From Sphyrna mokarran (lineage: Eukaryota), in NCBI GenBank assembly GCA_024679065.1, contig JAGIQG010000025.1, positions 26,536,001-26,600,000 on the forward strand: a stretch of DNA of 64,000 nucleotides, given 5' to 3'. The position numbers were made by a program, and so were the translations under genes. Position 1 is the first letter of the stretch; each line of letters opens with the position of its first letter. Shown here piece after piece: positions 1 through 64,000 of the stretch. Under the pieces are notes generated by a model. The model was not told where the DNA came from, did not search any database, and saw nothing but the letters and a program-made list of their open reading frames with translations.

Positions 1-19
1 TGAGCTGCACTCAATAAAT

Positions 20-335
20 AGGAGTGCAAAATAAGATATCTTCATATAGGTGTTCTGGGTTTGAGTGTAGAGCCAGGGAGATGGCATCAACAATTGGCCT
101 GTTGCAGCAGTGGTGAACTGTAGTGGACCCAGGCAACCTGGGAGGCTAGAATTGGTTTATACCATAACTAACTTTTTGAAGCACTTCATAATGATGGATG
201 TTAGACCCAATGAACGATAGTCATGGCATTTTAGTACCAGGATGCTGGTCATCTTCTTGAATCAGATAGAGAGGTTGAACGTGTCTGTGAGTACCCTCAC
301 TAGCTGGTCTGCATAGGATCTGAGTGCTCATCTGG
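20..335 (-). mobile_element. Rex1/Babar-like LINE RT fragment, degenerate
   Basis: Minus strand gives DYRSLGLTSIIMKCFKKLVM and ALRSYADQLVRVLTDTFNLS, resembling Rex1 DYRPVALTSIIMKCFERLV. Confidence 0.65.
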
Positions 336-940
336 ATGAATATTTAGTGAATATTTTTGCTCCTACTTGTTAGCTGGCAATCGCTTCCCAGTTTGAAGTA
401 TGGACATGTGAAAGAATATAATAAGGGTTGAGGTGGTTGGGGATTTTTTTCATTTGATTCCACCTATTGTTTCTGAAAATTGGTATCCTTGAATTGAGTA
501 TGTGTGGACATTAAGTAACTACAGAATCAGGCTTTGCTCTTCTGTTCTTACAGTTCAATGGCCCATTATCCTTCATTGCCCTGTTTTACAAAATAAGTGA
601 TGGTTGTTCTGGCAATGAAGCAGAGGCTGGCCTTGCCCACCATAGAATCGCATTTGAGGTCAAAATTAAGTGCTTCAATGAGGACAGAGTGACATGAATT
701 GGCAAGGAAATAAAACATTAAAATGTGCTGAAAGAAAATCCAAGGAGTTCAAAAGATAGATCAGAGATGAAGCAAGGTAAAAAAAAAACTGAGTCAAGAA
801 TTGTGACCATCAAACAATGCAGGTGGAATCTGGAAATTCAAGACACCCAGTACTTGAATTTACTTTGAGGACATTATTCCTTTCGCTCCGTTGTTCTGAC
901 AGAGTGGAGATGTGACTAGAACCAGAGAATCCAACTTACA

Positions 941-1300
941 GGGAGGCAGTGCTGTAGTGGTATTGTCACTGGACTAGTCAACCAGAGACCCAAGTTATTG
1001 CTCTGGGGATTCAGGTTCAAATCCTGCAATGGCAGATAGTGAAATTTGAATTCAACAAAAATGTTGTGTTAAAATCTAATGATGACCATGAATCGATTTA
1101 TTTTAAATCTATCTGGTTCACTAATGCCTTTCAGGGAAAGAAATCTGCTGTCCTTACCCAGTCTGGCCTACATGTAACTCCAGAGCCACCCCAATGTAAT
1201 TGACTCTCAAATGTTGTCTGAAATGGAAGGTAGTTAAAAATGGGCAATAAATGTTGGCCCAGCCAGCAATGCTCACACCTCATCAAATTAATTTTTAAAA
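941..1300 (+). mobile_element. tRNA-headed SINE family B, full length
   Basis: A/B-box-like head (gtagtggtatt..., ggttcaaatcc), body ATCTGGTTCACTAATGCCTTTCAGGGAAAGAAATCTGC, tail GGGCAATAAATG. Multiple copies in the window. Confidence 0.8.
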
Positions 1301-1896
1301 AGATTAGCAATAGAATCAAAGGCAGCATAACAAAAGATTTTTTTTAATGCTTAAAATCTGGAACACTCTCCCTGCTAAAGGCATATTAAATCATAGCTTT
1401 AAAGATTGAATTGGATGACCAGCTGAAGATAGATATTTGCAGGGCTGCAGATAAGACAGTGGGGAATTAGGATCAGCTGAGTTGCTCTTTCAGAGAGCTG
1501 GCATGGACATAGTGGGCCAAATGGCCTCCATCTGTGCTGTAACCATTCTAAACAAGTGGTTTCTGAAAGAAAGGAAATTTGGTCAGGATTTGAGGTATGT
1601 TCCTCTCCATTACACTTCAATTCAGTGATAATTCTGGCTTTACTTTCCACTTGGTCATGATTTCCAAAATGTTTTGTGCTCTGGGTCTGCTCATTTCCAA
1701 GTGCCTCCAATTCTATGCCCACAATAATTTTTCCATTAATTTTCTGTCTCTTAGCCCTCACCCACTGTGTTGTATTCTTGAGGGGTTCCTGGTATTAGCT
1801 ACTTGGGCATTCATGTCCCTCTTTGTTGATTGGCCAATGCCAGCTATGGCTGTTGAGGGGAGGGTATTGGGTCAGTACCTTGGTTTGAAGCCAAGC

Positions 1897-2020
1897 GGCT
1901 GGAACTCCTGACCTCACCTGCAGCCAGGATTCTCCATTCCTGCTGCAGTGAACAGAGATTTTGCTGAACGCCAAATTCTCCATCTTTTGGCAGCAGAAGT
2001 GGGGTCAGAGAATTCCTGCC
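1897..2020. mobile_element. Short MITE, Harbinger-like
   Basis: Imperfect TIRs ggctggaactcc / gagaattcctgcc. Homologous to 49234-49340 and 59911-60041. Confidence 0.55.
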
Positions 2021-2129
2021 AAGACCATTAGAAGATGACAAATCTGCCAACGGAATCTCAAAACTAAGTTGAAACCTGAGCCACAAACCAGACAGACCAG
2101 AAATGTTCCACACCTGATAATTTTTTTTA

Positions 2130-2450
2130 AAAAATCATTCAAGGGACATTGCTGTCGCTGGATGGGCCAGTATGGATTAACCATCCCTAATTGCCCTAAA
2201 ACTGAGCGGCTTGCTAGGCCATTTCAAAGGGCAGTTAAGAGTCAACCACATTACTGCGCATCTGGAGTCATATGTAGGTTAAACCAGGTAATGATGATAG
2301 ATTTCCTGGTTTTATGGTCATTTTTAGACTTTTTGCTTCCAGATTTTTTTACCTCTTGTGGTGGGATTCAAATCCAGGTACCCAGAGCATGACCCTGGTT
2401 CTCTGGATTAATAGTCCAGTGACAATACCAGTACATCACCATCCCCCCAG
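2130..2450 (-). mobile_element. SINE family B
   Basis: Reverse-complement similarity to 941-1300. Confidence 0.75.
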
Positions 2451-2979
2451 CCAGTCTGTCTCTCAACGGAATCTGAAACTCAGTGATCTGAAATTTGAGG
2501 CTGAAATTATTCCCACTTAGCTTCAGATCGCAGTTCAAACCATTATCCTAATGGGTAGGGTCATCTTAACTGGTAAGTACTAGTTAACTATGCAGTTAGT
2601 GTACAGTGTACAAGAAACAATACATGTGACAATAATAAATCAAATCAAATCAATTTTGACTGGATAAACTCTAGCGGTACTCCTGTGCACACTTGGCCTT
2701 GGCTTTGTCAACCTCACCCCAGATCTCTGCACTTTGTAGGATTTTTTTTTAATGAGGACAGATTATACAATGTGGATCAGGCAGTTAGGAGTTCCAGAAC
2801 ATGGATTTTTCAATAGCTTCTTCTTCTAGGACCTTCAAAGTGAGAAGGAAGCTTGCCACCAACTTCAGCTCATAGCAAGCACCCGTATATTGAGTCTGTT
2901 AACACAAGGAAGCTGTTGCGTTGCAGCTACCACGTAGAATCTCTACAGTGCGGAAGGAAGCTACATGGCCCATTCAGCA

Positions 2980-3330
2980 TTTTTTATTCATTCATGGGAC
3001 ATGGGTGTCACTGGCTGGCCAGCATTTATTGTCCATCCCTAGTTGCTCTTGCAGGGGAGTTGGGGTTCAATGATAGTGCTGTGGCTCTGGAGTCATATAT
3101 AGGCCATGCCGGGTAAGTTCGACAGATTCCATTTCCTAAAAGACATTGGATGGGTTTTTCTGACAACTGACAATGGTTTCATGGTCATCAGTAGATTGTT
3201 AATTCCAGATATTTTTTATTGAATTCAAGTTCCACCATTTGCCGTGGCGGGACTTGAACCCCGTTCCCCAGAACTTCAGTTGAATTTCTTGGATTAATAG
3301 TTTAATGATAATACCACTAGGCCATCGCTG
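2980..3330 (-). mobile_element. SINE family B
   Basis: Reverse-complement similarity to 941-1300, including tail and tRNA-like head. Confidence 0.8.
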
Positions 3331-4139
3331 ATTCTGAACCACGCTGACATGGTTCTGGCCGACTCAGGAAAAGGACCATAGGTGTATTGAAAGGACTTGA
3401 TGGTTGAGAATTGAACTTTTTGGCCATATCATGAAAGCATTTCAATAGCTTAGTTTGAAGCCTATTAAATATCAGGGTGAGTTTCTGTCCACATCAGTCA
3501 TCCCACAGACCACAACAAAAACATTGGCCGACTCGTGCTTTTCTCCTGCTCTGCAAGGCTGAAAAGTTGTGTGAAAGAACAAGATGCCAGGACTCCCTGA
3601 TTTCATTAAATAAAAGGTTTCTATCGCATCCCGACCCATTCAAACAGATATGAATCTAATGATATGGGTATTCCCCATAGTATACCTTTATGTCAATATT
3701 TATTACAAGTTTCCACAAAGAAAGGATGCTCTGCTTTTCTTAATTACTGGTTTGGATATTGTGATCTTTACGTTTTTATGAGTCTAGTGTGTCTCTTTAT
3801 TCTAATGCAAATAAGAACAACTCAGTGTTCATCTGTCAATATCTGTGAGAAGCAACAGCATTAGGGACTTATACTGAAAACATGATAAACTCAATGAGTT
3901 AGAAATAAAATACTGTGCAAGTGATGAAAAATTCATGGTTCCCATAGTGAAGATCCTTTACCTTTGGAAAAAAAAAGTCTATGCTTGGAATTTTCATTTT
4001 TGTCTTGTTTACACTGAAGTCCAACCTTGAGATCACTAATATTATTATCCACATTTGGATTCTTCATTTAACTGTAGTCCCAAAGTCAGGAGGCACGGTG
4101 CTATGGATCATCAGGAAGATAGGCAGGAGGGAAAAGTGA

Positions 4140-4335
4140 CACAATACCGACTGCCAATGTAACCAGCTATCATACTCATTCCCACACTAACAGCACCATG
4201 GGTGAATCTAGACCACATTCACTGCAGTGGCTCAAGAAGGTAACTCACTGCCACATTCTCAAGGACCACGAGGGGTGGGCAATAAATTCTAGCCAGAGCT
4301 GTGTTGCCCACGTCCCATGAACAATTTTACAAAAA
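4140..4335 (+). mobile_element. 3' end of the LINE that shares its tail with SINE family B
   Basis: ...CTCAAGAAGG...GGGCAATAAATTCTAGCCAG...CCCATGAAC. The same tail occurs at 30860-31030 and, reversed, at 39342-39430. Confidence 0.6.
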
Positions 4336-5079
4336 GCAACATTTACATAGCACTGACTGTGTTACTGAAAAAAATAAAGAAGAAGGAAAATTACAGCACA
4401 GGAACAGGCCCTTTGACGCTCTAAACTGTAACAACCATACTGCCCATCTCGCCTAAAACCTCTTACCCTTCCAGGGACCATATCCCTCCACTCCCATCCT
4501 ATTCATGTATTTGTCAAGGCACCGCTTAAAAGTCACAATTGTATCTACTTCCACTGCCTCCCCCAGCAGCGAGTTTAGACACTTTATTTGACTACATGTG
4601 GCCTTTATTTCTACTCTTCTTAAGCATTATAATTTAATGGAGTGGTGCTGATATTCTTCAGGTTTTATTAACAGGATAAAAGTTCCAATTAGTGAGATGA
4701 ATGTACTCTTTGACATTTTTAGAAACTTCACTATTGCCCAGGTGTTACCCTGCTTATTTTCAATATTATGTGTTCATACTTATTATAATGTGACAATACT
4801 TTGTCTGCCTTTAAGAAATATATTTGTGTCATGTTTCTGTGCAGGATTTTCTTTAACAGTCTCATCTAACACTAATACGCTTGGTCTATAACCTGCAGCC
4901 TTTGTTGTTACTGCAGCAGCATAATTGCTCCTAATTGCTAGAATGTTTGTTCTAATTTGAGATAATGCTGTTCTGTTATGCTAGTGTTTTCTCCTGGGGT
5001 TTTTAGGAGTAGGGCTTGATTAGAAGGTTTGACCTGGTCTGTGTTTTGTCAAAGTGTTGTCAGGTTCCTTTTTTGTTCA

Positions 5080-6230
5080 AAACCCTATCCTTGGCATTTC
5101 CCCACCGCAGAAGAGTTCTGTGCCACAATTTATAATAACTATGATGCAGTGTGTTTCTATCATCAACAGAGAGTTTAGCTGGAAAATTGGACAGAGCTTA
5201 CAAGCAGATGTGGGGGATCTTGATGCAGGATTACCTGGTTGCTGGTTCAGGCAGAACACAAACTGCTTGTTCGTTGAAATCATTGTAGCATGTCGCCTGT
5301 GCTTAAGTCCACTATTGAGAGAATGCATGGTTGAACACCAACATTCTGCCATATAGGAAAGCATCACAGCTGTTGCCAGGATTCTGGCAGTGACTTGCTG
5401 GATACATTGCATTTGGTTACACATCATCTGAATAGTTTTGCAAATGAATCCCTTTTGGCTGTGGTCAATCTCAGAACTGGCACATAACATCTGCAGTGAT
5501 CTGTGTGCGCAGTCAATGATATGCTGCACCATGAGCAAGTCTATAATCCTCACAAAGCTGTGTACTCACTCAGCTTGACAAGGGAGAATCAAATGAATCC
5601 ATCTCTCTTAGCATGAGTGTCCTCCTTTTTGCCAGTGAACTGAGATACCACAGATATTACCTTCCCCAAACTGGATAGAGCCCAATGCATAAAAAGTCTC
5701 ATCACCTTCACAGCTACAGGTGGGAGGTAGTGACGTAATGTCACTGGCTTAGTAACCCGGAGAACCCAGATAATATTCGGGAACCGACTTTGAATCCCAC
5801 CACAGCAGATAGTGCAATTTGAACTTAATAAAAAAATATCTGAAATTAAGAATCTACCGATTACCATGAAATCATTGTCGATTGTTGTAAAAACTCATCT
5901 TATTTCCTACCTGGCCTGGTCTACATGTAACGCCAGATCCACAATAGTGCAGTTGAATCTCAAATGCCCTTTGAAATAGAGGGCAATTATGGACCAGCAA
6001 TAAATGCTGTCCAGCCAGCGATACCCACATCCTGTAAATGAATTTTTAAAAATGCCTTCCTCACTTTGCTCCAAGCAGCGGGTAGCAGATTTCAATGGAA
6101 TTTCCTTTGTGAAGCATTTTCCCTCACTGATGTTCAGGCAGAAGATCAGCTCCCTGAATAGTGTGGGCAGATATAGCCTCCTGCTGATGGCCCCTCTTTC
6201 CCCTTTCCTCTCCTCCACATTACAGCAGCT
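5080..6230 (-). mobile_element. Degenerate PIF/Harbinger transposase, split by a SINE at about 5720-6050
   Basis: Across frameshifts the minus strand gives LNISEGKCFTKE, PVAVKV, FYALGSIQFGEGNICGIS, VQHIIDCAH, KGF..TIQMMCN and PGNSCDAF. These follow the order of HARBI1-type DDE motifs (IDCTH, RKG, PGS.HD). Confidence 0.75.
5720..6050 (+). mobile_element. SINE family B inserted in the Harbinger fossil
   Basis: Head gggaggtagtgacgtaatg...ttgaatcccacc; tail gcaataaatgctgtccagccagcgatacccacatcc. Confidence 0.8.
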
Positions 6231-6399
6231 TATCCTGCCTTGTGTTACCTTTACTCATTCTCTTGTCAATGCTATTGTCCAAGGGAATTTGCAAACTACT
6301 GTACCCATGATTAGTGCCACTCGTTTAGACTTCACCCAGCAAATTAAACCTATTAAGGGACTTGTGGACCTGAAAAACTAAAAGACGTTAGTATTATTA

Positions 6400-7980
6400 A
6401 AAATTTAGGACTTGAAATTTTAACTGGATTGAAGGTTGGTGAATCCCTTCTACCAGGTGAGCTTAATCTCTGAGCTATCTTTCAAAACTCTGTAGATTTT
6501 AGAAAGGTTGCTGCAGACTAGAAAATAGTAAATGTAACCCCATTATTCAAAAAGGGAGGTAGAGTGAGAATCACTAACTACCTGTTAGTCTGACATGAAT
6601 AGGAAGGAAAATGTTGAAATCTATTATAAAACACGTGATAACTGGATATTTAGAAGAATGGTAAAATTGGGCAGAATCAATATGGATTAATAAAAGAGAA
6701 ATCATGATCATCAAGCTTGTTGGAGATTTTTGAGTTGCTTGTGGCATTGATAAAGGAGTGGATGTGATGTATTTGGATTTTCAGGAAATTTTTGATAAGG
6801 TCTCACATAGGGTCCATAGTTATTCATCATCTATATAAATGACTTTGACGTGGGGACTAATTGTAATATTTGCAAATTTGCTGATGACACCAAATGAGTG
6901 GGAATATGTGGGGAGGATGCAAGGAAGCTTCAAGAAGACTTAGGCAGGATAAGTGTGCAGTTAAGAAAATGGCAGATAAAATGTAATGTGAATACTTGCT
7001 AAGTTATTCACTTTTACAGGATAAACAGAAAGACATTTATTTGATAAATGGTGAGATATTAGGAAGTGTTCCTGTCCAAAGCAACCTAAGTGTCCTTGTT
7101 CATGAGTCACTAAAGGTTAGCACGTGAATGCAGGAAGCAATCAGGAAGGTAAATGTTATGTTAGCCTTTATCACAAGGGGATTTGAGTGCAGGAGTAAAA
7201 ATGTCTTACAGCAATTGTAGAGCCTCGGTGAGATATCACCTGGAGTATTGTGTGTAGTTTTAATCCCCTTATCTAAGAAGGGATATTCTTGCTATTGAGA
7301 GAGTGCAAAGGAGGTTGACCTGATTACTCCATGCATTGTCGTAAGAGGAGAGATTCAGGAAACTGTACCTGTATCCTTCAGATTTTCAAAAAATGAGAGG
7401 TGATCTCATTGAAACTTGCAAGCTTTTTACAGGGCATGACAGGGTTGATGTAGATAAGAGGACAAACCTTCCTGTCCTGCCTGCCGTAACGGGCGGGGGT
7501 GGATCATGCAAAGACCTGTTGACCTTGGGTGGGGTTTTCCAGTTTTGGAGCAAGCATGGCTGGAAAATCCAGCCTGAGATGTTTTCCCTGGCTGGTGAGT
7601 CTAAATGATGTGGAGATGCCGGCATTGGACTGGAGTAAACACAGTAAGAAGTCTCACAACATCAGGTTAAAGTCTAAAGAATTTACTATCAAATAAACGG
7701 TGAGTCTAAAACCAGCCGACATAACCTGAGGATAAAGGGAAGGCCATTTAAAACTGAGATGAGGAGAAATGGCTTCATTGAGAAGTTGGTGAACCTATGG
7801 AATCCTCCATTCCCGGCTTAGGTCACTATGTGTGGAGCATCAATCATTTAGAATGTGTAAGACAGAAATCAATATATTTTTAGACTCAGATGGCATATGG
7901 AGGTAGTGGGAGAAAGTGGTATTGTGACAAATGATCAGGCACAATCTGTTTGGCAGAGCAGGCTATTCATATTCTATGTT
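6400..7980 (+). mobile_element. Old CR1-type LINE ORF2 remnant with two nested insertions
   Basis: Motifs NVTPLFKKG, YLDFQ, KFADDT, HLEYCV and RGDLIET with many stops and frameshifts. Confidence 0.85.
7606..7698. mobile_element. Penelope-derived mini-element with 12-bp TSD
   Basis: GGTGAGTCTAAA duplicated at 7594-7605 and 7699-7710. Insert is homologous to 48950-49107 and 21627-21730. Confidence 0.7.
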
Positions 7981-8472
7981 CCCTATTCTGGAGCCCATCA
8001 AACATTCCCCCAATTGCAGCAAACATCAGTGGAGATTGATCAACAACTAACCTGCAAATAGTTGATGATCCCTTTAAATGATTGGTAAAGGGATCAAAGA
8101 TTAAGGGCAAAAGGTGGGAGAAGGTGGCTGAGAAATATACTGGAAATGATTGAATGATGGTGCAGACCTGATGGGCCGAAAGACCAAATCCTTCTCCTAT
8201 ATGTTATGATCTAAATATTGCAGTCCTTCTTATTGTTGAATATATGCATGAGAGATTAAGAGAGGGTGTTGGCTGGAGCAAAGAGTTCGAATCTGACATT
8301 GCTGGTATCTAATCACTATTTGATACCAGCTGACCTAATAATTTGCCTGTCTGCCATTCTCCAAGTGACATTCACCAAGACATGTGGACAGCACTTAGAG
8401 GGAGTGAGGTGAGTGAGTACACGTGATGTACACTACCTCGGAGGCAGAATAACATAGTTCACATAAAAATTG

Positions 8473-8598
8473 GGGTGAAGATTTCCCAGCCCACCTGCCG
8501 CTGGAATCTTCGTGGGCAGGACAGACCTATACGAAGCTCAGTTGACCTTGGGCGGGATTTTCTGGTCTTGGGGTGAGCACATCCAGAAAATTTCACCC
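8473..8598. mobile_element. Short MITE, Harbinger-like
   Basis: TIR gggtgaagattt / aaatttcaccc. Interior similar to the insert at 7458-7574. Confidence 0.6.
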
Positions 8599-9128
8599 TG
8601 GATGTTACAGGACTAAACTCTGCAGGTAGGGAACTTGAATACCAATGTCATAGAAGGAAAGTTATCCATAATTTCTCCACTTGTATATGCAGAAATAGAT
8701 TATGTGGCTACTATTCAGTCTTTCCTACAATGCAATAAGGTGAAATATATCCTTGATGTGTCCATCCCATTGTGATTTGCAATGCAGCATTTTGCAGGGG
8801 TAGTGCTAATGAACATTTGGCAGGCAAATCATCAAAAGATGAACACAATAGCAGGAAAGAGAAATGTCATCCAGAATGGTATTACCATCGAGAGGCCCAT
8901 TGCATGGAATAAAAAAAAAAATCCACTTAATAAGGCACAGGCTAATTGAGAACAAGACAGCAAAAGTCTGTAATAGACAATTCATGTCTGAAAATTTAAA
9001 GGGGTTCTTGTGCGGAAATTAAACTGTATTGATAAAGGAATTTCAAGGATATTATGAGCATTGATTTTCAAAAAGCACTTGCTGAGGTGCTACAAAGGAA
9101 GATTGCTAATGAAATTAAGATATTAATT

Positions 9129-9430
9129 GGAGCAGTAAGGTGGCGCAGTGGTTAGCACTGCTGCCTCACAGCGCCAGGGACCTGGGTTCAATTCCCAGCT
9201 TAGGTCACTATGTGTGGAGTCTGCACTTCTGCATGTCATTGCAATTTTCCTCTGAGTTCTCCAGTTTCCTCCCACAGTCCGAAAGGTATGCTGGTTAGGT
9301 GCATTGGCCATGCTAAATTCTCCCTCAGTGTACCCGAACAGGCACCAGAGTGTGGCAACTTGGGGATTTTTCACAGTAACTTCATTGCAGTGTTAATGTA
9401 AACCTGTGACATGAATAAGTAAACTTAAAT
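9129..9430 (+). mobile_element. V-SINE (HE1-like), tail type 2
   Basis: tRNA head GGTGGCGCAGTGGTTAGCACTGCTGCCTCACAGCGCCAGGGACCTGGGTTCAATTCC, V core TTTCCTCCCACAGTCC...CATGCTAAATT, tail CACAGTAACTTCATTGCAGTGTTAATGTAA. Confidence 0.9.
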
Positions 9431-9601
9431 TTTAACATGAGAAAGATTGGGCTAGGTAGAGATGAGGGTTGTGGGATTTGTGATCAGAGTAGCAATAATC
9501 ACGGGGCTGAGTGATTGCGGGATTTCAGAATTGTCCAGAGTGAGACGGGTATGAGAGTTAGCAATTATAAAGTCATAGAGCTCTTTGCCTGCTGCACAGT
9601 C

Positions 9602-10366
9602 TGTTTTAACCCTTATATGGTGGACAAATAACTACGAGTAGATGTCTTAATAGTACAACCAATATTTATTTAAACCCACACAATCAATAATCACTCACCT
9701 AACCAACAATGAGTTATCTTACAGGAAAATACTAAATTTCAAGTCCACTACAAGACCTTGACTTAACTTTGTGTGACTGGCAAGCACCCAAGCAGATATT
9801 GGCCTTTATCTGTGCGCTGGTCTCAGTAGTCACCTGTGTAGTTTGGTCCTTCGGTCTGGTCTGACACTCTGACTCTTGTCTTCCTTCCTTCTTGGGTGTG
9901 GTGGCTCTCCTCGTGCTGGTCGTCGCTGGTGATGATCATCATTGTTGTAGCTCATTCATGGGGTCAGAGAGCGATTCTTGGTTGTGCAGCACCCTTTATA
10001 CCCTGTTTGTGTTCATGCCCCTTTTGGCCATTGCCAATCAGTTGATCAGGACTTGATCCCATTGATCAATAAGAGACCGACCAGGTGCTACTACACCGAT
10101 CTCTGGGTGTGGCCCCAATGGCCATGTCTGTAGGTGCTGGAGGCATGTAGGTCACATAACCCTCTCCTAAATAAGGGGTCACGGTGCCCTTATGTCTGGT
10201 ACACAACCCAGTGTGTCCCATTCATCCTGGAGATGACCCATATCCTGTTTATTCACTCGTTAGTTTATTCACTCCGTCTTTAAACTGCAGCCTGTCATTT
10301 TAGTTCTTGTCCAATGGTCCTAGAGTGCTTTAAAAATCACCATTTTAGATGGCCCGTTTGGCCACA
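9602..10366 (-). mobile_element. Possible solo LTR
   Basis: TG...CA-bounded block of about 765 bp with a reverse-strand poly(A)-signal-like tract, interrupting a CR1-tail-like sequence. No clean TSD. Confidence 0.35.
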
Positions 10367-11724
10367 AGCTTTGCAGAACAGCAAGATGCCCTTCGGCATA
10401 TCATGTCTGTGCCATCCTTCAGGCACCTATCTATTCTAATCCCACTTTGCAGTTCTTGGAAGAAGTAGTGGGTTCAAATCCTGGGGAAGTGCCCTGTCAA
10501 TGGAGTGGGAAATGGGTTCAGTTAAGGGCTGGGGGAGCCATCCTGCTGGCCCACAAGCAATGCTGGAAAAACATTTACTTCCATCATGAGCAGTCCTTAT
10601 TTCACTCTCTAGCTATCAGGTGCTCAAAGACTAGAAGACCTGGCCATCCCCCATTACAGCTGGAAAAGAGATGGAATCTGAAGCACCCAGATGAATTAAA
10701 ATATATTTTTAAAAAATTAATTCGGTTAACTGTCCCCTGTGAGCAGGTTTGTTACCTGAACCCCACCTTGCTTGTGTTTAGGCTGAAAATGGTGGGATTG
10801 GAGCCAGGCTGGATTTGAGGTTGAGATTTTTAAAATATTAGTATCCCATCTCAACCCATTGGGTGTTAAAATTACCCACGGTAATTTTGTTTCTCTCTCT
10901 CCCTCTCTGCGGCTGCTTAACCTGCTGAGTGTTTCTGGCATTTTGTTTGTTTTAGTTTTCTTTCATCAACAGTATTTTGATTTTGTTTCAGTGGGTTGTG
11001 GAAATAGAATTTGATGCAGAAAAATGTGAAATGATACATATAAGGGAACAACTGCACTAAATTGTCAAACCTCTAAAGGAGTAGAGAACTGGCTAGATTT
11101 AGGGACTTGGATAGATGCAACCTTTTAAAAAGTGAAGATCAGGTTAAATTTAAACAAAGCCTATGAGATGCTGGAGCACTACAGCACAGATAGAGGCCAT
11201 TTGGCCCAATTATTCTTCTGTGAACTCATTTGGAATTCAACCTGGTTAGACTCCGAGATTGGAATAGAGTCAGAATTATGAAGAATTTAGTAAGGCATCC
11301 AGGTAAAAAAAAAAAATTCCTCATGGTTAGTGAGCCTAATTCGAAGGTAAAAATGTCAGTTCATTCCAAAACAATGAAGAGAGAGATGAACAGGATTGTT
11401 ACTAATGCAGAGAAATGTTGGAATGTAGAATACTCCATCGGAATCTGTGATACAAGCAGGACCCAGGAAAGATTTGAAGGTGAATCAACATTTGAGAAAG
11501 GAAAACTGAAGAGACTATAAGGTGAGAGCAGAGCAGAAGAGATGAGATAGCATGAGAGGCTTTTTTCAGAGTGGTGCCACTGCAACGCTAGACAAAATGG
11601 TTGCCCCACGTGTTAAAGCCCTCTGGATGCAATGTTATGCTTGTGCAGTAGTATGGAATGAGTTACAGTGGATCAGCCACTCTAAATGCATGTTATCCAA
11701 TGGTATAACAAGATGCTCTTTGTT

Positions 11725-12010
11725 ATTCAATGCTGGACATGAGCATCATTGGCTAGGCCACATTTATTACCCATCCCTAGTTGCCCTTGAGAAGGTGGTG
11801 ATGAGCTGCCTTCTTGAATTGCTGCAGTTCATGATCTGTGGATTGACTCTCAATGCCATTGGGGAGGGAATTCCAGGATTTTGGCCCAGCAACTGCAAAG
11901 GAACGGCGATATATTCCCAAGTCAGGATGGTGAGTGGCTTGGAACTCTTAGTATTCGCATGCACCTGTTGATTTTATCCTTCTAGATGAAAATGGTTTGG
12001 AACAATGCGT
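11725..12010 (-). mobile_element. LINE 3' fragment (family sharing the SINE-B tail)
   Basis: Colinear with 39342-39430 joined to 40318-40550. Confidence 0.7.
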
Positions 12011-12954
12011 TTGGGTAATGGAAAGATGAATCTGTCACCAATTTTATGGAAGTCAAAATTGTCCACTTTGATTGTAGCATTTGGAAATTAACTCAGAATG
12101 GAAGAAGACATTGACCAACTGGTATTACTCTCGATGTTTGGTACTTTTCTGATGCTGTATAAATACCAGTTGTGGTAATATTATTCTGAAGTAAATACCA
12201 GACATTTATTTAATATTGTGATTGTGAGTCCAAAATCTCGTTATGAAGAATTAAATCAAATCAACAGATGCTAATGTTCCAGTTAGCTTCAGAAATGTGT
12301 GATCGTTCTGCAGACAATAGTGAACACCAACAGAAACTGAATTCTAAATGCATGCTTCCTTTATTTAATAATTGCAATGATGACTCTATTTCTTTGTGTG
12401 AATTTTTTTTATTCATGCGGGGGGTTGGGGTTAGCATTGGGTGAAGAGAGAGAAGAACGTGAAAGATACCGTTTCAGATAGAATAGAGCTTCAGTCTCAA
12501 TTGCTGTCTTTATATAACACACGCCTACTAACAAAGAGAAGCGATTGCACAACCTAATTGCGTAATTGTCCTAAACATTCCCAACCGAGTCGAAGATTAA
12601 TTTATTGTGCAGCTGTTGATGTAGATCCTGCAATGCACGCAAAGCTCAAGCTGTGAAGCACAAGTACACTGCTCTTAATTACTCTCGCCACCTAAGAAAT
12701 GAAATGCTGGCTCCTTATTCTGCACGCCGGTTACATTTCACACATACTGGCTGTCACCTCGACAGAATTACCATTTGCATATGTCAGCCCCTGCTAATAA
12801 ATCACAGATAAATGGATGAGTAAGGGTCCAAAAATGCAAGAATATAACATTGTGCATTTTGCTATCTATCACCAGAGGAGAATTTTGAGTTTGGACAACG
12901 CTTCAAGAATGTCAGTTCAGTTTGGCAGTCAGCTTAGCATCATAGATTCCCTAC

Positions 12955-13246
12955 AGCGGTGGCACAGTGGCTGGCACTGCTGCCTCACAGTGTCAGAGAC
13001 CGAGGTTTGATTCCTAGCTTGGATCACTGTGCGGAGTCTGCATGTTCCCCCAGTGTCTGCATGGGTTTCCACTGGGCGCTCTGGTTTCCTTTCACAATTG
13101 AAAGACTTGCTGGTCAGGTACATTGGCCATGCTAAATTCTGCCTCGGTATACCTGAACAGGCGCTGTGGTTTGGCAACTAGGAGATTCTCAAAGTAGCTT
13201 CACTGCAGCATTAATGTAAGCCTACTTGTGACACTAATAAATAAAA
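12955..13246 (+). mobile_element. V-SINE, tail type 2
   Basis: Head, V core and tail ending GCCTACTTGTGACACTAATAAATAAAAA. Confidence 0.9.
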
Positions 13247-13348
13247 ATGCAACAGTATCATGTTCTACACTGCACCTGAAGAATGATTTTTAGTTTGATT
13301 AGTTAGTTTAAAAACATAAATTCAGCTTGGTAGTCATTAAAGGTGCTG

Positions 13349-13596
13349 TAGAATCACAGAATCCCTACAGTGCAGACGGAAGCCATGCAGCCCATTGAGT
13401 CTGCACTGACAACAATCCCACTCGGGTCCTATCCCTATAACCCATGTATTTACCCTGCTACCCTCCCGTACAGATAAAAGGGACAATTTACCATGGCCAA
13501 TCAACGTAAACTGTACATCTTTGGACTGTAGGAGGAAACCAGAGCACCTGGAGGAAACCCACGCAGACACAGGGAGAACGTGAAAACTCCACATAG
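13349..13596 (-). mobile_element. V-SINE, CR1/HER1-type tail (type 1), head missing
   Basis: Reverse V core plus tail ...CTGCACTGTAGGGATTCTGTGATTCTA. Confidence 0.85.
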
Positions 13597-13629
13597 TTGC
13601 TTGAGCAAGTAAAGATGCAGGTTTCCAAA

Positions 13630-13965
13630 TGGGTGAACAGTGACAAAGTGGTTAGCACTGCTGCTCACACTGCCAGAAAACCAAATTCAATTCCAGCTTT
13701 GGTTATCTGTCTGTATGGAGCTTGTACATTCTCCCCATGTCTGCATGAGTTTCCTCCAGGTGCTCCTGTTTCCTCCTACAGTCCAATGATGCGAGGTCAG
13801 GCAGATTGGCCATGCTAAATTGCTCTTTAGTATCCCAAGATGAGCAGGTTGGGGGGATTAGCAAAAATATGGGGGTTCAGCCTGGGCCTGATGCTGTGTT
13901 GGAGACTCGGTACTGATGCGATGGGCTGAGTGGCCTCCTTCACTGTAAGGGTGCTATGATCCCAC
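13630..13965 (+). mobile_element. V-SINE, tail type 1
   Basis: Head, V core and tail GATGGGCTGAGTGGCCTCCTTCACTGTAAGG. Confidence 0.85.
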
Positions 13966-14116
13966 AAATGGTTCAGACACCATTAAAATGTGTTTCACAA
14001 CATGGCACTGTCCATCAATATCTTTTCTCTAGCTAAAGCACTACTAATGATGTCTGAAATGGTTTGTGTTTCCTGTCCGTCCTGTTTATTATTGTTTCTG
14101 TTTGGCGATTGTGCAG

Positions 14117-14242
14117 GTAAATCTTGTCCTGGATGATGGGAAATCACTGGGCCTGATGATCAGAGGCGGTGCAGAGTACGCGTTAGGAATTTACATCACG
14201 GGAGTGGACCAGGGATCTGCAGCAGAAATCACAGGCCTGAAG
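14117..14242 (+). CDS. WHRN: Whirlin coding exon (equivalent to mammalian exon 3), N-terminal half of PDZ2
   Basis: 126 nt bounded by tgcag| and |gtatca, phase 0/0. Translates VNLVLDDGKSLGLMIRGGAEYALGIYITGVDQGSAAEITGLK, close to human whirlin PDZ2 as I recall it (VNLVLGDGRSLGLTIRGGAEYGLGIYITGVDPGSEAEGSGLK). Confidence 0.96.
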
Positions 14243-14594
14243 GTATCATTATTTTATGTGCTCGTTTGTTCAATGAGAGAATGCCGTTGTTGCGTATCAG
14301 CTTGTACAGACTCCTGTTGGATGTTTCAAATTAAACACCAGTAACCTTTTGCCCCCAAACAATATTAACTTTGCAATTTTTATGAGCGCAGTGTGCTGAA
14401 GGGTGTCACAATGGATGCAGGGACTTAGGCCCAGGCTGATGAGTTCCAACTTTATGGCCTCTTTGAAAAACAAATGATTGCTGGGAATTGTGCAAGAGAG
14501 GGCTTGCTGTGCTTATTGTCCATTTCTAATTCCATGAGAAGCTTTCAGACATCCTCCTTTAGCAATGTCTCAGGTTAAACAACTTCATTTTTTA

Positions 14595-14900
14595 AGTTAA
14601 GTTTGAGTTTATTTACTAGTGTCACAACTAGGTTTATGTTAACACCGTAATGAAGTTACTGTGAAAATTCCCTAGTTGCCATACCCCAGTGCCTGTTCGG
14701 GTACACTGTGGGAGAATTTAGTAGGGCCAATGCACCTAACCAGCACGTTTTTGGACTGTAGGAGGAAACCGGTGTATCCGGAGGAAACTGCTGCAGACAC
14801 GGGGAGAATACACAAAATCCACATAGTCAGTGACCCAAGCTGGAATCGAACCCAGGTCCATGCGTTGTGAGGCAGCAGTGCTAACCACTGTGCCACCATT
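14595..14900 (-). mobile_element. V-SINE, tail type 2
   Basis: Near-complete reverse complement of 12955-13246. Confidence 0.9.
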
Positions 14901-15157
14901 ATTATGAGTCAACCATATCATGTGGATGCTCATGTGAGCCACACGGTAGAGCTGATGACTTCCTCTCCAAAGGGACATTAATGATTTGGCTGTGTTTGCC
15001 TACAATACAGAAACCCAAAGAACAAATTTTTCCCTGGTGTCAGACTGCCAGATTTATTATAATTTTGCAGCTCAATCCTGTGGGATGTATGCTCCCAGTC
15101 TCTGGGTTACTAGTCTAGTATAACGAACACTACACAATTGTAACTGTCACATTCACA

Positions 15158-15350
15158 GAGTGGCACAGTGGCACTGCAGCCTCACAGTGCTGGGGATCCA
15201 GGTTCGATTCCAGCCTTGGGTGACTGTGTGGAATTTGCACGTTCTCCCCCTGTAACTATGGGCTTCTTCCGGGTGCTCGGGTTTCCTTCTCCGGTCCGAA
15301 GGTATACGGATTAGGTGGTTTGGCCGTGCCGAAATGTTTGTGGTTGTGTG
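15158..15350 (+). mobile_element. V-SINE, 3' truncated
   Basis: Head and V core, ending where the LTR-like block begins. Confidence 0.8.
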
Positions 15351-15352
15351 TT

Positions 15353-16100
15353 GTTATGGGGCAGGTTAGAAGTTCCAAAGTACTTTATGGAGAGCGCCTG
15401 AATCATGTTTCGCATCTTGAATTTGGCTAGGATAGGCATGATATGTTTCACTTCAGGTGTGATTCAACAACCCACTCAAATAACTTTGTTTGATAAAAGC
15501 TTCTAAGAATATAGTTAACATGTGTAGAAAAAAAGATTAGCAATATGTTTTATCAATTACAAACAAGAAAACAGAAAAAAAACACAATAATGTATTAACC
15601 CTTAATTAAATATTAAAGCTGTTCCAACAAATCAAAACCTTTCATAGACAAAATCTTTTTCCAGGCTTAACACAGCACAGGTTAAAATCTCATTTGAATG
15701 GAATTGAGTCTTTTTGAAGCCTATATTTTCCTTCTAGTAGGCAAAATGCTGCCTTGAGATAACTAGCAGACTTTCCAAATAGAATAGGGGGAGAGAGAGA
15801 GAGAGTTCGGCTTCTTTCTTGCTTGATGCCCCTGCTATAACTAAAAACTAAACTGCAGCTTCAGAACTCTCAAAACTGAAACCTTAAACTCACTGGAAAG
15901 AAAAAGACCTGTCCAAAAGTACATCCTCTTAGCAATGCAGGATTGTAAAACTAATCCCAGAGTAAAAGCAAACAGCCCCATTTAAACTATTCAAGTAGCA
16001 ATAAAAGGACTCATCGTAGTCAGCCTGGCAACACTGACATCACTGAAGCTGCGAGTGTAGAAATTATGTTTTAAAATAAACCTTTTCTTTAAGAGATACT
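15353..16100 (-). mobile_element. LTR-like repeat
   Basis: Reverse complement ends ...CCCCATAACA. Its terminal ~150 bp resembles 18680-18807 (...CCTAACA) and 19770-19917 (...CCTTAACA). Confidence 0.5.
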
Positions 16101-16149
16101 AATATCGTAATGTGACTGTTAGTACACAGAGGGAAAGCATTATGTGAAC

Positions 16150-17050
16150 AAGAAGTGTTAGAAAGACACCGGTGAGTTATGCAACATAATGATCTTTGCA
16201 GATATGTGTGAAGTAGCTTCATATTGCAATCTGAAAATGAATCCTTCACAAACAAGATTGGCGCTTCCTGATGATGCAATATTCATCCTGCGAGGATGTA
16301 TTAGTCTGACAGCTCGATGTGGTGGCAAGAAGAAAAATTTACAATTGAAAGTCATACGACACAACAACAACTCATTTCAGCAGAGGCAAGCCTAAAGTTT
16401 GGCTGGTAGATCTCAATATGTCAACAGAGTAAGGGCAGAGAAAGGCCCCAGAGAGAAGAAATCAAAAAACTCCAGAGAGAGAGACGGACAGAAGACCCCA
16501 GAGAGAGGGAAATAATGTTCAGATCAACTGCCAGATTGTCACCCATTCCAGTGCACAAGTCAATAGTAAATGTTCGACAGGCGTTGGAGGAATTGAAGGG
16601 CAAGATTCCAGTTGAGTCTATACCTTTGAAAATGCATGATAAACTAAAATTTTCAATGAACCAAGATCTTCGAGATCTAACCAAACAAATTTCAGGGACA
16701 ACACAAAGATACCAAGTAGAAAGAACAGCCAATAATTCCACAGCTGACAACTCAAAGTGGGGGTTGAAAAATCTCAACCAGATATATAGATGCAACCATA
16801 GGCAGATGTGCCCAAATCACGAAGCTACTCCTTCACAGCAATCAGGTGGTCTTGGAGAAGGATCCCACTAACTATACTGAGTATGGAAACCCAGATCCAT
16901 GAGGCCCCAACAACAAGCCCAAGGGAACAACACTCTCTGGACAGGAATTATCACTCAGATAGACAGCCAATTTCAGCATGCACATGGATGATTAAGAGAC
17001 ATGCACAATGTAAAGACTATAACTGGGATTGTCTAGCTGCCCTCACCCCA
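16150..17050 (+). mobile_element. Heavily deleted Gypsy-like pol remnant
   Basis: KDTGELCNIM at 16162-16191 resembles an aspartyl protease DTG motif. PVHK..VNVRQALEELKG and DLRDLTKQI resemble the RT N-terminus (D.R.LNK.I). Confidence 0.45.
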
Positions 17051-17864
17051 AACTGGAAAATCCTGCCCGCGGTTAATGGACCTTTACATGGTCCATACCC
17101 CTGCCTGCTACTATTCCCTTGGTAGGTGGGACAGGAAAATTCCTCTTTACATGCGCATTAACTGATTAGTAGAGCAAATGCTGTTAACGTATAAGAAGAA
17201 TGGATATATAATTGGAAACATGGTAACACACAGTCGCACAGGACCTGTTCGCTCGAAAAGGAAATGTTTGTATCTTTAGTTCAATATGAAGAAAAGGATG
17301 TTTGGGTTTTAAAATATAAGTAGTCTGTTTAATGCTGCAAGCTTTCTATAGTCACGTGACTATGCTTTGAATCTGCCTCTGGAGGAGAGCATCATTAGAT
17401 CGGTTCAATAAAAGCCTCTCACAGAAACATACTGAAGAATTTATACTTACAATATCAACCATTACCCTTAGCTTCCTGTCACTGGATCCAATTTGCCACT
17501 TTCCCTTGGATTTTTGCTTTTCTGACCAGTCTACTACGTGGGACCTTGACAAAAGCTAACATGCATGCAGACTATATCAAAAGTCCTATCCACCCCCTCA
17601 AAGCACTTAATCATGTTAGATCTTCCTTTCAAAAAAATCCATGCCAACTAGCCTTGATTAATCTGAGTTAATAAAGGAATACTGTTCCTCAGAATTATTT
17701 TCCTATAATTCACCCAACAGATAAGGCTGACTAGCCTGTAATTATTCTATCTCCCTCTTTCTTTTTAAACAAATGATACAATGTTAGCAGTTCTCCAGTC
17801 CAACATTCCTGTTGCCGGAGAGGATTGGAAAATGATCTTCTCCCACATTCCCTTGATTTCTTTT

Positions 17865-18152
17865 TAGTTTAAAGTATAACATTTTATTTATTAGTGTCAC
17901 AGTTAGGCTTACATTAACATTGCAATGAAGTTACTGTGAAAATTGTCTAATATCCACTCTTCGGCACCTGTTCGGCTACACTGAGGGAGAATTTAGCATG
18001 GCCAATGCACCTAACCAGCATACCTTTCAGACTGTGGGAGGAAACTGGAGCACCCAGAGGAAACCCATGCAGTGTTTCCCTAAGCCGGGAATCGAACCCA
18101 GGTTCCTGGCGCTGTGAAGCAGCAATGCTAACCACTGTGCCAATGTGCCACC
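17865..18152 (-). mobile_element. V-SINE, tail type 2
   Basis: Reverse head, core and tail. Confidence 0.88.
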
Positions 18153-18381
18153 TATTTAACAGCCTGGGATATATTTTTTACAGGTCTGGTGCTTTATCCA
18201 TTCCAAAGCTATTTAACCCCTTAATATTTCTTGTCTTACAATGCTTACTCAATCCAGTATTTCATACTTCTCTCTGACTACAGTGAATGCATTGTGCCCT
18301 GCATCCATGAAGGCAAATCATTCATTAAAAACCATACTCACATCTTTTAGCCCTGTGCTATCCTCCTGGTCTCTCTGTATT

Positions 18382-18588
18382 TGGGGCAGCATGATGACAC
18401 AGTGGTTAGCACAACTGCCTCATAGCACCCAGGACCTGGATTCAATTCCGACCTTGGTTGACTGTCTGCATTAAGTTTATATGTTCTCCCAGTGTCTGCA
18501 TGGGTTTCCTCCGAGTGCTCCAGTTTCCTCCTCACAGTCCAAAGATGTGCAGATTAGGTGGATTGGTCATGCTAAATTGCTCCTAAAT
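18382..18588 (+). mobile_element. V-SINE, tail missing
   Basis: Head and V core present. Confidence 0.85.
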
Positions 18589-18594
18589 TACAGT

Positions 18595-19917
18595 TAAAAA
18601 TTGTATCTCATCATGTTTAATCATTGTTCAAATGTTAAGCTAATTCAGTTGTTATAGTTAAACTGTGTTGTTAGATCAAGTTTGTTTTGACAGAAAGCTT
18701 CCCAGTTTGAAGTAGAATCTTGCCTGGAATGAAACATCATATGCCAAAATAGCAAAATAGTCCAGCCACATAATATACCTTGGGTTTTTTGATCCATATC
18801 CTAACAAAGGGAACAGTTTTAAAGTTCAGTTTTGTTTCTATAGATATCATTATGTCTGGATGGAATGCAGCTCAGATGCTGGGAAAGCAGGATAATTATT
18901 CATTTTATCCATGTATTGTTTACTTAGAAGAGAGCTAATAGACTTTAGTTCACAAAAAGTAAAGGTCCTCTGGAGTTTTTAATTAAACGGATCAAAGGTG
19001 GGTTTGGATAGGCAGAGTATTTTGATAATGTGGTTAATAGAAGGAGCTAGGTATATAGCAGAGTGAAAAGAGATTTTAAGTTCTGTCTGAGGCTTGTTTG
19101 AAGACAGAGGTCTGCAAGTTGTTCTTTTCACCAAGTCTCTCTGAAAGCCTTGAATCTGTGTACAGTCTTTATACCAAGTATATCTATGGATGCTGACTGT
19201 ATTCAAAGTGGTTTTTGAGCCTGTAAAAAGAATGTTGCTTATTTGGAACTGAAAGACTGATTGTGAGAAATTAGAATTGTTTCTTTTCATGTTAAATATT
19301 GTTCAATGGGTAATAGTTAAGTTATTTTGTTTGTTAGTGTTATAGTTAAACTGAGTTATTCAATAAAATTTGTTTTGCAAAGATCAAAAGAAGTACAACA
19401 CAAGAATAGGACTTTTGGCCCTCCAAATCCATGTGATCATAATGCCTATGTGAACTAAAAAAAATTCTACCCTTAATTGGCCCCTATACCTTTATTCCCT
19501 CCCTATTCACGTAGCCACCCAAGGTACCTTTTAAATGTTGCTAATATGTCTGCTTCCACCACTTCCTCTGGTAGTGCCTTCCAGGCACCAGGAAACATTT
19601 CTCCTGCACATCTCCCTTAAACTTTCTCCCTCGCACTTTGAACCTGTGCCCTCGCACTTTGAACCTGTGCCCTTTTGTAATTGACACCTCCACCCTGGGA
19701 AGAAGTTTCTGACTATCCATATCGTGTCTATGCCCCTCATAATTTTGTAGACCTCTGTCAGGTCCAATGTTTACTATGGAAGATCCACACTTTGTCAGCG
19801 GAATTAATCCTGGAGTGAAGTATTCTACCCTCACTTCTATGCCGACATAGGAAAACGTTTGAAGTCTAGTCAGGCTTCTTAATATAAATTGGAGGTTGTC
19901 TTCCAGAGCCTTAACAA
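18595..19917 (+). mobile_element. Two LTR-like fragments, the second interrupted by a CR1 3' fragment (about 19385-19765, minus)
   Basis: Similar blocks GTTATAGTTAAACTG...TTTGTTTTG at about 18650 and 19320, each ending in TAACA. The CR1 piece encodes DLTEVYKIMRG...GHRFKVRG. Confidence 0.5.
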
Positions 19918-20179
19918 TTAGCATGAGGAAATTGAGCCAACTGCATCATAATGCATCACCCTATTAACCAGTCACGGTGACATATGATAGTTATTCAAAT
20001 TTTTTCGCTAGTGGGGAGACTGGTCCATCGATGGTTAATCTAACCTGGTGTTGTGAGACGATTTACTATCGATAGTGAATATCAAGGAATTGTTGGAGAT
20101 CGTACACAACTGTCCAGTGTGCGTTACCTCCGGTGAAGTTTCTCAACTGGCAGCATGAACATGGATAATCCAAAATCAA

Positions 20180-20300
20180 GATCTGAAATAGAAACAGAAA
20201 ATGTTGGAAGCACTCGGCAGGTCTGCCAGCATCTGTGAAGAGAGAACAAAGAGTTATCCAACAGATACTGCTGCACCTGCTGAGCATTTCCAGTATCGAT
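20180..20300. mobile_element. Penelope-derived inverted-repeat mini-element
   Basis: TGTTGGAAGCACTCGGCAGGTCTGCCAGCATCTGT is inverted against ACAGATACTGCTGCACCTGCTGAGCATTTCCAGTA. Related pieces at about 10880-10990, 29615-29745, 57030-57155 and 61548-61635. Confidence 0.55.
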
Positions 20301-21569
20301 TTAATCTACAAGCTTCCTTTGAATTTTCGCTCTCGAGCAAAAAAAAACAAGGTTTTCCAGAGGCTTTTGATGAAGACAATCCCGCTTTAAAAAGATTAAT
20401 GAACCCAGCCTACCTTATTTGAATTTTCCTGTGAACAAAAGCTCCCAATAAAACAGATACTCATCACTGTTTAATTTACAGCCCCACTCCATCGCACTTT
20501 TGGGATTTGTTCTCCTGGAAGAGTCCATTTAAGCTATTTATTGGCATTGTAAAAAAACAAGTGAAATGGTGTGTTTTTTGTCATCACTTTGTGTCTGCCA
20601 CAATACAAAATAAAATTGCAATGCTATTAACCATTTGATTCATGGTTTGATTAACAGTTTGCAATCATCTCCATTTTAGACTTAATTAAAATGACAGTGA
20701 AGCCAGTATCAGGTTGAGCAGACATTTTATATTGTCTTAGCACTGCCCACTGTCTGGGACTGAGCGACTACTCCTCTATATTATTTATAATGCAGTATTG
20801 GTGATTTGCTGATGGTGTGTGCAGAATGTGTTCAAACTGCAACATGCCCAAAGCAACGGCAAACCAAGCCACACTTGAGACGGTTTACCAAACCTATTCG
20901 AACAAGTAGGCTTCAGCTGTCTGCTGCCCAGTGAGGGATAGATCAAACTGTAGCAAAGACATTGTAATGATCTCAAGAATACACTGGGAACTTGCCTGAG
21001 GGGGGAATCATTTGGTTGTTGCTAAGTTACGTTGATGCTGAGGAAGATGCTTATCTGGATAATGCGCCTCTGCTTTCCTGAAGGACAAATTTAACTGCGT
21101 GGTTGATATGGAATTGATACTTTTCTGTCTATAATGCCACCATAATACTCTAGATCCCTGTTGCAAGGGGAAAGGTATTACACAGCATGGTCTATAAAGG
21201 GGAGCCAAGGTACACTTCACACAGAGGTCAATGACAACGCAACACGTCTGTGCTTAAACGCGTGATCACACATTGTTCTCTGCAGGTTAATTTTTAAGAT
21301 TAGAGAGAGCTGGTAGGATTTTGACTCATTCCCAATGTTATAAATGATTCAGTACTAAGTTTACACAATGTGTTGCCTGGACTTTTTGTGGATATTGTTT
21401 TCAATTCCATTGCCCAGTGTGAAAAACAAGGCAAGGTCACCTCCCAAAGAACATGTTCAAGAATTAGATTGTCTCTAAGTTAGACCAATAGGCTTGTATT
21501 GAAGTATGTTGCAAAGTGTGTTTCATTACTACATTTAGCATCAGCTAGATCCAAATTTAAGTCATTATA

Positions 21570-21900
21570 GTGAAGTCATTGTAGTCCCAGATGACCATAA
21601 GTTGTTCTTTTCTCTTTGAGAAGTATTGCAACACCAGATTAAAGTCCAGCAGGTTTATTTGGACTTTAACTTGGTGTTGTGAGGCTTCTTACTGTGCCCA
21701 CCCAAACGCCAGCATCTCCACATCATGGCTTTCTCCTCAAAGAGGGAAAGCTGACCTGAGGGTTTGCACACCTCAGACAAGGGGCAAAAATGAGAAGGCA
21801 GGGCCTTCGTTGGATAACTTCAGCCAGCAGTGGAAGTGAATCTGCGCTGTTTTCTTCCATCTATATCACAAGCTAGCCGTTAAGCCAACTGAGTTATACC
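21570..21900 (-). mobile_element. Third tRNA-headed SINE family with a Penelope-derived hairpin inserted at about 21627-21730
   Basis: Minus head GGTATAACTCAGTTGGCTTAACGGCTAG; tail ...TATGGTCATCTGGGACTACAATGACTTCA. Confidence 0.55.
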
Positions 21901-22492
21901 AAACTGCCAGGGCTCATGCAAAGAGCTGGTTAGCTTTTTTAATACTCTGTCTGCCTTTTTTCAACAGGATTGTTTTCTATCCAAATTGCCATCTTTCATC
22001 AGCAAAACGAGAGATTAAATATGTATCAGATCATCTTAACTGTTTGCAAAGATGCTGATGCTTGCTGCAGTTGTGAGCACACAACCCTTTGATGCACATA
22101 TAGAAGTGTTCTGGTAGTTACCACGGTTACTGCGCTTGCAGCAGTGCTACAGATCTATAAAGAACAGACCGGCCAGATTATTTAGCTCATTTGTGCAAAG
22201 CTTGTACCAGAGCACTTGGCACAGTTAGTACTGCGACAGAACTAATGCTTGACTTTTCTCTCACAAGACAACACAAATTTGCTAGGCATATTTTCATGAG
22301 AGCCCTTTTATGGAGAGAAAAGCGGAAATGATTGAATTTTAACCACGTAATTGCAGCCCCATCTTTCTGATTCTCTGCACCCCAACTGCCACTGTCCAAA
22401 CCAACTGTAGAGATTCAAGGTTTGTACCAAGTTTGACTGTAAATAAATCTTTTGCATGATTTCAGCTGTTCGGAGCATGTTATATTGGCTCC

Positions 22493-22870
22493 AATTCTCT
22501 GACTTCGCATGTGGCTGAGATTCTACAGTCCCACTGTGCAATGAATGGACTTCTGTAATTCTCTGACCTTGCATGTGCCATAGATTCTCCAGTCCTCCTG
22601 CAATGAAAAGAGTTCTGTAATTCTCCTACCTCGCATGTGGCTAAGGTTCTCCAGCCTCACTGCAATGAATGGAGTTGAATTCTCTGACCATCCATGTGCC
22701 TTAGATTCTCCAGTCCTCCTGTAATGAATAGAATTCTGTAATTCTCCTACTTTGCATGTGGCTGAGATTCTCCAGTCTGCTGCAGTGAATGGAGTTCTAT
22801 AATTCTCTTACTTGCCACGACTGAGATTCTCCAGTCCCGCTGCAATGAATGGGGCACCAAATTTTCCATT
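22493..22870 (+). repeat. Minisatellite, six units of about 60-64 bp
   Basis: Units begin AATTCTC at 22493, 22557, 22619, 22678, 22740 and 22801. Consensus AATTCTCYKACYTYGCATGTGSCTRAGATTCTCCAGTCC..CTGCAATGAATGGAGTTCTGT. Confidence 0.9.
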
Positions 22871-23711
22871 CGTACTGGCAATGTCGGCAGGAGTCTAAGA
22901 TTAGAGGATTCGGACCGTTGTTATATTATTTAAGACAAATTAAGAACTCTTATCATGTGGATGTAGAATACACGTATTTCCCAGATGAGATATCACTCAT
23001 ACTGCTCTGCAGTCTGTGTACTGAGCTAACAATATATCGTACCATAATCCAGATGGGAGCGTTGCAAGATTATCTCAAACATCAGTCGATGTTGTTCACG
23101 AGTTGCACCATAGTTCAGTTAATGTTGTTGTATTTCTCATGGTTTGATGTGAAAGTGGTGTACCTTCGTGGTGAAGCCACTGACCAGCCATGTCTGGAAA
23201 CATTGAGCAGAGCTGACCTGGATTTTATGGTGCCAACTGCCTTTAGCACGTCTGCATTTATTTGCTTGTCAATACTGTGCAATAAAATGTGGATGTACTA
23301 AATGCCAGCATTGAAAAATCAATCTCCCATCAGCTGGAGTTCTGAGTAAGAAGCTAGTGAATTGATAAAGCTGGAAAGCAAGCTTTGATTTTCTTTTTGT
23401 TGTGTTATCTCCTGTCCCTGTTTCATTTTGTATTTTCTTTCCGTGCCTTCCGCCCCTCCCCTGCACCAGATCTCATCTCCCCAGAAACAAACCATGACTG
23501 GAGCTACGCCAGTGTCCCTCCTTCAGCCAAGATCAGCCACATACCTCCCCTCCCATTGGCACACTGCCTGAATACCTCCCTCAGCCAGCTGGTCAAGACT
23601 AAAATCACAGCAGTAAAATCCATTGCAGAACATTGACAGTTAGTGGGCGGGTGACATTTACCAGCCTATGTTTATATCATTCTTAAAATTGTACACCTAT
23701 GTATAACACTA

Positions 23712-24006
23712 AATCATAGAATCTTATCATGGAGAAAGAGCCCATTCAGCCCATCGGGTGAGCACCGACAACAATCCCACCCTGGTACTATCCCTGTGTA
23801 TTTACCCTGCCAGTCCCCCTAACACTAAGGGCTGATTAACCACGGCCAATCTATCTAACCTGCCCATCTTTGAAGTATGGGAGGATACCCATGCAGACGT
23901 AGAGAGAGCCTGTAAACTCCTCACAGGCAGTTACCTGAGCCTGGAATTGAACTCGGATCCTTGGTGCTGTGAGGCAGCAATGCCAACCACTGTACCAACG
24001 TGCCCA
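23712..24006 (-). mobile_element. V-SINE, tail type 1
   Basis: Reverse head, core and CR1-type tail. Confidence 0.8.
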
Positions 24007-24458
24007 CAGAATGGTACATCACTGAGACAGCTCATTTGGCCTCTCAACCAGCTATTTGAGAGCATTAGTCCCACAATCCCTCTGTCTTTTTATCTAAAGT
24101 CCTACATATTTATCCCCTTCAGGTATTTATCCAATATCTTATCAGTGGTTCTCGCTCAAACTGCTTCCAAAACTAAATTGATGCTGCTGTCAAGTTAAAA
24201 AGACCTTCTGCCTATCGCACAATGTGGTGCGTGAGTTTCAGCGCTGGTGTGATGCTAGCTGTGTAAGCTGTATGTCCCAGAGACTGGTGGGTGGATTGTA
24301 TCAAACAGCACGGGCCTCCCGCTGTTTGCAACGGGCAAGGTACAGACTGTATCCAAACAGCTCATTCTTATTAAACTCAAAACAGAGTGGAATTTTCCCA
24401 CATTTATCAAAAGGTCTGGCTCCAACTGTAAACCAGGGTGCTCCTGTCCAACTGCACA

Positions 24459-24711
24459 GAACAAAGAACAAAGAACAACACAGCACGGGAAACAGGCCCT
24501 TCGGCCCAACGAGCCCACGCCGCCATCCTAACGTCTTAATGACATATAGAGACCAATATAGGGACAATTTGTTACCCAATCAGCCTAAGAGCACATTTTT
24601 GGGATGTGGGAGGAAACCGGAGCACCCGGAGAAAACCCACGCAACCATGGGGAGAACGCGCAAACTCCCGCAGACACAGGCCCAAATCCATGTGTCTGCA
24701 CAGCAACAGCG
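24459..24711 (-). mobile_element. V-SINE body with CR1-type tail ending (GTTCTTT)n; start of head displaced to 25735-25753
   Basis: CpG-rich V core GGGAGTTTGCGCGTTCTCCCC...CTCCGGTTTCCTCCCACATCC; tail GGGCCGAAGGGCCTGTTTCCCGTGCTGTG. Confidence 0.85.
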
Positions 24712-25734
24712 ATAGTTATAGATATATAGAACATTACAGCACAGAACAGGCCCTTCGGCCTTCGATGTTGTGCCGACCAAAATAAACAGCAATGCCCCTC
24801 CAAACTAAACCATTCCCTTCTCTTCCATATACTTATCAATTAACCTCTTAAACGCCACCAAACTTGGCGCATCTACAACAGCTGCAGGCAGGGCATTCCA
24901 CTCCTAATCACTCTTTGAGTAAAGAACCTACCTCTGATATCCGTCCTATAACTCATACCCCTTAATTTAAAGCTGTGTCCCTCGTGCTAGCTTTCTCCAT
25001 CCTAGGAAAAAGGCTATCACTGTCCACCCTATCTAAACCTCTAATCATCTTATATGTTTCGATCAGGTCCCCTCTTAGCCTCCTCCTTTCTAACGAAAAA
25101 AACCTCAAATCCCTCAGCCTCTCCTCATAAGACCTGCCCTCCATACCAGGCAACATCCTGGTAAACCTCCTCTGACCCTCTCCAATGCCTCCACATCTTT
25201 CTTATAATGAGGGGACCAGAACTGCACACAATACTCCAAGTGCGGCCGCACTAGAGTTTTGTACAGTTGCAACATGATGCTGCGGCTCCTAAATTCAATC
25301 CCCCTACCAATAAAAGCTAAGACTACATATGCCTTCTTAACAACTTTATCCACTTGACTGCCTACTTTCAGGGATCTATTGACACATACACCAAGATCCT
25401 TCTGTTCCTCAACACTATTAAGAGCCCTACCATTAGCCCTATACTCTACACATTTATTGTTCCTGCCAAAATGCATTACCTCACACTTTTCCACATTAAA
25501 CTCCATTTGCCACCTCTCGGCCCCGCTCTGCAACTTGTCCAAGTCCCTCTGCAAACTATAACACCCCTCTTCACTATCTACCACTCCACCGACTTTAGTG
25601 TCATCTGCAAATTTACTAATCCATCCCTCAATACCATCATCCAGATCATTTATAAAAATTACAAACAGCAGGGGCCCCAAAACAGACCCCTGAGGCACAC
25701 CACTTGTCACCGAAAAGTGACCACTTGTCAGTCT
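24712..25734 (-). mobile_element. Young 5'-truncated CR1/HER1 LINE (CR1-A)
   Basis: SGVPQGSVLGPLLF..INDLD..KFADDTK...VRPHLEYCVQFWSP, two frameshifts (about 25170 and 24980), complete tail GGCCGAAGGGCCTGTTCTGTGCTGTAATGTTCTAT. Confidence 0.95.
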
Positions 25735-25753
25735 CTGAGCTGTCATGTTGCCC

Positions 25754-26793
25754 ATCTGATGGTCCAGTTTAAGCATACACTAACGACGTGAAGCACTAGG
25801 CCACTCCTGAAGTAACCTCCAGGAGCAGCCCTCGCACGACCTGCCGAATGCATGCACCTTGTTGGTCAACAAGGTGGACCGAATAGCCTGTGGAAACAAT
25901 TAAAGTATTTAAACAGTCCTCATATATCCCTCTATCTGCAGACCGCTCATGTGGCTGTCCAAGAGACCCTTAAACAACCCTAGCGTGCCTGCTCCCACCA
26001 CCTTACTCGGTAGTGCATTCCACACCCCCACTACCCTTTGTGTGAAAAAATGCCCTCTAATATTAGTCTTATACATAGCCCCCCTCACCCTAAGGCCGTG
26101 ACCCCTCGTTCTATCCGAATCTAATGGTGGAAAAAGCTTACCACCATTTACTCTATCTATACACCTCATAATCTTATATACCTCTAATAGATCCCCTCTC
26201 AGCCGACGTCTTTCAAGGGAAAACAACCCCAGTGCGTTCAACCTTTCCTCGTAAGACAGCCCTTCCATACCAGGCAGCATCCTGGTAAATCTCCTCTGCA
26301 CTCTCTCCAGGGACTCCACATCCTTCCGGTAGTACGGCGACCAGAACTGGACGCAGTACTCCAAGTGAGGCCTAACCAACGTTCTATACACTTGCAACAT
26401 CAAACTCCTACTCTTGTATTCTATACCCCTTCCTATGAAGGCTAACATACCATACGCTTTCTTTATCACTTTTTCCACCTGTACTGCCACCTTCAGAGAC
26501 TTGTGAACCTGCAACCCCAGTTCTCTCTGCGTCTCTATACTCCGGATAGTTTTACCTTTTATCCTATAACTCCCCTCTACAGTATTCTGGCCAAAATGCA
26601 TCACCTCGCATTTATCCGGATTAAATTCCATTTGCCATCTATCTGCCCAATCTACCAGCCTATCAATGTCCTGTTGTATTGCCTGGCACTGCTCCTCAGT
26701 CCCTGCCAATCCAAGTATCTTAGTGTCATCAGCAAATTTGCTGATCACACCACCTACCCCCTCTTCCAAGTCATTTATATAAATCACAAATAG
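25754..26793 (-). mobile_element. Young 5'-truncated CR1 LINE (CR1-B) with uninterrupted ORF2 C-terminus and atypical 3' UTR
   Basis: 292-aa open frame 26787-25909 (IYINDL, KFADDTK, RPHLEYCVQFWSP, FTQRVVGVWNALP). No canonical CR1 tail directly after the stop. Confidence 0.95.
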
Positions 26794-27825
26794 TTTTGCC
26801 CAAAAATAGCCCAGTTTTCATTCCAGATTTAGAGCCTCTCTGATATATAAAAAATAAACAATTTTGGGTGGGGGGGGTGGTGTTTACACCCTGACTCTGC
26901 TGGGCCAGAGCCTGAGAGAGACAGCAAGACCGGCTGCACAGAAACCAGGGCACTCAGTACTGAAATTGAGCAGCCCCCCAGCCCACCACCCTCTCCCCAC
27001 CTCACTAAACATTAGGATCCCCTCTCCCCCACACAAGCATCAGGAACTATTCCCTCCACAGCAGCCACCACAAGGCTCTCCCCCTCCTGTCCCACCCACA
27101 TGTGAACATTGGGCACCACCGCCCCCCCCCGTTCCACAGGCTATGGGTAACCCCTCTCATGCTCCGCCCATCCCAATTTTAGGCATTAGGGTGACCCTCC
27201 CCCACCCCACTGAACATTAGAAGCCCCTCACAAGCATCACGAGCTACTCCCCCCACCCACAACAGAGGCAACAGAGCTCTTCACCCCATCTGTTCCACAC
27301 ACTTCCCCCCCCCACATGTCAACATCAGGACATCTCCTTCCACTTTGCAGGTTTATGGTGATCCTTGCTCCCTCTCATAGGCATTCAGGTTGCCCCCATA
27401 CCCCAATCTCAGGGGTACTGTCCTCCCTTCACAGGCATCAGTTCTCCCCATGGGACTTCCCAGAGGGCCCATCCCTAGTACCAGCCTGTTCCAGGAAGCA
27501 ACCTGGGGTTGACAGGTCACAGTCAGTGCATGTCCCCCTCCCTTGGGGAGGAGCTTTACTTACCTTTGTGCCCCCAAGGAAATCTCCTGGACCAAACCTC
27601 ATTTTTCAAAGCTTCTTGTAAGCCACTCGAACATCTCGGCACTCTTTGAATATTCAGTGAGGGGGGAATCGTGTGGTGGGGTCTGGCTAATTATATTAAG
27701 ATGCATGCAGAACCAGTAAAATGAGGTTTTCACCCTCTGTATCACCCTCTTTGAACCCCATGACATTACCAGTGACGGGCATGGAAAATCAGGAAATGCA
27801 ATCTCTCTGGAGAGAATCATGTTTC
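26794..27825. mobile_element. Large non-autonomous DNA element (Harbinger-MITE-like) with C-rich interior; left end at about 24384-24458
   Basis: Ends and organisation resemble 42995-43849 and 51301-52370, e.g. CCCAGTTTTCATTCCAGATTT vs CCCATTTTCTCCCAGATTT. Confidence 0.5.
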
Positions 27826-27914
27826 CCAATTCTGTCTGGATATCCCCCCCACTGCGTATCAGCAATCCCATGGACCTCTAACTCATGCTCGAAATCACCC
27901 TTAACAAAGCTTCC

Positions 27915-28745
27915 TTTACAATGTCCAATGCTAGATATGATTCTGCAATTGGACAACATTTGTTAAATAATCGTCAATGTGTTAAAGATCACGCTGATAT
28001 CTGATTTAAGGTTTAATTATAAGGAAATCGTAGAACCCCTACAATACAGAAAGATGCCATTTGGCCTGTTGAGTCTGCACTGACCACAATCCTACACAGG
28101 CCCTAGCTCCATAACCCCATGCATTTACCCTAGCTAGTTCTTGATACTAAGGGGCAATTTAGCATGGCCAATGCACCTAACCCACACATCTTTCGGACTG
28201 TGGGAGGAAACCAGAGTACCCAGAGGAATCCCACGTAGACACAGGAAGAATGTGCAAACTTCAGACAAGCAGTTATCCAAGCTGAGAATCAAACCTCTAG
28301 TGCTGTGAGGCAGCAGTGCTAACCACTGTGCCACGCATGCCAATTGCTAGTATAGCCCAGTTGCATGTACTAGAAGCTAAATATATTAATACACAAGTCC
28401 CTGTTCTTTGCAGCGAGAACATTTTTACGTATTGTGCCTGTTTCAGCTGAACAAGATAAGTGATAACCAGTCATTGGTTCATTCCTCAATACAATACCTT
28501 GGCCAATCAGAGTCAAGCTGCCTGGTTTAAATTTTTAAACAATGCTTGGCAATTAACTGTCAGTCAGCTTTGACTGGTGCATTCTCCATAGCAACACCTT
28601 GACCTATCAGAATCCACTTGCCAACAATTCGGCACTTTCTTCTCACTATTATTATTGCTTCCCTCTGAAATTGGTATTCTTGCAATGAGAGCAAGACAAA
28701 GGACTTTGACAAAATGTCTTTGTTCAGCAATACTCAAATGAATTT
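27915..28745 (+). mobile_element. Penelope-like element 3' end (GIY-YIG C-terminus and pLTR), split by a V-SINE
   Basis: DSAIGQHLLNNRQC from 27939 and LHVLEAKYINTQVPVLC from 28361 match the PLE endonuclease tail pattern SAI..HL...LEA..I....P.L. Confidence 0.7.
28026..28342 (-). mobile_element. V-SINE, tail type 1
   Basis: Full reverse copy nested in the Penelope remnant. Confidence 0.88.
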
Positions 28746-29139
28746 TAATTTTTTTCACAATAAAAGTTATAGTCATGCCCAGAATGAAAAATCAGTTTGG
28801 ACCAGTGTTCTAATCTCTCACTTTTTGACAGCTTTTTTTTTCTTCTGGGAGCCTGCAGCGATTTATTTATAAAACCTAAACCTTTAAAAGATGTTTCTGA
28901 TAGAAGCCTATGTTTTTCAAAGCCAGAAGCTAGAAATTTAAAATTTATGGTCAAATATGTGCCTGGAAACTAAAATTAATGCTGGAATCTTACCATTTAC
29001 ACCAGCAGGATTTTCCCATCCCGCTGCAGCGAATGGAGATTTGCCTCCAACCCTGCTGCAGCGGGAGCATGGAATGAATAACCGGTAAGGTTGTACCCAA
29101 GATGTTTTATTTTCCAATGTAGAGGTATTTATTTTGAAT

Positions 29140-29445
29140 TTTTAAAAGCATTCATTTTATGGGAGGTGGGCGTTGCTGGCATTTATTGCCCATCCCTAAC
29201 TGCCCTCCATTTCAGAGGGCTGTTGAGAGTCAAATGTAGACCAGACCAGCTAAGGACAACAGATTTCCTTCTCTAAGGGACATTAGAGAACCAGATGGGG
29301 TTTTATGACAATTGTTTCATGGTCAGCATTAGACAGTTAATTCCAGATTTTTAAAACAATTATCTGCCATGGTGGGATTTGAACCAAGGTCCCCAGAACT
29401 AGCCCTGGTTTGCTAATGCACTGGCAATACCCGTTGCCTACCCAA
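29140..29445 (-). mobile_element. SINE family B
   Basis: Reverse similarity to 941-1300. Confidence 0.75.
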
Positions 29446-30519
29446 CAAGCATAAAGGCCTTTGTGTTGTTTGTTGTGTTAGTACCTTCCGGAGAAGGACA
29501 TAACAGATTGAGCTTCAAAGACAGTTTAACATGGAAAAAAAATTGCATAACCCTCTCCTTCAGAGACACTTGAGGCCCCTCAAACAGAACGTACAATGCA
29601 CAGTGCCTCCACCATTAAAACAGAGAGTGCTCGACACACTCTGACAGAGTTAACATTTCAAGTCAAGAGCAATTCACCTTCAGAAGTGCTTACAGCATTT
29701 TCTGCTTTCATTTGATATTTCCAAAATCTGCATATTTTGCTTTTAGCCAACCATCTTCACACATATTTGTAATGTAGAGAATATTTAATCAGATGACATT
29801 GATGGTTAAAGTGATGTCTACAAACAGATATGTAAAATAGTGGCCTGTTTCTGATATTCTGCTATTTCCAGTTCTAATATCCATCTTGCTTTCTTCATCA
29901 CGGTAGTTTAGGCTGGGTGGTGGGGGAATTTTCGTGGACTCAGCTAATATTTCCTAAAAATCCTTTTGACTAGAAGGCTCCAGAAATTCCTTGTTTTGTT
30001 CCCGGAAAAAGTACTGGGGCAGGGCATGGAGGGAGGGATTTTCTGGCTTTTGCCGTTGTTGGGATCTTCCAGTCCTGTTGACAGTGAATCTCTGCCAGGG
30101 GATGGAACCAATGGGAAACCCAATTGATAGTGGTGGGACCAGACGATCCCACCACTGGCCAAAGGTGGGCCGCCTCCCGTCACCAAGGAACACACCACAG
30201 GGCAATCCCTTCCCCATTGTTGATTTTAATTAGCAATTGAAATGCTGTTATTTCTGCATGATTCATTTGTTTCCATGTTGTTTCAGGTAGTTTGAGCTTT
30301 AGCCAAATCCATATAGTTTGATGATACACTTGAAATGTTTTGTGATCCAAAGGCACTTCATATATGGGTGAGGAGTGTATGATCATCACTGTGCCTGGAA
30401 ATTGCCTTTTAGAATTGCCTTATGGAATGAACAGAAAGTTTTGGAGAAGACCTTGGACTCTAAAGCCTTACATCATTCACCTTCAGATTACAAGAATGCC
30501 CCTCACCATCCACTGGCCT

Positions 30520-30850
30520 CTACATACAAGCCCCTGCATCCACACATGCCCCCCTGTATCCACAAGCCCTGTGTCCACATACACACACACACACTTGTGT
30601 GTGCACTTGCCCCTGTGTGCACACTTACCCACATGTGCATCATGCCTCAATGTCCACGCATGGCTCATGTTCACACACGGCCTCATGTTTACACATGTTT
30701 TCATGTGCATGGGTGCCATCATATTCACACATTTCCCTGCATCCATTCATGCCCCCGTGTACACACATGCACTCACGTGCACACATGCATCCACACCCCT
30801 GCGGGCATACCCACACTGCCACTTGCGCACACACACGTGTGCACACACTG
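30520..30850. repeat. Degenerate (CA/TG)n-rich low-complexity tract
   Basis: Repeated CACAC, ATGTG and GTGCAC motifs. Explains the His/Thr/Cys-rich ORFs in all frames. Confidence 0.85.
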
Positions 30851-31654
30851 ACATCCTCCTTTGAGGGTGAATTATTACATCCTGTAATGACACTGCGGGT
30901 GTACCTGTACCTGATGGACTGCAGCAGTTCAAGAAGGCTGCTCACCTTCTCAAGAGCATCTCAGAATGGGCAATAAATGCTGACCTGGCTAGCAACACCC
31001 ACACCCTGTAAATGAATCATTTAGAAAAAAGCATTATCAGCTACAGCCAGCCTATCCAAGCATAAAAGGCATTGTTGACTGACACTGTTCCCCTCTATTC
31101 CTCCCTCACCCCAGGTTTACTATAATTTTCCTTTCCTACCAGCTGTTTTAAACGTACTTGTTGCAATTCAGGTTTGGATAAAAGCATAAATGTAAATGAG
31201 AGTCAGGAATCCAGCAATGTGGTATTACAGTAGACACAAAAAGAAAGGAAATAATGCTGAGTAGAAAAGGACTGTATTTTACTTACTTTGCAACACACGA
31301 TGGAGAATTCAGAGGCAACCGAATGAAGTTGAATTAACTTCTGTGTACCTAAAGAATGATACCTGCCTTTTATAGATGTCACCCATGTGGTGTTTGAATA
31401 TCATCCGATTGCCACAATGGAGCTGACAAGCAAAATTTGCTACAAATTACCCGTGAATGTGAACACTTCTGTAAGGCAGTTATACCAACAGTTGTCCATT
31501 TTTAATTTCCGATGTAATGTCATCAGAAGTTAAAGGCATTGCTGTGTACGTGAAAGGTTTTATGATGAACAAAAAAAGGTGTCAGTGAATTCTTGATGCA
31601 TGAATTGGTTGCTGATTTAATGGTTAGCAGAGTAGGATATAAATAACTACATGA

Positions 31655-32525
31655 TAATCACAGAGTACAGAAGGAGGCTGTTCAGCCCATCAGGTCTGCA
31701 CTAACACTCTGATAGTGCATCTTATCCACGGCCTTTGACCCGCTTAATCCCCATAAGCCCTCACGTTTACCATGGCTAATCACCTAACCAACATCTTTGG
31801 ACACTTAAGGTATCAATGATTCTAGAACATGACTAAGTTATATAAAGTTATTAATCTTATTATTCATGACCAATTATGTAATGTGTATCAAGTGGCATTT
31901 CTCCTAATGCAAGACCAAGGGTATCATAGAATCCCTACAGTGCAGAAGGAGGCCAGTTGGCCCGTCAAATCTGCACCAATCACAATCCCACCCAAGCTTG
32001 ATTCTCTTAAGCCCACGTAATTACCCTGCTAGTCTCTGACTCTAGGGGCTGATTTGGCATGGCCAATCCACCTAATCTGCATATCTTTGCTCTTTGAGAA
32101 ACCCATACGGACCAGGAGTAAAGTGCAAACCCCACATGACCTTGAGGACAATGGTCAGGCATTAGTTAGACAGGAGGTGCTTTATTTACCACATAATTCC
32201 CAGCCTTTAACTTGCTCTTATGGGCATCTTATTTATATGGTTGGCCCAGTTCAGTTTCTAGTCGATGATAATCCTCTGGATATTGACAGTGAATTCAGTG
32301 ATAGTAATACCATTGAATGTCAACAAGACATGGTCCAATTTCCTCTAGTTGGAGATGCTCATTGCCTGATATTTATTATTTGTCTCTTATCAGCACAACT
32401 TAAATCTCGTACGGATCTTAATGGCGAGGATGGTTTCAGAATCTTTTATAGAATCCCAACAGACATTCAAGCCATCGAGTCTGCACTGACTGTCCATCCC
32501 TGGTGCTGTGAGGCAGCAGTGCCAT
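31655..32525 (-). mobile_element. Cluster of V-SINE type 1 fragments and a LINE fragment (about 32140-32390)
   Basis: Three CR1-type tails at about 31660, 31925 and 32450. The LINE piece matches 40750-41000. Confidence 0.65.
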
Positions 32526-33037
32526 CCAAATTTGACCAAATATCACCAAATTTACCTTGTAGAATCCCTTTACTCCTGTGCAATTTTCCGCAATGCATTA
32601 GAGGAAATACGTCATCCTGAGAGCGATTGGAGAGGAAATGTTTGTGGTATTATCCTTTAACTGGGTTTGTAATTATTAATAGTTTTATTTGTCTCTCCCT
32701 GAAGATCAGGGCTGCGTGTCTGAAGACCAGAAACGCCCACCAGTGCTCAACGCACTTTTGAACAACTTACTAAAATTTCTGTCTTCCTCACTATGATAAC
32801 ACGGTACAGATGAGAAATTTTCACCCTACGTGGCTAATGTAGAGTGATTTATCTGTTAGGGATTCAGTCTGTGTGGAGCTGTCATAGTGGACCAGATGAT
32901 TATCCTTTCTGCCCACTATTTTCCTGTCTTTTAATGACATTGCAAGCTTGCTGGAGTAAATTCAGGGCTGCTGTAACGTAACGGTTTCTATAATCAGACA
33001 CAACATTTCAGAATTTTGCTAGTCAACTTAGAATAAA

Positions 33038-33205
33038 CAAAGAACTTGCATTTATATAATGCCGTGCATGACAGAAAGATGTGCCAAAGCATCTTTATAG
33101 ATAATTAAGTGCTTTTGAGGCAGGGTCACTGGTGCACTGTATGAAATGCACCAACTAATTTGTGCACAGCAGGGATCAATGACCAGTTAATCTGTTTCAG
33201 TGACA
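33038..33205 (-). mobile_element. DeuSINE/AmnSINE-like relic with L2-type tail
   Basis: Reverse of ...CTGCTGTGCACAAATTAGTTGG...CAGTGAC...ATATAAATGCAAGTTCTTT. Homologous to 43890-44110. Confidence 0.55.
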
Positions 33206-33207
33206 TT

Positions 33208-33540
33208 TAGGTTTAAGTTTATTTATTAGTGTCACAATTAGGCTTACATTAACGATGCAATGAGGTTACTGTAAAAATCCCCTCACCGCACTGAGGGAGA
33301 TTTTAGCATGGCCAATGCATCTAAATCCATGTCTGCATGGGTTTCCTCGGAGTGCTTCAGTATCCTTCCACACTCCAGCAATGTGCAGGTTAGATTTATT
33401 GGCCGTGCTAAGTTGCCCTTTATTATCAGTGGGACGAACAGAATAAATACGTGAGAATAGAGTCTGGATGTGATTGTTGTTGATACATGCTTGATGGGCC
33501 AAAAGGCTTTCTGCATTGTAGGGATTCTGTGATTCTATAT
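33208..33540. mobile_element. Head-to-head fusion of two headless V-SINEs (type 2 minus, type 1 plus)
   Basis: Orientation switches at about 33326: ...CCAATGCATCTAAAT|CCATGTCTGCATGGGTTTCC. Confidence 0.75.
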
Positions 33541-33696
33541 TCCACAATTGCAGCAAAAAAAGCTATTAGTGTGGAATTCAAGTTGTAATCCCATGAGGAA
33601 CCAATGGGTGTACAATGCTGATTTGTACTTGATTCCAACTGCAGATCCTTTCTGGTACCTGTGTTTTGCAGTAACTGAGAGTTTTCTCTCCATTAG

Positions 33697-33905
33697 GTTG
33701 GAGATCAGATTATCGAGGTGAATGGCAGGAGTTTTCTCAATATTCCCCACGACGAAGCTGTGAAAATCCTCAAGTCTTCACGGCACCTCATGATGACAAT
33801 AAAGGATGTCGGGAGACTGCCTCATGCTCGGACAATAGTGGACGAGACTAAATGGATCTCAGGCCCAGAACTCAATGAGACAGCTGCCTTCAGCAGTCTG
33901 GCAGG
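33697..33905 (+). CDS. WHRN: Whirlin coding exon (equivalent to exon 4), C-terminal half of PDZ2 plus linker
   Basis: 209 nt bounded by ctccattag| and |gtaagt, phase 0/2. Translates [70 protein letters not shown], in frame with the previous exon and matching whirlin. Confidence 0.97.
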
Positions 33906-34044
33906 GTAAGTCCTGGTTTCACCTCTTCAACTCTGGAATAATATCATCACACGATTAATGTTTGTCATGGGACATAAATCTTTCACATCCTGGGTAGGAA
34001 TTCTGTAGAACAGTTTGCTAAGTTTCTTCTTTGATGGAAAAGGT

Positions 34045-34482
34045 ACAGCAGCACAGTGGCAGAGTGGTAAGCGCTGCTGGTTCACAGCATCAAGGACCCT
34101 GGTTCAATTCCCAGCTTGGGTGACTGTCGGTGTGGACTTTGCACATTCTCCCCGTGTCTGCGTGGGTTTCTTCTGAGTGCTCCGGTATTCTTCCGCACTC
34201 CAAAGATGGGCAGGTTAGATTGATTGCCCCTTGGTATCAGTGGGATGAGCAGGGTAAATACATGGGAATAAGGCTGGAGTTTGATTATTATTGTTGGTGC
34301 ATGCTCTGATTTCCTTCCACAAAAATTAGGTTAAGTGGATTGGCCACGCTCTTAGTGTGAGGGGGACTAGCTAGGGTAAATGCATGGGATTATGGGGATA
34401 GGGTCTGAGGGGAATTGTGGTCGGTGCAGACTCGATGGGGACAAATGGCCTCCTTCTGCACTGTAGGGATTCTATGATTCTA
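34045..34482 (+). mobile_element. V-SINE type 1 followed by a second 3' half
   Basis: Head and core to about 34300; second core end and tail at 34325-34482. Confidence 0.85.
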
Positions 34483-34724
34483 AGTGATTTATGGGATAAT
34501 GTCCATATTTGGTGAGCCCTTTTGTAATGGTTGCAGTCATTTTCAATACTGTTTTTAGTGTTCATTATCTCTTCTCTTCACGGTTTCCTGTGAGACCGTT
34601 TTCTGTTTAATAAAGACCGACTAATTTTCAACATGTTCCCCACCTACTTTTATTTCCTCAACCAATTTTGTGATATTGTTTCAGCTTGACACTGGAATTG
34701 TCTGGGTTGACATAGTTTAGTTCA

Positions 34725-35035
34725 GATTTAGTTTAATTTTTAGTGCCACAAATAGACTTACATTAACATTACGATGAAGTTACTGTGAAAATCTCCTAGT
34801 TGCCACATTCTGATGCCTGTTCGGGTACATTGAAGCAGAATTTAGTGTGGCCAATGCACCTAATCAGCACGTCTTTCAGAATGTGGGAGGAAACCGGAGC
34901 ACCCAGGGGAAATCAGCGTAGACAATGGGAGAGTGTGCAAATTCTGCACAGACAGTGACCCAAGTTGGGAATCGGACCCTGGTCCTGGGCACTGTGAGGC
35001 TGCAGTATTAACCACTGTGCCACCGAGCCGCCAGC
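34725..35035 (-). mobile_element. V-SINE, tail type 2
   Basis: Full reverse copy. Confidence 0.88.
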
Positions 35036-36092
35036 CTCATAGGAGTGTATTAAGAGTGTAGCTTGTTGAAGGGATGCGAAGAAGGTGTTTGATATGCAGC
35101 CAAAAATAATTTGCACACAGTGCGAGAGTGAGAGAAAAATTGCAGATGTGGAGACAGTAACGGTGAGGGCAGGAGCAGGTACAGAGTGTACAGGGAAATG
35201 TGATGCTGTGATCCATTATCTCAACGTGATTGGAACCAAGAGAACTGCAAAGGCGTCAAACACAAAATGTGCTCACTGAACCGGTTTAGAGGAAGCTAAA
35301 ACAATAGAAGATAAAAGTTGATGGAGCGCAGAAAGCTATTTTGGTCAAACAAACTGATTGCACGATGGATCGATGCTTCAGCTGGTGATTGTAATGCTAT
35401 CACAGTCCTCAAGTAGACAGTATTACTGTTGCATTAATGTGAGGGATACTGATACCAGAAATGGAACACTTTCTCATTTCAGAGATAGTACCCAATGTGA
35501 ATATCAAATATGCACAAATGCGGAGTAAAACGCTGGCTGATTTACTTTGACAACATGTCACAGCTGACCCTCTAAATGAGGTTATGAATGTTTAAACAAA
35601 TAAATGGGTTGCATTTTATTTACAGTGGAGGGGGGGTGTGGGAGACCAGATTGCTTGCTCGTCATTCCCCGAAGGGAAGTCAATCGGCAGCCCATACGCT
35701 GAAATGAAGTCTGTCCTACAGTCATAATGCTCCCAGGGTTGGCTAAACAAGGCAGATTGGGCCTTCTGCTAGATTTTTGGAGGATAGGTGGTGAAGGAGA
35801 AAGGGCGGAAGATGGGACATATTGGGATCATGCCCATAATTCGTACAGGGCACCTTCCAAATGTAGTTCTCCTTCCCTTCCCATTGTTTTTCATCTCGGC
35901 CACAAAATCAGCCTGCCCATTCCCACGAGCCTGACTACCCCTGCAGCCCTGACCACGCCAACGGTGTGTTACCCTGGTCAACAAATTGACCTTTCATTAT
36001 TCATTTGAATATGTTTGGGTATGCTGACAATTTCTTTATCCGTGTACCTAATGTATTTTGGGGGGCCAGCTCAGGGGTGGGTGGAAAGGTGT

Positions 36093-36362
36093 ACCATGGA
36101 ATCCCTACACTGCAGAAGGAGGCCTATCAGATCTGCACCTCTGAAAGAAGGTCTTACTCAGGCCATATCCCTGTAACCTTGCACAAAATCGATGCTTCAG
36201 CTGGTTTAGCTCGGCCACTCCACGTAATTTGCACATCTTTGGACTGTGGGAGGAAACCCATTCAGACACGGGGCAAATGCGCAAACTCCACACAATCACC
36301 CAAGGTCACAACTGAACCTGAGTCATTGTGAGATAGCAATACTAACCACTGTGCCACCCTTC
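36093..36362 (-). mobile_element. V-SINE, tail type 1
   Basis: Reverse head, core and tail. Confidence 0.75.
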
Positions 36363-36869
36363 AGTCTCACTAAGTCAGTGGTGGACTGGAAAGCCATCAT
36401 ATTTTACATGCATCCACCATCTCTCCCTTATCTAACCACCCTGCCAAAAATACACCCACTGGGGACAAATAAGGTCCATCCCAGTACAATAGGTGCATGA
36501 CGCAATTCCATGTCACATCAAGATGTTTCCAGCAGAAATATGAGCGGGAAACTAGCAAACACCTCTGGGATGTTAGTATCACAGTTACATTGATAAGAAA
36601 AGACACTGACGCTGCAAAAACTTTCAGCGAAAAGCAGCGAGGATGATTTCAAGTTTTAAACCATTTGGTAATGGAATGGGAAGGCTTGGAATTTAAAGTT
36701 TAAGGTTGAACTTTTCCTGAGTTTATAAGATAATCAGTAAGAATAGTATAAAAGGCAATTTTCCAGAGGAGGAGAATCAGACAAGTGTGTTGAATTGTTT
36801 CGAATTGTCTTGTTGATATTTTCAAACTACTTTGATTGAAATATTGAAAAGGGAATTGGATCAGTTCTT

Positions 36870-37080
36870 TCATAGGATCCCTTCAGTGCAGAAAGAGGCC
36901 ATTCAGCCCATTGAGCCTGCACTGACAACAATCCCAACCACGTCCTATCCCTGTAACCCCAAGTATTTACCCTTCTAACCCCCTGACACTAAGGGTCAAT
37001 TTAGCATGGTCAATCCACTCATCCCATACATCTTTAGATTGTGGGAGGAAACCAGAGGAAACCCACACAGACACAGGGAA
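36870..37080 (-). mobile_element. Headless V-SINE type 1 directly downstream of a tRNA-Leu copy
   Basis: Minus CCCTGTGTCTGTGTGGGTTTCCTCTGGTTTCCTCCCACAATCTAAAGATG... followed by a CR1-type tail. Confidence 0.85.
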
Positions 37081-37086
37081 AGGAAA

Positions 37087-37205
37087 TGTCAGGAGTGGGA
37101 TTTGAACCCATGCCTCTAGAAAGGAACCAGAATTCATCAGGCTTACAGAAGGCAAGGAATTACATTCCTTGAATCTGGTGTTTCAGACCACTCAGTCTTC
37201 CTGAT
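37087..37205 (-). pseudogene. Intron-containing tRNA-Leu(CAA) pseudogene
   Basis: Minus ATCAGGAAGACTGAGTGGTCTGAAACACCAGATTCAAG-[35 nt, 37167-37133]-TTCTGGTTCCTTTCTAGAGGCATGGGTTCAAATCCCACTCCTGACA aligns with vertebrate Leu-CAA (GTCAGGATGGCCGAGTGGTCTAAGGCGCCAGACTCAAG-intron-TTCTGG...GGTTCGAATCCCACTTCTGACA). Anticodon 37169-37171. CpG decay and a damaged D-arm suggest it is non-functional. Confidence 0.85.
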
Positions 37206-37247
37206 AACTTTATCTATTTGAATGTGATTAGAAAAATCATATCTTAT

Positions 37248-37545
37248 AAAGTTAAAGTTTATTAGTCACAAGTAGGCTTACATTAACACTGCATTGAAAT
37301 TACTGTGTAAATCCCCTCGTCACCGCACTCTGATATCTGTTTGGGTACACTAAGGGAGAATTTAGCACGGCCAATGCATCTAATCAGCGCGGCTTTCGGA
37401 CTGTGGGAGGAAACCACAGCACCTGAAGGGAGCCCATGAAGACACAGGGAGCACATGCAGAATCTGCAGAGAGTGACTCACGCCAAGAATTGAACCCAGA
37501 TCCTTGATGCTGCGAGGCAGCAGTGCTAACCACTGTGTCACCATA
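37248..37545 (-). mobile_element. V-SINE, tail type 2
   Basis: Full reverse copy. Confidence 0.88.
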
Positions 37546-38107
37546 TCTTCAGAACCCTAAGGTCAAGAGATACTCAATTGAGCAGCAGATCTTTGAATAG
37601 TCCTTTTCTCTTTCATCCACTCAGTAACATTTCATATCTGCCTTCATTTTCTTCTTGTTCACATGTCCTTGTGAAAAATTTCTTCATTAAAACCTCCAAT
37701 GTTAGACGCAGCAACAATAAACCAAATAGTTCTTTGTATTCTGCAGTATATGTGTCTTTTGATTTGACTGTTACTTATTTATTCTGCATGTGGGAGCCAT
37801 TTAATGCCTCATAAACTTGGGGATTTCTAAGTTTATTGTTTAATTAAGTAGCTGTTGTGCACAGAATGACTGCCCTGGCTGTTATTAGGAATGTGATAGT
37901 CTCTGATTGTCAAGAAACTTGAGATCCCTACATTTATTCCTCTTGCACTACGTGTTTGATGTCTTTGTATTATGGGAGCAGTGTGGTCAAAGCCATTAAA
38001 TTTTGGCCATTTTCTTTCAAGTGTTTGCAGGAACAATCTGTTAATATTTTTCATAGGATGGTTATGTATAAATATGAATTTTAATTGTTCTTTTGAAGTT
38101 TTCTTAG

Positions 38108-38800
38108 GGTCACAAGTAGGCTTACATTAACGCTGCAATGAAGTTATTGTGAGAATCCTTTAGTCATCGCACTCTGGCACCTGTTTGGGTACACCGAGGG
38201 AGAATTTAGTATGGCTAATGCACCTAACCACTGCGTCTTTCGGACTGTGGGAGGAAACCAGAGCACCTGGAGAAAACTCACGCAGACCACGGGGAGAATG
38301 TGCACACTCTGCACAGACAGCGACCGAAGCCAGGAATCGAAACTGGGTCTCTGGCACAGTGAGGCAGCAGTGCTAATCACCGTGCCATCATGCCATCCAG
38401 CCATGACTTCATTACAATTATTTCCAGACCTTCCAATTTGGGCTCAGTTCTCTAAGCAACTATTGCAGCTTATAAGGTGTTCACATCATAGAATAGATGG
38501 TGCAGAAAGAGGCCATTTGGCACATCAAATCTGCACCGAATCTCTGAAAAAACATCCCCCCCAGCCCTCTCCTCTTAACCCCTCGTGGTTATTCTGCTAA
38601 TCCCCCTACACATCTTGGGACACTAAGGGGCACATTAGCAAGGTCGAATTGACCTGCATATCTTCAGACTGCTTGAGGAAATGGAGCACCCAGAGGAAAC
38701 CCATGCAGATACTGGGAGAGCATGCTAACTCCACACAGATGGTCAGAGAACCTGGATCTCTGGCGCTGTGAGTTACCAGTGCTAACCACAATGTCACTGA
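38108..38800 (-). mobile_element. Two V-SINEs: type 2 at 38108-38400 and type 1 at 38486-38800
   Basis: Reverse heads, cores and their respective tails. Confidence 0.85.
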
Positions 38801-39341
38801 AAATGTGATTCACATTATTAGTGGAATAGGTATAAATTTCAGTAATGTTGTGCTAACTATAGCATTTCTCTCCTTCAGGAGATAACTGGGTGCTAACATG
38901 GATTTAAGGAGCGAACATATTAGAATACTGGGGGGTATGCACAAATACCTTGTTGTATTAACCATAGCACCAATGTTACTCTAGTAGAGTTGAGGTTAAG
39001 GCTATATTTGAAGATAATTTGTATCCCTTCAATATTCTTTTGTTTCAACTGCTAAAATATCAATGAAGTTATGAATAGTATTGTAACGTCATCACCAGTC
39101 ACATCATTGCATTTACCTGTTTTACAAATCTTTCAACTCTTCATCAACTTCATCTACATGGCTGAGGTCATGTAGATCATTGTCATTGCCGCTTGTGATG
39201 GATGGGTAAATTGACTTGCACTGTAGTAATTCATTCATTCATTTATTTGTGAAACAGCGAAATAATGCAAAGTGTCAAATTGCAAGTGCTTGCGTCAGAC
39301 ATCAGTGCAATTTAATGAGACCACAAAATCACATCTTTTCA

Positions 39342-42015
39342 AAATTCATTTACTGATGTGGCCAGCTGGCTAGTCCAGCATTTATTGCCCATTCCTAGTT
39401 TACCTTGGGAAGGTGGCGTTGAGCTATCTTAGAGGTTTACAGCATGGAAACAGGCCCTTCGGCCCAACTTGTCCATGCCACCCTTTTTATTTAAACCCCT
39501 AAGCTAGTCCATATTTGGCCCACATCCCTCTATTCCCATCGCACCCATGTAACTATTTAAATGCTTTTTAGAAGATAAAATTGTACCCGCCTCTACTTCT
39601 ACCTTTGGGAGCTTGTTCCAGACACTCATCACCCTCCATGTGGAAAATTGTCCCTCTGATCCTTTTGTATCTCTCCCCTCTCACCTTAAACATATACCCT
39701 CTAATTTTAGACTCCCCTACCTTTGGGAAAAGATATTGACTATTTTGTTGATCTGTATCCTTCATTATTTTATAGACCTCTGTAAGGTCACCCCTCAGCC
39801 TCCTACGCTTCAGAGTAAAAGGTCCCAGTCTATCCAGCCTCTCCTTATAACTCAAACCATCAAGTCCCAGTAGCATCCTAGTAAATCCCTTCTGCACTCT
39901 TTCTAGTTTAATAATATCCTTCCTATAATAGGGTGACCAGAACTGTACACAGTATTCCAAGCGTGGCTTTACCAATGTTTTGTACAACTTCAACAAGACA
40001 TTCCAACTCTTACATAGAACATAGAACAGTATAGCGCAGGACAGGCACTTCGCCTCAGTGTTGTGCTGAGCTATGTCCAAATCCAAGATCAAGCTATCCT
40101 ACTCCCTATCATTCTGGTGTGCTCCATGTGTCTATCCAATTAAATTGTATTCTTGTATTCAATGTTCTGACCGATGAAACCAAGCACGTCGAATGTCCTC
40201 ACCACCAGCCTGTCCACGTGTGACTCCACCCCCAAGGAGCCACAAACATGCACTCCTAGATCTTCCCGCTCTGCAACTCTCCCCAATGTCCCACCATCAA
40301 CTGAGTAAGTCCTGCCCTTGAATCAGTGCAGTCCCTGAAGTGTAAATACACAGTGCTGTAAGGAAAGGAGTTGTAGGATTTTAACCCAGCAACTATGAAG
40401 GGACGCTGATATATTTCCAAGTCATTATGGCGAGTGACTTGGCAGGAAGCCTCTAGCTGGTGGTGTTCCTAGTTATCTGCTTTTGTCCTTCTAGATGGTA
40501 GTTGTTGTGGATTTAAAAAGTGCTCTCTCAGGAAACTTGGCGAGTTGCTTCAGTGCATCTTGTAGGTCACACACACAGCTGCCACTATTTGTTGGAAGTG
40601 GAGGGATTGAATGTTTCTGGAAAGATAGCAATAAAGCAGACTGCTTTGTCCTGGATGGTGTCGAGCTTCTTGAGTATTGTTAAAATTGTACTTGTCCAGC
40701 TAAGTGCTGAGTATTCCGTCACACTCTTGACTTATGCCATGTAAATGGTGGACAGGCTTTGGGGAGTCAGGGAGTTGCTCGCTGAAATTTTCCTACTGTT
40801 TGACCTGCTCTGGTAGCCACAGTATTTAAATGGCTAATCCAGTTCAGTTTCTGATTAATGGTAATGCCCAGGATGTTGATAATGGGGGATTCAGAAATGC
40901 GAATGCCATTGTCGCAATCCTGTCTTGTTGGAGATGGTCATTGTCTGGTACTTGTGTGGCATGAATGTTACTTGCTACTTGTCAGTTCAAGCCTGGATAT
41001 TGTCCAGGTCTTGCTGCATTTGGACTTGGACTACTTCAGTATCTGAGGGGTCACATTGTGTTGAAAATTATGCACTCAACATCAAACATCCCCACTTCTG
41101 ACATTATTACGGAAGATCATTGATGAAGCAGCTTAAGATGGTTTAGCTTTTGACATTCCCTAAGGAAATCCTGTTGTGATGATCTGCAACTGAGATGACT
41201 GATCTCCAATAGCTACAACCACCTTCCTTTGTGCCAGATATAACTTTAACCAGTGGAAGGTTCCCTCGCCCCCCGATTCACATTGACTCCAGTTTTGCAA
41301 GGGCTCCTTGATGCCACACTCAGCTAAATGCTGCCTTGATGTCAAGGGCAGTCACTCTCATGTCACCTGATGATCAGCTCTATTTTCTATGTTTGAACCA
41401 CCGGTATAATGAGATCAGAACTGAATGACCCTGCGAAACCCAAACTGAGTGTCCATGAGCAGGTTTTTTACTGAGTAAGTGCTACTTGATAGCACTGTTG
41501 ATGACCCGTTCCATCACTTTACTGATGTTCAAGAATAGACTGATAGGGTGGTAATTTGCTGAATTGGATTTGTCCTGTTACTAGTGTACAGGAGCGACCT
41601 GGACAATTTTCCACATTGCTTGGTAGATGCCAATGTTTAGGCTATACTGTAAAGGCTTGACTAGGGGCACAGAAAATTCTGGAGTATAAGTCTTCGGTAC
41701 TATTGCCAAGGAATATTGTCAAGGCCTTTGCAGTATCCAGTGCTTTTAGCCATTTCCTGATACAGTAAGAAGTGAATCGAATTGACTGAAGCCTAACATC
41801 TGTGATGTTGTGGACCTCTGAAGGAGACTGAGATGGGTCATCCACTCTGTATTCTGGCTGAAGATTATTGTGAATGCTTCAGCCTTATCTTTTGCATAGA
41901 TATGCTGGGCTTCCCCATCATTGACAGTGGGGAGACTCCTCTTCCAATGAGTTGCTTAATTATTCACCACCATTCGTGACTGGATATGGCAGCACTGCAA
42001 AGCTTAGATCTGATC
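39342..42015 (-). mobile_element. Old CR1/L2-group LINE (tail shared with SINE B), interrupted at 39431-40317
   Basis: RT-like remnants (WLKALDTAKA, VWHQG-like, RKVVVAIGDQSS). Its 3' end joins across the insertion to match 11725-12010. Confidence 0.8.
39431..40317 (-). mobile_element. CR1/HER1 3' fragment containing a further short CR1-tail insertion (40012-40150)
   Basis: LVKPRLEYCVQFWSP...LRGDLTEVYKIMK; tail GGGCCGAAGGGCCTGTTTCCATGCTGTA. Confidence 0.9.
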
Positions 42016-42334
42016 CCAAATCATTCAACCAGATTAGTTAGATATACCACTCTTCACACATTCATACTGACTCTCTTAGATATGGTTACACTTGTCACAT
42101 GCCCTTATGAGAGATTCCAGTTATCTGATGGTCTTTTCTTTGTTGTGCAACTTTCTAATCAATAAGCTTAATTCCTGTGCAGAGCTTTAGTAAAGTATCA
42201 TCAATGTGCTTAGAATTTTCTCTGCAGCAGGTATTATCACAAGTTTACACAAGCATCCTCCGTTCTAAATTTGAATAAAAGAATTAACAATGACCAAAGT
42301 TGGCAGGTATAAAAAAGCCCTTATATTTTATAAC

Positions 42335-42600
42335 TCAATAAATTAAAAGTCTACTGATGACCATGAAACCATTGTTCATTGTTGTAAAAACCCATTTGGT
42401 TCACTAATATCCTTTAGGGAAGGAAATTTGCCGTCCTTACCTGGTCTGGCCTACATGTGACTCCAGACTTATAACAATCTGGTTGACACTTAACTACCCT
42501 CTGACATGACCCAGCAACCCCTCAGTTCAAAGTTAGTTTGTAATGAGCAATAAATGCTGACTCTGCCAGCGATGCCCATGTCCCCTGAACACACATTTAA
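42335..42600 (+). mobile_element. SINE family B, headless
   Basis: GGTTCACTAATATCCTTTAGGGAAGGAAATTTGCCGTCCTTACCTGGTCTGGCCTACATGTGACTCCAGA plus tail. Confidence 0.8.
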
Positions 42601-42994
42601 AGAAGCCCCTGTGATAACACCTATGAGGTCCATGGGCAATCACTGATAGATCTTTCTGTGGAGTTTGTTAAGGCTGAGTTCCCCTGGTAACAGGCAGGTA
42701 ATGACCCACCCGGCTGGAATTCATTACTTAAACCTTTTACAAAAGAGGCCCAGGACTGGGCCTGCTGAAAAGTGGTCCCATCCTTTTAATCACATTTTAG
42801 CTTGATGCTTTAAGTTTCCTTTACATTTTGTTATATTTTTGGGCAGTTCCTCCCCACCCCCATGCCCCACCTTCAAGGGGCTACCCCTTTTAATTTGTCC
42901 CTTAGTCTGTTTAAGTGTTTTGCCTAAAAGAATGACAGGGATTAGTGTATGTTCTACACGGTAGTGACTTTACTTTGCATTCTGTAATAAGCTG

Positions 42995-43849
42995 TGGACA
43001 AAATCTTACCAAAAAAACAGCAGCGTGTTGTTTCCAGCGGGAAAGATGGTATTTTTCTCTCCAGAGAAACCGGCCCATTTTCTCCCAGATTTTACGACAT
43101 GCTGCCAGGAAAAAACAAAGGGCTGTGTTTCACACTGTCATACAGGAGGGTGGGGCCTCAAGTGTTGGTGAAACACTGTCACTCAGAGATCAGAACCTGA
43201 GTAAATCTTCCCCACAGGGGCCCCCCCTTCCCACACCCGATCAAACCCAGCACTTCTCTACCCTACCCCTCCGATCATTGGCCCCTTTTCACACACCTTC
43301 CCTCCTTCTGCCCCCTCTCGTCCTCCCCCAGTCTGAGTCAGCCCTCACCATCAATGCCACTTCCCTCTCCCCTGCATCTCTGTCCATTCCCAGCTGTCAC
43401 CATGCCTAAATTAATTCCCCATTCAGCTCCCACTAGGGCCGCACTTTGGCACAGGTTGGCACTGCCAGACAGGTACGGTGCCAACCTGGCAGTACCAATC
43501 TGCACCAAGGGGTAGTGTTGGGCGTAGCATTGCCAGGACACTGCCTGGCCATATGCTCCCCCCGCCCCGCCCCGCCCCGCACAGGGAGACTCTCATGACA
43601 GGTTCATGCCTGGGTGAACCTGTTGTAAGTGGGGAGGGGGGGAGGTTGGTAGAGAGAGGATGCTCACTAATGACATGTTGATATATTAAAATGAGCTTTC
43701 TGCAGTCCTGTGGTATGTTTCACACCACTCCACCGGCGAAGAGCCAGTAACAACAGAAATCAGAAACTCCGGGTTTAAATGGCGTGCTCCGGATTTTGAG
43801 CACTCATCACCATTCCCGCAAATGGAGAGTGCAGGTTGAAAATCACTCC
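42995..43849. mobile_element. Large Harbinger-MITE-like element
   Basis: C-rich interior with TGGCA/TGCCA repeats and imperfect TIR-like ends. Similar to 51301-52370. Confidence 0.5.
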
Positions 43850-43889
43850 ACGTGTTCCTTTCTAATGTGGCTTCAGTCATTATACAGTA

Positions 43890-44110
43890 CCATTATCCTG
43901 GCCAATATCTATTCCTGAATCAACATCACAAGAAAACAACTTACTGGATCATTTCACATTGCTGTTTGTGGGAGCTTGCTGAGCTCAAACTGGCTACTAA
44001 TTTTCCCACATTACAACAGTGACAATGCTTCAAAAGAGTTCCATCATTTGTGAAATATCTTGAGATACCCTGATGTCATGAAATGTGCGATTTAGCTATA
44101 ACTCTCTTGT
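43890..44110 (+). mobile_element. DeuSINE/AmnSINE-like relic
   Basis: CACATTGCTGTTTGTGGGAGCTTGCTG...CCCACATTACAACAGTGAC...CTTCAAAAG, as recalled for the Deu-SINE 3' part. Confidence 0.6.
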
Positions 44111-44817
44111 TGAGTCCATTCATTTGTTTGAACAGACAAGGCGACAGCAACAGGGGAACGGGGTTTTAAAATGAATTTCTTTTATTGACCAGTACTTAAA
44201 GAAAATTAGATCTTGACAGAAGCAAGAAGAAAAAGCAAGAAGGAAAAGTATTTGGAGGCTGGCTTCTAAATCACCCATTTCCTGTACTGATCACATTGAA
44301 CGCACATTAAAATCCACAATATATTTCAATCCTTCCCTTGTTATTGTAAGTGTCCTTCACATGCTGTCTCTATCTAGAAAAAAAAAACAAGTCTTGCAGT
44401 TGCTGTTGTTGTCTGAATTGTGTACCCTTCAGGAATGCAGTCAATTTTCAGCTAATCTTTAGCCTTCTGAGTTTTAAAATGTAGTCAGGTCAGTGGTGTT
44501 AGTTAACCCCTGTAGTCTGGCATTTAAACGTAATTGCATAGGCAGAAATTTCTTAGAATAAAGTCTTTGCATAGACTGAATCAAACAGGGCTAAGCACAC
44601 ACAGGATCTATCACTCCCTTTCCTTGTATTTGCTGCCTCCGTGTCTCAGTTTATCTGAAGACCATGTTTAATCTCCACTCCCTAGCTTGAATTTTCCCAA
44701 GGTAGTGATAACCCCAATGATGAGAAGAAAGCCTGAGGCAACACCACTTTAACCAGTTCTGGAACCCAGCCAGATTTTTTGGGAATGAGACGTCTCGGGA
44801 GTTCAACAGCTGGGATG

Positions 44818-45155
44818 CTGGTGGGACAGCATAGTGGTTGACATTGCTGCCTTGCAGCTCCAGGAATTGGGGTTCAATTTCGGCATTGGGTTCACTGTCT
44901 ATGTGGTGTCTGCATGGGTTTCCTCCAGATATTCTAGCTTGCTTGTACAGTCCAGAGATATGCGGGTTAAGTGGATTGGCTATGCTAAATTCCCCCTTAG
45001 TATCCCAAGATATGTAGGTTTGATGGAATAGCCATGGTAATTTTATGGAGTTATGGGGAATAGGATTGGGGAGAGGCTCTGGATAAGATACTCCTTCACA
45101 GACTAGATGCCAACTTGATGGGCCAAATGACCCATTCAGCATGACGGGGATTTAA
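44818..45155 (+). mobile_element. V-SINE, tail type 1, diverged
   Basis: Head, core and tail recognisable. Confidence 0.8.
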
Positions 45156-46555
45156 TGCTGCCTCCAAGATTTGTCGGCTAATCGGAAGGACAGTAGCTGG
45201 TCAGACCCAGTAGTGCCTCTGGGATTGGTGGCTAGTGCTGGGACTGCACCCAGCTAGGAGCAACAGCATGGACAACACCCTCAGAAAAAGGTAAATGGGG
45301 TCAGTCAGCAGGTTCTGGAGAGGAAGAGGGGAGAGGTTATTGATGGGGGCACGGTGGGTGTTTCAATGGGGACAACTCTTCCTCCATAGCCAATAGAGTA
45401 CCCAATCATGGGGATCCCACACTAAGTCACCAAGGAGGTGGCCATGTTTTATTGGCAGGCATTTTATCCAGCAGAGCACCCACCACTGTTAGCAAAAGGC
45501 AAGGATGTGGGAAGAGGCCGCTTAAATGATCATTAATTGGTTGCTTAAGGACATCATTTGGCAACTGAGAAGGAGGGTATTCTTGGCTTTATCCCCAGTT
45601 GAGAAGGGAAAGGTGATGGACATTCCAGTCCCTTAACCTCCCTCACCATTTCAATCCCTCATACTTCTCAAGAGAACCCCCTCCAATTCTGGCAATACTA
45701 GAGGCCACAAAAATAAACAAATAGATTCTTTATATTTTAATATTTATTCATATGTAAAACTGGAAAATCCTGGACAACATATTCTTACAATATAAATTTT
45801 ATCTAACATAGTGATTAGAACACATTTAATGAACATTCATGGCTGTGATCTAAGCTTGATATTGGTGTTATTGTTCTTGGAATTTACAATATTGTCTGAA
45901 ACCTTAACTTTTACATTTTTTTGAATATATGCAAGTTCCCATTATGGCAGTTATGCTTGTTTTCGATCTCCAGAATGTGTCTTTGAGATTATTTAATCTG
46001 TTGCGTATCAAACCATTGTGAGCGTTCCAGCTTTAAGCTTGGGTTGAATGGCTTTAGGCTGGCACTTGGAGCAGCAGGAGTAAGATAACATGGATTTTCT
46101 TCCCCATCACATTATCACAGTCTCATGACTAAGCTTGTCACAGTGCCTCACACTGTTATTGTTCAAACTGCTCATGGGTGAAAAATCTTAATTTCGATCC
46201 ACGTGATGTGCACCACTAAACTACTGAACTTTCCTCTAACATATTGCCGGAATGGTTAGCACCGCCACACAATTCTCACTGCAGAGTTCCCATAAACAAT
46301 GAATCCTCACTGCTGCCAGCCCACCATTTCCTCGCCCCTCCCTTCCCTGCCTCCTCTACTACCCCCCAACCCCCCCACCCTCCCGTATTTGCAAGCTACA
46401 TCACTTCAACAGACCTGACAAAAGAGAATTTGCAAAAGCGTAGGGTTAGTTTTGACTTTGGGTGAGAGTGTAAAATAGTCTATAGTGGTACACTGCATTG
46501 ATAACCTCTATTTAACATGGGTTGGCAATGAAACTTAATGCAAGTATAACACGTC

Positions 46556-47185
46556 ACTAGTGGTTAGCACTGCTGCCTCACAATGCCAGGGACCCAGGTT
46601 CAATTCCCAGCTTGGGTCACTGTCATAAGTTCATAAGATATAGAAGAAGAATTAGGCCATTTGGCCCATCTAGTCTGCTCCCCCATTTGATCATGGTTGA
46701 TATTGGTTGATATTTTCCTATCTTTTCCCCATAAACCTTCATCCCATTACCAATTAAAAATATGTCTAACTCCTCCTCAAATTTATTCATTATCCCAGCA
46801 TCCACCACAATTTGGGGCAGCAAATTCTGTGTGGGGTCTGCACGCTCCCTCCCATGTCTGCATGGGTTTCTTCAGGGTGCTCCAGTTTGTGGCATGGTGG
46901 CACAGTGGTTAGCACTGCTGCCTCACAGCGCCATGGACCCAGGTTCAATTCCTGGCTTGCATCATTGTCTGCGTGGAATCTGCACATTCTCCCCGTGTCT
47001 GCATGGTTTCCTCTGAGTGATCTGAGTTCCTCCCACAGTCCGAAAGACTGGTTAGGCGCATTGACCATGCTAAATTCTCTCTCTCTGCATCTGAAGAAGT
47101 GCCGGAGTGTGGCGACTAGGGGATTTTCATAGTAACTTCATTGCAGAGTTAATGTAAGCCTACTTGTGACACTAACAAAAAAAAC
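46556..47185 (+). mobile_element. Nested cluster: V-SINE split by a minus CR1 tail (46624-46826), followed by a full type 2 V-SINE (46889-47185)
   Basis: GGGTCACTGT|insert|CTGTGTGGGGTCTGCAC restores the SINE. Second head starts at about 46889. Confidence 0.85.
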
Positions 47186-48949
47186 TCAAAGAACATGAGA
47201 AAAGATATGTGTGCAAAAGCATGGGATTAATCTTGACTTTGAGTGAGAGTGTAAAAGAATCTATAATGATCCGCTGCATTGATATCATCTGTTTAGCATT
47301 ATTGGCCAAATGAGTTTACAATTAAATTAAGTGCAAGTGTCCAATTATCAAAATGGAAGGCTTTTGCTAACAGGACAGTCAGCTTCACCTTGACTAACCT
47401 TGAACAGCAGCATCACGACATATTCTAATCTTTTCATTTGCCAACCATTGTATATTTTATATAGACTCTGGAAAACTCCAATATTTCAAGAGATGAATAA
47501 AACCCTATGTTTTGAAAAAGTCAATGATCCCCGAAACCTTGTTCTACTATTTGAGTTCCCAGAAGAATTGAGTCATAACAACTTGTTCTTGGCGTTTATA
47601 AGCAAACTTACCCTGCACATTTCAAAGATCTCTTTCATGCTTCTTAAGATTCTTATAGGCAAGTATAATACACATGATTGGTTCCTTCAAGGTCCATGTT
47701 GCTTAAGAACAAAGAAAACTACAGCACAGGAATGGGCCCTTCAGCCCTCCAAGTCTGCACTGACCATGCTGCCCGACAGAACTAAAACCCCTTACCCTTC
47801 TGGGGACCATATTCCTCTATTTCCATCCTATTCATGTATTTGTCAAGATGCCCCTTAAAAGCTTAACCAGTGAGCTTTTCTGTTTATTGCACAGTCATTC
47901 TGCCTGGATGGATCATTAATTTTGCACTACACCATTCCTGTCTCAGTCATTTAAAATTGTCGCCTGAATATTTTGCAGAGTCCACCAGCTGAAAGATTGG
48001 GAAGCCATTTATAGTCCTCAGACAGAGAATTGAAGTCGTGATCCCATTGTGGGAAGATGTCTCTTCATCAGGAGCTGCTGATTATTAGATAGCTTTCCAG
48101 GCTCAGCAACTTTCCATTGTCTGTGTGGGTTAGGGGAGAAGCACAGGATGCCAAACTCTTGCATCTGATACTCCCTGCACTTCACCCACCAGGCCTGTAG
48201 CCAGTTTGCTGGGATTCACCAAGCAGCCTTGCCCCATGGAGTTGGAACCACCACTCTGCTACTGATTAAGTTGGTCACCAGAGGACATCAGTTAGCCCAA
48301 GGAAAGGCAGGCAGGCTGGCCAGTGCTTTATCCCTGCACCTAGTAGAATTGCTGATCAGCTGTGATGTCAGTATTGTGCTGTGCAAATATTGGGAAGTCA
48401 CATCGTAACTTTGCAAAATAGAATTCTGCTGTGAAGATTGAGCAGCCCCCCTTACAGTTGCACTTGAAGGTACCACCCTTTACAGTTGGTACCCTTCCTA
48501 CCCCCATATCATCTGCTACCTCACTCCCAGCAGAATATAACATTCTAGTCATAGAGTCATTATGAATCAGAAAGAGACCATTCCAAACATGCCAGCTCTC
48601 CATGGAACTATTCAGTGAGTCCCATTCCCTGTTTATGCCCATAGCTCCTGCACATTTACTTCCTTCAAATGGCCATCCAATTTCCTTTTGAAGCAATGGA
48701 TGATCTCTGCTGCCATCACCCTCTTAAGTGGCGAGTTCCATTTCACTACCTTTTGCTGTGTAATAAATAATCCTCATGTTCCCCCTGCATCTCCTGCTCA
48801 AACTCTTAATCTGTGATTTTGTTAACCAGTCATTGTCACATACATAACCCACTTGGTCAATTTGCTAACAATGCATTGTACTCTCCCTAACCAGCCTTAG
48901 CTATTTTACTGATTGACTGTTATACCATTCCACTGTTGCCAGTCACATT

Positions 48950-49107
48950 GTAAAAAGTCTTACAACACCAGGTTAAAGCTCAACAGGTTTATTTGGTAGT
49001 AAGCGCCACTAGCTTTCAGGGTTTGCCCCTTCATCAGATAACCTGGTGTTGTGAGCATTGTAACTGTGTTTACCCCAGTCCAATGCCAGCATCTTCACAT
49101 CATGGCT
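48950..49107 (-). mobile_element. Penelope-derived mini-element with minimal hammerhead core and 9-bp TSD
   Basis: AGTCACATT at 48941-48949 and 49108-49116. Minus strand reads TAT-CTGATGA-AGGG-GCAAA-CCCT-GAA-AGCT-A-GTG (49040-49007). Confidence 0.7.
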
Positions 49108-49521
49108 AGTCACATTCCCAGTCAATCTGAGAGTTATTTACAATATAACCCCCAGCTTTGCTCCATTGCTTCACTAACTGCCTGTTGTCAATTGGTTTAT
49201 TGTTCCACTAACCCTACTTTACATGAACCCTCTGACCAGAATTCTCTGACCTTGCCCACTGGGACTTTCCAGTCCCGCTGCAGCAAATGTAGATTTGGCT
49301 GAGCAGCAGTGGGATGCGTGAGACCCACACAATTCCAGCCTCCGTTTGTTTTGGCCTGTCCACGAGATTGACAAATTGACCTCCATTGATGGCGGTGTGA
49401 AATGAAATGATAGAGCATCCATTATAATATCCAAAAAAATTGGTAGATGGCGAAGGGGATCAGGCAGGAGACTTGCATGCAATTATTTTCTAATATTGAT
49501 TTTATGAACTTTATTTGACAC

Positions 49522-50240
49522 AATACGGTGGCACAGTGGTTAGCACTGCTGCATCACAGCACCACTCAGGTTCGATTCCAGCCTTAGATGATTGCTTATG
49601 TAAAGCTTACACGTTTTCTCTTTGTCTGCATGTGTTTCCTTGGGTGCTCCGGTTTCCTCCTACAGTCCAAAGATATACAGGTTAGGTGGATTAGGTGCCA
49701 TGTTAAATTGTCACTTAGTATCCAAAAACCTCTAGGTTAGGGGGAATTAATGGGATAAACAGGAGAGTGAACCTGGATAAAATGGTCTGTCAAAGAGTCA
49801 GTGCAGATCCAATGGGTCAAATGATCTCCTTCTGCATTGCAGGGATTGAATGATTCTATATGAATTGGGGATTTTTGGGGAAAACAGGGACTTGATCATG
49901 AACCTTTTGATGAGTCGTGACTGACATGGTAGCACAGATGAGCAGCACAGTGGTTAGCACTGCTGCCCCACAGTGCCAGGGATCTGCGTTTGATTCCTGG
50001 TTTGGGTCACTGTCTGTGTGGAGTCTGCACATTCTCATTGTGTTTGCGTGGCTTTCCTTCAGGCGCTCCAGTTTCCTTCAACAGTCCGAAAAATGTGCTG
50101 GTTAGGTGCATTAGCGGCACTAAAATTCTCCCTCAGTGTATCGGAACAGGCGCTGGAGTGTGACGACTTGGGGATTTTCACAGTAACTTCATTGGAGTGT
50201 TAATGTAAGCCTGCTTGTGACACCAATAAATAAACTTCAA
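49522..50240 (+). mobile_element. Tandem V-SINEs: type 1 at 49522-49860 and type 2 at 49921-50240
   Basis: Both have head, core and distinct tails. Confidence 0.88.
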
Positions 50241-51300
50241 TAGTTAAAATGTATTTTAGAAGCTGGTTGCTTGACGCCATTGTAACAGAATTTGATGATA
50301 GCAGGGCATCTAGTGTCTGTTGTTGTTTAGACTTGCTCCTGCATCGTTGAACTCAAAAAAACATTTGCCCACAAAATTGCTGACGGTGAGCTGATCATAA
50401 CACAGGGAAGGCAGCAGGACATGAGTGAATATAGCAACCAGTGAGATTGTCAACAAACAGGTATAGAAAATAAATGAAGGCGGGACAAAAAGAAAGATTT
50501 GATTAGGCGAGTAAGAAAAAGCAATGAAGTATTGTAATAAAAGATTTAAATTAAAATTTGATATTCTTCAAAATGCTCTGAAAAATTCTAAACCTGAAGA
50601 TTTAGAATTCTAAACCGATTTCCTCCTACACTCCAAAGATGTGCAGGTTAGGTTGATTGGCCAAACTAAATTGTCCTTTTGTGTCCAAAGATGTGCAGGT
50701 TAGGGGATAAATATGTAGGGTTATGGGAATAGGTCTGATAAAATGCTCTTTCTGAGAGTCAGTGCAGACCCGATGGGCTGAATGGTTTCCTTCTTGTAGG
50801 GATTGTATAATTCTATGAAGGAAACTTTGTCACTTGTAATAGTTTTGGTTCGAGGAGAGCTCGGATGTAATTAGCTGTAAACACGTTTAAAAGTATCTGT
50901 CTGCTTGTAATGTCAAGACTTCGCCTTCTGTGGCAAATATAGCAAGTTCATAAAAAATACATGTCAGCTAAGGGCGAGATCGAATTTGCTGAAAGCTAAT
51001 AGCGGAGCAGCACGATGTGGACAGTAACATTTAGATATACAATTAAACCACACATTCTGCTCCTCCTCTGAAGTTGCTGTGCTGATTATCCATAACAAGC
51101 TGCATATGCTGTTAGCCTTTCTGCTACTTTGACAGCAAGTTGTGAATCTATAGCTCACTTTTGCTAATGCTATTTAACCCTGTCAATCTAGTGAAAGCAG
51201 TGAGTAGTTATCTTTAACGGTTCTTTCATTAATTCTCTTTATCCCAGTCTTCTCTGTTAAAAGCATTTAAAATATAGAACATAGATATAGAATATATCCA

Positions 51301-52370
51301 GGGGCGATTCTCCCAAAAAATTCCAAGTGCTGAATTCATGTGAAAGCTGGAATAACTTGCACCAATTTTTTTAAAATGGGATTTTCAGAATGAATCTTCC
51401 TTATTGCACACTGTCCAAGCAGGATTCAATCTGAAAATCAGTGGGCAGTGCCTATTCCCATTGGAGAGCCGGCAGCATAGTGCTGAGTGGGCAACTGTGC
51501 ATGTGCTAGCCTGTCAGTGCTGATAATGGTGCATGCGCAGTAGCCCCAGACGGTCAGCCTCCCAGTTGCTGGCCAGCCTCATGAACCCTGCATTACTCTC
51601 CCCCACTCACTGAGTACTGGCCTCTTGGACCTCTCTGTGCCAGCCCCGATGCCTGCCCCACACTCCGCCAGCCCCGAACTCCCAACTTTCACCTTCCCCC
51701 TGAAGTCCTAACCCCTGCACGCTCCCAACAGCCCCGACCTAAGCCCCACTGACAGTGTTAACCCCTCACCTGTAGCCCAAACCCAACCCCCTGAAGCAGG
51801 CAGACTTGCTGCAATCCAGATGGCCAGCCCTGGTTACCCACTTTCCTTCCTCTGCCATCAATTCTTACGCAGAGTGGCGACAAGACTTCATACCTCCGTC
51901 GATTGGCCTCCAGTAGCTTCTGCTCCAATAAGCCCACTCTAAATAGGTCCTGTCCCATTGGCACAGCCCACTCCCTGATGCTCCTTGGGCATTGCCAGTT
52001 TGTCCCTTGGGCAGTGCCAGAGGACCAGGCTGGCATTGCCAATCTGGCACTCCAGCAGTGCACCTCCCTTCCCCTCAACCTCATGGAGGGGGGGCCTCCA
52101 TGGCTTCTGTTCCTCCAGTGGAGTCAGACCACCTGTTCCCTGTTACTGGGAAGCAATACTTAACTCCACTGGAGTGAAGCAGTCCTGGTGGGGAAACAGT
52201 AGCAGGCATGGAGACTTCAGTCCCTGGGCCACTAATGGGATTTAAATTCCAAATTTAAATATGGAAATCATATGATGACTCCAAAAAACTGGAGCCGGAG
52301 GTGCGTGGAGGCTGTGACACCCAGCATGGATCCTGCTAAATAGACTCTGCTGATGTCTCCTGGCCCTCAT
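51301..52370. mobile_element. Large Harbinger-MITE-like element
   Basis: Starts GGGGCGATTCTCCC, C-rich interior with TGGCA/TGCCA repeats. Right end uncertain. Confidence 0.5.
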
Positions 52371-52437
52371 CTTTTTTTGCTCTGGATGGTAATTTGCTAT
52401 AGTAAGGCATCTAACGGTATTTGGAGTTGGTTTGCCT

Positions 52438-53760
52438 TGTCACAGAACCATAAAATCCTTACAGTGAAGAAGGAGGCCATTTTAGCCCATCAAGCCTTCA
52501 CCCATGACAATTCTACCCAGGCCCTGTCCCTGTAATCCCACACATTTACACTGCTCATCCCCTGACACTAAGGGACAATTTAGTATGGCCAATCAACCTA
52601 ACTTGCACATTTTTGGACAGTGAGGAAATCAGGGCACTTGGAAGAAACCCATACAGACGGGGAAAGAACATGCAAACTGCACACAGTCACCAAGGCTGGA
52701 ATTGAACCCAGGTCCCTGGCACTGTGAGGCAGCAGTGCTAATCACTGTGCCACCATGTCACCCCTTGTATATTTAAGTTTTAGTTTTTTAAGCAACATAA
52801 CCCTCGAGTGTGCTGATTAGGAAACGGGGTTGTTCATAAATGGTTGAAACCAGAGTAAAACAAAAAGACAAATTTGTTATAGAAATGGAGAAATTAGAAC
52901 AAATAAATCAATGTAATGTTCTTGCTGTAGTTGTTGGTTTGAACCCACCTAGAGTACTCTCTGCTCTTCCAAAGTATCTTATTGCCTTTAAGCCATTATG
53001 GGGGGATGTCAACAATTTAAGAGCAATGGTTAAGAAATTGATTGTGTCCTATATGAATAAAGTGTTGAGCTGAAGGAACTGGGGCAGTCCAGTGGCACGG
53101 AGGTTAGCATTGCTGTCTCACAGCCCCAGAGATCCAGATTCAATTCCAGTCTCGGGCCACTGTCTGTATGGAGTTTGCATCTTCTCCCTGTGTCTGCATG
53201 AGTTTCTTCTAGGTGCTCCAGTTTCTTCCTACAGTCCAGAGATGTGTGGGTTAGGTTGATTGGCTATGTTAAATTGACCCTAGTTTTGGGGAGCTTGGCT
53301 GAGTAAATATGTGGGGTTACAGGGATAGAGTGGGATTGTTGTCAGTGCAGGCTCAATGGGCCAGATAGCCTCCTTCTGTACTGTATGAGTTCTATGGACT
53401 GTGAGATTTCTTGATGAAAGAGATTGACAAAATTTATTTTCACTATTCGTTTTGATTAAAGCTCAAATATATTGGACAAGACAAAATGTTTCAGGTCTTT
53501 AGTGTAAGATAAGGATGGTGTGGTGACACAGTGATTAGTAGTGTTGCCTCTCAGTGCAGGTTAGGTGGATTAGCCATGCTAAAATTACTCCTTAATGTCC
53601 AAAGCTGTTTGGTTAGATGGATTAGCTATGCCAAATGTGTGGAGGTTACATGCATAGAGCGGGCAAGAGAGCCTGGGTAAGACACCCTGTCAGAGAGTTG
53701 GTGTAGACTCAATGGGCTGAATGGCCTTTTCTGTACTGGATGGATTCTATGATTCTATAA
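52438..53760. mobile_element. Three type 1 V-SINEs: minus 52438-52765, plus 53080-53400, plus 53512-53760
   Basis: Heads, cores and CR1-type tails. Confidence 0.85.
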
Positions 53761-55499
53761 CAAATGAAGAGACTAGATTTTTCGCTTGTAGTAAAATTAT
53801 TTAATGTTACCAGGGAGAGTGCAAGGTAACGAGCAACTCGAACAATGGACAGCCTAGCCAATTCCTCATGATTTGTGGCATTATCATTACTGGATCACCT
53901 ACCACCTATATCCTTGTGATTTCCGTTGACCAAAGCTCAACTAAATTATCCATATAAACACTGTGACTACCACAATAGGTCAAAACCTGGGTACTTTTTG
54001 TAGGTACCGGTTCAACTAATTTTTTTGATCTATATCTAAGAAACTCTGATAGTTGTATTTATGTAGCAGATACAGCTGTGTATTTAGTACAGTGGTAGAT
54101 TTCGGAGCAACTGGCATTGGGTGCCCTCCATGTCTCTGCAATGTGTCAGGAGCATATTGTTAAAACAGTCCTGGGGCTCAGGCCATGCTGTTGGGGGCAC
54201 AATGAACAAACTGTCCCGGAGCTGTGCAGGCTCTGTTAGTGAGCTGTGTTTGGCACACACATCTTGTTCCCTTGCCAGGCATGGTCACTCACTTTAGTTG
54301 GTTCTGGGTTAGATTCATGGCACCGTGAGGCAGATGACACTGTCATGCTCAGACAAGTCATCTGGTTCCTGTCATAATAATTCCCAATAGTGATGACTAT
54401 TGGGTGGTCTGATGGTGGTGGGATTCCCATAAAGGCAGAGAAGCCTTGAGAAGGGAAGGATTCAGGTTACCCAGGGATAGTGAGCCTGGAGGAGTACAGA
54501 AGGAACTTGGTGGATAATTGAGGGAGATTGGAATTTGGTCTCCAAGACAAAATCAACAGCACCATTTTTAAGCTCACTTTACAATGACAGTTTGAAAATC
54601 AAGGTGAAAAATAATCATTGGAAAGATTATCTGGGCACATGGGAGGATTTCAGCACAGCAATATTTGGCCAATTGAAGGGGCATCCTATAACCATCCTGC
54701 TCAAAGCATGCAGAGCATGACTCAGCTGAGTGCTGAACTCCAGGGTTTCATGTACAGTGCATACGCTTGGCTCCTTTACCAATGGCGCACATTCAGGTGA
54801 GAAAACATGTTCAATTGCTGCAGAGCATCATGTTTTAATTGGCATCTGATCCTTACAGAGGTATGTGAGAATGGATATAGGGTCAAAAAGTCACATCTGC
54901 AGTGCAGAAGCAACATGGACCTTACAAACCTTCATGTTCCCTTCATAGCATCCAGGGGATCATGCTTGCAGTCAGGGTATTTGTGCAAGGATTGGGTATT
55001 CATAGAATCCTACAGTGCAGAAGGAAGCTACTCATCCCATGGAGTCTGCACCAGTCACAATCTCACCCAAGCCCTATCCCCATGCACTTACCCTATTTAG
55101 TCCCCCTTGATACTAAGGGGCAATTTAGCAAGGCTAACCCACCCAATCTGCACATCTTTGGGCTATGGGAGGAAATCAGAGCACCCAGAGGAAATCCAGA
55201 ATACCTGGGTATTGATAGTCATTGTCAAGGCCTCTTGAGGACAACCAACACAAAGCTGACTCTGGCTCCTTGGACTTGGATCTTTTGTCCCTAATGAAGA
55301 CCCTCACTGTGACTGGGTAATCACATCCAAGGGAAAAGCTCTACCATGTGTCATTCTTCACAGCAATCCTGCAGCGGTGGCCCTGGTATGTAATATGCCG
55401 AGACTCGAGGGCCAGAGACCGCATTCCTGCCTTATATATGGAGATCATTTCATAAGAAGTCCCATTGGTTGTTCAATTGTATCAGTTCACAGATACAAA

Positions 55500-56760
55500 G
55501 AGGAATGGAGAATGCAAGCAACACTGCCTTCATGATAGCTTTGATTAGAACAAGGAGAAAAAGGGTCTATTGCCAATGGACACAGCTCAGGCATGACCAG
55601 TGTCTTGAGGAACACGAGCCAATGGGGCCCGAGGAAATCCCAGATATTGATGAGGAGCGGCTGAGTCCACAAAAATGTGGACCGAAGGTCTACAGAAGAA
55701 GCAGCTCCTACATGGAGATGAGCTAAAGACAATGCCGCAGGGACCTTCACTTGTCTAGGCCTCTGAGAGCTGTGGTTCCCAGTCTGTGAAGGCCTGAACT
55801 TTGTTAAAGATAAGTATGATTTCCTCCATCTGGTGTCCTTAACAATTTGGGCAAAGGAACCAGGTAGACATATTTTGAGGTGCCATAGATATTTGAGGGA
55901 GCTTGGGGCTTACTGGGTTGGCTCCTTGATGGCAAGCCCCCCCCCCTCCCCATAGGCATGGCTAATGATACCTATTTGTCATGCACAGAGGGAATCTGAG
56001 GAGTGGTACAATTCTGCACACACAGCCACAAGGTCCTCAATAGAATATTGGCCTCTGAATGATGCATTTTTAATTTGATTTATTATTGTCACATGTATTA
56101 TCATACAGTGAAAAGTATTGTTTCTTGCGTGCTAAATAGACAAAGCATACCATTCATAGAGAAGGAAAGGAGAGAGTGAAGAATGTAGTATTGCAGTCAC
56201 AGCTAGAGTCTAGTGAAAAATTAAATTGCGAGGTAGGTCCATTCAAAAGTCTGATGGCAGCAGGGAAGAAGCTGTTTTTGAGTCAGTTGGTCCGTGACTC
56301 AGGCTTTTGTAGGTTTTACCAAAGGAAAAAGATAGAAGAGAGAATGTGTGGGATCCTTAATTAGGCTGGCTGCTTTGCTGAAGCAATGGCAAGTGTAGAC
56401 AGAGTTAGTGAAGGCAGGCTGGTTTGCCTGATGGATTGGGCTACATTCATGACCTTTTGTAGATCCTTGCAGTCTTGGACAGAGCAGGACCTAAACCAAG
56501 CAGTGATACAGCCAGAAAGAGTGCTTTCTAAAGTGGACTGTTCAGGCAAAGCTCTCCAATACTCGCTGCAGAGTGCCTCCCACATCATGATTGTTCACAT
56601 GGGATTTATTGCCACAGAGAGACATAGAGGAATGAAACGTCTCCTTGGATGAAAAGGACATTGAAGAGAATGAGTCAGGAAGAGGTAATTACGTGCGCAC
56701 GATGCGGTAGACATACCAGTGACAATATCATAGCTACAGGATTCCAGGAGGTACAAGGTG
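55500..56760 (+). mobile_element. Harbinger transposase fragments (N-terminal about 55500-55770, C-terminal about 56535-56760)
   Basis: KVYRRSSSYMEMS*RQCRRDLHLSR and DCSGKALQYSLQSASHIMIV resemble Harbinger RVYR.R..YL.MSE.QC.RRLR and DRSGGALQYSP..V..II. Confidence 0.6.
56072..56530 (-). mobile_element. Rex1/Babar-like LINE 3' end
   Basis: ESTLSGCITAWFRSCSVQDCKDLQKVMNVAQSI; tail CATGTGACAATAATAAATCAAA, also seen at about 2605-2653. Confidence 0.8.
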
Positions 56761-57619
56761 TAGACAAGTTTTTATGAGCGTTGACCTTTTTCATGCTTGC
56801 TGCAGAGGACACAGTGGCTGGAATTTTATGATCTTGTTCGAGGCGAGGCTCATAAAATCACGCTTGAGGCCAAAGGAGAATTCCGTTCTGCAAGGCTTAT
56901 CTGCTGTGGAATCGGAACAGGACTGCCAGTAAAATTCCAACTAACAATTCCATTCTGGTCACCTCCAATAGGTAACAAAAGGTCATTAATCTCACATTGA
57001 TCCCAGAGGTAGCATCAATCACATTTAATTAAAGCAAAATACTGCAGAAGCTGAATATCTGAAATAAAAACAAAGTACTGGAAAAGATCAGTCAGGCTGG
57101 CTGTAATCATGGGGTTAACGTTTTGAGTCTGGATGACTCTTTCTTAGAACTAGAACATTTAACCCTAATGATTGGGTAATCCTGGGAAGACTCAGTAGTC
57201 TGACCTTGTGGCCAATGTGAAATGTGCTTATCACCCCATGAGTGCAAATCTGTAAGCAATAACTCATAGTGCAGTCCTTCCAGCCAAGGTAGCAACAAGT
57301 CAGCGCTCAAGGCATCCTTCAAGAGGTCAAAGCACATATTGATGTACTTGAGCCAACGTGACAGCAGCTTAGCAAGCTGGCTCTGAGACCTAAAAACACT
57401 CATAGAGCCAGGGACCCAGGTTTGATTCTTGGCTTGGGTCACATTCTCTCTGTGTCTGCGTGGGTTTCCTCCAAATTTTTACAGTAACTTCATTACAGTG
57501 TAAATGTAAGCCTACTCGTAACACTAAAAAATAAACTTTAAACTTTACTGTAACAGTTAAACAACAGTGCACCCTGGTGCCTTCAAAACCTCTTAATTTT
57601 CCTAATCCTACCATTACAT

Positions 57620-59340
57620 CTGTGTATAGCCCCGACAGCCTCAGCAGAGGTAGAGGCAGCCTTCTGACTGTTATGCCCTCTTCTCTGCGATGACCTTGGC
57701 AGGTGTTCTCTGGAGGCCTGAGGCCTGGACAGGCCCAGCCTACTGGGGGTCTCCTACTATGAAACAGGGATACATTCTCCTCAACCTGGCCTGCTGGAGT
57801 TGTTGGGAGTCAAAGCAGAGGGGATTTTGAGCAACGGGATGTTGAGCCCCCAGTGTGTCTGGCTGAAGCTCTTCCTCCCTTTGGGTGACTGCAGGCTCCT
57901 TTCTGACTCCTTGAGGAGAAAGGGCAACTAGAGCGAAGTCATGGTGCTCCGTCACACTCTCATCTTGTCACTGCTGGAAAGCAGCATTGTGAGAGCAACA
58001 GGTCCAAGTGCAAACCCGGCAGAAACCGAAGGCCTTCACTCTTCGCTTTGGAGACTTTGATGCCTTTGCATGCTGGAGCCTGACATCAGACAGAACGGGA
58101 ACAGACTCCTCCATCCTTTGTTCCAGTTCGCCGACAGCATTTGATAACATTGCCCGAGGTTCCCCTTGCCTCTGCTTGCATCTCTGACATTTTCTCTGAG
58201 GGTCAATTCCAGAGGCTTGTCACGGTTCTCGGACTCTGCAGGTACTCAGTCTCCAGCAGTCCTCAGGGTGTCAAAGACCATGACTGCCTCTGCCTCCACC
58301 TGCTGTGGAAACAGATTCATGAGGTGACCGCTGGATTTTGACTCTGAGCCTAGTCTAAACAAGATCCGCTGAGTTGCGTATATCTGTGCTGGTAGAGGGT
58401 GCAGGCAAACACGGTGATACGTCTTCCTCAGATGCCTTCTCTGTTTATTTATCTCAGCTGGGCTGTGACTGAGTTATATGTCTGGCATCTTCCTCTGCCT
58501 TTTCTTGCTAATGGCTGGAATAAGGAGAAGAGAAAGTTAGTGCGAGACAGGACAGCCTCTTATATCCTGTGGATCAGTCACTGTCATTGTCCATACAGGA
58601 GTGATCTCTCCCCCCTCACCAGTGAGCTGTGCTTTTTGCCCCTCTGGAGAGGGGACTGCACTCAGCTCTGGGAGGCTGCCCTTTGGTCCTTATTCTGTCC
58701 CCTCAGTTGTGGGCTATCTTGACTAGATTGATGGGTTGATTGTGAGCACAGTGGATATAGGAACATTTTGAAAGTTTGCACATCTGTTATCTCTGCTGAG
58801 TCCTTCCCAGTAAGGAATTAAAATGTGCAGTAAGGAATTAAAATGTAGCAAGCAGACACGCAATGCCAATGTCCCATCTAATGGTTGCGTGAGACACCCC
58901 TGTGGACTTTCACACTCAGGCTGGAATTTTAACGGCATGCTAGCCCCAATTCTAGGAGCCACTCAGCTCGGAGAACGGCATTCTCCTTTGGCCTCGGGCG
59001 AGATCGTGTGAAACTTGAACAGGCGTACTGGTAAAATTCCGCTCTTAGACTGCCTGATACCCTCATGAGAGTGTGAGTTTGGGTTGTGTTGATGTTTCAC
59101 TTGTCCCGATGGAGGAGATCAGATCGCACATTCTTTCCCTGCATCGCAGGGCCATTCTTTATTGTTGGCCATGTGTGCTGATCTCTTGACGATTTCCTTC
59201 CCGGTTGGTAGGTGGGAGGACCTCATGCTCCCATCGCCCGGGAATAGGACATCCCACCTTTCCTGGGTAGCTTGCAGGAGAATTCCCAGGGAGGCCTCCC
59301 TGACCCATGGAATTGAGGGTTTGTTTTGTTTGGTCACCAT
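57620..59340 (-). mobile_element. Harbinger Myb/SANT-like ORF remnants
   Basis: REASLGILLQATQERWDVLFPGDG (about 59230-59305) resembles the Myb/SANT-like start FSD.SLE.LL.AV..RR.VLFP.DG. A coiled-coil-like AVGELEQRMEES lies downstream. Confidence 0.55.
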
Positions 59341-59437
59341 GGTAATGCGGAAGTTTTCAACACACTTGGCCTTCAGTGAGTGAATGTCCGTGTGGGTACC
59401 ATTTAAGTATGGTGTCATATCACTTTGATCTATCAAG

Positions 59438-59757
59438 GTCATAGAATCATAGAATCCCAATAGTGCAAAAGAGGCCATTTGACCCATCAAGTCTGCACTG
59501 ACTCTCCGACAGAGGATTTTACCCAGACCACCCTCCCCACCATGTTATTCACATAATCCCTCACATTTACATGGCAAATCTATCTGACCTACACTTGTTA
59601 GGACACTGAGGGATAATTTACCATGACCAATCCATCTAACCTGCATATTTTAAAATGAGCAATTTAGCATGTCCAGCCACCTACTGTGCACATCGTTGGA
59701 GTATCCCTGGTGGTCCCTGGCGCTGTGATGCAGCGATGTTAACCACTATGCCACCCA
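59438..59757 (-). mobile_element. V-SINE, tail type 1
   Basis: Reverse head and CR1-type tail with internal rearrangement. Confidence 0.75.
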
Positions 59758-60358
59758 AGTAACAGCAGAGTGAATGAATCACTGCCTGACCTACCACAAG
59801 ACTGATATCAATGCATAATTAATGAGCTGATAACAAGAAAATCAGGTGCAAAACTCCACTCTGCTGCCCAGTAGAAATCACGCTGACCTTCCTGCCCATC
59901 GCTATACTTAGGCCGGAATTCTCCAACCTCGGTCACAGCTGGGATTCTTAGGTCCCGCTGCTATGAATGGAGGTTTGGCTGAGCACCGAATTCTCCACTC
60001 TCCCCAGCAGTGATGGCGGGGTGTAAGTAATCAGGAATCCCAATTTTGTCTCCAGAATGGAAACTTCCAGTTTAGATGCCTGTCATTAATATGCAAATGA
60101 GGGTGTGTCAGCTTGCTGCAGTAAGGAAAGCAGGTGTTGGAAGTTTATCCTTACACATCATGATCGAAGATAATTCATTGTGAGCTGACAAAGCATTGTT
60201 TATGAAGTTCCCTTGATTTACAGGAGCAAGTTGTTGTAATGATTGGAAGTTTGCATGTGTGACGTGACTGAAGAAATTTGATGGTTAATGTATGTAAGTG
60301 TCAGGGTTATTTACCATACTTAGTACTTTATGAGAAATTATTTGCTCTTGTCTTCCAG

Positions 60359-60395
60359 GATTGCTGGAGAAAGTATTGGGCAAACTGCTGTTAAG
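60359..60395 (+). CDS. WHRN: Whirlin 37-nt exon (equivalent to exon 5)
   Basis: Acceptor ttgctcttgtcttccag| and donor AAG|gtagga. The first G completes the split Gly codon (GG+G), then IAGESIGQTAVK, 12 aa ending in K like the recalled human FLGDLTTEGINK. Missed by the ORF track because it is short. Confidence 0.85.
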
Positions 60396-60534
60396 GTAGG
60401 ACTAAATGTCACTTTTTCTGTTTGTGATTAATTAATCATTTCAGGTATTAATACAAGTCTCTGATAATTACAAATATTGGTACAGTGGAATGTTTGACAT
60501 TGGTTTCCTGAAGATAAATGTCAGAAATACGTTT

Positions 60535-61355
60535 TTAAAATTTGTTCATGGGATGTGGGTGTTGCTGTCTAGATCAACATTTATTTTCCATCCCTAATTG
60601 CCTTTGATGGAGCATTTTTTTAAGAGACAACCACATTATTATAAGTCTGGAGTCACATGTAGACCAGACCAAGTAAGGACGGCAGATTTCCTTCCCTAAA
60701 GGACATTATTGATTCTTTATAACAATTGAGAATGATTTTGGGGTCATCACTGGATTCTTACTTCCAGATTTTTATTCAAATCAAATTCATCAGCTGCCAT
60801 GGTGAGATTTGTACCCAGATCTCCAGAGTATTACTCCTAGTTTCTGGATTAGTGACAATACCATAATGCTACTGCACCCCCCCCCCCCCCCCCAGAGTGT
60901 GTTGTATAAGATTTGCTATTAAGAAATTCAGGAATTTGTTACAAAGGAGTTATCAAGTTTAGTTAACATTTTGTTCTTTATTCTTCCATGGGGTTTGGGT
61001 ATCACTGGCCTGGCCAGCATTTAATGCTCTTCCTTAGTTGTGTTTGAACGGAGGTGGCTCACGAGGCCATTGTTGTAAATCTGGATTCACATGTAGGCTA
61101 GACCAGGTAAAGATGGCAGATTTCCTCCCCTAAAGGGTATCAATGAACCAGATGGTTTTTTTTATGACAACTGACAATGGTTTCGTGGTCATCATTAGAC
61201 TTTTAATTCCATCATTTACGAGGCAAGTTCTATAGTACAGAATGAGTCATGAAATTTGAATTCCATAAAAAGCCATGGTGGGATTTGAACTCATGTCCCC
61301 AAACTGACTCTTTGGATTACTAGTCAAGCAACATTATTACTTGGCCACTATCTCC
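60535..61355 (-). mobile_element. Two tandem SINE family B copies (60535-60895 and 60975-61355); a further partial copy at 61840-62025
   Basis: Reverse similarity to 941-1300. Confidence 0.8.
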
Positions 61356-62112
61356 TTTGGTCCCTGACTTGTGAGAATAAATGTCATATTTCAACAGCTT
61401 CTGTAGCACATGCTGTATGCACATTACGTGCATGAATTTCCAATTGAATACAACTTTTCTTTCCATTATTCAGTTATTGAGGGATCTTCTGTAACCCTGT
61501 AACTAAGGCACAACCTTCTAAAGTAAACAAAATGAATTATAAATTATAAAAAACAGAAGATGTTGGAAATACTCAGTAGGTCTGGCAGAAGAAGAACCAT
61601 AATTAACATTTCAGATCGATAATCTTTCTTTAGCTGTTTCGAAGGTTAGTATTTTTCAGATGGTGGAGTGTCAGTCATGTCATTGAAGAGTAAATGGGGT
61701 GTGCATTCAGGGTTATATTAGCAGCATTGCCATCATTTATAGTTCTACTGATTGGCTGCAACACTGCAGTGCTTCCAGGAGTGAAGGCCACTATTAAGAC
61801 TACAAGCAGTTCCCAGACTTTAACTTCCAAGGGGTAAACTTTTTTCATTCATGCATGAGGTGTGGCTGGTCAGTATTTATTGCCCATCCCCATTTGCCTT
61901 TGAGAAGGTGGTGGTGACAACTAAGTGGCTTGCTCGGCCATTTCAGAGGGTGGTTGAGAATCAACCACATTGCACTGGTTCTGGAGTCACATGTAGGCCT
62001 GACCAGGTGAGGGCAGCAGATTGGGCAAATTAATTGTGTTCAAACACAGAATATTCATTTTTCTCATACTAATCTGGTTGTCAAAGCAAAAGTGTTTACA
62101 AAACTACTTAAT

Positions 62113-63000
62113 TCATAGAATCATAGAATCCTACATTGTAGAAGGAGGCTTATCGAGCCTGCACTGACAGCAATCCCACCAACACCTATCCCCATAACCC
62201 CACATATTTACCCTCCTAGTCTTCCTGACACTAAGGGGCAATTTATCATTGCCAATCAACTAACTCACGCATCTTTGAACTGTGGGAGGAAACTGAACAT
62301 ATGGAGGAAACCCATGCAGACATGGGGAGAGTTTGCAAACTCCACACAAACAATCCCTCAAGGCTGGAATCGAATCCAGGTTGCTGCTGCTTGTGTACCA
62401 TCTGGCTACCCACACAAAGGCAGAATAGTTAGCAATTATTGTGGAAACGTGTTTATTTGAAAATGCATTGGATATTGTTGGTGTCCTTTCTGGAACTTTT
62501 CAAGATAGGCATCAAAGTTGATTTTAATTATTTAAATTTCATATACTAGTTATAGGAATGTAATGAAGCATCTGGAGACTAATAATAAACGATCTTTCAT
62601 CCAATCATTTTCCCAGTAAAATTAAAGCTTTGCTGTTAATTGTAATGTTGTCAGCCAGTGTGGCAAACACCATTACTCTACATTGACTGAAATCAAGTTT
62701 TATTTTTGGTTCTTTATTTATTTGTCACAAGTAGGATTACATTAACATAGCAATGAAGTTATGGTGAAAATCCCCTAATCGCCACACTCTGGCACCTGAC
62801 GGGTACACTGAGGGGAAATTTAGCTTGGCCAATGCACCTAACCAACACATCTTTCTGACTGTGGGAGGAAACTGGAGCACCCCAAAAAAACCCACACAGA
62901 CACGGGAGAATGTGCAAATTCCACAAAGACTGTGATCCAAGCCAGGAATCAAACCCAGGATCCCAGGCACTGTGAGGCAGCAATGCTAGCCACTGCGCCT
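62113..63000 (-). mobile_element. Two V-SINEs: type 1 at 62113-62385 and type 2 at 62715-63000
   Basis: Reverse cores and tails. Confidence 0.85.
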
Positions 63001-63619
63001 GGACTTTGGAGATTCCATAATCTGCCTGTTTTAATTTTGACTCTGAGTGTGACTAAAACTTTGTGCTGCATATTCTTATAAAATATGTATATATCGATGC
63101 TTTGCTTTTCTAAATTTTTAAAAACTGAACAAAGACCTTAAATTTGGTTGAAGCTGTGTCTGTCTCTGATCCCTGACCAATCCACAGGACTTGGCAACAA
63201 TAATTGAAACACCCAGTATTGCTATCGTGCCTGAGCTGGACACTAAACCAGAATCCCCAAAAGAGGTTGAAGACGATTAAATCACCCCAATCTCCTGATA
63301 ATCAGCCTAATCACGGTCCCTAGGTTTAACCAATCAAACTCACAGGGTACCAAGGTGGGCAGGGAGAACTGGGTAAGAGCTACTCAGCCCTAGGGTCAAA
63401 GAACCTGGCACTCACAGACGGAGATACCAAGCATTTCCCTGCAGATCGGCCAGAGCAGCTTAATCATTGCTTATCTGCTGTGTGTTAACCATCCTGTCAA
63501 ACCCCCCCAGAAACTAATGAGGACAGTGGATCAGGAAGGACACATACAGAGTTCTCATACCAATGGCTTTGCTAAAGCCCGATTCCCAAAAGAGGATAAG
63601 TCAAAACTCCAACTCAAAT

Positions 63620-63745
63620 GAAAAATCAGTTGTAAATGGATTGGAATCTTCGCAGGTCACCTAATCATTCCATATTCCGGGAAAGGACACTGTCCTTGCT
63701 GATGCTGTAACCCAACCTCAAAATAAAGTAAAGTGGGGAATGGCC
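63620..63745 (+). mobile_element. Gypsy-like RNase H C-terminal remnant
   Basis: FHIPGKDTVLADAVT at 63668-63712 matches HIPGK.N..ADALSR. Followed by purine-rich AAAGTAAAGTGGGGAA-TG (PPT-like). Confidence 0.5.
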
Positions 63746-64000
63746 ACTGCCTCTGCCAGCTGCATGTGTGATCTCCAGAATGAATATCACCTGTGGTTCT
63801 TTCCAAGACCATAAAATAATGAAATAGAATTCATTTTTCTCTTGAGACCGTGAGAAGTGTGACAGTCGAAGACCTCACACAGTATATTTTTATAAAATAT
63901 TTACAGATATACTCCTTGCTAATTGTAAAATTTTTAACACCACGCAAAGCCCTTTAAATTCATTGAAATTGTGTCTGTCTGTGAATCCTGAATAAAAGAA

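Follow-up and report, generated by a model that had tools for sequence, protein, structure and literature searches.

The element and its layout

The window, that is, the whole 64,000-nt stretch of Sphyrna mokarran DNA that we analysed, carries on its minus strand a copy of a CR1-type LINE whose 3' UTR contains part of a V-SINE. Read from the whole copy down to its parts, in the direction of the element, its features are the following.

24459..26793, minus strand: V-carrying CR1 copy of subfamily B1 (the youngest sub-lineage), 5'-truncated and split by a CR1-A
25909..26793, minus strand: open 3' end of ORF2, 294 aa, with the last part of the RT domain and the C-terminus, partial RVT_1 match (E 3e-5), stop at 25909
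25888..25908, minus strand: 21-nt spacer with a pyrimidine tract and CAG|G at its end, a 3' splice site
25761..25880, minus strand: predicted folded RNA domain, a three-way junction with a long hairpin (fold prediction)
25730..25753, minus strand: 5' part of a decayed tRNA-derived SINE head, A box mutated
24717..25729, minus strand: nested 5'-truncated CR1-A, short tail of the ordinary kind, ~97% identity with other copies
24679..24716, minus strand: 3' part of the head, its 18-nt B-box segment deleted near 24689/24688 (from alignment with B6 and the free SINE majority)
24670..24699, minus strand: 9-bp hairpin, base of a longer ancestral stem (arms 24699-24691 and 24678-24670)
24561..24678, minus strand: V domain (match to the V_HCD consensus and to a bivalve V-SINE primer)
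24525..24560, minus strand: fast-evolving spacer 3' of V (47-68% different, with many gaps, between deep subfamilies)
24459..24524, minus strand: CR1-type tail with a stem-loop motif and (GTTCTTT)n at its end

The copy has 8 mismatches to the majority sequence of B1 over 1082 aligned nt. Its outline had been drawn in a first-pass annotation, which described an intact CR1-B ORF2 end of 292 aa without a CR1 tail after its stop, then about 150 nt of structured sequence and, from 25753, a motif resembling a V-SINE head. The frame is indeed open and no CR1 tail occurs in the ~155 nt between its stop and the head motif, but it has 294 aa (26793-25909). A segment of ~135 nt after the stop folds better than its shuffles (z -5.6 in the window's subfamily), and the head motif starts where it had been placed, its tRNA-head similarity score lying above 1000/1000 shuffles. 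The tail with (GTTCTTT)n ends the element, also as described. Other details had to be revised. The CR1-A assigned to 24712-25734 is nested, but its limits are 24717 and 25729, giving an insert of 1013 nt flanked by a 3-nt ACT duplication (25732-25730 and 24716-24714), and the join previously drawn after its removal was 7 nt short: uninterrupted copies read GCTCAG-AGACTAT-CGCTG. The 9-bp hairpin is in the position reported, but it does not take the place of the B box: it formed the foot of a longer stem, and the upper part, which bore the B box, has been lost by deletion. Finally, the V core, said to be CpG-rich, is only modestly so (7 CpG, observed/expected 0.62, versus 0.20-0.58 in 12 free SINE copies). 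The first bases of the nested CR1-A are present twice at its start, as a short and not quite exact duplication (window 25729-25700, minus strand), and an older CR1 end of a different family, with an ordinary short tail, lies near 39500 on the minus strand.

The module belongs to an abundant autonomous LINE

We searched the genome (2.77 Gb) with different parts of the element. Of 1213 candidates for the 196-nt segment that follows the stop, the 40 that were scored were all 100% identical to it. All of the 30 loci fetched except the window copy (29 of 30) have head, V and tail directly after this segment, and the UTR was found upstream in 20/20 loci picked with a V motif that lies beyond the insert. 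As an independent test, loci were picked by ORF1 alone: head, V and tail form a single block in 34 of these 39, the others comprising one copy that breaks off, one that is internally deleted and three that are split by insertions. Since the UTR-picked and ORF1-picked loci repeat the same module, we reject a one-off nesting and uphold the earlier proposal of a LINE family that spreads a promoter-dead V-SINE piece. The opposite expectation, that related copies end in an ordinary tail without V, found no example among the copies of this clade. Exact matches to a degenerate 31-nt motif of the head number 32,036 in the genome, against 0 for the reversed control. This is a lower bound, and the motif misses the oldest subfamily.

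The colinear copies that were to support a family were found in the host genome. They are truncated at variable 5' positions and all share the 3' end of stem-loop and short repeats. These scattered 5' ends and common 3' end are what RT priming at the tail would give. Full-length copies have ~4.6 kb. In one of them (L101), a 955-aa open frame matches RVT_1 (E 1.5e-35) and Exo_endo_phos (E 3.6e-12), i.e., it encodes endonuclease and RT; the 347-aa ORF1 of another (L090) matches Lipase_GDSL_2 (E 4.5e-5) and OSK (E 6.5e-6), both weakly and below the curated cut-offs. We take the family to be CR1 from its structure, the trees having contained elements of the host genome only. The module is not an independent SINE either: none of 20 head-picked loci starts at the head, only 4 of 265 copies (in a sample biased toward long copies) start within 20 nt of it, the A and B boxes are not intact and a SINE tail was not retained.

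The CR1-A family does not carry the V module and is nonetheless young and abundant, which counts against the mechanism proposed below. Nesting or adjacency is frequent among young CR1 copies, often head to head or inverted (L005, L035, L049, L071, L094 and others), and many copies with a preserved 5' end have lost large internal stretches, with short microhomologies (L073, L075, L079, L080, L084, L093, L095, L098). Sequencing runs of several other organisms contain words from the 3' 838 nt in a fraction of 0.13-0.49, a figure that does not indicate which part is shared.

Origin of the head, the V domain and the tail

The window also holds ~21 free V-SINE heads (for example at 9148+, 14888-, 28326-, 35015-, 52745- and 53100+). 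They are of two types, which have head and V in common and differ in their tails, one CR1-like and one unrelated. These free SINEs are HE1-like and probably belong to HE1. The segment borne by the LINE is colinear with their majority sequence from the first base of the head to the end of V, with 154/199 identical positions in B6 and 138/182 in B1. Within V, the alignment of window positions 24668-24591 with the published V_HCD consensus (supplement of PMC6887750) is ungapped and has 66 identical positions out of 78, counted by hand, and 19 of 20 positions match a primer of the bivalve BivaV-SINE2 (supplement of PMC4824008). Frog V-SINE heads, as given in the supplement of PMC6887750, begin alike. 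ARAGORN made tRNA calls in 0/5 loci.

The similarity to both types of free SINE stops where V ends. The last ~60 nt reach local scores of 60-67 against CR1 LINE tails, versus 29 and 18 against the tails of the window's two free SINEs, which places the SINE piece inside the UTR and not at the 3' end itself. Hence, the capture of a SINE had been rightly proposed, but not its position as the 3' end of the LINE: head and V lie within the UTR and the terminal tail is of LINE type. Most likely, only head and V are SINE-derived and the terminal end is the LINE's own. Alternatively, the donor may have been a SINE family that already had the same tail and is now extinct or unsampled.

An old capture followed by promoter decay

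Six subfamilies could be distinguished among the gathered loci (B1, B2, B4, B3, B5 and B6). In a tree of 600 nt of ORF2 with 12 other CR1 rows of the host genome they form one clade (support 100/100), and the other CR1 clusters of the genome have short ordinary tails wherever their ends are readable. The median divergence of copies from the majority is 1.1-2.3% in B1-B4, 6.5% in B5 and 5-10% in B6 (7 copies), and deep pairs of subfamilies share 79-86% ORF2 protein identity; because of these values we regard the capture as old. The lineage had been called young. This holds for the sub-lineage of the window, but not for the clade as a whole, in which the subfamilies lie 1-7% from their majority sequences and the capture is old.

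B6 has the most diverged copies and lies 0.009 from the basal node of the clade. Its head is full-length, with point-mutated A and B boxes, and this long head was found in 25 of 25 measurable loci (30 fetched). The 18-nt segment that bears the B box is absent from the five younger subfamilies, so that the A box is mutated in 6/6 subfamilies and the B box is mutated in B6 and deleted in five. That the oldest subfamily keeps the segment and the younger ones do not gives the direction of transfer, from SINE to LINE. As read from these sequences, the order of events is capture, point decay and then deletion. The RT tree neither resolves nor rejects the five deletion-bearing subfamilies as a clade (p-AU 0.135); a single 18-nt deletion would be compatible with it. 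UTRs may also have been exchanged among subfamilies. We hold this account of the structure and history of the V-carrying CR1 clade with high confidence.

Head and V evolve slowly

In three deep pairs of subfamilies, head and V differ at 11/176, 8/177 and 13/177 positions (5-7%), versus 22/64, 20/64 and 19/63 fourfold sites (30-34%) in the same pairs (Fisher p 2e-7, 1e-7 and 2e-5; the pairs have branches in common and are thus non-independent, and the ~60 fourfold sites come from 210 codons of majority sequences). Among deep subfamilies more generally, differences amount to 30-39% at fourfold sites, 3-12% in the head, 4-11% in V, 10-34% in the folded domain and 47-68% in the spacer after V. In all six subfamilies 149 columns are fixed, of which 25 differ from the free SINE, and these LINE-specific columns argue against homogenisation or conversion by free SINEs. 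Judged from these alignments, head and V change far more slowly than neutral sites, and the apparent constraint fits a role at the RNA or the DNA level.

The two parts of the UTR behave differently when folded. The domain after the stop, besides its strong score in the window's subfamily, has z -1.8 to -4.4 in four others, whereas head and V alone (z -1.2 to -2.3) do not fold better than shuffles and most of their varying pairs change on one side only. An Rfam search of the post-stop domain gave no family near threshold; its three matches (E 2.9-4.3) are far under the thresholds, and we rejected a known structured RNA.

A proposed mechanism

Our results suggest, with a probability of about 0.7, that this is an autonomous CR1 clade whose 3' UTR combines a folded domain, the head and V of a V-SINE and a LINE tail, and in which the promoter-dead, constrained piece likely raises the copying of its own RNA. 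A single insertion or template switch would have placed the V-SINE 5' ~200 nt in the UTR of an ancestral CR1, upstream of the LINE's own tail, such that RT priming at this tail would copy the module in each round. Head and V, together with the folded domain upstream, would then stabilise the RNA or help ORF2p to engage the tail, and the module would be retained by the greater share of transcripts copied. We would give even odds to the more specific statement that head and V help the LINE RNA to survive or to engage ORF2p.

The 3' splice site and a spliced retrocopy

Another use of the captured block is suggested by a site upstream of it. A pyrimidine tract with CAG|G follows the stop in 6/6 subfamilies and is the best-scoring YAG|G site of each 3' region. 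The spacer from stop to site shrank from ~190 to 19-21 nt across subfamilies, and alignments of the deep subfamilies resume at CAG. One locus (L188:1462-1965, in G000:C882 near 134,822,105) is a 504-nt spliced retrocopy without both ORFs, in which the first 46 nt of the element are joined, at a GT donor, exactly to the 3' splice site, and which ends in a normal tail.

This is the sole copy with such a junction genome-wide. Of 18 full-length 5' ends, 13 have the GT donor. Both 5' UTR donors are lost in the three full-length 5' ends of the window's sub-lineage (L002, L054, L067) and kept by most slightly older copies, and the donor of B3 is weak. We found no copy with an ORF1-only spliced junction, and no spliced B3 copy in 30 loci inspected and 100 of 174 matches listed, with a pattern that left out some possible B3 donors. 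Internally deleted copies were rejected as splice products, the breakpoints of the 8 checked lying away from the acceptor. So were host exons joined to the acceptor: foreign sequence at this site occurs in 21 and 174 copies, by a rough estimate about as many as expected from 5' truncation, and the 51 loci compared showed no upstream exon in common. The 5' UTRs of B3 (L208, L212, L223, L229) have a tandem upstream unit, like promoter monomers, which carries a TATA-like motif ~25-30 nt ahead of the usual start.

Splicing is thus real and rare, probably selected against, and probably a side effect or of minor role. It enters a bolder version of our reading, in which the autonomous LINE has put the V domain of its parasite to its own use. 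The 3' splice site, the folded RNA, the decayed head and V would together make up a functional terminal-exon module, which raises copying and which, when joined to the 5' leader by splicing, would form a mobile non-coding RNA of 0.5 kb; as a whole, this version seems doubtful. We consider it unlikely that the block is instead kept for being a terminal exon, i.e., that it serves a short spliced RNA (leader, folded domain, head, V and tail) or recruits 3'-end processing factors. The persistence of the acceptor and its tract despite the shrinking spacer would fit such a role, as would the exact joint and normal tail of L188, but the latter stands alone, ORF1-only and B3 products were not seen in the material covered, and donors are missing from the window's sub-lineage and weak in B3. 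Comparable spliced copies of human L1 are reported to be dead ends (PMC5860796).

Other explanations for the conserved piece

Somewhat less probable still is conservation of head and V as DNA, as an enhancer or protein-binding site that aids transcription of the element or of a neighbouring copy. Their primary sequence is more conserved than any predicted fold, and regulatory functions have been proposed for such domains (PMC6887750, PMC5786205), but the element already has, by eye, TATA-like and initiator-like motifs in its 5' UTR. That the piece is a neutral passenger, seemingly conserved by recent recombination or conversion among copies, is very improbable: hundreds of thousands of similar templates are probably present, and internally deleted and recombined copies are common, but the flanking spacers are near saturation in the same pairs, LINE-specific substitutions are fixed in six subfamilies and the module was spared by repeated deletions of the UTR.

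An effect on copying remains our preferred reading. In an autonomous element, a V domain that is constrained without a promoter is under selection for the element's own copying, which favours a role in the life cycle of the retrotransposon.

Comparison with known systems

Sharks and rays have a pair formed by the V-SINE HE1 and the CR1-type LINE HER1 (PMC3747384), which resembles the present element in its tRNA head, V domain, CR1-type tail and host taxon. The difference is that, in that pair, a free SINE borrows the tail of a LINE, whereas here head and V lie inside the UTR of an autonomous LINE, with decayed A and B boxes. The nearest precedent is the MITE MER6/MER6A, in which a promoter-less V-SINE spread within another mobile element. 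From its account in PMC6887750, MER6 is a dead non-autonomous DNA transposon with hundreds of copies, a lost head and no shown constraint. Ours, on the contrary, is an autonomous retroelement with more than 30,000 copies. It retains the head, although in decayed form, an intermediate stage can be seen among its subfamilies, and its constraint was measured.

The element shares with canonical vertebrate CR1 with esterase ORF1 (PMC13343379) the endonuclease and RT in ORF2 and the tail of stem-loop and short repeats, and the weak GDSL/SGNH-like match of its ORF1 may be a further likeness. It departs from them in a 3' UTR of 430-650 nt with a SINE module, when the other CR1 clusters sampled here end at most ~150 nt past ORF2. 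As for L188, it recalls the human L1 SpIREs, in which spliced LINE RNA was retrotransposed, but those covered in PMC5860796 splice within the 5' UTR or into ORF1, whereas in L188, which lacks both ORFs, the 5' leader is linked directly with the 3' UTR.

Our literature search, covering mostly non-subscription papers, yielded no description of a CR1 whose 3' UTR includes a V-SINE; a repeat-library consensus may already include the sequence. Two possible precedents were considered. The TS SINE inside SolRTE, in plants, was not borne out by the pertinent text of bioRxiv 2022.11.04.512097 and PMC3747384, and a BovB with SINE pieces was not found in the literature search.

Implications

Three models compete to explain the conservation of central domains in SINEs, namely interaction with the LINE, a recombination hot spot and benefit to the host (PMC5499810). 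It has long been unexplained why domains such as V persist over hundreds of millions of years, and the V module described here would make the question testable. If the captured piece does raise the copying of its LINE, the V domain, whose conservation extends from cnidarians to fish, would be a retrotransposition enhancer. Sequence usually flows from LINEs to SINEs. Here the flow is reversed, from SINE to LINE, and an intermediate can still be seen. In genomes of this kind, LINE ends may therefore account for tens of thousands of the sequences annotated as 'SINE'.
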